A stretch of DNA of 64,000 bases, from assembly GCA_977017645.1 (NCBI GenBank), contig OZ360230.1, positions 16,802,001 to 16,866,000 on the forward strand. The letters run 5' to 3'. This stretch comes from Torpedo marmorata. Lineage: Eukaryota. Positions 1 to 64,000 of the stretch are shown piece by piece. Under the pieces are notes generated by a model. The model saw only the letters and a list, made by a program, of their open reading frames with translations. It was not told where the DNA came from and did not search any database. How positions within the stretch are numbered: the stretch's first letter is position 1; each line of letters opens with the position of its first letter. The translations under genes were made by a program, and so were the position numbers.

Positions 1-1216
1 CAGAATCCGCTTTTACCATTTTCTATGGATAATCAGTTACTTAAGTTATGGTTTTTAAAGGGAATTAAGACTTTAAAAGATTGTTTTGAAGCAGGTAGAT
101 TTATTACTTTCCAGAGGTTAAAAGAAAAATTTAATATATTGGATAATACAATGTTAGTTTATTTTCAAGTTAAAGCTTTTTTGATTGAAAGATTAGGGAA
201 TGAATTAACAGCACCAGGGCAAAATGAATTGGAATTATTAATTACTAAAGTCAATGTTAATAAATTTATCTCACAAATGTATAAGTTGTTCCAAAGAAAG
301 ATGTCTAAAGTAGGAGTGCATAAGTCCAGATTGAAATGGGAATTAGATTTGAATGTTAATATAGATGAAAATCATTGGAAAGATTTATGTAAATTAAGTA
401 TGACAAAAGTCATTAATGTGAGATATAGATTGGTACAATATAATTTTTTTCATCAATTGTATTTGACACCTAAAAAAGTAAAAAAATTTAATCCAGCGTT
501 ATCAGATATGTGTTTTAGATGTAAAACTGAAATAGGATCTTTCGCACATTGTACATGGTCATGTTCAATAATTCAAGATTTTTGGTTGAAAGTTAAGAAT
601 TTTTTAGAAAGAATTTTTAATGTTGAAATTGCAATGGATCCTATGTTATTTTTATTTGGAGATATTAAAAAATTTAGTATTAGACATAGATTAAATATGT
701 ATCAAGTAGAATTTTTACGTATAGTATTAGCAGTTTCGAAAAAATGTATAGCTATTACTTGGAAATCGGATGTTGATTTAAATTTAGAGCGATGGCATGC
801 AGAGTTACGGTCATGTATACCATTAGAGAAAATTACTTATAATTTACGAAATAAATATCATTTCTTTTTGAAAATTTGGCGCCCATATATGAGGATTATG
901 GGTTTAACACTGTAAATTCTCTGGATATCAGATCCGCTGGCGAAATAACCTCTAAGATATATTAGTTTTTTTAAGCTTATTGACTCCTCACTCTATTTTT
1001 CTATTTTTCTATCTTTTCTCTTTTCTTTTCTTTTATTATTTTATTTTATTTTAAATTTAGACTAGGGGGATATAGGGGTTAGGGAGGGGAGGGTGGGAAG
1101 GAGGGGGGAGAAAATGTAATCACATGTAAGTTTTTAAGAATTATATGTAGAATTATATTATGTAATGTGTGATTTAAAAATTTAAATAAAATATAAAAAA
1201 AAAAAAAAAAAAAAAA
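1..1216 (+). mobile_element. L1-clade LINE, 3' part: ORF2 C-terminus (to 915), 3' UTR and poly(A) tail; 5' end outside window
   Basis: ORF 25-915 has the fish-L1 C-terminal motifs HQLYLTP, CFRC..GSFAHCTWSC and LEKITY..KIWRPY. It is followed by a T-rich tract, a G-rich polypurine tract (~1064-1110), AATAAA (~1185) and an A-tail to 1216. Confidence 0.9.
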
Positions 1217-1455
1217 TAGAGTCCTTAAATGAGTCTCTGATTGAGTTTGTCATTGAGGAGTCTGATGGTGGAGGGGTAGCAGCTGTTCCTGAACCTGGTG
1301 GTGCACGTCTTGTGGCACCTATACCTCTTTCCTGATGGCAGCAGTGAGAACGGAGCGTGTGCTGGGTGGTGTTGGTCTTTGATAATTGCTGCTGCTCTCC
1401 GATGGCAGCGCTCCCTGTAGATGTGCTCAATAGTGGGGAGGGTTTTGCCTGTGAT
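1217..1455 (-). mobile_element. Rex1/Babar LINE 3' fragment, interrupted by the L1 insertion
   Basis: Near-identical to the Rex1 copies at 12692-13217 and 38705-39932 (minus strand encodes [18 protein letters not shown]). Its 3' UTR breaks off exactly at the L1 poly(A). Confidence 0.8.
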
Positions 1456-2055
1456 TTGTTTCCTTTTTTGCTGTCATTGAAATGATTAACTGAAACGTGA
1501 ATGGCCTTTCCAGTATATTTGAATATGATTTTATTGTCTTAAATCTATTAAAATATTCTCCAAGGCAAAATTTGTTTTAAATTACTTTCCATAATTCTAC
1601 CTGATTACATTAGTTTAGCTTATTTCAGTGCTTCTTGGTTTCAAATGGGTTTGAAAATAAGCTTGAGAAAGGAAATGCTATTCAAACCTTGAACAACTTC
1701 GGGCCCCATTTTACAATGTCATCAATCGCCCCCGAAATGTATACTGTACATAACCTGCATAATTGTTTGATGGATTCAATCTTTGATTTTTATGATAGAT
1801 AAAAACAGTAACATGGCATTGGTTCTACCCTTTTATATTGTTTAGTCTAATTTGAACTTATTTTCCACATGATTCTAAATGATGATGGTATTCTCAGGAA
1901 ATTCTGAGATGTTGCTTCCTCCAGGATCGGTGCAGAAGTGAGTAGAGAATCTGGCATAATGTAAACATAAATAAATTTAAATAAATTACAACAATATCCT
2001 TTTTGTGGATGAGCATTCTCTATAGTATGATCAATTGTTGTTTCCTGAGCATCAG

Positions 2056-2435
2056 TCAAGTTAAGTCAAATTTATTATAATCCGATTGCACAAGTACAAA
2101 CCGACAAAACAGCGTTCTCCGTTCCTTGGTGCAAAACGCACAGACACACAACCAGACATAACACATATACAGACAAACAATACATATGCAGGATAAGTAT
2201 TCATATAGACAATAAATAAATATTGTTTAATGAATATGAGAGTATCGGATGGTTAGTGTGAGCAGTTCAATGGTTGTTCAGCATACTCACTGCCTGTGGG
2301 GAGAAGCTGTTTCTCAGCCTGGTGGTGAGAAACAGCTCTGATACTCCTGTATCTCTTTCTCGGATGGGAGCAGCTGAAAGATGTTACATGCAGGGTGGAA
2401 GGGGTCCTCAAGAGTTTGCGCACATTTTTACAGTG
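2056..2435 (-). mobile_element. Rex1/Babar LINE 3' end, (CTTGA)n-tail subfamily
   Basis: Starts with the tandem tail tcaagttaagtcaa. Collinear with the copy at 54016-54745. Minus strand encodes IFQLLPS.KRYRSIRA. Confidence 0.8.
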
Positions 2436-3842
2436 ATGCAGATTTTGCGGTGATAGGTTGCAATTTAAATATTCCAACAGCATGTTCTTTCGTTTGTGGA
2501 GTGTAAAGCTGTTTGTCACTTTGTAGAAATCATAGAATTTGCCAGTACTACTGTAGCATTTGTTTGGGAAGGTGTGGTTGGGTAATGGTGGATGGATGTT
2601 GAAGCACCACTGAGTGTTACTACAAAACGTGGTTTCCTCCTTAAAAAAAACATTTTATTTTAGATGAATACATTGTTGCTTTTGGTTTATACATTTTGTT
2701 CAAACATGCAAAACTTGAAATGCGCAAGAAAAATGAAGAACATTTTCCAAATTAAAGCACCCCAAAAACTCCAGAATTTCTTTTAATATCCATTGCATGG
2801 TAATGTTATATCTATGAAATATTGCTGCTTGCTCATTAATTGATGGATTAGTGACAGAAAGGAGCTCACAAACTTCTGTGGTTACTAATCTTTTCACAAA
2901 ACATTGGCGCAATGGAACCAACAAAGGAATTGTTCTGAAATAAATATAGCAGAGATTTGATTTATCATGCTTTGTCCATTTTTTATCATTATAGTAATAA
3001 ATAATTTATAATGTATAAGTCAGAGTTATGTTATTTCTCTCTGACATACTATACATTATTTTTCTGTACATTATTAAAGAGATGACAGTTTTAAATACAC
3101 AAAAAAAAGAATAAAGATCTATGTCCACTCAAATTAAAATTACCGTACTTAGATTCGTTGCTCCATTAAGCAGAAATTAGCCTTCCAATCTCTACAAATG
3201 TAATTGGACAATATCTCAGGATGGAAATTGGGAAGGCATGATAATACAAATTACAAATATTAGTAATGAAAATACAGGACCTGAGCCACATTCAAACCTG
3301 TAATTTGCTTAATGAAAGATCATTTCGCAAAATGCAAAAGGTTTTATGAGTTTATAAAAGGTTTTCAGAAGTTGTTGTTATGCTGGGAGACAACCTTACA
3401 TCATAATGACTTATGATACAATGATAAATTGTATAAATAGATTTTCCTGGGCTGCCAGGTGATTTAGTATAGACAGGGCAGACTAGACATTTAAATTTAG
3501 AAGCGGTAGGATATGTATGATTGAGAGGATTGCATTTTTCCATCATAAGTTTGTTTTGATGTTAACCATCAATGAAATGAATAACAGGTATTTTGCTTTC
3601 AATTAAAATGTCCCATAGCTTCGATATTTCTACATTCTATTAGGTTGTGTTTAATATACCAATCAATTTCAAAGATACACAGAGGGACAGAGAAGACGTG
3701 AAGAATTAAAGAGGAGTTGAGAAAACTGGCAAGGCTCATCCCATTCAGTATAAATCTGAAATTACCTGAAATGTACTAAAATTTCAATCCTTGATCAAGA
3801 GCAGATCAAATGTTTTATGGAATTCCCATTAAATAGTCATTT

Positions 3843-6075
3843 TAACCATATAACCATATAACATTTACAGCACAGAAACAGGCCAGTTTGGCCCTTCGAG
3901 TCCATGCCGAACACATTCTCCCACCTAGTCCCACTGACCCGCACCCGGCCCATAACCCTCCACACCTCTCTCGTCCATATACCTATCCAACCTTTCCTTA
4001 AACATTAAAATTGAACTTGCATCTACCACCTCGGCCGGAAGCTCATTCCACCCTCCTACCACCCTCTGAGTGAAGAAATTCCCCCTCATGTTTCCTCTAA
4101 ACTTTTCCCCCTTCAATCTCAATCCATGCCCTCTTGTTTGAATCTTCCCCACTCTCAATGGAAAAAGCCTGTCCACATTGACTCTATCTTTCCCCTTCAT
4201 AATTTTAAATACCTCTATCAAATCACCCCTCAACCTTCTACGCTCCAGGGAATAAAGTCCCAGCCTGTTCAACCTTTCCCTATAACTCAAACCCAGAAAC
4301 CCAGGCAACATTCTTGTAAATCTCCTCTGCACTCTTTCTATTCTGTTTATATCCTTCCTGTAATTCGGCGACCAAAACTGCACACAATATTCCAAATTTG
4401 GCCTCACCAATGCCTTATACAACTTCAACATGACATCCCAACTCCTATATTCAATACTCTGATTTATGAAGGCCAAAATACCAAATGCTTTCTTCACCAC
4501 CCTATCTACGTGTGACTCAACTTTCAGGGAATTGTGTACCAGAATTCCTAAATCCCTCTGTTCTACTGCACTTATCAATTGTCTTCCATTTAACATGTAT
4601 GACCTTTGCTGATTAATCCTACCAAAATGTAGCACCTCACATTTATTAGTATTAAATTCCATCTGCCATGTTTCCGCCCACTCTTCTAACTGTCCTATAT
4701 CCCCCTGCAAGCTTTGATATCCTTCTTCACTGTCAACAACACCACCAATCTTCGTATCATCTGCATACTTACTAATCCAATTTACCACCCTATCATCTAG
4801 ATCATTAATATATATGACAAACAACAATGGACCCAGTACCGATCCCTGAGGCACTACACTAGTCACCGGCCTCCAATTTGACAAACAATTTTCCACCACT
4901 ACTCTCTGGCATCTCCTATCCAACCATTGTTGAATTCATTTCACTACTTCGTCGTTAATACCTAATGCTTGAACCTTCCTAACGAGCCTCTTATGCGGAA
5001 CCTTGTCAAATGCCTTACTAAAGTCCATATAGACAACATCCACAGCCTTCCCCTCGTCAACCCTCTTAGTAACCTCATCGAAAAACTCTATGAGATTTGT
5101 CAAACATGATCTACCACGGACAAAACCGTGTTGACTACTCCTAAGCAATGCTTGTCTTTCCAAATAACTGTATACACCATCTCTAAGAACACTCTCCATT
5201 AATTTACCCACTACCGATGTCAAACTCACAGGCCTATAATTTCCAGGTTTACTTTTGGAGCCCTTCTTAAACAGTGGGACAACATGAGCTACCCTCCAAT
5301 CCTCCGGCACCTCCCCCGTGGCCAGTGACATTTTAAATATTTCTGTCAGAGCTCCCACTGTTTGTACTCGGGAATATCCTGTCAGGACCTGGAGATTTAT
5401 CCACCTTTATTCTCTTTAAAATAGCCAATACTACCTCCTCATTAATCTTTATATTATCCATGACCTCCCTGCCAGATTGCCTTACTTCACCTGGCTCAAT
5501 ATTCCTTTCCTTTGTAAATACTGAAGAAAAAAATTCATTTAAAATCTCCCCCATCTCCTCTGACTTCTCACATAGCCTACCCGTCTGATCCTCAATGGGC
5601 CCAATTTTATCCCTCACTATTCTTTTGCTTTTAATGTACCTGTAGAAACCCTTTGGATTTATTTTTACCTTGCCTGCCAAAGCAGCCTCATATCTCCTTT
5701 TAGCCTTTCTAATTTCTTTCTTAAGATTTTTTTTACACTCCTTATATTCCTCAAGGACCTCATCTATTCCCTGCTGTCTATACCTGTTGTACACATCTCT
5801 CTTCCTCCGAACCAAATTCCCAATATCCTTTGAAAACCAAGGCTCCCTATATTTTCTAACTCTTCCTTTAATCCTCACAGGGACGAACCGACTCTGTACT
5901 CTCAAAATTTCCCATTTGAATATCCTCCATTTATCTGTGACATCCTTTCCTAAAAATAAATTATCCCAATCCACCCCCTCTAAATCTTTCCTCATCTCCT
6001 CAAAATTTGCCTTATTCCAATCAAGAATCTCAACCTTAGGCCCAGCCCTATCCTTCTCCATTATCAACCTAAAAC
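3843..6075 (-). mobile_element. CR1-clade LINE (HER1-like), 5'-truncated, with disrupted ORF2 reverse transcriptase
   Basis: Three consecutive ORF pieces (5333-6097, 4936-5358, 3925-4923) carry KSPGPD, NYRPVSLTS, QHGF, DFSKAFDKV, VPQGSVLGP and YADD. They are broken by a small deletion/frameshift (~5365) and a TGA (4936). The 3' tail is the tandem repeat (AACCATAT)n at 3843-3862. Confidence 0.95.
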
Positions 6076-7649
6076 CTTCCACGAGCTTAGGAAACAAATC
6101 ATGTTGAAAAATTATTCATTTATGATATGGACACATTTGAGCAATTATTGGTTTAATATTGTTACACTTTAAAGTTTTATGTTTTAAATTATTCAGTCAT
6201 GGCAAAGAGCCCAATTCTGAAATATATTTAAATTACGCTATTGTATTTGATATCAGACTCAGATACTCTTTCACTTTTTGTTTGCATTGATTTGTCTTTG
6301 CAAATTAATTATCCAGTTTCATTTTTCCAAATACCTGTGATGTTGCATAAGTGTACTTTGATTGATGGCTGTTCACCGTCTGCAGGAAGCAAGCTTCAAA
6401 GGAAATGTAGTTCTCAAGGAGTTAATGGAGCATATGCATGCTGTAAATTGCTGAATGAGTAGTTTCCTGTGTTTTTACTTGCTAGAAAGAGGATGAAGAA
6501 TGAAACTATAATGAGAAGCTGTTAGCACACAACAGCTTCAAACCCATCTTGAAAAGATCCTTATAGAGAGGATCCATCATCACACCTCGGAGTTGCACAT
6601 GCAAATTATCACACCTGGTACTACCAAATTCCACATCCTCGTGTGTTTACAGAAGAATCCTCACTGTTGTTGAGAGGAAATTGAGGTAACAGAGATTTTA
6701 CAAGATTCATGTTTAATGTGTTAAAGGGAAATCTACCAGTATTTGCAACTTTCTATTTATCACTGTAACATAGATTGTCCAATCAAAAGCAGTTAAAATA
6801 TATATAATAAATTTGGTGCTAATGAGTTATTTTATCTTTATATTGTTAAAAGTCAAAATGCAAAATTTGGCTGCAAGAGCAGAGAAAGCAGCTTTTAGAT
6901 TGTTAATCATTACAAATATTTTGTTTTTTGTCAACAGAGGAGTCTTTTAATTTTGAGGTGGTAATTTGTTTGATATAAATTAATTAGAAGTTTTAACACA
7001 GGTGAGTAGAATAATTAGCCTTAAACATTATTTTTATTGATGTGCCATAAGATGAAATCTTATCTTCCTTATTACAAGGTACATGACTTTCTAAGAAATA
7101 TGATATTATATAAAATACATCAACCATTGTTATTAAGGGCTTTGCATTAATAATGCAGAGGTGCTACATTGTTTAATTTGAAAAGGTCAGGATTCTTGGA
7201 TCACTGGTGCAGTAAAAATTTGGGGAATTCAACATTCAAATAGCAAGCTTTGTAAGATAAGATAGCAAAAATGCAAGCAGAGCCAACAGCTCCCAACCCC
7301 TTAATAATTATTTCTTAGTGGTTTTTATTCTCTTCTTTGGCTTCTGAACAAAACTGGTATGAGAAAAGAAGTTGATGACTGCAGTGGCATATGCCTAAGG
7401 TGGCAGATGGTTGTGTGGTGACTGTAGTGTTTGTAGGTGGACAGCTGTGAGGAATGTGCCACTTCAGAGCCAGGCAGCAAATCAGCTTTCAGCTGAAAAA
7501 CAGAAAGAATTTGAAACATAAGGTGCTGTCTACACATGAATATAAACCTTAATTTTGTATTCTGCCCCTCTGTGGTGTATGTGTGGCTGGTTGAGTACAA
7601 TGTATTCAATTTACAAGTCGTAGATCTGCCATTGTTTTGTGAAAACTAT

Positions 7650-7912
7650 TTTCCCCCTCTCTCTGACTTGTCCTTTCCCTCCCCTCCTGATGGTTTCTCC
7701 CTCTACCAGTGTCTTCCCCTTTTGCACTTCTGCCCTATCACCTCTCACACACCTGTCTTATCACCTCTGGGTCCTTCCCCTAGCTTCATTCCCCCTTCAC
7801 CCCCTTATCTCTAGTATTGAGAAAGGGTCTAGCCCAAAACGTTGACGGACCATTTCTTCCCGTGGATGCTGAATGACCTGCTGAGTTCCTCGGGCAATTC
7901 TTTGTCTGCATT
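7650..7912 (+). mobile_element. Penelope-like element 3' tail with degenerate hammerhead motif
   Basis: Pyrimidine-rich tract, then ttgagaaagggtctagcccaaaacgtt and gatgctgaatgacctgctgagttcctc. The same tail follows the GIY-YIG fragments at 46850 and 51885. Confidence 0.65.
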
Positions 7913-8439
7913 TGATGTACTTATATTGGCTGCACTTAACATCAATCCTTACAATAATAAATACAAGTGCTCAGTAAGTTTGCAATACTCCATGAAATGA
8001 TCTAAAATACACCCTGTATTTTAATAAAGATTGCAATTGAGTTTAAAGTATTCTTTGCTTACAGAGATTTGTAAGATATGAGCCATTAGTTAAGGATGTG
8101 TTCACTGATTTTAAAGTGTCTGGTTTTCTGCCAAGTTTGTACTATGTTTTTTGTAACTCTTTAGACGATTAGACATTCAAACAATAACATTGGTAAATGG
8201 TTGACTTTTGAAGAAAACCAAGTTGAAGACTACTTTGAAAAGTGTTTCAATCTTTTGATGAGTCATTCTGGATGATGTTCAGCCTCCAATGTTAATGGAA
8301 TGAACTGGAAGATGTCACTTTCATAGCCACAGGCTGAGCTCTCAGACCAGATAATCATACCTATGAATTTTCGTGCATGAATCACTGACTACCTCTGTGA
8401 AATGCAGAACATTTTGAACGGGTAACACATTAGTTAAAT

Positions 8440-9080
8440 GATCATAATATTAATCCAAAAATCCAGACTAACAATGCAGAGATCAGAGTGCAAATCTGAA
8501 TAAAGGAGATGTGGAATTCAAATTCAGATTAATGTTATTGAATTGGAAGAAAAATAACTACAGTAAAACCCCTAGAATCCAGAATTCAAGCAACCGGCAA
8601 ACGTCTCAAACAACCAGCAAAAAAATCGAGGAAAATAAATAAAAATTAAAATTAATAAGGATAAAATAATAGGTAAAAATATGTACATTTAAAATTGGCA
8701 CACCTCGCCATTAGTTTGCCAATCCACCACTCGCGCACCAGGTGGATTCGTCACGGTATATTAGACTGTCTGGTGAGCAGAAATCAGTGGATCATGAGGC
8801 AGTGGATGGATTTTAGTTAGGCATTGTAAGAGTAAATCTCAAGCAACCAGAAAATACACTTATCCAGCATCTACCAATCCCCATTGGTGCTGATACCAGG
8901 GGTTTTACTGTAATTATAGAAATGATGACAATGAAAACTACCACCATGTTGTAAAATCCATCTGGTTCACCAGTGTCCTTCTGGTAAGGACATCTGCTAT
9001 TCTGTCTGGTCCTTGTGTGGTTGAGTAAGCCATTCAGCAATTGCATTAGAGCTCGGTGCAAAAATTTTAAAAAAAGAATA
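8440..9080 (+). mobile_element. Ancient DeuSINE (SacSINE1/AmnSINE1-like), split by a MITE
   Basis: Deu-domain-like ttgtaaaatccatctggttcaccagtgtccttctggtaaggacatctgc at ~8950-9000. A degenerate head (ggaattcaaattca) lies upstream of the MITE. Recognised from memory of the consensus. Confidence 0.55.
8561..8910. mobile_element. Tc1/mariner (Tigger-like) MITE
   Basis: TIRs CAGTAAAACCCCTAGAATC / GATACCAGGGGTTTTACTG (17/19 match) flanked by TA at 8559-60 and 8911-12. A second copy is at 36138-38503. Confidence 0.9.
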
Positions 9081-10502
9081 AAACAGGACAACATCAATCT
9101 AGGCACTAAATTCAAACATAGCGAGATGCTTCCAGATGTTGATGATTTCACAACATCTGGGTGCTTGTACTTGACTTGGGAGACGAGTCAGGCAACAGCC
9201 TGATGAAGTTCTCCTCACTGCCAGTGTGCCAGTTCTCTCCATTGTAATTCCTGGGCATGTACCAGCAAGACAGACCCACCAGAGGTGGTGGCACAGTAGT
9301 GTACAGTCAGGAGGGTGTGCCACTTGGAGTCCACAATGATGACTCCAGACCTCAAGATGGCACCAGTCCTCGCATCAGTTGTTGGCTGGTGAATCAGTCT
9401 TTCTCCATGTTGAACATTTGGAAAAAATATTGAAAGTAGAAAGTGCATAAAATTTACTCTGTGTGGGGATTTTTTTATAATTTATTATGATATAATTAAT
9501 GATTAGCAAGACTAACATTTATTGCCCATTACTGATTTCCCTGGAGAACATGGTGGCGAGCTGTTTTGTTGAGCCATTGCAGACCTTCTGATGAAGGAAC
9601 TTCTCCAATGCTGTTTGATAGCATGTTCTAGGATTTAGACCCAATAATCATGAAAGACTGGCAACATTCCGAGTAAGAATGTTGTGCAATCTGGAAGGGA
9701 AACTGCAGGCGGTAACGTTCCCATCCACCTGCTGCCCTCGTTCTTTGTAGTAGTCAAGGTTCCAGGTTTGGGAGATGCTAGGTGAGTAACAGCAGTGCAT
9801 TTTGTAGATGATATGAACTGCAGCCACTCGTGAAGGGAATGAAATTTTGGGGGGATGAATGGAGTATCAATCAAATGGGCTAATATGTTTTTGATGATGT
9901 TTAGCTTTTAAAGAGTTATTGGGGTTGCACTCATTCAGACAAGTGGAAAATATTCCATCATGCTCCTGAATTGTGCCTTATAGATAATGGAAAGATTTTG
10001 GGCATCAGGAGGTCAGTCATTCTTTACTGGATATCCAACCTCTGTTCTGATCCTGTGGCCATACTATTTATTCAGCTAGTCCAACTAAATTTATGGTCAA
10101 TTGTTATCCCGAGGATATTGATGGTGGGACCTTGAATACACGGCCTGTGTGGATGGTGGAGGCAAGTACTCTCTGAACATTTAAGAACTGTTTAGATAAC
10201 CATTTAAATCTCTAATTCATAGATGACTACTGACCAAATGTTGGTAAATGGAATTAGTGTAGCTGGGTACTTGATGATCAGCATGGACACAGTGGGCCAA
10301 AGGTATGATTCTTTGAGTCTATGTCAACATTTGATGAATCCCTGCATTTCCAAGTACTGGTCAATCCTGTTCCTCAGATTATTTTTACAATACCTTCCTT
10401 ACCCCAAATGGTAGACTCACAGGCCTGTAATTACCTGTGTTATCCATGTTGCTTTTCGTGAAGAAAGTTATCCCATTCACTGTCCTTATACGATGAGAGA
10501 GA

Positions 10503-10812
10503 AGTACAGCACAGAAGCAGGCCCTTCGACACACAGCAACTTTAGACTAACCTTACCCTGACCCTTTTAATTCTCACCACATTCCCATCAACTCCCCTCA
10601 TATTCTACCACTCACCTATCCACTAGAGGCAACTTACAGTGACCAAATTACCTCTTGGGATGTGGGAGGAAACCAGAGCACCTGGAGGAATCCCACATCA
10701 TCACAGGAAGAATGTGGAAACTCCACCCAGACAGCACCAGTAGCCAGGATTGCACCTGGATCTCTGGACCTGCGAGGCCGCAGTTTTACTCACTGTGCCA
10801 CTGAGCCACCTT
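10503..10812 (-). mobile_element. Older tRNA-derived V-SINE (HE1-like)
   Basis: V-domain gtgggaggaaaccagagcacctggaggaatcccac..ggaaactccac, a tRNA-like head at ~10745-10810, and a CR1-like tail acagcacagaagcaggcccttcg. Confidence 0.75.
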
Positions 10813-12691
10813 CTCATCTCCCACTCTTTCTATTGAATACTCCACAGTCGAGCTGATGGAAATCGACTCGTGCCGAGGAAGACATTGCACAAGGGATCGA
10901 TGTGGCTTGAACCCTCTGTGAATCTGCAGCAAAGCTGCCTCTTCAGTTGGCAAGCTTGTCGTTTTGGGGATGGGGGCAGGGACAAATTGTCAGCCTGAGT
11001 GACAATGTGTCTTCTGCTCCACTTTCCTCCAGCTAATTTCCCACCACCTCCTAGCCAGGTGGGACTATATTGAGGATGAGAGATATTGGGATTGCTCGCG
11101 GTGAGGGAAGGAGGCAAGAAAGAGTTGCAAGGTTGCACCATCTGTGTTTTGTAAATCTGAGGAGCTGTGATATAAAATGTGAATGGGGAGTGAGTAGGAT
11201 TGTATATAAGCAACTTGGACAAAGTGCTGCACTCGGTCCCTTTTCTTTTGCTGGACATTTAGTGTTTACTGAAATTAATTTAAATTTAACCTGATCTAAA
11301 ATCCTTGTTGGATTGCTACAGGAATATGTCAGATATCAACTTCTGCAAAGTAAACTCAAATCTTGGAAGGTCTGGGGAAAAGTAATGAAATTAATACCAA
11401 GTTGGTCACTTTCTGGTGTTAGTTGAGGAAAAGAATTTGGCCAAATCATTTGTTGTTTTTGCCAAGACTTATTTAACCTGTGAAGTGTGTCTTCAACTGC
11501 ATTTCTGAAAAACAGAAACATCCTTACAACTCACGTACCTCACTAACCACTCTGACCCGATTTTGTGTTGAAGTACAGAGTGAGATTTGGACCTACAATC
11601 TTCAAAAATGAAAGTCTTGTGAACTGAGCCAAAGTGACATTTAGGGTAATTTGTTTTGCTACGGACGTTTCTAGTTGCACTCATGATTTATGTTTAAGCT
11701 TTTTATTACTTGCCAAATACATAATTCTTCTTTGTATGATTTTACCTTTAAATGAAAGTATTGGCTGTGAACGTGGAGGTCCTGCACTTCCCAAGAAGTC
11801 CTCTCAGGCAATTTTCCAACATCACATCATCGACATTGCAATATACCAGCAGTTACACTGGGAATCCATCAACAAAAGTTCCCAGGTTAAATCTGGCACA
11901 GGTTCAATTACTTTATTCACTTCAATGAGAAGCATGTTTCAGGTCATTTGTCTCCTTTTAAAATTAATATTTGAACTTATTTGAACGTTTTATGTTTTTA
12001 GTGGTTTTAAGATTCTTATATTTAATTTTTAATTGAATAGTTATCTTTGTTAGTTTTAAATACTATTAGTTTTCGGCAATTCACAAACATTTCAATGGTG
12101 GGCCACCTATTGTCTGAGTCCAGATTTTTGAAGAGTACAGAAGGCATGACTAATATGCTACCTACAGTACAAGGGTTCAGCTCCCGTTCCTTTGATCTCT
12201 TGAACTTTTTCAGGTGAAATGGCACGTTTCCAAAAGAGGTATTATTCTCACATAAATACTGTGATCAGGCTACATGAATTCTTGGAGACTGTATGCATTC
12301 ATCTGACACATAGTTATGGGAATTTGAGAACTTCCACTTCTGAAAACCCTCAGTTATATTTGTACATGAATATCAACCTGATGTGTGACTTAAAATTTTG
12401 CCATTGAGCAGGTGAGTTTGGGCTTTTCAAAGAGCAAAATGGAAAATTAGACTGCTGTTGCACCAATGGTTGAGGTGGGAAATAAATGCTTGAGTAGTGG
12501 CTGGTGATCATTAGCTATATAATTCTGTTCCTTTATGAATTTCATTTGTCCTTGTCTCAACATTTCATTAAAACAATGGAGACAGTAAATTAATACAAAT
12601 GTGTCTAATGTTTGAATGATCATATCATCTGCAATTTATTTAATCAATTATGTTGAAGTTTTGGGGTAATTCAAAAGTGTAAAAAGAGATA

Positions 12692-13217
12692 TCAGATTTC
12701 AGATTTGTTGTCAGATTACACACATGACATCACATACAACCCTGAGATTCTTTTTCCTGCAGTCGAGGCAGAATTACCACTTATTGGTAGTGCAAAAAAA
12801 AACTGTACTCAACGTACACATGTAAACAAATAAAGAAATATAAACAAAAGTAAATGTCCTTAAATGGGTCCCTGATTGAGATTGACTGTTGAGGAGTCTG
12901 ATGGTGGAGGGGTAGCAGCTATTCCTGAACCTGGTGATGCGAGTCTTGTGGCACCTATACCTCTTTCCTGATGGTAGCAGCGAGAACGGAGTGTGTGCTG
13001 GGTGGTGTGGTTCCTTGATGATTGCTGCTGCTCTCCGACGGCAGCGTACCCTGTAGATGTTCTCGATGGTGGGGAGGGTTTTGCCTGTGATGTCCTGGGC
13101 TGTGTCCATTACCTTTTGCAAGGCTTTACACTCAGGAGTATTGATGTCCCCATACCAGACTGTGATGCAGCCAGCTGGTCAGCACACTTTTCACCACGCA
13201 TCTGTAGAAATTTGGCA
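12692..13217 (-). mobile_element. Rex1/Babar LINE 3' fragment
   Basis: ORF 12774-13121 reads [39 protein letters not shown]. Tail tcagatttcagattt. Confidence 0.88.
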
Positions 13218-13397
13218 TACAAGGTGCTAATATGGATGAGAGAGCATTGACATTTTACTTTTTGCTGACTGAATTTGTGCGAAGTTAAAAATATCCTGTT
13301 CATGACAAAAAGGAAACATTACCCAAAATGTATGAATGTTCTTGGTTTTAGTCTGTAACACCATATTGTTTGCATCCAGTTAACCAGTAACGTTCAG

Positions 13398-13545
13398 TGT
13401 AAACAAGGGAGACTGCAGATGGTGTAAAACTGGAGCAACACACAAAATGCTGGAGGAATCAGCAGGTGAGGGAGCATCAGGGAAGGCAATAGATAGTAAA
13501 CATTTGGGGCCAAAATGCTGCTTTGGGAACTTTCAACGTAGTTTC
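13398..13545 (-). mobile_element. Penelope-like 3' tail fragment
   Basis: ctgcagatggtgtaaaactggagcaacacacaaaatgctggaggaatcagcaggt is the reverse complement of the tail family. Confidence 0.6.
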
Positions 13546-15083
13546 TGAAAATTGCATTGACAGGAATAAATAATGAAACACATACAGTGTTCAATCAAAA
13601 CCGGACAATGTGCATGGTTGTTACGTTCTGCTTAACTTAAAAACATTGTTTGTTTGCTTTAATGTAACCTCTTCTTCAGCATTTCCTTGGAAATGAGGAT
13701 AATGTTTCCAGAATCTATAGATTCTGGAGTAACTGAATGAGGAAACTGAAGATTAGGCCACAGGTGGGGCAAGACATATGTGGCAAAATGGATGGGTAAG
13801 TTATTTGGGAGGTGCTATGTTCCTACTGCCTTTAGCTCTGGATTTCTATGAGTCTGACAAATGGACTTGTAGTTCTCTGTCCAATCCCGATTGGTCCTTC
13901 TCAACTTTGAATGTTCATGGGCTCCAAGCTTCCTTTTTCTCAATCAATTAAAGGCTGCGCTGGAACACTGAAAGAATTATGTCAGATGCCTGTCTTTGCT
14001 AGGAAATGGTTGCCAGGATATTGGAAGTAGTCACGTAATATAAGATCTTGCAATGAATCCTTTTTGTCAGAGGGTGGTGTTATACAGTGGGGCAGGTTGG
14101 AAGATGACCTTTGATTTTTAGCTATTGAGTGTGACACATCCTCCCATCAGCTTCAGTGAGAAAGTGAGTGTTGCTGTTGAAAGCATCAGTCTAAAAAGAT
14201 CTGTGTGTTCAGAAATGTTTGTGTCCAAATTGTATATTTTTTTAAATTTCACCTGGTGGAATTATTTCATCTGTAAAATGACAATTGAATTATTCGAGGA
14301 AGATTAACTTGAAACATTTTAGTATTTTTTTCTTCAGTTTTGCAAACAAATGTATTTTGGAGAGAGCCGAGTGTTTTGGCTGTTTTAAAAAAAAAATTAA
14401 TCCAGGCTGAAGTGGATGAAGTTGCACCGTAGACTCTACATTAGTTCCATGCACTTGCTACACAGAATATTGATTAACTGTTAACAATATTGATTAAGAA
14501 TTGATTAACTGGAAACTGTTAACAATAACTGAGAATTCAAAACAGCAAAATCCATTCTTTTTGGCAGGTTCTATCATTTCAAAATTTCTAAATTCAGAGT
14601 TCCACCAGTGTAAAGGCTTGCAAGCGCCACATGTGAGTTTATAGTCAGTAAATATTGAACAATCTTCTGTTTTTATCTCAAACATGTTTCTCCATTTTAT
14701 GTTTAGTTTAAATTGGGAGGAAAAATTGAGAAGTGTTGTAAAGAAAGTATCTGGAATGAGATTTATTAACAAAAATGTTTTAAACAGATAGGAAAAATAT
14801 TTGGAGTTATGGTAGTCTTATAAACATCAAACGACGTCATAGCTTCGCATAGTAATGACTGATTGATATTTCAACTAAATGAAATGTCACAGATCTGAAA
14901 CCCATTTGACTGCAATAATAAATAAGGCACATCTTGAATTTAAACCTTCCTTTATTTTAGCAATATGAACATCTTGTGAACCCTGAACGTTGCTTCTCTC
15001 TACACATATGCTAGATGACTAGTTGAGTGTCTCCAGAATTTGCCATTTTTATTTTTGATTCTCTGCAGTTTCAGTATTTAATT

Positions 15084-15305
15084 CAACCATTCTCAATGGG
15101 GGCCAAAAGCACATTTAAACGGGGGTGGAGTGGGGGTGGGGGGGGGAGAGGCGCGGACTGAAATCATAAAAAAAAATTTATGTTTTTTTATGTAGTCAGT
15201 AGGAGAGAAGTATGGAATTTGACTGTTCTACAGGGAAGGGGCCCCATAAACTTTGAGCAGAGTCCTAAGGGGGCCACAGCCAAAATAAAAGATTGAGAAT
15301 GACTG
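15084..15305. mobile_element. hAT-type MITE (degenerate)
   Basis: TIRs CAACCATTCTCAAT / ATTGAGAATGACTG. Imperfect 8-bp TSD atttaatt / attaagtt. Confidence 0.65.
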
Positions 15306-15752
15306 ATTAAGTTGCTTGAATGGATAACTTCAATGTAAATTATTTGACATGTATTTAGGAGAGAAACGGGAAACTTGCAGACAAGTGTACTGGCAACGTA
15401 AGTGTTGTTAGTGAAACACTCAGTGTGAAAGTAGCTTCAGTAATGTAAAGGAGAGTGCTGAATCATGTCTGTGATAATGTGTGCAGTTTCTATGATTTCG
15501 TCTCTTCAGAGCATTTTCAAGATAAAAGTCATCTATTCCTCAGTACGATGAAGGTAGATTTCTCTACTAAAATATTTTAAAACTTACAATTTTCTTTATT
15601 TATTACAATGGGTGATCACACTTGTTAGTTACCGATTATTTCCCCTTTTGAACTTCTGTGTCCTATTTAATGTGGGTTTTTTTTCTTATAATTTGCACTG
15701 TTCCGAGCAAAAGATAAATCGTTAAGCCTAAGTATTAAAGGTCTATTTAGGA

Positions 15753-15920
15753 CAGGGGTGGCCAACCTTTTAATTTAGACATACAGCACGGTAACAGCGT
15801 TTCGGCCCACGAGTACGTACCGGGGGTGTAGGTTAATTGGGTGGCACGGACTCGTGGGCCGAAATGGCCTGTTACCGTGCTGTATGTCTACATTAAAAAT
15901 TAAAAGGTTGGCCACCCCTG
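15753..15920. mobile_element. hAT (Charlie-like) MITE, 168 bp, whose interior is made of inverted SINE 3' tails
   Basis: TIRs CAGGGGTGGCCAACCTTTTAATT / AATTAAAAGGTTGGCCACCCCTG. Perfect 8-bp TSD ATTTAGGA (15745-52, 15921-28). Confidence 0.92.
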
Positions 15921-16102
15921 ATTTAGGAAGTTTGCAATTTGACCCCGAGCAGAAAAAGAATTCTGCAAGAATACATTTTAATTCGAACAATGTGGTTATA
16001 TTGTAGCTCCCTCAGATCTGCATGGCGAATGCACAGTGACAGGGCTCAGCTTCTCCATTCACCAACGTCAGAGTATACGCCAAGTCACCTTTCCGTTGAT
16101 GA

Positions 16103-16366
16103 ACACAAATGCTGGAGAACTCAGCAGGTCAAACAGTGTCTTTTATGTAGCAAAGGTAGAAATACATAACCGACGTTTCAGGCTTGAGCCCTTCTTCAAA
16201 GTATGAGAAAATGCCGGCAGGCATTTGATGAAGGGCTCAAGCCTGAAACGTCGGTTATGTATTTCTACCTTTGCTACATAAAAGACACTGTTTGACCTGC
16301 TGAGTTCTCCAGCATTTGTGTTTTTTACTACATTATTACGGTGTCTACAGATTTTCGTGTTTACTT
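16103..16366. mobile_element. Fold-back non-autonomous Penelope-derived element with a hammerhead-like core in each arm
   Basis: Inverted arms of ~98 bp (16103-16200 / 16224-16322, one mismatch seen), then a unique 3' tail to 16366. Perfect 14-bp TSD CTTTCCGTTGATGA (16089-16102, 16367-16380). Confidence 0.85.
16225..16255 (+). ncRNA. Minimal (Penelope-type) hammerhead ribozyme motif; mirror copy on minus strand at 16172-16199
   Basis: UUGAUGA-A-[GGGC UCAA GCCU]-GAAAC-GUC gives the core boxes, a 4-bp stem II, a palindromic ACGU in place of stem III and a GUC triplet. C3 is U and stem I is weak, so activity is unproven. Confidence 0.55.
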
Positions 16367-18504
16367 CTTTCCGTTGATGAGCAGACAGCCAAACTTCTGA
16401 GTTGGCCTCGAGAGACCAAAGAGGGGGTTTGTCTCTCACCACAGCCCTGGATGACTGTCTCGCCATCCATTCACAGAGCTTAATACGTGTGAAATATCTT
16501 GAGTGTGTAGATAAGACCATTGGCATTCTACAAACAATGGAAGCTACCACCGCTACCCCCTCATTCTCTAGACATTGTCCCTTTCCACCCTCTCAAAAAC
16601 TGCACGAAAGCTGTGCTCCACAGTGCCAAAGACGAGGCGCTGATTTGCCCCGGCGGCCTCCTGCCGCTGCAGTGAGCTGATTCCTTGTTTGCGATGGAAG
16701 GAATGCGGCTCAAGCCACAGAAGTGCGCTCAAGTTCAATCTCATTAATGGCCCGTCTTTTGCAATAACAACTTATAGTTTGCTCTACTTTAGAGTTATTT
16801 ATTTCCATAACAAGCATTCTATTCTCACGTGCGTTGGTTATTTTTCAACACGTTAGGTGGCGCAAGCGGTTTAGGATTGAACTGGCATTCCCTTTCCTGT
16901 CTGAACTGGCTTCTGCAAACACATCGAGAGACAAAAAAAAAAACCATGTTTGGCAACGCGTTAACAACATGCTCCGGATGCAACCTTCCCCTGCGTTCCA
17001 GATTCCTTTATTCCGTGGTCCCTGTCCCAGCGACTGTGTACAAGTTACTGATGATGACTCATCTGTTATCTGGGTTTGCCAGTCGGATTCCCGTGCACAC
17101 ACAAGTGAGATGATTCTGTGTTCATTGCTCAGAGAGACTGAATCAACTGCCGGAACCATGGTCTAGTACACATCTCCCCCGCAATGCCATTAGAAATACA
17201 CCTGGATATTTGTTTTCCTAAAAGGTTTGCAATGGATTTTATGACGTTTTATCACAACCACTTTTCCCTCTTGCACTTGAAACAATGATTGGTATTTAGA
17301 AGAGATGTTTGGGCAATCTGATCACTGTGACGTCTGATATATTAGTTTTTTATAATGGACAGCCAAGAAGAAATAAAACCCAGTGTATCGTTAAAGAGTT
17401 GACTGGGGGCACAAAGAACACGAAACACTTCACCCTTTAATCCAGACGCCCAACAAACCTCACCCTTCTATCTTTGATCATTTGGTGTTAAGTTTTTGGG
17501 AGGAATTTTCTACACTGCAACTTTTCGGTCCCCGTTTCAACAAAATAAGCATTACACGAGACTGCCTTCATGTCAAATTTCTCGCGTATTTAAATCTCTC
17601 TGAAGATTTGTAATCACTGCTATCCTGTTGCCCATCGTCCAATCCGAAAATTATTCGGATCGAAAGTTTAGCAACCCTTCCCCACCCACATTTCTTTTCC
17701 ATTTGTAAAGGACACAGAAGTTGTTGAACTGAAATTCAGACTGCAGTTGAGAAATTTCCCAGAGCAGCCTCTGAATATCTAGCTTGGCATGAAGTGGGTT
17801 GTAGTTTTATATCTTATTCGTTTCACTTTCCATTTCTAAGATTATTCCGTTATAAAGATGTAAAGGTTGTTACTGGTGGCTCTTTGTCCTCCGCCTTCGT
17901 GGAAATCACCTGATTTTATTTACGCCCCTCTACCCCATCTCAGACTGTTAATTCATCAATTTTTATTCCATTTCTTCTGCAAATTGATTTTCAGCTGGAC
18001 AAGATGTCTTCTTGGTAAGAGATGGCCTGTTTATGTGTGGGATATCGCGTAGAGAACACAGAATACATATGGATTTTGCTAACTATCATTCCAAACAACC
18101 AACACCACTCATGTGACCAGTTAAGTGAGTTGGCAAGGATCTGCCAAATGGAGTGTAATTTGGAAAATGAGAAATTATCCGTTGCCAGGAAAATAAATTA
18201 TAAAATTTCACATTAAGTAAATGGCGAAAGATGGCAAAGGTCTGCTTTGCAGAGAGATCTGTGTGTCAGAGAGCAAGGTTTGTTGATACAGAAATTAATT
18301 AGGAAAGTCAAGGGAATTGCTTGGGGAATTGAATTGAAAAGAAGAAAGGTTTTACTTCAGTTTTACAAGGCATTTGTGACACCACATCTTGAGTACCGTG
18401 TTCAATATTGGTGTCCTTATTAAGAAGAATGTTTAATGCATTAGAAGCAGTTCAGAGAAGGTTTACCAGACTAATTCCCAGTATTGGGAATCAAGAACAA
18501 ACTG

Positions 18505-18735
18505 TGGAAGCTCGAAATATGAAACAAAACAGAAAATGTTGGAAAGGTTAGTCAGACAGCATCTGTGGAAAAACAAATCGTCAACAGTTGACTCCTCTCA
18601 GTTGCTATTCATACAAACCTGTTTCTCTTTTACTCCATTCTGCTGAAGAGTCTTTGATCTGAAACATTAAATGTTTCTCTTTCTGCATTAACTATCCGAG
18701 AAGCCGATTTTCTGGAACATTTTCTATTTTTATTC
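18505..18735. mobile_element. Old fold-back Penelope-tail element
   Basis: An inverted tail copy (gaaacaaaacagaaaatgttgg..cagacagcatctgtgg) is followed by a direct tail copy with ctgaagagtctttgatctgaaacatt. Confidence 0.5.
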
Positions 18736-18899
18736 CTGGAACAGGCAAGTTATTTTATGTGGAAAGATTGGATAGGCTAGGATTGCATTTGCTGGAGTTT
18801 GGAAGAACCAAAGGAAATTCATGAGAACAACCTGAGAATGTTGACAGGGTGGTTGTGTGGAGAGGATGTTGCCCTTGATAATTATAATAATGGTAAGGA

Positions 18900-19250
18900 G
18901 TTTATATACATTGTGCAATGTGCAAATCAACATTCTTACTTGCTGCAGCTGAACAAGTACTTTGCGAAAAATCAACAACAATAGTATACTTAATTGAATT
19001 AAAAAGAAACAATAAGTACAAAAAAAAAGATAATAAATATTCAGTTATACCAGTGCAAAAGGGTGACTTAGCAATAGTGCAGACAGTCCTTTTGTGGTGT
19101 TGGAGCAGTCCCTGATTAGTGTAACAAGGGGAGTTTCAAGAGCCTGATAGCTGTTGGAAAGAAATTGTTCTTGAACTTACAAGTGCTGGTCTTCACGTTT
19201 CTGTACCTTCTGCCCAAAGGTAAGCAGTAAGATGAGGATCTGACCAGGGT
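18900..19250 (-). mobile_element. Rex1/Babar LINE 3' fragment (old)
   Basis: Minus strand encodes LPLGRRYRNVKTSTCKFKNNFFPTAIRLL, the Rex1 C-terminus. Confidence 0.7.
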
Positions 19251-22200
19251 TTCTTTTGTGGAAGAATCAACTATTGTTGTTTGCAAATAAGGAATTGCCT
19301 GCTTTGGTGGGGGGGGGGGGGGGGGTGAGAATTTGTAAATCTCTTCCTCCAAGGGTCATGGAAACAAAGCCTGTATATTAAAAAAAAAACACATTGATAG
19401 ATACTGGATAAGCACGGGAATGAAACATTACTATGGGCAACTGAGAATGCAGAGTTGCGTTGCAATGTCATCATCTACGATCTCATTAAAAGGCGGAGCA
19501 AGGTGAAGAGCCCGAGTGACCCACTTTCCTGCTCCGAATTCGTACGTTCGTATTCCTCCTTGTATTTACTGTCAACATCCCGCTCAATTGTATGTGCGAT
19601 GCTGAGTTTGTTTTAGGTGATTTTATGTTAACTTCAGTTGCAATGGTTTTGTTATGCTTCATTGTCCTTCAATGCAAATAACAAGTTACGCATGAGGGTT
19701 ACCACCTGTAAAGTCGGAAGTGTTGGACGTGTGCCTGATTGTGAGTTCTCTCACGGTAGCTACAGAAATACAGACATGCGCGAACAGAAGGAGGTGGGGG
19801 GGGGGGGGGGTTCTCGGGACGTACCCTCCCAATCTGAAATAATAACACTTTTAACCAAACTGCGACTGACGCGTACTTTATACTCGACTACAACTGATTA
19901 TAAAGTTAAAGGTTAATTGATTGACACGTGAAAATTGGCAAAGGGAACCTATTACGCACCTGTATTACAAAGGCTGTTCCATCGGTATAACGTAAGATTT
20001 GACAAACGCAGCGCACTTAAACATTCTCTTTAATATTTGAAGCCTGTACGCTAATACTTTCTTCAGAAATAAAGATTATTTTCAGACATTGCTTTCGGTG
20101 CATAGTTTGAAATCCTTCGTAGGCGTAATGCGAGTGACGGTCAGAGATTTGATGACTTCTTGTTAGTGAAGGAATACACCATTCAGCTGACTCACGCACA
20201 TCCAGGTGACGAATTGTTCCTGTTTGTTGCTCACCTATCTTATTGATTCCAATAATCAGAGTAAAAGTAGCAATTGTTAAGACAAGAGATCATTGAATTA
20301 TGAATTTCTGAAAAAAAACTCTCCTCTTGTGTGGAATTGCACATTTTATATCGAAAGTCAACGTCCTTAATTCATTTTGAATAAATGATCATGCATATTT
20401 CAGATAAAGGCAAACAATACACTAGGACTAGATTATTTACTTTCACTTCTAACATTATTAAACTATCCATCGATAATATGATAACAATCTGACAAAATAG
20501 TTTATCATACATGATACTCACATCAAAACGATAGTCTGAACGATTCCTTATGGGGTCATATAAATTGCCATAATAATTGTATTGATGGCAGCAGCACCGT
20601 TTTGCACATAAATGTGGATAATGTCTTCTTTTTCAGTATGGAAAAATAGTTTTCAGAACACTTCCTATTGTCCATCTTACTTTTAGCACTTTGTAGCGTC
20701 CCTTTGCATTAAGTTTTGTTCCTATCTATGGGGGGATCATTCTGTGAAGAAGGAAAACAAACTCATATGTGCTTTTTAAAAAATCTTTCGAGTATTCTGG
20801 CTGCTTCAATATCCGAAACTTTAATTCAATAGCAGACTCTATTTCCTGCTTTAATCATTTAGAAGAACAATAATTTCCACAAGGACTTGAAGTGATCATT
20901 CGACAGGTTAAATTAAACCTAAAAGTGCAGGCCTTAAATGTTTATAGTCTCCAGAAATGCTTCGAGTTGGGAGCAATCTTCTTGTGCACTGATTTTCATA
21001 TAAGAATAGAGAAAAGGAATGAAAATAAATGAGGGAGCCAACTCTTAGCTTCTTCTTTCAAAGCTGTGAAGAAATACTGTTTCTGTCAATGGAGATAGTC
21101 GTGTATTTCATTGCCTTAGTGGGGTTTCAAAAAAGAGATGATTTTTAAATTCAAACTTAAACCTGCCTAACTTTGACTTACAAGACCACAGCCATACTGT
21201 TGGAGTCAGACTTGTTTTACTCTGGTAGCTGTTCCATAAAGATATATTTGAAGACAAAATATATGAGAAAAATAAACCAAACGCGGCTAACCTATGGGGA
21301 TTTCTTCATAACTTAAGATTGTCATTTTTGGATTGAGCATCAGTTGCGTGATTTTTGGTTTCAAGAATTGATATTACGAAAAAAACATGAAGGCAATGAT
21401 GTGTGGAACAAACATTGCAGACAAAGTTTAGGTAGAATAGAACAGTTTAAGTACAGCTGTTATACAACAGTGGTGGATGTGACAATTCTGTGATATCATT
21501 GCTTTTAATAAATTGATAAGATGGTCGTTGCTGTAAGCTGTTTATACAGCCGACTGCACTTAATATAGGGCCATTAACCAAACACGTTTAAAACTAAATC
21601 CCCATCTTTATTATTTCTATAGACTTCCATTTGTTAATTACAGAATAAAATGTTTCTTTCTGCTAAAATGTCATTTTCTTGACAGCTCTGACATTTATTT
21701 TAAAATTTAATGTGCTGAGTATTTTTCTACCTGTCAATCTTCAGTCTCAGTATCATACTCCAGGAGTCACGTTCAGTACTGTCCACGTTGTATGAGTCTG
21801 AATCCATTCTTTGCTCAGTTGATTTTATTACTGTATTTAGATGTTCGCAATTGAAGGTCCTTGTAATTGTTGTGAATATTCATTGCATTCAGGAGCGCGT
21901 AATGTGATTAACCTTCAACGATCGTACTTTGTCCATACGCAGAGGGTTTGCTGACAATGTATAAGGATTTTGAGACGTCGAAAAACATTGAAATGTTCTA
22001 AATTGTTATTAGGTGATCTGTGGAGCTGGTTTGCTTCCGACCAGCAAACAGGCGCACACACAAAACATGCAAGGAACACTGGCTGAATCGGACAACTGGA
22101 ACCAACTAACTGCAAAGCGCGAATTTAAGAGGCGAATCGATCTGTTCCTATGTTTCGCAGAACGGTTAGGTACAAATAAACCGCAGTCCGGCGCTGTACT

Positions 22201-23149
22201 CCGAATGTTTCCCGCTCCATTGTTTTCAGCGTAATGGGATGCAATACATGAGTTTTCTTTTGTTTCTTCTAATAAATTATAATTTTATCACATAATATTC
22301 AGGAATATCACAACCTTTGAAATGCTTTGAAAATAAACGTCCTCCCCAGAAAAGGAAGTAGTTTAGTTGCCAAAATAATGGTTCACGGAGAAAATAAATA
22401 TTTTAAAATACTTGTTAAGCCAATTGTGAACACGATTCGGTATCAATAACATAGGCGAAATATTCCAGCAAGGTGAACTTATTGAACAACAAAAAGTTAT
22501 TTTCAGTTTTATTCTGCCTCTATTATTAAAGACTTGTAATTAAAACGAGCGTCAAAGACCCACAAGTCTGTTTTACACCTGAACAGATAGATGAGCCTTA
22601 TTTGTTTAAGGAGCACTTTTGTACTTTACAATAATCCTAATCTTTATCTTTAAGGTTTGGTCGTTGTTAACAATATATGCAAAGAACATATATGCATTTC
22701 GGAAACAATACGGCTTCATTTTAATATCGAGCTATACATATGTATATACCCTGTATANNNNNNNNNNNNNNNNNNNNNNNNNNNNNNNNNNNNNNNNNNN
22801 NNNNNNNNNNNNNNNNNNNNNNNNNNNNNNNNNNNNNNNNNNNNNNNNNNNNNNNNNNNNNNNNNNNNNNNNNNNNNNNNNNNNNNNNNNNGATGTGACA
22901 ATCTGGCGAAGCAACTAATGGGTTTTGGAGATTCCAAACTTGGTGAGATGCCAACATGACTGACGAGATCGATAAACAAATTACAACTATCCCTGCGTAA
23001 TTACCTATTTGTCAATACGTTTTATACACTGTACTGCAGTCAAAAAATCAGCAATATCTCTGTGACCTTTAGTGATTTGAATAGTAAATCAATGAACCTG
23101 GGTGAAGCCTTGCAGATTGTTTTTGTTAAAGAGCTCCTGCACATACCCA

Positions 23150-23433
23150 ATTCTCATGGAGTTCACGAGTGATCGGGTGCTGACGCTGTTGGTGGTCGGC
23201 AGGAGGCGCTCAGAGCACGCACTCCAAGCCTGGGATCGGCGCCCCTCGCAACGCTAAGTCCCTGAGCTTGTGGGCGGACGGCTTTCTGATTGACAGCCCC
23301 ATGACTTTCCCAGCAAGCCGCACTCATTCACTCCTGATTCCTGACGGAGTGCCAGGCGATCGAGAGAGCAGTGTGAGCTCAGCACTGGAATAAGACGAGG
23401 CTAAGGAGAGGGGAAGTGGCCAAGCTTAACATT
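23150..23433 (+). promoter_or_regulatory. Candidate CpG-rich promoter and 5' UTR of the host gene
   Basis: Local CpG/GC enrichment, a GC-box-like GGGCGG (~23272), TGACAG (23291) and an Inr-like CTCATTC (~23323). It lies directly upstream of a strong-Kozak ATG. Confidence 0.55.
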
Positions 23434-23488
23434 ATGGATATCTCGGTGCTTTTGTACCTCTTCTTCCCGCTAACGATGGCAGTTGAAG
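23434..23488 (+). CDS. First coding exon (signal peptide MDISVLLYLFFPLTMAVE+G) of a secretory-pathway protein; best resemblance to EphB-class receptor tyrosine kinase exon 1 (EphB1/EphB2)
   Basis: ATT-ATG-G Kozak context, upstream in-frame TGA at 23374, a hydrophobic 18-aa leader and a strong phase-1 donor AAG|GTAGGA. EphB1/EphB2 exon 1 ends ..AME/AVE-G|gt in the same phase before a very long intron. Exon 2 (ETLMD..TAELGW) was not seen in this window. Confidence 0.6.
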
Positions 23489-26400
23489 GTAGGACAGGCT
23501 GTCTCTTTCAGCGACCCCTGTTAGCCTTAACGTTTGGTGAAACGCAGCAATTTTCATGGGATTTATGCAGGGGATGGAGAATGCATCAAGATCGCGGCAG
23601 CTACATTCAAGTATCTGAGCCCATCTGATAGGAAAACAGAACGATCTTGATATTTTACCTACGTTTTTCGATTAATTCCATCAACGCAAAGCAAGGCTCA
23701 TTGTTACGGACGTATAGTTCATCTGGAAACAGTTGCTCCATAAACTTCGTGTTCGTTACTTCGCAGTTGCTGGTTTCCCGTACCTTTTACGAGTCGTGCA
23801 AGGAATAATACATAGAGTTAACGTTGATCTAGCTGCACAGGGTGAATTTTACACTCGGATGAAACACTCAGGGCGAAATTCCAAGTACGGCAGAGCAGAT
23901 TTTTAGGCTCGAGTGCTGGTGATCGGGTACAGCAACTCATTCCGGGAACCTGCATTTTGAGGATTGCGGGTTGACCGATGGGTTTTTTTTTGTGTGGGTC
24001 GAAGATGTTGCGATCGGATGTGTACCTGGCCGTGTAAAGCCACCCACCCCCTGGAGTTTGTCTTCCCTGTCGAGGCCACTCGCCTGTTCTAGTAATAGCG
24101 ACTGCCACATTAACATGGTCCGCCGAGCTGTACCCTACACTGCACCATTGTTCATTTCGGTGCAAATTTAAACAAGATAAGATAGCGATTGAAAGGGAAG
24201 CTCGAGGGTTTGGAACCTCGGAGCTCGGAAGTGCGCGTTTAATTTATTGCCGTGGTGAGAAGCCACGGTAAACCAAACTCGCAACTTTTCGCGACGGATG
24301 ATAGGAAAATAAAGTTTGGTGACGTTTTATATGTGGATAAATTGAAAATTTAAGTCTCCCCAAAATCCCATGCGGATTTGAAGACTTTTTAAAATCCGAG
24401 TATCAGAATGTCCAGGTATGCTAATTGATTGTATTCCCGAACACCCATGAATGTCAATCATCGTTTGGTATCGTTATAAATTAAATCTCGTTTCCTTCGG
24501 CCTTGTTTTGGAAAACAAGGGTAGGCTGGAATCGTATCCACTGGATACAGTTGACTGCCACGCGGTTTGTCTCAGAACAGATACAGAAGGAAGATTCCTG
24601 GGACATTGTGGGCAAGCTCTTGGTTAGACGTGCGCGCAGACAAAATGGTTTAAAAAATCCGCAGAACGATTATTTGCCTTCGAAATCAGGTTTGATGTGG
24701 CGCCCAGATTTCTTACGATGTCTGTTCAATTGGTCTCAAGTTTTAACTCGACAAGTTGTAAAAGTTAAAATCAAGTCAGCCTATGGAATTTGTAGTTAAG
24801 GAGTCACATCGGCTGTCTTGGTTTTAGATTTCTTTGTGGTACAAGTTTATGTGAGCCGCAGCACAGATTGAAGTTATCTTCTATGTACTCAATGGATTAA
24901 ACAGCTTTAGGTCATAGATGACTGGGTGGAATAGAAATCGGCAGATCCGATATCATATTTTCATTTACGTCAAGGAGTAGCAACGGTCTCGCTCTTGTAA
25001 ATAGTTCTGTAACAATACACACAGCGTGCTGGACCATTGGATAATAAGGCACAATTAGAAATCTCCCCAGGAACAAAATCACAATAGATAGAACAACGCT
25101 TCCTGCGGTAACCCATCTCTGCTGTCATCGAAACATGAATACAAGAGAATAGCATGACCTGGAGAGGTACGAGTGGAGACTATTTGTACCGCAGCGGCGG
25201 TAACAAAGCGAGGTTGTCTCACTGAGAAAATTGATTTACTTCAATCCACAGCTCACACGAAAATATTCCAATTATATATACTTCGCGTGCCAGATTAAGC
25301 ATCATTTCTGTTATGTATTGATCTGGCGAATTGATGCAGCGTTTATTTTTATTGTTTGATCTTCTCCAAAACTGCATTAAAACCCTGGCTTTCCAGGGCG
25401 GAATCATGTAATTAGATACCTCCAGTGCTGAATTGCCAGGAGGTTCACAGAAAGTATGTATAGTCGTGTTAAAGCCCCAACATATCATTTACACTTTACT
25501 TCGCAAAAATCGGGCCAACCATTGCAATTTTGGATTAGGCTGCATCCATGAAAGGCAATGGACAGTCAACGTTGCGGACCGAACCCTTCCATCAGAACTG
25601 ACAAGCGGGCAGAACCACCTTTCGCATTGGGACCTCACCTGGAGAAGGTCTATCCCCAAAACACTCTTTTTCTTTAAAAAAAAAAGAGAAACGCTGGCGC
25701 AGGAAACACTTAAATCTGATATTTGTACATTTCATAACATGGTAGGAATTCAAATTTAGGAAATATTATTACTCATGATAACTATGATTTTAAATTATAT
25801 GCACGCTGACATAACTTTAATCATATAACAATCCTTTTCCGTATTGAATCTAGTAGTAAAACCTTTGCCTTTAAATATTTTTCAGGGATTTTGATTTTTT
25901 TTAATTTCTGCACTGGTTTGCTGAAAGTCGCCCAATCTTGAAGAATCCTAAAATTGACTGCGTCGTTAATTATGATAATTGAGGTTTTAATATTAATTCT
26001 AGAACCATAACTTTTATGTCAAGTAATAAAATTGATAAATATAGACACCGTCAGAAACCAACCCATCCCATATAACAGAGCAATTGGAACCCACTGATCA
26101 CACACACTGGCGAGTCTTTGCCTGGCCGCCCCCAGCCGCGGAGGTGAGGACGCAGAGAATGATTTGCAAGCTGGAACCGGATTGGCAACAACTTTATTGA
26201 GGTAGCAAAAACGTCAGTGGAGAAGGCACATCTTTTGTTGGGCGAAGAGCAGACGAGGCGGTGGAAAAGGAACGCCGGCGCTGCCGCTGAATTTGCCGCA
26301 GGGCGCATGGCGAGGCAGTGAGGCAGTGCTCACACCCGTGTGGTGCCGACCGAGCCCTGGGCTGCGATCAGTCTGAGTGCCCGGTGTCACGGCCCGGGTC

Positions 26401-27744
26401 AGCCTCCGTTTCCCCCGGGCTTCGGCCCATCCAGTCCGTTCTCTTCGGCCAGACCTGCCCCCCTACCTTTCAATGAGAATGCAACCTTCTTCTATTGATC
26501 ACCCTGTGCTTGCTGGCTGAGGCATTTGCAGCACATATTCTGTACCTTTAGTGGAAAGGAAACAAATCCCCAGATACTATGCACGTGAAGTTTTTTTTTA
26601 AAAAAAGGAATTGTCATTTTCATTGTTTTCCTCTTTGTTTTTTTTTTCATTTTAAACAACGGGCTGTGGTGAGATTTGCAACTCTTGGGAGTACTGTGTG
26701 AAGCAGACTCCAATTATTATTAACAGCTCATCTTTAATCCAAACCTTTGATAATATTTTTATTATGGGGCGCCACGAAGTACATGGTTCCTTGGTTGCAA
26801 CTTGATACATTTTAATATGACTAAAAATAATATCCTGGAACAACTGGATCTGATGAAAGCTTCTCATTCTTCAATGACTGTGTATCATTTCCCACGTGCA
26901 AGCTGTGTCATATGTCTGCATTGTAAATTGCCACACAAGCGAAGTGGAACAAGTCTTTCAGGGTTGCTAGATTGGGCTGGTGCTGTGTGCGGACAGATAA
27001 TGAAAAACAGGGCCACTGCAGAAACTTGCCGGAGGAAAAAAAAACTGCACTTTCAAGTTGCTTGATCAAATTGCTGATACCAACAAAATTAATTTCACCT
27101 ATTTGAGGGTGCCTACTGGGATAGAATTGTTTCATTTTAGGGTGGGGTACAGTTAATAAATGAAATAACTGATAATTGAATGCACTTTTAATTCCTTGGT
27201 TTAATTCCTTGGTTTTAATCTTCCCTGGATGTCTTGTTTTGTCTGCTATCAGACAATGTGGACTTGGATTATTTGTTAATGTGAGGCTGCTGTGTTGAAA
27301 ACCAGTCCTAAAGTATACACAGAGGAAACCTTGCAAAACACTATCCGTTTGGAGTAGAATGGTGAATTGAAGAATTAATGCACTGAGAGCTTGCAGTTTT
27401 TTAAATCCTGAGGCATGAACTATCATCAAGAGGGCAGGAAGAGGTCATGAACTCGCTGATAGAAAATCAGAAATAGCTATGGCCCAATACCGAAAAGACT
27501 GATTGGGAAAAGGATAGATATATTGGATTACATTTAAAATGCAGGAGATACAGCATTACAAAATATCGCATTCACTTTTTCCTCAGTTGTTTTAAAATCT
27601 TGATATTCATTGACTCAAATTTTCATCATTCTTTTCTCCATTTAAGTGTCAATGGTTTTAACCAGTTTCTGAAATTGTTATTCCTTTTAAACATACAGTT
27701 TTTGCATGATTATATAAAAGTTGGAAGCTGTAAATTAGAGTCAG

Positions 27745-28115
27745 AGAATTGAACAGAACAGAAAGAGGCCCTTCTGCCTACCACAACCGTGCCCATCTGC
27801 ACATATCGTATTTGCCCACATTAGGTCTGTATCTTATGATATTTTGCCTGTTAAAGTTCCTGTCCAAATGTTGCTTAAATATAGTGATTATATCAGAATC
27901 CACCTCCTTGTCTAGCAAATATCAACCTCTCTCTGTACATTAAAAAAAGTTTTTCTTCAAATCTCCTGTATAACAACTTCTCACCTTAAACCTGTGGACT
28001 CTTGAATCATGGGCAAAAGATTCTGTCTTTCTACCCTATCTGTTCTCTTATATTTTTACTTACCTCCTTCAGGTCACCCCCTCAACCTCCTCCACTCCAG
28101 GGAAAACAAACCAAA
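27745..28115 (-). mobile_element. Old CR1 LINE 3' fragment
   Basis: Tail acagaaagaggcccttctgcc, then cacctccttcaggtcacccctcaacctcctccactccagggaaaaca, homologous to 4210-4260. Confidence 0.65.
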
Positions 28116-30409
28116 ACAATTTGGCTGAGTAATCAACTGGATGCAAAAGTGCATATTAAAAGTATTGTGGAGAGTGTGTGTGTGTGGGATGGCAGAAGTG
28201 AGTATCATACATTAGGTGAGAGGGGGAGCTGTAGGTTAGGCAGCTGCAGGCTGTACAAACATTAACTGAAACCAAAAATAGTTTGAGGAGTAGCATTTTT
28301 TTCATGAAGTGATAGTAATATAAACTATGACCCTCAAATGTAATCAAGATGCAAGACATGGCGTTAAAAATCTAGATGAATACTGACATTTGTTGGCTGC
28401 TCTGTTGTTCACTATTCTACAGGTTGGTGTCTCTCACCAGCTGGTCAGCCACATCCTTGTTTGAAACTGTACTGGATTCTAACTGTAGTGACGATTCAAG
28501 AAATGCTTGCACTCACTGAATAATAGATCTGATAGTTTTAACATCAATGGAATGAATTTTAGAGCAGAGAACAAAACCTTGATATTGTCACATAGTGTTA
28601 CCGATCAAGGATGAATTCTAGCAATGGATTTCAAATTTGATGAAAAGTGAAATTCCATGGAAATTCCATGGAACCTTTGCCTCGCTGTGAGGAAAATTAC
28701 ACTTCGTGGTCTTGAACACTTCATAGTTATTTTTCAAATATATGTTATTAATATGCATATATTTTATAGCTTCTTTCATACTTTTGTGTCAATAAACCAA
28801 AATGATAAGATAACAGACATGGTCAAATTTCCTGTACAGTTGCCTTTTTGTTCTAATAGTTTAAATTGATATTTAATGTAACTGTTTTGGGTGTATTCAA
28901 AATTCAAGGACATAGTGTAGGTAATAAACCTATAAATGTTAGATTAGACTCGGTAGCACTAGATAATACTTCGGGATAGATGAGAAGGATTGTGAGAAAA
29001 TTAATTGCACTCGGCTAGATGTGACATTTTTTTAAAGTAGGCAAATGGATCATGTTTAAACGTCAACTCTGCACATGCACAAACCAGTGCCTTGATAACA
29101 CTTCACACAGCCCGCTCTGCAGACAAGCCTGTGAAAAAAAGTCAATGACTCCCTCTGTCAAGTGCCCTTCGAGACAACAATGAGCATGAGTGTGCTTCAC
29201 TAGGGAAGGGGAGGCACTCCACAGCACTAATGGAGCTTTTGATTCCTCCCTTTGCGGGGCAGTAATTAGTGATCGATGGTGTGTGCAGCTGGCCAGATGT
29301 TTTACAGTCTGTGTTGCCTTTTGCTAAACATTCTTAAGCAGCAGGAGTTTGAAGTTAACACAGGACAAATGAACAGAACATTGTGATAGCTTGATTTAAA
29401 ATACTGAGCAATCAGGAAGCGATTTAATTAAAGAGAAAGGAAAATGAAGATACAGTGGGGTCTGAAGCGTTGGTCATCTGATTGAAGTACATTGTTAGTA
29501 CAAATACAAGACTGACCTTGAGTTTTATGTTACTGCATGAAAAATTAAAAGAAAAAAAAATGAAGTAGGTCAAGATGGAAAATGGGAAAGGTGTCTAATT
29601 ATTATAAACTTTAATATCACTGAAAACCAATAGTTTTATTTACTATACCAGTAGTTGCACTTAATATTTTTGTGTGGATCATGAAAGTGAAGAGAGAAGG
29701 TAAATTTGCCAATATACCAACTAAACTTTAGGAGTCAAACCTAAATAGCTTCAGTTAGTTGTGGTCAGCAGCCCAGTATTGGATCAGTTTTCTTACAGTT
29801 TAATATTGTGCTTTGCATTCTGAACTCTCTAGATGGAGAAAAGTTTTTTTTTGTTGGACTATCCTTCCTTTGACCTGCTTCTACTCCATAAAATCCTGGA
29901 AGATTGTTGAGACTTGTGATTGATTGACAGTGCCTAGAGCGAGATTTGGTAAAATCTTGCATACAATTCACTATCTACCAACCTCAAACAGTAACACAAT
30001 AAATGCAGTCAATTAACAAATGAACAGTACGAGTCTGAGACAACCAGTAATTCCCAATTAGTACAAATGACCATGTTTGAAAACAAATCATACAGATTCA
30101 TCATTGACTATTTTAGCTTTGAATCAAAGAATTAAGTTTAGTTATTTATTGTCTCTCGAACTGGTGTTGAAAGAATGTTTTTTTGTATGGCCTTGGTTTG
30201 TGCATGTTGTGTTCACATTTTTTAATTTGTGTGAATGTATGAATGAAGTTGGTTTCCGAAAGTTATTGACAAAAGAACCAAAACACTGGGGCAACAGATT
30301 AGAAACTGACGTTCGATTCTAATCACGAGTACATTGATTCGCTGTGCACAGATGAAATGTGGGGATACTGTTAGAACAATCACACAGCTTGTTTTCTCCC
30401 ACTACCCCA

Positions 30410-30505
30410 GTTCTGACAAAGGACCATGAACCTGAAATGTTTATACTATTTCTCTCTTCATAGTGTGCTGCTTGACCTGCTGTGTATTTCCAGCATAATT
30501 TAAAA
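30410..30505 (+). mobile_element. Penelope-like 3' tail fragment
   Basis: ttctgacaaaggaccatgaacctgaaatgtt..gctgcttgacctgctgtgtatttccagcat. Confidence 0.6.
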
Positions 30506-30850
30506 AAAATCTTTTTATTCCTATTAACCTTGATGTCTTGATATCCATNNNNNNNNNNNNNNNNNNNNNNNNNNNNNNNNNNNNNNNNNNNNNNNNNNNN
30601 NNNNNNNNNNNNNNNNNNNNNNNNNNNNNNNNNNNNNNNNNNNNNNNNNNNNNNNNNNNNNNNNNNNNNNNNNNNNNNNNNNNNNNNNNNNNNNNNNNNN
30701 NNNNNNNNNNNNNNNNNNNNNNNNNNNNNNNNNNNNNNNNNNNNNNNNNNNNNNNNNNNNNNNNNNNNNNNNNNNNNNNNNNNATGTTTATGCATATGTA
30801 TGTGTTTATGCATATATATGTGTTTATGCATGTACTGTATACAGTATATA

Positions 30851-31565
30851 CAGTACATTTTCCCGTATCCGAAGTTCTAAATACTGAAAAGATCCAAAAA
30901 CCGAACTTTTTTTTAGCGCTGACATGACGTCACGTTGAAAAAATTTATCACCCGACTTGCCCATGTGGGGCTCTGACGCTCTGTTGGCGCTAGTTTGGTA
31001 ACAACAGAGCTCAGAACCAGCCGGGAATACAGACGCTGAATGGCTGGATGTCGGCTCAGAGAAGCAGGCTGGAATCTCGAGCCATCAGTGAGCGACTGGA
31101 GGAAGTCGACGGGTCAGGCAGCGCATGGGGAGAAATTAGGTGCAAGGGTCAGCCCTTAAACCAAAGGGCATGAACGCCGATTGTCTTCATTTCAGGTAAC
31201 TCCCTCCCCTCTCTCTTTACATTTCTTCTTTACCCTCCACTGTACTTGGTTTACAAACTGCGTGCCGCTGTCTCCCAGCCGCAAGCGGTGAGGAGAATCC
31301 TTTGTCCCGGTGTCATCAAGGAGAGCGGCCTCCCGGGCAGGAGCGGGGACCTCGGGCTCCCGGGCAGGAGTGGGGACCGTAGTCGGTACCGGCGGCGGTG
31401 GGGAGATGTCGGGGATCGGCGGTGGCGGTGGGGAGATGGGGATCGGCGGCGGCTGATGCTACTGTGCTGTTTTTGGGTTTTTTCGGTTTTGTTCCGATAA
31501 CCGAAAAAACCCCAAAACCGAACAACGTCTGGTCCCAAGTGTTTCGGATACAGGGAAATGTACTG
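30851..31565. mobile_element. Tc1/mariner (Tigger-like) non-autonomous element with GC-rich interior
   Basis: TIRs CAGTACATTTTCCCGTATCCGAA / TTCGGATACAGGGAAATGTACTG. TA on both sides (30849-50, 31566-67). Confidence 0.88.
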
Positions 31566-32068
31566 TAATATGTTTGCCATTTTTGTATAAGAAATTGTGC
31601 TAAAATGTAGCTGGGGGAGAGGAAAATTAGTAGTAAACATAATTTCCTGGCTGAAATTTAAAGGGAACAAATGTGGTAAATATTACTACCGTAATTCTGT
31701 AAGTTCTGTTTTTAATAAAAATAAGTTGTGCAATTAATTATATAGCATTTTGCTTGTATCACAAATGTGATATTACAAAACAAGATGAAAATATTATTGC
31801 AATCAAAAGTTTGATTTTAATAGACATGGTGGCATCCAAAGACTTCCCACTTTTTTGCAATACATCCTTTTAACCGTTGAAGATTTTATTCAGTATCTTG
31901 AATTTTGTGGCAAAATATTTTAGAACTATATTCTCAGTTGGCTACAGTTATTTGGTAAATTATTGTTTCTGATTTCAGAATTTCAACTATGGTAGCAAAC
32001 TACGATTATTTAAAATAAAGCTTTAAAAATGTTGGTGGATGAAGTGTGTTTAAAGTGCCATCTGATAG

Positions 32069-32143
32069 CAGCAGACAAAATGGCAGAGCATCAGCAGACA
32101 AAATGGCAGAGCATCAGCAGACAAAATGGCAGAGCATCAGCAG
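32069..32143 (+). repeat. 23-bp tandem repeat x3.3 (CAGCAGACAAAATGGCAGAGCAT)
   Basis: Three perfect copies plus a partial one, read directly from the sequence. Confidence 0.95.
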
Positions 32144-33299
32144 GTTTCAAAGGAACCCAGAACTGCACTTGCTTCACAAGAGTGTTTTTTTTATTTAGAA
32201 TTTTTTGAGTGAAAAAGTAATCATAACTAGTGAAAGGGTTATTCTTGAATTTTATTTCTAATGGTAAATGCTTGTATTTTTAAAGGATCTAATTCCATGA
32301 AATAATCTCTGGCTCCCTTTTAAGTCGTGCCCAAAATGAGGGTTTCCAGGTCAATGAAATATAACATTTTGTTGCTTAGCTGAATATTTTCATCTTCCTT
32401 TCTCTTCAGTCCTCCAAAAGTAACAGTCAATCAGGGTCTTGTAGCTAATGTTACATACTGGAAAAATATTCCCTTGTAAAAGTAAATACTAAAATTTGAA
32501 TGCAGTATTACTCAGAGATCCAAACTGATCAGAATGCTGATTAAGAGACTTAACTTCAATCCATATAAAAGAGTAAGGGTTTTCTTGATGTGAAGCTTTT
32601 TGAAAACTAACATATAATTCAACATGGTAAGATGCAGGAGCTATGTAAGCGAGGGCTATTTTTCCTGCATGTGATAGTCATGATTTACATATTATTTTTC
32701 AGAAAATAAGCATTACATCATTCAAATTTTGTGAAGTCTGTCCTTCATTACGTTACCCACTGAATGTGCACTGATAAGTACGAGGCACGTTTGTAACTTA
32801 TTACATCTCAATGTTGACAATATATGCCAGTTTCTATTTAACCAAACCTCAATTTTTTGAGAAGAAAATTGATAAATGTAAAATAAATCTAATTACATGA
32901 ATTCCACGTACACATGATGATAATATAATTTTATAATTAATTTAGTTAAAACTAGCATTTGGTTGAAATTTGAATAAGGTTTCTTACTGTGTCCAGAGGA
33001 AAAATAATATTTGGTGATACAGTCTGTGTGTAGAATTGAGATTGGCCATTTAAAATCTATTGTATATCAGATGTGAAATGAAATCTCATACAAACATTAG
33101 CAAAACTTACAAACTATCTGACATGTGACAAATTACCCATTTTAAGGAACATTTTGTGCAGTGCACTTTGGACCTGTTGATTGCCACTTAAATTTCAAAT
33201 TATTTTCCTATTAAATAAAAAATTGAAACTAGTATGTAGTATAAAATAATTTAGGCATATCATTGACTTTAAAATCTCAGGATTAGAAATATGATTCTA

Positions 33300-34532
33300 A
33301 TTTGGTTTCAAAAAGGAATTTTAAAAATAAATGATTGTTTTGAAGCTAGTAAATTTATTACTTTTCAAAGAATGAAAGAGAAGTTTAATGTATTAAATAA
33401 TACACTTTTTGCTTATTATCAAATTAGAGCATTTTTAGTTGAAAGGTTGGGTTATAGTTTAACTTTACCAAGACAAAGTGAATTGGAACTATTAGTTACT
33501 AATGGGGGTATAAATAAATTTATTTCTCAAATGTATAGATTGTTACAGAGAAAAATGCCTAAATTAGGAATTCATAAATCAAGATTAAAATGGGAATCAG
33601 ATCTGAATGTAATAATAGATGAGGAACATTGGAAAGAAATATGTAAACAAAGTATGACGAAGATTATTAACGTGAGATATAGGTTAGTGCAATATAACCT
33701 TTTGCATCAATTATATTTAACACCTAAGAAATTAAAGAAATTTAATTTGACATTATCAGGTTTATGTTATAGATGTAATAAAGAGGAAGGTTCTTTTGTA
33801 CACTCTACGTGGCTTTGTCCAAAGATATATGATTTTTGGTTGAAAGTTTAAAAGTTTTTAGATAAAGTATTAAGAATTACATTCCCAATGGAACCTATGA
33901 TAATTTTGTTTGGAGATATTAAAAGAATTAGTATTAAAATGAGATTAAATATGTATCAAATAGAATTTTTGAGAATTGCTTTAGCTGTTTCAAAGAAATG
34001 CATGGAAATCTGATGTAGATTTAGGGTTAGAAAGATGGCATGCAGAACTTCGTTCAGCTATACCACTTGAAAAGATTACTTATAATTTACGTAACAAATA
34101 TCATTTCTTTTTGAAAATATGGAGCCCATATATAAAAACTATGGGTCTAAGGATTTGAAGATCTCTGGATATCAGATCTGACTGGTGAACCTGTGCTCCA
34201 CAATAAAATTAGCTTATAGTTGTCCTTTTTAGATTNNNNNNNNNNNNNNNNNNNNNNNNNNNNNNNNNNNNNNNNNNNNNNNNNNNNNNNNNNNNNNNNN
34301 NNNNNNNNNNNNNNNNNNNNNNNNNNNNNNNNNNNNNNNNNNNNNNNNNNNNNNNNNNNNNNNNNNNNNNNNNNNNNNNNNNNNNNNNNNNNNNNNNNNN
34401 NGGTGGGAGGGTTAGGAAGGGGAGGGAGGGAGGGGGGGGTGAAAATATATCACATGTATTTTGATAATTTTGCATTTTATAAATATGTATTATCGAGTGA
34501 TTTAAAATTTTAAATAAAATATTTTTTAAAAA
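33300..34532 (+). mobile_element. 5'-truncated L1-clade LINE (ORF2 C-terminus with stop/frameshift, 3' UTR spanning an N-gap)
   Basis: Homologous to 25-915. 15-bp TSD agaaatatgattcta (33285-99) / agaaatttgattcta (34533-47). The TT|AGAAA target resembles the L1 endonuclease consensus. G-tract at 34402-41, then AATAAA. Confidence 0.9.
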
Positions 34533-36383
34533 AGAAATTTGATTCTAGTTCTTTGATTGGTTAAATTATCACATATACATTAATTGTAGTGTGTGACATG
34601 AAGTACCGGTACATTCTTTACTTGGTACACACAATGTGTGTTATGTAAGGTTTGTTTTTTGTGAGGCGTTATATATGGCACGCATGTTTTGGTGAATCAA
34701 GTGTGGAACGCTTGGTAAGGCACATAATATATTGTAAAGTGTGGCACATAATGTAAGGTAAATTTTTTGTAGTGTTGTGATAAGGAAACAAGTTACATGA
34801 GAGCATTGTAAAGAACTTGTGCCAAGAGTATTGTGCTTTGAAAATTTACAACTTCATCACGTGGTTCACTGGGAAGCCCACTGGTAAAACTATCCTAACA
34901 GAGGCTCTATTTATTTTAGCAAAAGAATTTTAAAATGACATTTCCACATTACCATATATGCTTTACACTTTTTGCAAGGTTTGTGCATTCAGAGATAAAA
35001 TTTTACCAACATTAGTGATAGTTAGGTGAGTGAACTGACTTGAAGATAGTTTACTAAATGGAATGCAATCTTTCAGGAACCGATCCTATCTGCGATTTAC
35101 TGTGAAGTTAAACATTAATGTGTTAAGTGGCTTTGTACTTTGCTGAGAACATAGCATAACCCATGAAGTAAAAACACTTGCAACAGGGTAGTGGATGTCT
35201 GTTGAACCACAGGACTATACTTGTTTTATGGAAGACACCAAAGATAAGAACAGTGAATAAAGATAATAGAAGAACTTTCCAAAACTCTTGTAAAATGTCT
35301 GTGCAACAGCAAATACAACTGGCCTCTAGCCCCTAGGCTAAAAAGTGCAAATTTTCTCCAGAAATGTTGCAAAGAAGACGAAAATACATTCGGCAGTCAT
35401 TGAAAATGTAACTCGTATTACTCTAAACAAAACATTTTTCTATTGTTTTTACATAACCTGGGTATTGAACACAGGTACATGAAAGGAAGCTTATGTAAAC
35501 TAAAAGGTAAAGCGTGTGCATTAATAAAACAGTGTAAAGCGTGAGAAAGGGTTTCACAGTACAATTTTGTTTTTGCCTGGGGCACCTCCATGGTCAGGAA
35601 CTAGTTAGTGATTGTGCATTTCAGAAAGCCAATGCCAAACTTACACAGTAGTCCCTTTGTTACACCATCCACACCATCACCCATACCTAACCAAATTAAG
35701 TCAACTCATCCCTTCACATTCTTTAACTGTCTGACTCGGTTCGAGGCTGCATATTCAAACACTGCAGTCATTTCATGGTCTTGCGGGATAATTACATGTT
35801 GGTTATATTGGATCACAGCAAATCTGCCAATTTATGTATTCGAAATGCAAACTTTTTGACCTGTTAACATGAACAAGATGCAATTAGTTACATATTATAA
35901 TTTTATGTCAGCAGGAGCCAGAAAGTGGTTCTGAATACATTTAACCATATTCCAGCTTGCCCGATATTATAATGCAATGGGTAGATATGTTGCAAAACAC
36001 CCCCCTTTGGTTTGTGTTTGATTCCAGGTGGAAATCAAGATAAAATCACAGTCATGCCTTTTGGGAAATATTTCCTTTCTACCATTGGTAACTGCATTGT
36101 AAAGTCTATGTGAAAAAATAGACACAGAAAACAACTGCAGTAAAATCCCTGTTATCCAGAATTCAAGCAACCGGCAGCCTCCAGCAACCGGCAACAAAAA
36201 AAAAAAATCACGGAAAATAAATAGGTAAAAAATACAAAAGTTTAAATTTGGCACTCCCTAGTGGTTAGATCACCAATCACGCAACACACAATCTCATGCA
36301 ACGGGAAAATATACCGTATATTTCGGCGTATAAGTCGAGTCTTGAAACCCTCAAAAATCTCTCAAAAAACGGGGGTCAACTTA

Positions 36384-37324
36384 CCGTATATTTCGGCGTA
36401 TAAGTCGACCCTTGAAACTCTCAAAAATGTCTCAAAAAACGGGGGTCGACTTATACGCCGGATATACTTTTGAGACCTTAAAATCAGCTCACAATCGAGT
36501 TCACGCCGATTCGGCGTATAAGTCGACCCCTGAAAACACGATTCGGCGTATAGGTCGACCCTGGAAGCGCCTCCCCACCGCTCCTGCTCGGGAGAACAAC
36601 GTCCCCGCTCCTGCTCGGGAGAACGACGTCCCCGCTCCTGTTCGGGAGAACGAGCTCCCCGCTCCTGCTCGGGAGAAAGACGTCCCCGCTCCTGCTCGGG
36701 AGAAAGACGTCCCCGCTCCTGCCCGGGAGAACGAGCTCCCCGCTCCTGCTCGGGAGAACGAGCTCCCCGCTCCTGCCCGGGAGAACGAGCTCCCCGCTCC
36801 TGCCCGGGAGAACGAGCTCCCCGCTCCTGCCCGGGAGAACGAGCTCCCCGCTCCTGCTCGGGAGAAAGACGTCCCCGCTCCTGCTCGGGAGAACGAGCTC
36901 CCCGCTCCTGCTCGGGAGAACGAGCTCCCCGCTCCTGCTCGGGAGAAAGACGTCCCCGCTCCTGCTCGGGAGAGCGAGCTCCCCGCTCCTGCTCGGGAGA
37001 AAGACGTCGCCGCACCTGCATCTTCCCGGCCAGAAGGAAAGGTTTTTTTTTACTGTTTTTTTTTTTACTTACCGGTACTTGCTTAATTTACAGCTTTGTT
37101 ACTTGGTGATTGGGATGTTGTAACAAATTTTGGGCTGTTGCTGGGAGGCCCAGACAGCCTGAAAATTGGGGGTCGACTTATATGCCGGTCAATGCGCAAC
37201 ATCTCAGGCATCGCGATTTATGGGGGTCAACTTATACGCCGGATATACCATAAAACCATTAAAATGAGGCTGAAAAAGGGGGGTCGACTTATCCGCCGGT
37301 CGACTTATACGCCAAAATATACGG
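36384..37324. mobile_element. Tc2-like non-autonomous element, inner copy inserted into its own family member
   Basis: Same TIRs, with TA duplicated at 36382-83 and 37325-26. Removing it restores gtcaactTAtacgtcggatatac of the outer copy. Confidence 0.88.
36575..37020 (+). repeat. 27-bp GC-rich minisatellite (~16 units, GCTCCTGCTCGGGAGAACGAGCTCCCC)
   Basis: Direct tandem units; they produce the PAPARENEL / SPEQERGAR pseudo-ORFs. Confidence 0.95.
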
Positions 37325-37559
37325 TATACGTCGGATATACTTTTGAGCCCTTAAAATCAGCTCAAAAACCAATCCACGCCGATTTGGCGTATAAGTCGAC
37401 CCTTGAAAAACCGATTTGGCGTATAAGTCAACCCATGAAAAACCGATTCGGCGTCTATGTCGACGCTGGAAGCACCTCCCCACCGCCGGCGCTGCCGCTC
37501 CCCGACACCTCCCCACTGCCGGGTTCCGCCATAAACCACCCAGACATTCTACAATTGTA

Positions 37560-38200
37560 GAGCCTGAGGTCGCCGCTCCTACCCGGGAGAACGAGGTCGC
37601 CGCTTCTGCCCGGAGAACGGGGTCGCCGCTCCTGCCCGGGAGCCTGAGGTCGCCGCTCCTACCCGGGAGAACGAGGTCGCCGCTCCTACCCGGGAGAACG
37701 AGGTCGCCGCTCCTGCCCGGGAGAACGAGGTCGCCGCTCCTGCCCGGGAGCCTGAGGTCGCCGCTCCTACCCGAGAGAACGAGGTCGCCGCTTCTGCCCG
37801 GAGAACGGGGTCGCCGCTCCTGCCCGGGAGCCTGAGGTCGCCGCTCCTGCCCGGGAGAACGAGGTCGCCGCTCCTGCCCGGGAGAACGAGGTCGCCGCTC
37901 CTGCCCGGGAGCCTGAGGTCGCCGCTCCTACCCGGGAGAACGAGGTCGCCGCTCCTGCCTGGGAGCCTGAGGTCGCCGCTCCTGCTCGGGAGAACGAGGT
38001 CGCCGCTCCTGCCCGGGAGAACGAGGTCGCCGCTCCTGCTCGGGAGAACGAGCTCCCCGCACCTGCTCAGGAGAAAGACGTCACCGCACCTGCTCGGGAG
38101 AACGAGCTCCCCGCACCTGCTCAGGAGAAAGACATCGCCGCTCCTGCTCGGGAGAACGAGGTCCCCGCACCTGCTCAGGAGAAAGACGTCGCCACTCCTG
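37560..38200 (+). repeat. 27-bp GC-rich minisatellite (~23 units, GTCGCCGCTCCTGCCCGGGAGAACGAG)
   Basis: Direct tandem units related to the 36575 array. Confidence 0.95.
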
Positions 38201-38704
38201 CATCTTCCAGGCCAGAAGCAAAGGTTTTTTTTACTGTTTTTTTTTACTTACCGGTACTTGCTTAATTTACAGCTTTGTTACTTGGCGATTGGGGTGTTGT
38301 AACAAATTTTGAGTTGTTGCTGGGAGGCCCGGACAGCCTGAAAATTGGGGGTCGACTTATACGCCGGATATACAATAAAACCATTAAAATGAGGCTGGAA
38401 AAGGGGGGTCGACTTATCTGCCGGTCGGCTTATACGCCAAAATATACGGTACTTATCCAGCATCTACCAATCCCCATCGATGCCGGATATCAGGGGTTTA
38501 CTGTAGTTATATAAATACACAGTAGATTTACTTCATTGTGATATGAATGAAGTCTTGGTTTAGAAATTGTTCATTGTCCAATTATTTACACTTCTGCAAT
38601 GGTGTTTAAAGAACAATTGATTACTTGTGCACTGACTCCGGTGCTTTAAGATTTACGAATTAATGCTTTAAATGGTGTATGTGACTATGACAAGTTGCAG
38701 CAAA

Positions 38705-39932
38705 GATGCATACATCAGGATGCTCTTTATCGACTACAGTTTGGCATTTAACACCATCATCCCCTCAAAACTGATCAACAAACTCCAAGACCTGGGAGTT
38801 AACACCCCACTGTGTAATTGGATCATGGATTTCCTCACCTCCTGACCACAATCAGTGAAGATTGGTAAGAACTTCTCCTCCACAATCACCATCAGTACCG
38901 GAGCACCACAGGGCTGTGATCTTAGCCCCCTGCTCTACTCACTTTACACCTACGACTGTGTGGTTCGGTATGACAATAACACCATCTACAAATTTGCCGA
39001 CGATAACGTGGTAGTGGGTTGTATAAAGGAAGGGGATGAGTCAGCATACAGGATGGAGATTGAAAACTTGGCTGAATGGTGCACCAACAACAACCTTGCA
39101 CTCAATGTCACCAAAACTAAGGAGCTGATTGTTGACTTCAGGAAAGGAAAGCCAGAGGTATACAATCCAGTGATCATTGGGGGATCAGAGGTGGAGAGGG
39201 TGAGCAAATTTAAGTTCTTGGGAGTCACTATCTCGGAGGATCTTTCCTGGACCCAACACACCAATGGCATCGTGAAGAAAGTACGTCAGCGCCTCTACTT
39301 CCTCATGAGTTTGCAGAGGTTTGGTATGACACCAGAAACCCTGGCAAATTTCTGCAGAGGTGTGGTGGAAAGTATGCTGACCGGCTGCATCACGGTCAGG
39401 TATGGAAACACCAATACCCCTGAGCGTAAAGCCCTCCAAAAGATAGTGGGCACAGCCCAGGACATCACAGGCAAAACCCTCCCCACTATTGAGTACAACT
39501 ACAGGGAGTGCTGCCGACGGAGAGCAGCAGCAATCATCATAGACCCTCACCACCCAGCACACGCTCTGTTCTCGCTGCTGCCTTCAGGAAAGAGGTAAAG
39601 ACTTGCACCACCAGGTTCAAGAACAGCTGCTACCCCTCCAGCATCAGACTCCTCAACGACAAACTCAATCAGAGACTCATTTAAGGACTCTTACTTGTGC
39701 ACTTTATTGATTTTCTTTTTGTTCTCTCTGTATTACACGGTCAGTTTGTTCACATTCGTTATATGTTTACAGTTCTTTGTTTGTTTACGTTTTACACTGT
39801 GTACAGTTTATTTTTTTGCACTACCAATTAGTGGTAATTCTGCTGCGCGCACAGGAAAAAGGAATCTCAGGGTTGTATGTGATGTCATGTACAGGTATGT
39901 ACTCTGACAATAAATCTGAAATCTGAATCTGA
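38705..39932 (+). mobile_element. Rex1/Babar LINE, 5'-truncated, RT with stops
   Basis: [47 protein letters not shown] and FKFLGV. Tail tgacaataaatctgaaatctgaatctga. Confidence 0.93.
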
Positions 39933-42084
39933 GCCCAGGAAATAGGACCTCATTAAGAAAAGGCAAAGGTATTATTCAGGGTATTGGTCCATTGTAGATA
40001 GAGGAAGAAACTGGCTACTTTCAACCAAGTATTTATATAATGCTTTAAAAGTTTGTGAAAATTAAGACATTACTAAAAGTTTCTTAAATCTTTTGAGTTC
40101 AACATTTATTCTATTCATGGAGGTTCGAAAAGTTGACTAAAATTCATTTTCAATACCTAACAACTTACGTTAGCGTATGTATTCCTTTGTTATGCATACG
40201 TTTCTGTGTGTTTATTGCAGCAATGTATGTTAGCACCATTCTTAAAAAAATATTTTTTGCATCAGTTTGAATATTTTACTTTTGATACCAGACACCCAGG
40301 GCTTTTCTGAGTGACACAGTGAATGAATTGTGAACATGGTTAAGATTGTCCAGATTTCGTTCATTTTAGATTTTAATGATAATCCGAGAGGGACTGATAT
40401 TAGAGCTGGATTCCATTCTGTGTTCCAAGGAAATCTTGGCTGTTTTAACGTATTGGACCACCCAGTCCCTGAATATTCTGCAGCATTTAAAATTTATGGT
40501 ACTGAAGAAATTAACATTTTAAACCAAGTGAAACTAGTTTGCATAAATTAGTGCCAGATAATTAAACTTTTTGTGTGCACAAACAAAACCAATTTGTTTA
40601 GGATTCACATGTGCAGCAGTTTAACAAAGCCATGTTTCAACATGGCTTCATACGTGCATTATTCTCACAGTGCAATAACATTTGGTAAAACGCAAATCCC
40701 TGTTTCAGAATTATAAATATATTTTAGAAAATAATGTGTTTGGTAACTGCTGAAAAACCCAACAGAGATGTGAGGTCTCTCATTTGCTCCTGTTAATGTG
40801 CTAAGACCACTGCATGACTGGACCGTGCTGTGATTTTCATTCTTCTCAGTTGAATTACTGCCCGCTGAGATGTTGCTCAAGTTCTCCTGAACTCTGTGGC
40901 ATTTTCTTTCATTTGAGTCAAGGCTCACTGCAGATTGGTAGGCAAGGGACAAGCAGGGCAGCCTGCAGCTCATTAGCTGGCAAAATTACCATTTTCACAG
41001 TATTTTCCCCCCCTGTTATAATTATTCCTCAAGAATGGGTTTGTATAACTGACTGCACTATAAGTGCCGGAACTGAAGCAAGAGGCTGCACTGGGTGAAA
41101 AAATATCTGCCTTGTGCAATTAACTATCAACTTGCTTTGGGGGGTGGCTGATGCCATCATTGTTAACCCCCTGTCAGATCCTTTGTTCCAGGCTAGTGCA
41201 TGCCTGAGTCCATTCTCAGAAGTCAATGCACATTTATTTTCCCTGGTCTATAGTTCTCTTTAGCCTTCATAGAAGTTCATGCCTTATTGTATTCTGTTAC
41301 GATACACGGAAAACGTTAGAGTAGCAGAGGCCACACACAGAATATTGCTTACTACACATTCTTTCTATGCCCACCCTCAGATACTTTGAAACTGAATAGT
41401 TTATGTACTTTTGACATATTTTAAAATACCATTGAAGCATGCTGAAGTGTGAATCGGAGGGCACACTCGTCACTTCAACTGAATGTGAAATAGGTCCTGC
41501 TTTCAATTATTTTTACAGTTAAAGAGAACACTTCAAGTCAGTAAACTAACCGACTTAATGCTTCGAAATAAAAAAAGAAAGTAAACTGCGCATTCTTCTT
41601 GAAATAAAGACCACAGTGTAGTTTCAAAATTTAAAATCATGATTAAAAGTAAACAAGCAAAATTGTAGTACTGCTAAGTTTTTTGAACATGTAAGTTCAG
41701 TGCACATTGGATCTGAAACTTGGTATTTGAAATGTGGATTAGCCAGGGCCATGTTCAGATTCTTTAAAGCTAATTTACAAAGTTTGGTTTGCTCCAAACT
41801 AATGTGCAAAATGCAAGCACTGAATTGTCCTTCACTGATCTCTGTGGCAGTGTTAGAATGAATGTACTGGCAATATTGACCAATGATCATCAAATCATGG
41901 CCACTTATTTACCTGATTTTAGATCTATGGATGCAGACACGTTGAACTGCTGTCTGTATCTGTTAATTTCCAGTGAGAAAAATTTGAGGCATGGAGATAA
42001 TGGCACATGAACTAGAAATAACTAAACCTGATCTCCACGGAAGGCATTAAAATAAATTGCAAACAAAACTCTTTCACTGGCACC

Positions 42085-42175
42085 AAAACAGAAAGTGCTG
42101 GAAAATCACAGCAAGTCAGGTTTGGAAAGGGAAACAATGTTTTGGATCTGAGACTTTTCTTAAGAAATGTGAAAG
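42085..42175 (-). mobile_element. Penelope-like 3' tail fragment (old)
   Basis: aaaacagaaagtgctggaaaatcacagcaagtcagg..gttttggatctgagacttttctt. Confidence 0.5.
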
Positions 42176-42442
42176 AGAGAGATGAAAGTAGGTTTTCATG
42201 AGAAGGAAGGATTGGGAAGGGATGTGTGGAACAAAGGGAATGGTTGTGATCGGCTAACTCAAAATGTCATGACACTTTGAGATGGTTAATGGTGGGTGTA
42301 GATTGAAAGGCCTGTTTTGGCACTGTATTTCTCTATTACTGTGCCAGTTAAAAGTGACTGCTTTTGTTCCTTGCTTGAAAGGGCCCACGTGCAATGAATA
42401 GAACTGCGAAATTGGAGTTATTGTTTGAATGATGTTGGTAAA

Positions 42443-43097
42443 GAACCATAGAAAACGTCAGTACAGAAACAGGCCCTTTGGCCCTTCTAGCATGTGCCGA
42501 ACTATTATTCTGCCTAGCCCCACTGACCATCACCCAGACCATATCCCACCATACCTCTCCCATCCATGTACCTGTCCAAAGTTTTCTTAGGTGTCAAAAT
42601 TGAGCCTGCGTTCACGAATTCAGCTGGCAGCTCTTTCCACACACTCACCACTCTCTGCATGGTTTCCTCTAATGTTCCCTTTAAACTGTTCCCTTCACCC
42701 TTAACCCACGTCCTCTAGTTTTTATCTCACCTAACCTCAGTGGAAAAAAAACCTGCTTGCATTTACTCCATCTATACCCATCATAATTTTCTATACCTCT
42801 ATCAAATCTCCCCTCATTCTTCTATGCTCCAGGGAATAAAGTCATAACCTACTTAACCTGTCCCTGTAACTTAGTTCCTCAAGTTCCAGCAACATCTCCT
42901 CTGTGCACTTTTAATCTTATTGATATCCTTCCTCTAGTTAGATGGCCAAAATTGCACACAATGCTCCAAATTTGGCCCCACCAATGTCTTATCCAACTTC
43001 ACCATAACATTCCAATCTCCATACTCAATACTTTGATTTATAAAAGCCAATGTGCCAAAAGCTCTTTTCACGACCCTATCTACCTGTGACGCCACTT
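42443..43097 (-). mobile_element. CR1 LINE 3' fragment
   Basis: Collinear with 3850-4520 (cagaaacaggccc tail; tacctctatcaaatctcccctca; tccaaatttggcc..ccaatgtcttat). Confidence 0.88.
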
Positions 43098-43109
43098 AAT
43101 TGTTTCACT

Positions 43110-43429
43110 TTAAATTTTCAATTTAAATGTAAATTTTTTTTAAGTTAAATTTAAAAAAATTTTAATTTTAATTTTAAATTTAGACATACAGCACAGTAAC
43201 AGGCCATTTCTGCCTACGAGTCCATGCCACCCCATTTACACCCCATTAACCTACACCCCCAGTATGTTTCGAACAGTGGGAGGAAACCGGAGCCCCCGGA
43301 GAAAACCCACGCAGACACGGGAAGAACGTACAAACTCCATATAGACAGCGCGGGATTCGAACCCCGGTCCGGTTCCGATCGCTGGAGCTGTAAAGGCGTT
43401 GCGCTAACCGCTACGCCAACCATGCGCCC
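43110..43429 (-). mobile_element. Young tRNA-derived V-SINE (HE1-like) with CR1-type tail
   Basis: Pol III A-box TGGCGTAGCGG (43408-18) and B-box GGTTCGAATCC (43353-63), V-domain gtctgcgtgggttttctccgg..ctccggtttcctccca, a tail shared with the CR1 3' end at 3865-3910, and an AT-rich terminus. Confidence 0.9.
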
Positions 43430-43546
43430 TTCCAACAATCAAATACATATCTCAAATATAAATGTTTTTGATGGGCCAATAACACAGTGTAAATGCTGTA
43501 ATACTGTTTGTTAATGTTAAAAAATTTTGCAAGTAATTTTGCTGTA

Positions 43547-44351
43547 CAGGGCAGTCCCCGGGTTGAAAACGCCCGATTTACGAACATCTCATACTTACGT
43601 ACCGAGAAGCTGACCGGAAGTAGAATACCGTGAACTTCCGGTTTGAGCGTGGTTATGCTGTAGGATACTCTCGCGTGATGCTGCCATCGCCCAGCATCGT
43701 GAGAGAGTATGCTGTAGGATACTCTCGCACGATGCTGCCATCACCCAACAACACGAGAGAGTAGCATACCGCATTTCGCGGGAACATTCGAAAGGGGGGA
43801 GCGAGAGGGAGGAGTGAGTGAGCGAGCGGGAGGGAGGGGCGAGCGAGCAGGAGGGAGGGGCAAGCGAGTGGGAGGGAGGGAGGAGCAAGTGAGCGAGAGG
43901 GAGGGAGGGGCGAGCAAGCGAGAGGGAGCGAGCGAGTGAGCGGAAGGAGCGAAGATGCGGGTGGGCCGTGGGGTTGGGGTCGGGGTCGCTGCCATCGCCC
44001 AGCATCGCGAGAAAGTAGCCACCTCTCCATCATCTTCTCCTGTAAGTGTTAACTTTTAATCATGATCTTATGACCGTATGTAGTTACATTTATTATTACG
44101 TACACTACTGTATTATTACCTGTATTATTATTATGTACTGTATTATTATGTTTAAGATGTTTTAGTGTATTGGGAAGTGTTTTATATGCATTTAAAGGTA
44201 AAATATATACTATATATACTAAATACTAAGATAAACATTTGACTAACTGACGCTAAATAAGGACCATATGTACCTGTTCCGACTTACATACAAATTCTAC
44301 TTAAAAACAGACCTAGGTAACGGAACTCATTTTTAACCCGGCCACTGCCTG
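43547..44351. mobile_element. Tc1/mariner (Tigger-like) non-autonomous element
   Basis: TA-CAGGGCAGTCCCCGGGTT ... AACCCGGCCACTGCCTG-TA. The interior holds 54-bp repeats and a GA-rich tract. Confidence 0.8.
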
Positions 44352-45214
44352 TAGTTACAAAAACAGAACAGAACTAAAGGCAGTATTTTGCTGTCATTTA
44401 TTTAAACAATGAAATGAACATGCCTTCAGTCATTTAGTATTCTTCATATAATTTGTTTATAAATCAATGATCTGAAATTGATGACAAAAATTGTGTTGAT
44501 ATCAGAATTGAGTCTTATGCATTAACAGCGAGCCATGTGGTAAGGATATACTTTGTGGACCATTGTCAGCTTAAGTACCAACTCGATCCTCAGTGAAGTA
44601 GCTCTGCGGTGTTGTCCTGCAAAACACCACTTATGAGACAGAAGTAGTTCTGCCCGTGAAAAGCTGAACAAATTTCTCAGCTGGCTGAGCCATGACCACA
44701 GATTAGCAGGCCTTCACACCTGTGTAAAACTTTAAATGTCCAGAAGCATTCAACCACCAATAAAAACAACAAAACAATTCAAGTAAAAGCTGTTCAACAA
44801 AAAAAAAGAACAATATAAAAAACATTTTTAAAAATATGATTGATCCGAACCATGTAAATTACCTATTGCCTTGGTGCTAAGGAAGGAATAGATCTGCTGT
44901 TCCTGTGCAAGGTCTATCCTAGCCTAGGTTCAGCAGACAGATTAGATTCCCTTGCATATTATGCTAGGGAAATGCTAGAGGTTTTGGCAGGATTCTATGC
45001 AAAGCCCAACATTGAAGTGCAGAAATAACTGAGGAGAATTGGGCAACCAGCTGAGGATTTTCAAGTTTATCTGAAAATCCTGATTTATGAGGAGAAATTC
45101 CAAAGTGCTGGCTTGCTTCTTGGCTACTTGAAACGCAGAGAAAACCTTCAGATTAAAAATATCGGACCAAGATTAAATCTCTACTGTAATGAGACTACCT
45201 GTGGTACATTGGGG

Positions 45215-46985
45215 TTTACACCCAACCATGTTTTAAATGTCCTCTGACACTTCCGCAAATTACAGCACAATCCTACTCCCAGCCACATCATCCCCTATAC
45301 AATTTTCACAAGGATAAATCTCTCTGAGATTCCCTAGTCCGCTCTTCCCTTCCCACATTCCCTTCCACCTCCGAGGCACTTCATGCTGTAACCACTGAAA
45401 GTGCAAAACCTGTCCCTCCATCTCCTCACTCACCTCCATCCAGGACCTCAAACAGACCTTCCAGGTGAGGCAGAGCTTCACATACACATCGTCCAACCTA
45501 TTCTACTACATTCGGTATACCCGGTGCAGCATCCTCTACATTGGTGAGACCCAACGCAAATTGGGTGACCACTTCGCTGAACACCTACACTCTGTTTGTG
45601 GCTCTCAATGAGCTTCCTGCAGCCAACCATTTCAAGCCCCTCAACCATTCCTACAATGACACATCTATCCTTGGTCTCATCCATTAACAGGGTGAGGCTA
45701 AATATAAACTTGAGGAACAACACATCACATTCCTCCAGACTTAATCTAACAGCTTGAACATTGATTTTTCTAATTTTAGGTAACCCCCATCCTCATTTGA
45801 TTCCACTGTTCAAGATTCAAGATTCAATTTATTGTCACAGCAATAAGACAGTGTCATATACCACGAAATTTCTTTTTGCCTGCTGCAAGGCAGACAGATT
45901 CGCCATTGGCAGAAATTGCCTTAGCGCCTCTAACATTCCTTACAGTCAGAGAAAGAGAAGTAAAAGAGAGTCCCCCCAGAGTCACCGAGTGTCCATAGAT
46001 TCCCCTCCAGCACTTCCGCAGCCACACAGAGTCCAGTCCAAACGAATGGCATCCCGAGCTCCAGATGCGAACCTCCAACATGGTCAGGTCGCCCTCGGCA
46101 CCCCCTCACATCCCGGTTCCGATACCTGGTACTCCTCCAGCCAGTTCGAGCCAACCTCCAGCAGTCCGCAGCCCGTCGTGAGTCCCCCGACAGCAGTTTC
46201 CAGCAGCCCACAGCCTCCGCGGGTTCCTCGCCTCGAGTCGCCAGCAGCCCGCCGCATGCACTGGTCCTTCAGCCTCAGAGCCCCTCACCGGTCCGCCGCT
46301 GTGCTCACCGTCCCGTGGGTCGTCTCCTCCGCTTCTCCTTCTCAGACGGGGGTGATCTTCCTGTCCACTAGTGCCCTGCTCCAGTCACCCGCTTCCCCGG
46401 AGTCTGCAGCCCCTCGTGGCTGCTGCCGATTAATAGGCGCTGCCATCTTGGGCGCAGACCCCGCGGTCGCGGGATCTCAAATAAAACCACCGTCGGCTCC
46501 TTTAACGGGCCGTTCAAAGCCCGTGCGGAACCGACGGCAGTCGACTGGGCCGCTGGACCCCGCGGGAGCGCTGTATCTCCGCTCCCACGCTCCTCGCGGG
46601 TCCGCACCAGCGGCAGCGCTCCCATTACAGCGGCTCCGGCAGCACCGCCATCTTCAACTCTACCTATTCCTATATTTTTTTCTCTCTCTATAACTTTTTT
46701 TCCCTCCCAATTTCCTAATCGTTTCTCCCTCTCCACTGTCTCTCCACCTCCTATACCTTCTGCCAATGTTCTAACACCTCTGGACCTCCCTGCCCAGCTT
46801 CTCTCCCCCCCCCACCCCCTTTATTAATCCAATTTTTCCTATTCTCTCTTAGTCTTGATAAAGGATTCAGGCCTGAAACATCGATCATTTCTATCCATGC
46901 ATGCTGTCTGACCTGCAGTTCCTTCAACAATTATTAGTCTGCTCAAGATTCCAGTATTTGCAGCTTTTGTGTTTCTCTTGTTGCT
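45215..46985 (+). mobile_element. Penelope-like element 3' part: decayed GIY-YIG endonuclease (~45380-45780) plus tail (46660-46985), split by an insertion
   Basis: Translates as C..KCKTCP ... FYYIRYTRCSILYIGETQRKLGDHFAEHLHS ... KLEEQHITF. The tail contains cttgataaaggattcaggcctgaaacatc. Confidence 0.85.
45809..46654 (-). mobile_element. Non-coding CpG-rich retroposon with a Rex1-type 3' end
   Basis: In element orientation it starts AAGATGGCGG and ends TGACAATAAA-(TTGAATC)n. It interrupts the Penelope fragment. Confidence 0.65.
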
Positions 46986-47253
46986 CAAATATGTTGCATT
47001 GTACGGGGCTGAATATTCCCAACCCATCTGATGCATTGCTGCATTACGTAGACATGGGCTCTGACATATCTGAATGCAGTGCATGCTGTGGAGTTTCTCC
47101 CTGGCACTGGTAAAAGAGCCCTAAATGGGGTCAGTGATTTTGGAGAAGATGGGCATAACTGCGGCAACATTGCTTACAAATCTGGCTGATATCCGTAGTG
47201 AGTTTGACCCTGACCTTTCACATACAAGGGGGAAAAAAAGAAAACCCTTAATT

Positions 47254-48286
47254 ATCAGAATTTATTGACATGAACAAGTCATGAAGTTCGGTGTTTTGCG
47301 GCAGCATCATAGTGCACACATTCATATTATAACCATTTTACGACATTACTATAAAAAAATATATATAAATAATAGTGCACGAAAAGTAAGGTAGTGTCTT
47401 TGGTTCATTGGTTATTTAGGAATGATGGCAGCGGGGAAGAAGCTGTCCTTGTGCCGTTGAGAGCTCGTCTTTAGGCTCCTGTGCCTTTTTCCCGATGGTA
47501 GCAGAGTGAAGAGGGCATGGCCTGGGTGGTGGGGGTCATTGAGGACAGAGGCTGTTTTTTTAAGACACCGCCTCATGTAGATGTCCTCGATGGAGTGAAG
47601 TCTGGTGCCTGTGATGTCACAGGCCGAGTTAACCACCTTCTGGAGTTTATTCTTGTCCTGGGAGTTGGCGCCTCCATACCAGGCAGTGATGCAACCAGCT
47701 AGAATGCTCTCCACGGTACACCTGTAGAAGTTTACGAGAGTCTTTGGTGACATACCGAATCTCCGCAGACATCTCACAAAGTATAGCCGCTGACGAGCCT
47801 TCTTTGTGATTGCATCAACGTGGAGGCTCCAGGACAGATCCTCAGAGATGTTGACACCCAGGAATTTGAAGTTCTTGACCCTCTCCACTACTGAGCCCTC
47901 GATGAGGACTGGGTCGTGTTCCCCTGACTTCCTCCTGAAGTCCACAATCATCTCCTTGGTTTTGCTGACATTGAGCACAAGGTTGTTGTTGTTACACCAT
48001 TCAACGAGCTGATCTATCTCCCTCCTGTACGCTTCCTCATTGCTGTTTGTGATTCTGCCGACAACTGTGGAGTCATCGGCAAACTTGTATATGGCATTGG
48101 AATTGTGCCTGGCCACACAGTCATGAGTGTATAACGAGTAGAGCAGTGGACTAAGCACGCATCCTTGGGGTGCGCCTGTGTTGATAATCAGTGAGGAGGA
48201 GACATTGTTTCCAATTCGTACTGACTGTGGTCTTTCGATGAGAAAGTCAAGGATCCAGTTGCAGAGGGGGGTACAGAGGCCTAGAG
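47254..48286 (-). mobile_element. Rex1/Babar LINE, 5'-truncated
   Basis: ORF 47412-48158 with [32 protein letters not shown] and LLPSGKR. Confidence 0.93.
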
Positions 48287-50012
48287 ACCCAATACACCAC
48301 TGGGGACATCTCTGAATAAATTCAGCCCTCTGTTGAAAGGGAAAATTTTATTAGTAATTAGTAGAAGTGGGCAGTTGAGAAGGGCTCTTCATAATTCAGC
48401 CAACAGCCTGTTCAGATTCTCCTACTTTTGAAAGGAAAAGTGATGCCAGTTCAGAAGGGCATCACTAAACCACATCTCTCCTTCCAGCTGTCAGGAATTT
48501 TGCTCTTAAATTTTCAAGCAAAAGTTTTCATTGAAATGCTTCCTCCTCTCGATTTTCATAATTGAAGAGTTAGAATTCACTGGTTGTTGGTGGAATTTCC
48601 GTGGGAAACTACCTGAAATATGCTTTCTCTTTATAAGTACAGCTTGCATTGGGGTGCACAACTTTCACCTAGGAATGTTTGGGCCCAATAGTTTTATTGT
48701 GTATAAAGGAAGAGTTAGAGAGGTGAAACGTCATAAAGGACCTTCCCCTCCTTGGGCTTTTAAATGACAAGTATTCGACCTGTTGTGACAAGATCAAGGC
48801 CTGAATTAGTTTTGGCACTATCAGCAGATAAATGCATGGTATTGTTGTTCATTTAATATAGAGGTTCACTGGTGGTATTAACCTACTAAATTTTAAATGG
48901 GTAAGTGCTTTTGTTAAAATAGCAAATTAAGGAGGTTTTAAAGGTGTCTGAACTGCAGTCTATTAAATATTGGCAACAACTATTTCCAGAACCAAAGAGT
49001 TTGAAACATGATGATGGATAAATGTGTGCCCCAGTTCCCAAAATATACCCTCAGGAGATGACAATCTGCCAGGCATACTGCAGATGAGAATCTACCCCTG
49101 TGGATTCGAATCAGCTTGTTGCCACAGCTGGCTGGAAACCAGACAAGAGGTTGGATACAACTTCAAACTGAAACCTGGTGCATGTGTATTTCCAATCTCT
49201 TTGGACCACCTGGATAGATGCGGTTCAATTTCCACCGCTCCCCCTTCCTGGCTCTCCCTGTAAAAGGAGATAGAAAATTAAAAGTGAGGCACTCAATAAA
49301 TACAAAGTGCGAACACTAGAAATCTGAACAAAGAGAAATGCTGGTAATGCACAATGCTGGTAAACAATCAGCCTAATTCATACTGTCATAGCTCTGATTA
49401 TTAATGACCCAAAATGTTGACTGTTCTTTGCACAGATATTGAATGATCCTGTCAGCTCTTCCTCAGCCAGATGGCATATGATACATTTGCCTATTTAGTT
49501 ACTATGATTGTGATATTCGTATAGAGAAGCAAGTTTGTTTTTAATCACCATACCTGGTCAATCCCTTGGTGAATTTTGCCCATTCAGTTTCTCTGTAGTT
49601 CTGTTTGCAACTTTGGTAATATAATCCCAGTTATGTCCTTGTCATTGCATCTGATTGTCATCTGATTGTAGCACCCAGTTGTTTCATTAGGATGCTTAGA
49701 ATGTAACTTTATATCAGTATCTGGGTAATTGTTCTTACTGGTGTTGCAAGAATGAATTCACAAAGACTACCCAATTATCATGCGTCCCTTGAGCGTACCC
49801 GAGTTTACTGTGGATCTGATAATTCTCCAAAGCGACCATGGTAATTTAGTGTGGCCTCCTCTGCATCAGTGAGACCAGTAGATCGGGCGACCACTTTGCA
49901 CAGCACTTGCACTCTCATTTTAATTACCTTTCCCATTCCCATACAGACATGTCTGTCATCTTCTCATCCATTGCTAGTGTGAGGCCAAGCATAAGCTTGA
50001 GGAACAACACTT

Positions 50013-51069
50013 CTACAAACTCTAGGCCTCTGTACCCCACTCTGCAACTGGATCCTTGACTTTCTCATCGGAAGACCACAGTCAGTACGAATTGGAAACA
50101 ACGTCTCCTCCTCACTGATTATCAACACAGGCGCACCCCAAGGATGCGTGCTTAGTCCACTGCTCTACTCGTTATACACTCATGATTGTGTGGCCAGGCA
50201 CAATTCCAGTGCCATATACAAGTTTGCCGATGACACCACAGTTGTCGGCAGAATCACAAACGGCAATGAGGAAGCGTACAGGAGGGAGATAGATCAGCTC
50301 GTTGAATGTTGTAACAACAACAACCTTGAGCTCAACGTCAGCAAAACCAAGGAGATGATTGTGGACTTCCAGAGGAAGTCAGGGGAACACGACCCAGTCC
50401 TCATCGAGGGCTCAGTCATGGAGAGGGTCAAGAACTTCAAATTCCTGGGTATCAACATCTCCGAGGATCTGTCCTGGAGCATCCACGTGGATGCAATCAC
50501 AAAGAAGGCTCGTCAGCGGCTATACTTTGTGAGGTGTTTGCGGAGATACGGTATGTCACCAAAGACTCTCGTAAACTTCTACAGGTGTACCGTGGAGAGC
50601 ATTCTGGCTGGTTGCATCACTGCCTGGTATGGTGGCGCCAACTCCCAGGACAAGAGTAAACTCCAGAAGGTTGTTAACTCGGCCTGTGACATCACAGGCA
50701 CCAAACTTCACTCCATCGAGGATATCTACATGAGGCGGTGTCTTAAAAAAGCAACCTCTATCCTCAAGGACCCCCTCCACCCAGGCCATACCCTCTTCAC
50801 TCTGCTTCCATCGGGGAAAAGGTACAGGAGCCTAAAGACGTGCACTCAACGGCACAAGGACAGCTTCTTCCCCGCTGCCATCAGATTCCTGAATAATCAA
50901 TGAACCAAAGACACTACCTTAATTTTCGTGCACTATTGTTTTAATTTTTTATAGTAATGTCGTTAGAATGGTTAATATGAATGTTAATTGCACTATGATG
51001 CTGCCGCAAAACACTGAATTTCATGACTTGTTCATGCCAATAAATTCTGATTCTGATTCTGATTCTGAT
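50013..51069 (+). mobile_element. Rex1/Babar LINE, 5'-truncated, open RT C-terminal frame
   Basis: ORF 50148-50903 is near-identical to 47412-48158. (ATTCTG)n tail. Confidence 0.93.
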
Positions 51070-51192
51070 ATTCCTGGACGGGCTTAAACCTAATGTCATG
51101 AACATCAATTTTCTTTTCAATTTTAGGTCCCCCCCCCCCCCCCCCCGTCTTCTATCTAGTTCACCTCCTCTTTACCTACCTCCATTTTACTT

Positions 51193-51697
51193 TATAGTGT
51201 GCAGTTCTGGTCTCCCTACTTGAGAAAGGATAGACTGGCTTTGGGGGCAGTGCAGAGGAGATTCGCCAGGTTGATTCTGGAAATGAAGGGGTTACCTTAT
51301 GAGGAGAGATTGAGCAGCCTGGGACTATACTCAGAGGAGTTTGGGGGAATCTTGTAGAGACATATAAACATAAAAGGGATAGAGAAGACAGAAGCAGGGA
51401 AGTGAGAGTAGAACGAGGGGGCATCGCCTCAAGATTCAGAATAGTACAGTTAATACAAAGATAAGGAGGAACTGCTTTTCCCAGAGTTGTGGAATTCTCT
51501 GCCCAAGGAACCAGTAGAAGCTACCTCATTAAACATAATACGACACAGATTTTAAAAGAGGGGAATTAAGGGTTATGGGGTAAAGGCAAGTATGTGGAGC
51601 TGTCCAAGGCCAGATCAGTCATGATTTTATTGAATGGTGAAACCGGCTTGATGGGCCAAAATGGCTGACTCCTGCTTCTATTTCTTACATTCTTATG
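51193..51697 (+). mobile_element. CR1 LINE 3' fragment
   Basis: gtgtgcagttctggtctccctac..gtgcagaggagattc; ends gggccaaaatggctgactcctgcttctatttctt. Confidence 0.75.
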
Positions 51698-53251
51698 TAA
51701 TTATCTCTCTAATCTTTCTTCCCCCCGCCCCCTGCCACCCCCGTGGTCTCTCCCTCTACCTGTCTCTACAGCTCTCCCACCTTCTTTCCAATACCCTATC
51801 ACCTCTCAGCCCCTCCCCTGCTTCTTACCCTACTATTTTTCCTCCACCTTTATATTACTTGATATCACCCTTTCCAACTTCAGTGTTGATAAAGGGTCCC
51901 GACCCGAAATGTTGATCGACCATTTCTACCCATGGATGGTTCCTGACCTGCTGAATCCCTCCCACTTCTCATTGCTTGCTCAAGATTGCAGCATCTACAG
52001 TTTTTGTGTTTCACTAATTTAGTTTATCAATATATGGGAGATATGTTGGGATTTACAAAATATCTGGTCAATAGCTGAAATGTGATTCCAGCTGAACACA
52101 AGAAGTGAGTGCCAAACAACAGAATTAATCCTAGTTATCAGCATTGTAAATAGCTGCACATGGCTGAAGGCCTTCCCAATTATAACCACTTAGGTGCAAG
52201 ATGTAAAATTTCACCCAAATCTACCACGGTATATGAGTAGGTCTGCTTTAATTCTATCCACAACTGTTCTGCAGAGAATATTTGTCAAGCCCTTCCTAAA
52301 TTAGAATGTATTGCTGTTAGATATATATTACACAAGTCTCATTATATTTTTTTCCTGTATTTTCAACCTTCTGACGCCTTTGGAGACACATGGTAAGAAT
52401 AATCAAGAGTCAGGGATCATTTCATCACCTCTGATGAAGATAAATGACTTCCAGTACAGGAACTGAACCTTGTCACAAACCATTTGCACAAAATGGCACA
52501 CTTGGGCTTTACATAACCCTGTGGGGAATACGATGAAAACCACAGGACAACCCCTGACAGGGCATGCAAAGCTTGCTGTTTTTAAATCACTTTCACTGAT
52601 TTGGTACATCAGCAAAAACCTACTTTTGTTGAGATATCTGCATCGTTTGACCACAGCTACCAACCAGTAAAGTAGTTATGACTTTGTTCTTCCCATTTTA
52701 AGATAAATACTCTCTAGTTTATCCCTTGAATCAGCTGCTGTGCACTTTGTAACAGAATATGCTTTGAACTTACCTTGGTCTGCTGTGCAAGGTATGTGGC
52801 GTAGCAAGATAAAGTAAAAGATAACTTTGCAATATCTTTTCTCTGTATCTGCTCTGCATAATTTTCAAAGAATTGGAGAGCAAAAGGAAACTGTTCATAA
52901 AAGCCTGAATTAATTAAATTGAATGGTTACAAAAGAAGAAGATAAAAACCAAAAAAAAAACAGCACCAAATTTTGATCGAGATCTTAGAAGAAAGAATAC
53001 GAAGCGAAGAGAAACAGTCTGAGGGGTAGCCAAAACACTTCACAAGAACATTATGTATCTGATGACCTGCATTGTCACAGAGTAATCTAAAGGCGAATGA
53101 AACCTTCTGTTGTACATTTTCAGCCTTGTGTTTTGACAATGAGAAACCAATCCGACTCCCTTAACAAATGTCCGACATTTCCAGCCCTCTCAGCAAAGAG
53201 CACTGTTTGTAAGACCAGCACAAAAATTCAAATAAAGAAACTTTTTTGAAA

Positions 53252-53795
53252 GCAAAACATCTGCCAATGCTGAAAATTTGAAATAAAGGCAGAAAAGTTT
53301 GGAAATACTCAACAGGTCAGACAACATCTGTGAATGAAGAAACAGGGTGAACATTTTGGCCAGTGATCTTTCATCAGAATAGGAAAAGTTAGAAACTAGA
53401 CGTGTTTTAAGTTCTGAAGAAGGGGAGGGGTGGAGACCAAGAGTGATTGAATGACAGAAGTGCAGTGCTGCAGGTGAAGGTTGGTTAATTGCAGCTGATC
53501 TGTCTGTAGGAGATGTAAATAAGTGATGAATGAAACAGGAAAGAAACAAAATGTGGGGACGGTGAGTACAAAACATGGCAGTGCTGGAAATCTGAAATAA
53601 CAGAGAATGCTGGCAATACTCAACAGATCAGGCAGCAAATATGAATAGAGAAAAATGCAGTTAATGTTACAATTTGATGGTCTTTCATCAGAACCAGCCA
53701 GACTGGGAAGGTACCTGATCTGAAATTCTTCAGTTCAATGTTGAAAGCTGTAAGATGCCCAGTTGGCAGAAGAGATCTGTTCCATGAGCTTATGC
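53252..53795 (-). mobile_element. Old Penelope-like 3' end with two tandem tail copies (pseudo-LTR-like)
   Basis: Direct repeats at 53252-53380 and 53570-53695, each containing tttcatcagaa (CTGATGAAA on minus). An endonuclease-end remnant lies at 53720-53795. Confidence 0.6.
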
Positions 53796-54015
53796 ACGCA
53801 GATCAGCTTCTGTCAACCGCAAAACACAATCTGTTGGAGGAATCTGTTTATTGTGTTTTGCCCCAGCATCTGCAGTCTCTTGTGTGTCTTTAGCTTCCAT
53901 TAATTGACCTTTACCATCCTCTTTCAGAGAGCAGCGTTCAATTTCTCTTGACCACCACTTAAACACAGGCCTTCCCTTTGTTCTTTGCACAATCCTCCTT
54001 CTCCTCAACTTGTGA

Positions 54016-54745
54016 CATCAAGTCAAGTCAAGTTTATTGTCATCTGATTGCACAAGTACAACCCGACGAAACAGCGTTCTCTGGTCCTCGGTGCAAAACA
54101 CGCAGACAAACAACCAGACATAACACACATACAGACAAACAATACATATGCAGGACAAGTATTCAGATATGCACATAAATAAATAAATATTGTTTTCTAA
54201 ATATGAGAGTCTCGGATGGTTAGTGTGAGCAGTTTCTTTGGTCATTCAGCATTCTCACTGCCCATGAGAAGAAGCTGTTCCTCAGCCTGGTGGTGCTGGC
54301 TCTGATACTCCTGTATCTCTTTCCTGACGGGAGCAGCTGAAAGATGCTGTGTGCGGGGTGGAAGGGGTCCTCAATGATTTTGCACACACTCTTCAGACAA
54401 CAATCCCAGTAGATCATGTTGATGGGGGAGAGGAAGACTCCAGTGATCCTCTCTGCTGCTCTTATGGTCCTGTGGATTGACTTCCGATCCATATTTCTTC
54501 AGCAACAGTACCATACTGTGATGCAGCCGGCCAGAATGCTCACGATAGAGCTCCTGTAAAAGGTTGACACAATTGCGGCTGGTAGTGCAGTTGCTGTTGC
54601 GCCTTCCGGACTAGTGAGGAGATTTTGTCTGTCCACGATAGGTCACCAGTGAACTCCAAGGAACCTGGTTCTTTCCACTCTCTCCTCTACAGAGTTGTTG
54701 ATGTGTAGTAGGGCGTGGCCGTTCCTGGTCCTCCTGAGTCCACCA
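54016..54745 (-). mobile_element. Rex1/Babar LINE 3' fragment, (CTTGA)n tail
   Basis: ORF 54220-54492 reads [41 protein letters not shown]. Tail catcaagtcaagtcaagtttattgtca. Confidence 0.88.
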
Positions 54746-56356
54746 TTTCTAATTTTTTTCTTGTTCTAATGGAAGGTCATCCACTCAAAATATCAACTCT
54801 GTTCCTTGCTTCTGGGGTGCTGGCAGACCTGCAGAATATTTCCAGCACTGGAGTCTTAGTTAGATGGTTCTAATTTACTTTTTAAGTTAAATTCATTCCA
54901 AAAGCTGCAAATTCTGGTTGTGATGAAGCCTATTTCGAAAGATTGTGCAAGGGTATGATTAAATGAAGTCATTGTTTTCATCATTTCAGGGAATATTTGG
55001 ATAATTTGATTTTAACATTTTTTGATGGAAGAAAAAAACATCCTCATTGTGTTGCTTAAGTTTCCTCGTGTGCAGCGATTTCCTCAAGGAAATCTTACAG
55101 CTGTGACCTTCATTCACTTTTAAATTTATTGATCTTTGTTCTGATCCTCCAATCGTTGGATGACTTTGTGATTGACAAGTTGGACTTTTGCAGAATAAAA
55201 ATAAAAATTGATCACTTTGAATTCAATTCAGATAGCATTCCTGTTCAATATTTCAAGAAGTAAATGGTTTTGAAATGTGAACTGTGCAGCAGCCACTTCC
55301 CTTGAGGGTGAGGGGTATTGATTCAAACTGAACAAATTGGCAGGCATGCATTTTTAAACTCTGGAGTATCTGAAGAAGATAGCGGCCAAAAGATTTGGCA
55401 TGAGTTATTACTATTAAATTTGATTATTTTTTTTAATGCCAAGAATGTGATTTGTGAGATGGGGTAACATGCAGGGAGGCTGAGGCAGCGGGATGGATCT
55501 ACTTCGGATTACATTTTAAATCGGAGAACATGTTGTAATAAGTACATGTTGGTTATTGCCATGTGAAAGGCTAATAGAGACAGATTGTTTAATGCATTTT
55601 TATACCCGAATTTCTGAACATGATGAATGTTGGCATTTTATTTTGATAATGATTAAATTATTTGAAATAATATAGCGCAGCTGACCTTTTGATCTTTTGC
55701 TGCTTACCATTGCACGGTTAAAGAGCGTTGCTGCTAATTGGCTTGATTCACTCTCAGTCACTTCCATTAGGGGAAATGAAATCAAAAGCAAATTTCAGGA
55801 CATCAAGAAAAGAACCTGCTGGAGATTCCTTTGTTAGGAACATCATGCTTTGTATTAAACAACACATTGTGCACTCCCACAAAACCGCCTGATGCTTACA
55901 GCTTTGAAAAATGCAGATGCTGTAACACTTTAATGACAATATTATTTTTCCTGAAAACTCCATTTCTACTTTAAATTCACGAGAACAAAGCAAAGCAAAG
56001 TCGTTTATCATCCATCATTGATGCTTTGTATTATCTGCATTGTTTGAGCAAATGCTGAGCAAACAAGGCGGCAGCAGTTGGATCTACTCAGATTTGCCTA
56101 CACGAGCATATCACTTGATCCCACTGACCAAGAGCTCCTGTTGATTTACATCTCATTATGGAACTAATGAATTGTTTAGGCAACAAGTACATTTGGCAAG
56201 AGTCTTCATGGGTTACCATGCATAATTAATTAGACAGGGCATTTGTTAATATTTGAAATTGCTGTCCCTGTTTCTTGATATCCAGCTCAAAAATATTGAC
56301 ACAATTATTACCCTTACCTGACTCACATCCAGGAGCTGTTAAATATCTTTTTTTAA

Positions 56357-56454
56357 GTAAAAAACACAAATGCTGGAGAAACTCAGCAGGTCAAACAGTG
56401 TCTTTTATGTAGCAAAGGTAGAAATACATAACCGACGTTTCGGGCTTGAGCCCT
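56357..56454 (-). mobile_element. Single arm of the hammerhead-bearing Penelope tail
   Basis: Almost identical to 16103-16193. The minus strand reads aagggctcaagcccgaaacgtcggtt (perfect GGGC/GCCC stem II) but lacks the UGANGA box. Confidence 0.8.
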
Positions 56455-57742
56455 TTGTTAATGGAAAATACAATAGGAAAAAAATATTTATTCCTGTGAA
56501 GTGAAGATGTATATTCCTCTTAGAGCTAGGCTTTTACTTTCAGGGTGTTGCAGATCTAACTTCAGGTTATGGGTGAATGTAATATGTTGAGAATATTTAT
56601 TTTCTTGATTACCGGTAGTTTCAATTTATAAAATTCAATACTGGTATGCAGAATGCTTCTTCATTAAATATGNNNNNNNNNNNNNNNNNNNNNNNNNNNN
56701 NNNNNNNNNNNNNNNNNNNNNNNNNNNNNNNNNNNNNNNNNNNNNNNNNNNNNNNNNNNNNNNNNNNNNNNNNNNNNNNNNNNNNNNNNNNNNNNNNNNN
56801 NNNNNNNNNNNNNNNNNNNNNNNNNNNNNNNNNNNNNNNNNNNNNNNNNNNNNNNNNNNNNNNNNNNAAATACTTCATAATGTGTATTTTACCTGAAATG
56901 AATATTGATAAGTTGTGGATATATGAAAGTCATGCCTCATATCAGTGGAGGACAGCAATGAAATCATTCAGGGTTGTAATGCAAAAAAAAGAGCCAATTT
57001 TACTCCTTTTTTCCATGAGTCACCTGTGATAATATTTTGTCTTATTCATTTCTCACATCCTTCAATATTTCATTTCACCCTGCTTCAATTGTTCAAACTC
57101 TTATCTCTGAGCCAGAAAATCAAAGATTCAAACCAGTTTTGAACACATTTTAGATCAATATTCTCATTAGAGGTTGCATCTTTAGTTAAAGGAGTCAAAC
57201 TGATAACCCATTGAAATGCATAGAGGAATGCAAATTATTCGATGGTGAAGTTTGACAAAAGAGCAGGAAATTTTCCTCGTGGTCTACCAATATTCCTCCC
57301 TTAATGAACACCATCAAAAGCAGATGAACGTCATTTGTGTGTGAAATTTGCATGCAAATTGACTGCCACGTTTGTCCATGTAGTTCTATGACCTTCAAAA
57401 AATATCCATTGGATATAAATTACTGAGGGACTTAGAGGATGTAAAACACAAGGCTTCTTTCCTCCAATTAACAAGATAAATTTCCTTTATAGAAACTTAG
57501 GAATGTTGTATCAATATCATAATTGCTATCTGTGCGAAAATGTTCTAACCTTATCCTTATTTCAAACTTGCTTCTCTGGTTATTGGGAATTTTGGCCTTG
57601 GATTTCCTTGCTGTAGCGAGCCATGGGCGCTCATCACTTGTCTACCTGTTTAACCCACCCTTATCCTGAGAAGATTCTAGATAAGGACTTCTTTAACAAA
57701 GTTGCCTCTGATCTGATGAGTATGACTAAGTGCATCACAATG

Positions 57743-58194
57743 CAGAGTCGGCGCCAGAACGAGTGTTAGAGAGGGACATTAGGGTAACCGGGGGTGGCGG
57801 GGGGGTGGGCACAGTCCGACAGTCGTAAACTCGCTCAGAGGGAGGGGGGGTGCTGGTGGACTACCTGCCGAACGGACGTAAACCAGGGGGGGGGGGGGGC
57901 TGATGGCCTACCATCGGAACGGATGTAAACCTCCTCCTCCATCCTCTCCGACGGTAGCAGCCGAAAGCGTTGCTTTTATTGCATCGAGAGTCACTAGCCT
58001 GCGCTAGTGACGCTTGACGCACGCTAATGACGGGGGCGGGTGGAGAGTCACTAGCGTGCATCAAGCTATTCGCTAGTGATGCTTGACACACGCTACTGAC
58101 GCGGGCGGGGGCGGGTCTGACGGCAAGCGATGGGGGCACAGAATCTCGCTTGGGGGACAATGCCCGTGAATACCCCCCCTTGGCGCCGACCCTG
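57743..58194. mobile_element. hAT-type non-autonomous element, GC-rich
   Basis: TIRs CAGAGTCGGCGCCA / TGGCGCCGACCCTG. 8-bp TSD tcacaatg / tcacaagg. Confidence 0.82.
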
Positions 58195-59346
58195 TCACAA
58201 GGCTATCTGATAATAAATCCCATAGAAATGCATTGACAGCAGATGTAGCTTAACTGCATAGGCTGTCAAAGCTGCCATATAGCTTGAATGCTTGTGAATC
58301 TCTTCAACATTCACCAATATTCAAAAACGAATTAAAATAAAACACTTAACAGCTCTATAAAGCTTTTAAATACAAGTAAACATATTTACACAATTAAATT
58401 TAAAAATACAAATACCTGAAATTTGCTTCTCTCCCATGCATCCAAACTCTTGCCATTGAAATGAGTGGAATTGTGCACTGTCTAACTTGGTGCCGATTCA
58501 GAGTGAAGATTTTCCATTATAAAATGAGGAAACTGCAGGAAGCTTTAACACAGCTCTGTGTTGAAGCTCCTGCAGTTTGTCACTGTAAGTTTAAATGAAT
58601 TTTCAAAAGAAGTTAAGAAACCATTTGAAAGTTTTGCAGATGGTACTCTATGAAGTTCAACCTCAGAACATAGAAAGAATGAGAGTAGTGCGCAGTTGTC
58701 AGAAAATTTAGAATTTTTGTGTTTGCCCATGCCTCCACAGTTCTACAGAACAGCCTGACATTTCTAAGATATTGGTGGCAGTTCCATGTGGTATTTGGGT
58801 CAGGATTGCGAAAATAATCCATTATTTTGTTTTCACTCAACAAATCTTCATTTCTTAACTTTCTCCTCATGACTGTGACCCCTGATCCTGGTGACATTTT
58901 GGAGAATGAGATGTCAAATATTTTCAAATGTAAATATGATTAACAGTAAGAATTTTCACACTTTTGTTTTTAGCCAGCTGATCAAATAAGGATATTTTCA
59001 AAAGTCTTTTTATGCCACCTTCAATCAACTGCACCAGTGCACCAAAGGATTTCACATTTTAAATTTGATAATTGAGGGAGACTTTCTTCCCCAAGTCTCA
59101 CTTCACAAAGGTATATACTGTATTTCTTCAGATTAAAGTGCATCTGCCATCTATCTGTCCATCCTGATACTTCATCTCTGGCCCTGTGGTCCTAAACTGA
59201 CATGATCATGATTTCCAATAATCACAAATTTTGAAATGGTTTCTTTAATTTCTTTGCAAAGTTAAATTCAGCTCACGCTACAAATAACAGCAGCATCAAC
59301 AAAGAGCTGAGTGAAATATTGGGGTGGACCTGATACAAGGTGGTCC

Positions 59347-59668
59347 TGTAAGCGGCCTGCGAGCCAATCGGAGACCCGCCGCACAAAATGGCGGATGAAC
59401 TCGGCGATCGCGCCAGGGCCACATAAACTAGATGGCTCTTCTTGCAGCAGCTCCAGTCGACCAGCGGGAAACGACGAGCACCGGCGGGAAAACAGATCAA
59501 TCAGAGGCCGGCCCACCAGTGACGTCATATCCGCATCTCCGCCGGAAGGGGTGGGTTCTCCGAGCTACTGGCCCTATATAAGGCAGAGCAAGAGCTCTAA
59601 TAAATCAGTCTCGTTTGGACTCGCATCGTGTGTGTGTGGTTCTTCGAACGCAGCCGCAGCGCACTACA
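59347..59668 (+). repeat. 5' LTR (TG...CA)
   Basis: Direct repeat of 63306-63627. TATATAA at 59575, AATAAA at 59599. Confidence 0.95.
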
Positions 59669-59669
59669 T

Positions 59670-59683
59670 TGGTGACCCCGACG
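59670..59683 (+). other. Primer-binding site complementary to the tRNA-Trp 3' end
   Basis: TGGTGACCCCGACG begins 1 nt after the LTR. The eukaryotic tRNA-Trp 3' end is CGUCGGGGUCACCA. Confidence 0.9.
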
Positions 59684-59711
59684 GGTCTGAACGGCGTTTT
59701 CAGACCCAGCG

Positions 59712-60370
59712 ATGACGGACCAGGCAAGCATCCACGTGATCGCCCTGAAGCTACCGACCTTCTGGACAACACAACCACAGGTCTGGTTCGAGCAAGCCGA
59801 GGCTCAATTCCAGATCCAACAGATCTCCTCTGACGCCACGAGGTACTACTACGTGGTGAGCTCGCTGGATCAAGACACAGCGGCCAGAATCGTCGATTTC
59901 CTCTGGCACCCACCAGAGCAAGAGAAGTATGAGGCCATGAAAGAGCTATTAATCCGCACCTTCGGGCTCTCGAAGCGCGAGCGCACAGCCCGATTGTTGC
60001 ACATGAACGGGTTGGGGGACAGGGCCTCATCTGTCCTCATGGGCGAGATGTTAACGCTCGCCGACGGCCATAGACCTTGCATGTTCTTCAAGCAGATATT
60101 CTTGGAGCTATTGCCGGAGGATGTCTGATTGATGCTGGCAGACAAGGACTTCAGCGACCCGAGGAAGGTGGCAGCCCGGGCAGACGTGCTACACGGGCAC
60201 ACGTCGCCAAGCCCCGCTTTCAGCGAACGACAGGGCCGCCAGCTACACGCGACAGGCCAACGGACCCCATGGGTGAGCAGTGCTGTTATCATCAGCGATG
60301 GGGTGCGGAGGCCCGATGATGCCACCCACCCTGCACGTTTCCGGGAAACGCAACGGCCGGCCGTTGTTAA
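59712..60370 (+). pseudogene. gag: Gypsy gag (disrupted)
   Basis: ALKLPTFW..PQVWFEQAEAQF N-terminus, stop at 60126-28, and the C-X2-H-X9-C-X3-C knuckle CCYHQRWGAEAR*CHPPC typical of the CsRN1 clade. Confidence 0.88.
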
Positions 60371-63290
60371 TGGCTGCGGCGGTTGGCCAACGAGACAGCC
60401 TGCTCCACGTGTGGGATTCCCTGTCAGGACAAAACTTCTTGGTCAACACCGGAGCCGAAGTCAGCGTCCTGCCCCCCTCGGCACATGACATCCGCAACAA
60501 GCGGCAAGGCCCATCATTGAGAGCAGCAAACTGCTCCACCATAAGGACGTTCGGCATGCGTACCGTGCCGCACCGTTACAGCGACAGCCGGTTCACATGG
60601 ACTTTCACACTCGCTGCAGTAGAACGACCACTCCAAGGAGCGGATTTCCTCAGGGCACATTGCCTGCTGGTGGATCTCAAAGGGCGAAGGCTGGTCCACG
60701 CTACAACCTTCCAGTCTTTCCCCCTGGGAAAAGCTGATTTACCCGCCCCCCCCCACCTCCATTCTATCACCGTTGACCGCAACGAGTTCTCACGAATCCT
60801 CGCTGAATTCCCATCCATCGCGGTACCACAGTTCACCTCTGCCGGCCCAAACACGGGGTGCAACACCACATCATTACCGAGGGCCCTCCACGCTAGGGCA
60901 CGCCACCTCCCCCCCCCAAGAAGCAGATGTTAGCAAAAGAGGAGTTCAGAAAGATGGAAGAACTGGGGATCGTGCGCAGGTCAGACAGCCCCTGGGCATC
61001 CTCCCTACACATGGTACTGAAAGCGGCAGGAGGGTGGAGACCGTGCGGAGACTACCGGCGCCTGAACGAGGAAACCACGCCAGACCGATACCCAGTGCCC
61101 CACATACAGGACTTCACCGCAAACTTACAGGGGTCATGGGTCTTCTCCAAGGTTGACCTGATCAGAGGCTACCACCAGATCCTGGTCCACCCTGAGGACA
61201 TAGCTAAAACCGCCATCATAACCCCCTTTGGTTTGTTTGAGTTCCTAAGAATGCCTTTCGGGCTAAAAAACGCGGCTCAAACTTTCCAGAGGTTGATGGA
61301 CAGGGTGGGCCGGGACCTCGATTTTGTATTCATCTACCTCGATGACATACTAGTGGCTAGTCGCAATCGTGAAGAACATGCGGCGCACATACGGCAGCTG
61401 TGCTTCCGCCTCAGAGACTTCGGCCTGACCATCAACCCGGCCAAGTGCCAGTTTGGGCTAGAGACTATTGAATTCCTGGGCCACAGGATTACCAGACACG
61501 GGGCGACACCGCTACCTGAGAAGGTAGAGGCTGTCAGGCGCTTCACCAAGCCACACACGGTGAAGGGCCTCCAGGAGTTCACCGGTATGATCAACTTTTA
61601 CCACCTTTTCATACTGGCGGTAGCCCACATCATGCGCCCGCTATTCGCCTTGATGCCTGGCAAGAAGAAAGAGGTGGAGCATTAGAAGCGTTTCAGAGGG
61701 CCAAAGCCACGCTTCTGGTGCACCCGCGAACAGATGCCCCGACCGCCCTCATGACAGACGCCTCCAACAGAGCGGTCGCGGGAGTACTTGAGCAACAGGT
61801 GGACAGACAATGGCAGCCCTTAGCTTTCTTCAGCAGGCATCTGCGGGCACCCGAGCTCAAGTACAGTGATTTTGATCGTGAACTGCTTGCCCTATACCTA
61901 GCGGTACGACATTTCCGATCACAAACCACTGACCTTCGCTTTCAACAAAGTGTCGGACCCGTGGTTGGCCAGGCAACAAAGGCACCTGTCCTATATATCC
62001 GAATTTACCACGGATATTCAGCATATCGCCGGAAAGACTAATGTGGTGGCTGACGCTTTATCACGCCCTACAATTCAGACGATACAGGCACTGTCCCAAG
62101 GGGTCGACTTTACAGCGTTGGCCCAAGCATAGCTGCAAGACCCTGAGATTCCCACGAACAGAACGGCGGTGACAGGTCTTAAACTAGAAGACATCGCCAT
62201 CGGGCCCGGCAACCAGACACCACTCTGCGATATGTCAACGGGTAAACCCCGCCCTGTTGTCCCCGAGGCATGGAGACGCCCAGCGTTCGACACGGTGCAT
62301 AACCTGGCGCACCTGTCCATCAGGACCACGGTCAGGTTGGTAGCCAACAGGTTCGTGTGGCACGGTCTCCAGAAACAAGTCAGCCAGTGGGCAAGAACCT
62401 GCACACACTGCTAGACGTCTAAGGTACAGATGCATGTCAAGGCGCCCCCCCCCCCCCCCCCAATCGTTTGAGCCAGTACGGTGGAGGTTCAGCCAAGTCC
62501 ACATCGACATCGTGAGCCCCCTGCCAGTATCGAGAGGGGCACGGTACCTACTGACGATGGTAGAACGTCTTACGAGATGGCCGGAAGCGGTTCCGCTGGC
62601 AGAAACCTCAACGGGGACCTGTGCCAGAGCCCTCATCGACACATGGATGGCTCGATTCGGAGTCCCGGAATACCTGACATCCGACAGGGGTGCGCAGTTC
62701 ACTTCGGGACTCTGGACAGCTATGGCTAACCTGTTGGGAACCCAGCTCCACCACACCACGGCTTACCACCCCCAGGCCAACGGACTGGTGGAGCGGTTCC
62801 ACCGGCCCCTGAAGGCAGCCCTGATGGCCCGCCTCAAAGGACCACACTGGACTGACGAACTACCATGGGTACTACTGGGAATCAGAACGGCACCCAAAGA
62901 GGACCTCGATACCTCAGCAGCAGAGTTGGTGTATGGCGCACCCCTGGTTATTCCTGGCGAGCTCCGAGAGCGACTGGGGACACTGGCCCCGTCACAACCC
63001 ACACCTCACGACCACCCAAAGACACGTGCCCAAGGACCTACTCAACTGCAGGTTTTCGTACGACGAGGAGCACATCGGCCGCCGCTGCAATGACCTTACG
63101 AGGGGCCCTACAAGGTGATCCAGCACAATGGATCAACATGTGTGCTGGACATCGGAGGCAAGGAAGAGACATTCACAATAGACCGCCTTAAGCCAGCACA
63201 CAACGACGCCAGCCAACTGGTCATCACACCAACCCCACGGCGCAGAGGCAGGCCGCCGAAAGCACAAAACACCGCCACGATCGCCGGTTC
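60343..63290 (+). pseudogene. pol: Gypsy pol (protease, RT, RNase H, integrase), with multiple frameshifts/stops and a catalytic D>N in the protease
   Basis: FLVNTGAEVS; [24 protein letters not shown] and YLDD; TDAS..DRELLA; HNLAH..CTHC; HIDIV, SDRGAQF and ANGLVERFHR; YEGPYKV. Confidence 0.93.
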
Positions 63291-63305
63291 TGGGGAGAGG
63301 GATCG

Positions 63306-63627
63306 TGTAGCAGCCCGCGAGCCGATCGGAGACCCGCCACACAAAATGGCGGGCGAACTCGGCGATCGCGCCAGGGCCACGTAAACTAAGATGGCCCTTC
63401 TTGCAGCAGCTCCAGTCGACCAGCGGGAAATGACAAGCACCGGCAGGAAAACCGACCAATCAGCGGCCAGCCCGCCAGTGATGTCATATCCGCATCTCCA
63501 CCGGAAGGGGCGGGTTCTCCGAGCTACTGGCCCTATATAAGGCAGAGCAAGAGCAATAATAAATCAGTCTCGTTTGGACTCGCATCGTGTGTGTGTGGTT
63601 CTTCGAACGCAGCCGCAGCTCACTACT
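63306..63627 (+). repeat. 3' LTR, preceded by polypurine tract GGGGAGAGGGA (63292-63302)
   Basis: Matches the 5' LTR with roughly 25 differences by eye; terminal CA has become CT. Confidence 0.95.
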
Positions 63628-63763
63628 GTCCCATATTTATTGCTTGCTAAGTTAGCGGTGTTATTTTCCATTGAGCCTCCACTGGCTGTCGTTGCTCATG
63701 AAATTCACAGGTGTCCCATCCTTCTGAGCCTGTGCTTGGTTAAACAAGGCACAAGTATAGCAC

Positions 63764-63990
63764 AAACACAAAAATGCTGGAGGAACTCAGCAGGTCACGC
63801 CGCATCCATAGGAGGAAAAGATATATAACCAACATTTTGGGCCTGAGCCCTACCTTGAAGAAGGGTTCAGGCCTGAAACATTGGTTACATATCTTTTCCT
63901 CCTATGGATGTTGCGTGACCTGCTGAGTTCATCCAGCATTTTTGTGTTTTTACTACAATCACAGCATCTGCAGACTTTCGTGTTTCACTC
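63764..63990. mobile_element. Second fold-back Penelope-derived element with hammerhead-like core
   Basis: Inverted arms ~63764-63851 / 63862-63949. Core ACC-TTGAAGA-A-GGGT TCAG GCCT-GAAAC-ATT-GGT. Probable TSD cacaagtata (63750-59) / cacaaatata (63991-64000, cut by the window end). Confidence 0.8.
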
Positions 63991-64000
63991 CACAAATATA

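Follow-up and report, generated by a model that had tools for sequence, protein, structure and literature searches.

Structure of the insertion

The window (the whole 64-kb stretch of DNA analysed here) contains an insertion of 264 bp that is enclosed by a 14-bp target site duplication (TSD), whose copies at 16089–16102 and 16367–16380 are identical at 14 of 14 positions. With the same TSD finder, none of 300 random flank pairs scored. The first three bases of the right copy are letters that are frequent after the tail elsewhere, which leaves this boundary ambiguous by three. Two inverted arms, 16102–16200 and 16224–16322, are 99 nt long each and are separated by 23 nt, with one mismatch between them; the final base of the left TSD copy is shared with the left arm. 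These measurements agree with the first-pass annotation, which had described a 264-bp insert with a perfect 14-bp TSD and inverted arms of about 98 bp.

We found that the arms and the tail correspond to the pLTR end of a Penelope-like element (PLE) whose copies carry a reverse transcriptase (RT), a CxxC linker and a GIY-YIG endonuclease. The left arm (16102–16222) is an inverted pLTR piece without a tail that has the parent sense on the minus strand; its match to the parent ends at 16222, beyond which the parent sequence diverges. The right arm (16224–16329) is a pLTR piece with the parent sense on the plus strand and ends at the inner of two inferred RT start sites. It is followed on the plus strand by the Penelope 'tail' of about 36 nt (16330–16366), a term that we use as in PMC3846280, PMC8557442 and PMC11167929. 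The tail lies between the two inferred start sites, which both end in a similar GTGTTT..ACT motif. The 44 nt between the 99-nt right arm and the TSD comprise this tail and 7–8 nt of arm that are missing from the left arm; the length had been given correctly before, whereas the description as unique does not hold, since the sequence is the tail of the family.

The centre (16213–16226, plus strand) shows the mini-hairpin GCC-GGCA-GGC of the parent antisense strand, followed by ATTT, which is absent from the parent. The 23-nt spacer is largely additional inverted arm: most relatives are 11 bases longer at this point and form nearly perfect palindromes around a 4-nt loop. Folded as RNA, the insert has an energy of −196.9 kcal/mol (z −27), and none of 200 shuffled sequences was equally stable. 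The locus is a young, very short and dead insertion of a Penelope-like element, with an architecture that has already been published.

Related sequences lie elsewhere in the window. A tail-less solo arm of the same Penelope family at 56356–56455 has 98% identity, ends at the stem II hairpin and has an unclear TSD. An older relative with about 74% identity (63764–63990) has the same layout, with the tail on one side and a centre that is different and shorter; its probable TSD is cut by the window end. A short piece of another older relative lies at 13424–13467. Upstream of the insertion, a separate palindromic element of 168 bp (15753–15920), which we take to be a hAT-type MITE because its terminal inverted repeats measure 24 bp and its TSD 8 bp, is very abundant in three of the four contig runs compared. 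GC-rich tandem repeats at 36346–38302, apparently in opposing orientations, result in long stop-free frames. Broken pol frames near the window end, presumably Gypsy-type, and several RT fragments, presumably from LINEs, were found at 60277–63093, 3925–6115, 38846–39598 and 47412–50903. No host gene frame of at least 200 aa stood out in the 64-kb window.

The parent element

Upstream of the arm, the sequence leads into an ORF with RT, CxxC linker and GIY-YIG that is joined to the same pLTR (L035, L101 and L104). At L104, the Pfam model RVT_1 is matched with 32.1 bits, which is above the cut-off, and GIY-YIG is matched with an E-value of 0.003, below the cut-off. The parent translations have a C-x4-C-x2-C linker between RT and endonuclease, a linker type common to Neptune and Nematis (PMC8557442). 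The earlier proposal of a Penelope-derived sequence inserted by RT and GIY-YIG holds. The exact junction of ORF and pLTR occurs in 40,864 copies in the genome and the exact core in 91,400.

Among 30 unselected parent loci, the terminus lies at about +120 in 13 and at about +155 in 16, so that 29 of 30 end at one or the other position, and the interval between the two is the tail. An inverted piece is present within 1.5 kb in 11 of these 30 loci. We also inspected nine long head-to-head pairs (0.3–3.8 kb), which were picked for closely spaced opposite matches and are not a random sample: all nine have one end of each kind, and eight have a TSD of 12–17 bp. Insertions of the family from 0.26 to 3.8 kb thus share one layout, namely head-to-head arms, a tail on one side only and a TSD of 12–17 bp. 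Furthermore, position N7 is the same in both arms of head-to-head pairs even when these are kilobases apart (12 of 12 pairs among the first 100 core rows).

The same Penelope family is present in other organisms, as judged from four contig runs compared; in these runs, where flank coverage was poor, no empty site or polymorphism was found. At L037, about three pLTR units of 145 bp are arranged head to tail, each with a core on the same strand, which is the layout that defines non-LTR retrozymes. Head-to-tail pLTR arrays with shorter repeat units occur at L034, L056 and L061. A pair of nearby matches in opposite orientation on C2 (L061) raised the possibility of a full element between palindromes, and this was rejected as no PLE ORF of at least 150 aa lies there.

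Hammerhead cores

Each strand of the insertion contains a hammerhead-like core, with the letters as stated in the first-pass annotation. The minus-strand core (16172–16199; the putative cleavage-site GUC ends at 16172) has U3, N7=A, a 4-bp stem II and no stem III loop, and its weak stem I retains the native 5' strand. The plus-strand core (16225–16252; GUC ending at 16252) has U3 and N7=U, and has lost the native 5' strand of stem I through the 11-nt shortening. Stem I has three anchored pairs, a weak duplex, in the minus core and one anchored pair in the plus core. Both cores fit the minimal PLE hammerhead, with the core boxes, stem II, a palindromic 15.2–16.2 and no stem III. The minimal metazoan PLE hammerheads of PMC4209133 likewise have a type I core, an extra base before stem II, a G–C first pair and no stem III, and dual motifs on opposite strands 100–700 bp apart have been reported there. 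Our cores differ from these in having a 4-bp stem II and in that U3 faces G8, which is not a Watson–Crick 3–8 pair, in both cores and in 99 of the first 100 cores of the family, whereas C3–G8 and U3–A8 are the combinations listed in that paper.

Our assignment is based on inspection of the motif and on the literature on minimal PLE hammerheads. The search with hammerhead models that had been proposed gave no Rfam hammerhead match at E≤10; the seven matches obtained all belong to hairpin-type miRNA models and score far below the gathering thresholds. According to the folding model, opening either core would cost about 40 kcal/mol in the full transcript, compared to 5.9 in the parent context. 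A read-through transcript would thus be predicted to bury both cores. Insertion by Poseidon_Ac (PAc) does not depend on its hammerhead, which shows no activity unless the protein is present (PMC11167929).

Relatives across the genome

A BLAST search with the insert against the 6.2-Gb host genome resulted in 582 candidates, of which 40 were scored and 30 fetched, including the window locus; direct repeats of 12–17 bp were found at the same ends in 28 of the 30. By themselves these copies resemble the amplified unit that had been proposed, but the query itself selects for such copies. A pattern that is blind to the centre detected at least 872 mini-palindromes. Among the first 50 of the 872, the centre is a perfect palindrome in 10 (at a native palindrome of 8 bp), contains the 4-nt loop in 9, is loop-like in 2 and occurs once in 29, which amounts to about 30 distinct centres. 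The exact centre of the window copy occurs five times, in differing subfamily backgrounds and with the tail on either side.

The loop motif has 268 matches, and we examined 97 of the first 100. Of these, 58 are full palindromes, 16 switch to another part of the element, and in 23 the motif is not followed by element sequence. Exactly one tail is present in 56 of the 58 palindromes and two tails in none, and the TSD measures 12–20 bp in 52 of 57 loop-centre copies. The direction of the loop relative to the tail is balanced (29:27, P=0.89). One arm haplotype bears the loop, the perfect and a third type of centre, and the loop centre in turn is found across many haplotypes that span the subfamilies seen in ORF-linked copies. 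The third recurrent centre, GCCGGCCGGC, occurs at L184, L190, L194, L202, L207 and L209, which represent three arm haplotypes; there is little microhomology that would account for this centre. In another mini-palindrome (G000:C1:83038150-83038192), the centre includes two telomeric-type hexamers.

The two arms of a copy mirror each other: in 78 copies, 11 private substitutions and a 14-bp deletion are present in both arms, where about 0.15 mirrored changes are expected from the one-sided rate (112 differences at 6,979 sites) when CpG hot spots are ignored. Four of the 78 copies (L006, L020, L040 and L063) combine arms of two subfamilies that differ at two linked sites, which suggests that two RNAs were used in one insertion event.

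Because of the balanced polarity, the three centres on one haplotype and the roughly 30 centres among 50 loci, a non-autonomous unit copied from a master (SINE- or MITE-like) is not supported. The mini-palindromes are likely by-products of insertion that are made afresh each time rather than a self-spreading unit.

Formation of the centre

On the parent antisense strand, GCC-GGCA-GGC is followed by other letters, whereas the loop copies show ATTT, which is complementary to the bases that precede the stem. DNA loops of the type C(GNNA)G are unusually stable. When the 97 loci are read in the direction GCC-GGCA-GGC-ATTT, the sequence ends without a second arm in 39; in the opposite reading, which is the one expected from a hairpin RNA template, this is the case in 3 of 100, and host flank is never reached. 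A hairpin RNA is therefore not the usual template. A natural variant bears on the same question: in the N7=A subfamily (7,412 copies), a one-base change breaks the 3-bp stem in 93 of the first 100. This subfamily accounts for 2 of the first 100 loop-register centres, compared to about 14 expected (P=3e-5), and for 45 of the first 100 perfect-centre rows. Together, the asymmetric loss of an arm and the depletion of the stem-breaking subfamily point to a snap-back of cDNA made on the parent RNA. In a folding model, the hairpin end ranks 7, 10 and 12 of 25 listed ends, i.e. among the better ones but not first. The position of ATTT relative to the TSD in the 23 solo-type loci (outside in 8, inside in 5) is a weak indicator, since the search pattern selected those letters.

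A tail on one side within a direct TSD would not arise from snap-back alone, so that a further cDNA, primed at the opposite nick, is required. In the window copy, the join lies 11 nt farther out than the common loop centre, at a 3-nt TTT microhomology; alternatively, the 11 nt may have been deleted at a later time between TTT repeats.

Proposed mechanism and alternatives

We consider it highly probable, judging from genomic end products in one assembly, that the insertion is a short head-to-head Penelope-like insertion that was built in situ from two short cDNAs and was not copied from an earlier fold-back unit. The endonuclease would nick both strands about 14 bp apart, and each 3' end would prime RT on the parent RNA, one at the end of the tail and the other about 36 nt upstream. 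The left arm would then be a cDNA that starts at the inner RT start site with the top-strand nick as its primer, and the right arm would be complementary to a cDNA for which the bottom-strand nick serves as primer; both cDNAs would be antisense and would stop early. The top-strand cDNA may fold back at GCC-GGCA-GGC and gain ATTT by copying itself, after which the folded cDNA would anneal to the other cDNA and fill-in would generate the palindrome. The hammerhead cores would have been carried along with the pLTR, and a read-through transcript is predicted to keep them base-paired and silent. Both strands are likewise cleaved and extended in vitro by the related PLE protein Poseidon_Ac, which uses two RNA start sites, one at either border of the tail (PMC11167929). 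One comparison counts against in situ formation: the T2/T young haplotype appears enriched in loop copies, with 13 of 31 that have identical readable arms, compared to 3 of 22 fully readable long copies, although all 22 lie within the first 2.4 Mb of a single contig. The mirroring of the arms could also partly reflect later gene conversion.

It is unlikely that a minority of fold-back copies, perhaps including the lineage of the window copy, have been transcribed and re-inserted in trans. Both cDNAs would then start on the 3' arm, and one of them would continue across the loop and enter the opposite arm. The centre, together with about 20 nt next to it, would be inherited in this way, and the outer arms would be made anew. 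The window copy, L204 and L199 share the tail haplotype and the N7 mismatch, with A on the same (snap-back) side of the loop and T in the other arm in all three, and with tails on either side, as such re-insertion predicts; the opposite N7 polarity is found at none of 15 loci with N7=A beside a 4-nt centre. Similarly, L041 and L042 share one long centre and have their tails on opposite sides. However, a polarity of three in three has a chance of 1 in 4, and the window copy, L204 and L199 have centres of different lengths and also differ from each other at two further mirrored positions. Truncated products that read the loop in the direction of a hairpin RNA into host flank were found in 0 of 100 loci, discordant arms (4 of 78) can also result from two co-packaged RNAs, and no promoter is evident. 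Two differing pLTRs of one source would also fit the N7 mismatch of these three copies. A composite account has about the same low probability: Penelope would insert by dual priming with a dimeric RT able to hold two different RNAs, the cDNA mini-hairpin would set the join, and a few stubs, including the window lineage, would have turned into templates, as protein-free hairpin RNAs whose centre is inherited and whose arms are rebuilt.

The first-pass annotation had interpreted the insertion as a protein-free unit mobilised by the Penelope RT and GIY-YIG, with a rod-like transcript that contains a ribozyme core and resembles retrozymes or ambisense viroid-like RNAs. On this interpretation, the entire unit would be copied from a self-cleaving RNA. 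The cores on both strands and the approximately 200 loci (206 matches) that share one centre and outline with distinct TSDs, with TSDs in 28 of 30 fetched copies, would agree with this. Yet copying of a whole unit would fix the polarity of the loop relative to the tail, which is 29:27; it would not mirror private changes, it cannot define the tail-less end, and most centres are one-offs. The cost of opening the core (40 kcal/mol in the full transcript compared to 5.9 in the parent context) and the lack of a same-strand tandem ribozyme pair that could release a circle also argue against this interpretation, which we regard as very improbable, together with the likeness to retrozymes and viroid-like RNAs. 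Shared junctions with different TSDs had been suggested as evidence for such a unit. Many copies do share the outline, but this is misleading as a test of unit amplification because the junctions are hot spots fixed by the parent sequence and are not inherited. The alternative that had been offered in the same annotation, an extreme truncation product, fits best.

More improbable still is that no second priming took place, i.e. that one cDNA folded back and copied itself end to end, or that later conversion or cruciform repair homogenised the arms. Self-priming at palindromes has been proposed (PMC3846280), and the snap-back evidence and the mirrored variants found here are in line with it. 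Nevertheless, this would predict a tail on both sides or on none, whereas 56 of 58 copies have one, as well as an inverted flank repeat, whereas most copies have direct TSDs; the N7 agreement in arms kilobases apart (12 of 12 pairs) also speaks against it. An assembly artefact is ruled out by the direct TSDs, the one-sided tails and the many distinct centres, and a DNA transposon (MITE) by the non-terminal repeats, the tail at one end and the TSDs varying from 12 to 20 bp.

Comparison with known systems

In twin priming of L1, both target nicks prime cDNA, which results in an inverted 5' part inside the TSD; the second primer anneals at variable internal sites and the two halves do not overlap. 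In situ assembly from two cDNAs resembles this in that both nicks prime and the inverted part lies inside the TSD, but in the present case the second start would be fixed, and one and the same stretch would be copied in each half.

The insertion closely resembles those of endonuclease-containing (EN+) PLEs, which are also composed of a head-to-head inverted 5'-truncated copy, a one-sided tail of 30–40 bp and a TSD (Pen2a_Av, PMC3846280; PMC8557442). Pen2a_Av also has a small palindrome at the inverted junction, which was ascribed to self-priming (PMC3846280). In contrast to the rotifer element, both halves are cut here to about 100–150 bp, and the TSD measures 12–17 bp rather than 8–10 bp (PMC3846280). 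Furthermore, PMC3846280 argues for an antisense RNA template, whereas our data fit snap-back of an antisense cDNA plus a second priming. Poseidon_Ac, which is similar in the cutting and extension of both strands and in the two RT start sites, belongs to a different clade, as the parent studied here has the Neptune/Nematis CxxC linker; in the main text of PMC11167929, second-strand synthesis and joining are left open and a head-to-head join is not described. Among the titles and abstract openings searched, a coverage outside which most subscription literature lies, we found no paper stating a join by dual priming for PLEs.

Non-LTR retrozymes are likewise non-coding, derived from pLTRs and a few hundred bp long, with a type I hammerhead (PMC7229834; bioRxiv 10.64898/2026.07.22.740005). 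They consist, however, of head-to-tail tandems with same-strand ribozymes that release circRNAs (PMC7229834; bioRxiv 10.64898/2026.07.22.740005), whereas the insertion described here is a single head-to-head pair with one core per strand.

Implications

For annotation, our results mean that recurrent centres can make such stubs mimic a MITE or a viroid-like family. The origin of the inverted repeats and tails of PLEs is called unresolved in the PLE papers cited here, and hundreds of minimal products of recent age can be studied in this genome. Testable rules follow from the family: there is one start site per nick, and the arms usually come from one source and sometimes from two. The join point, in turn, is tied to a hairpin of 3 bp in the cDNA and moves elsewhere if the stem is disrupted by a natural one-base variant. 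Although the locus is ordinary in kind, the set of stubs to which it belongs hints at how Penelope-like elements insert.
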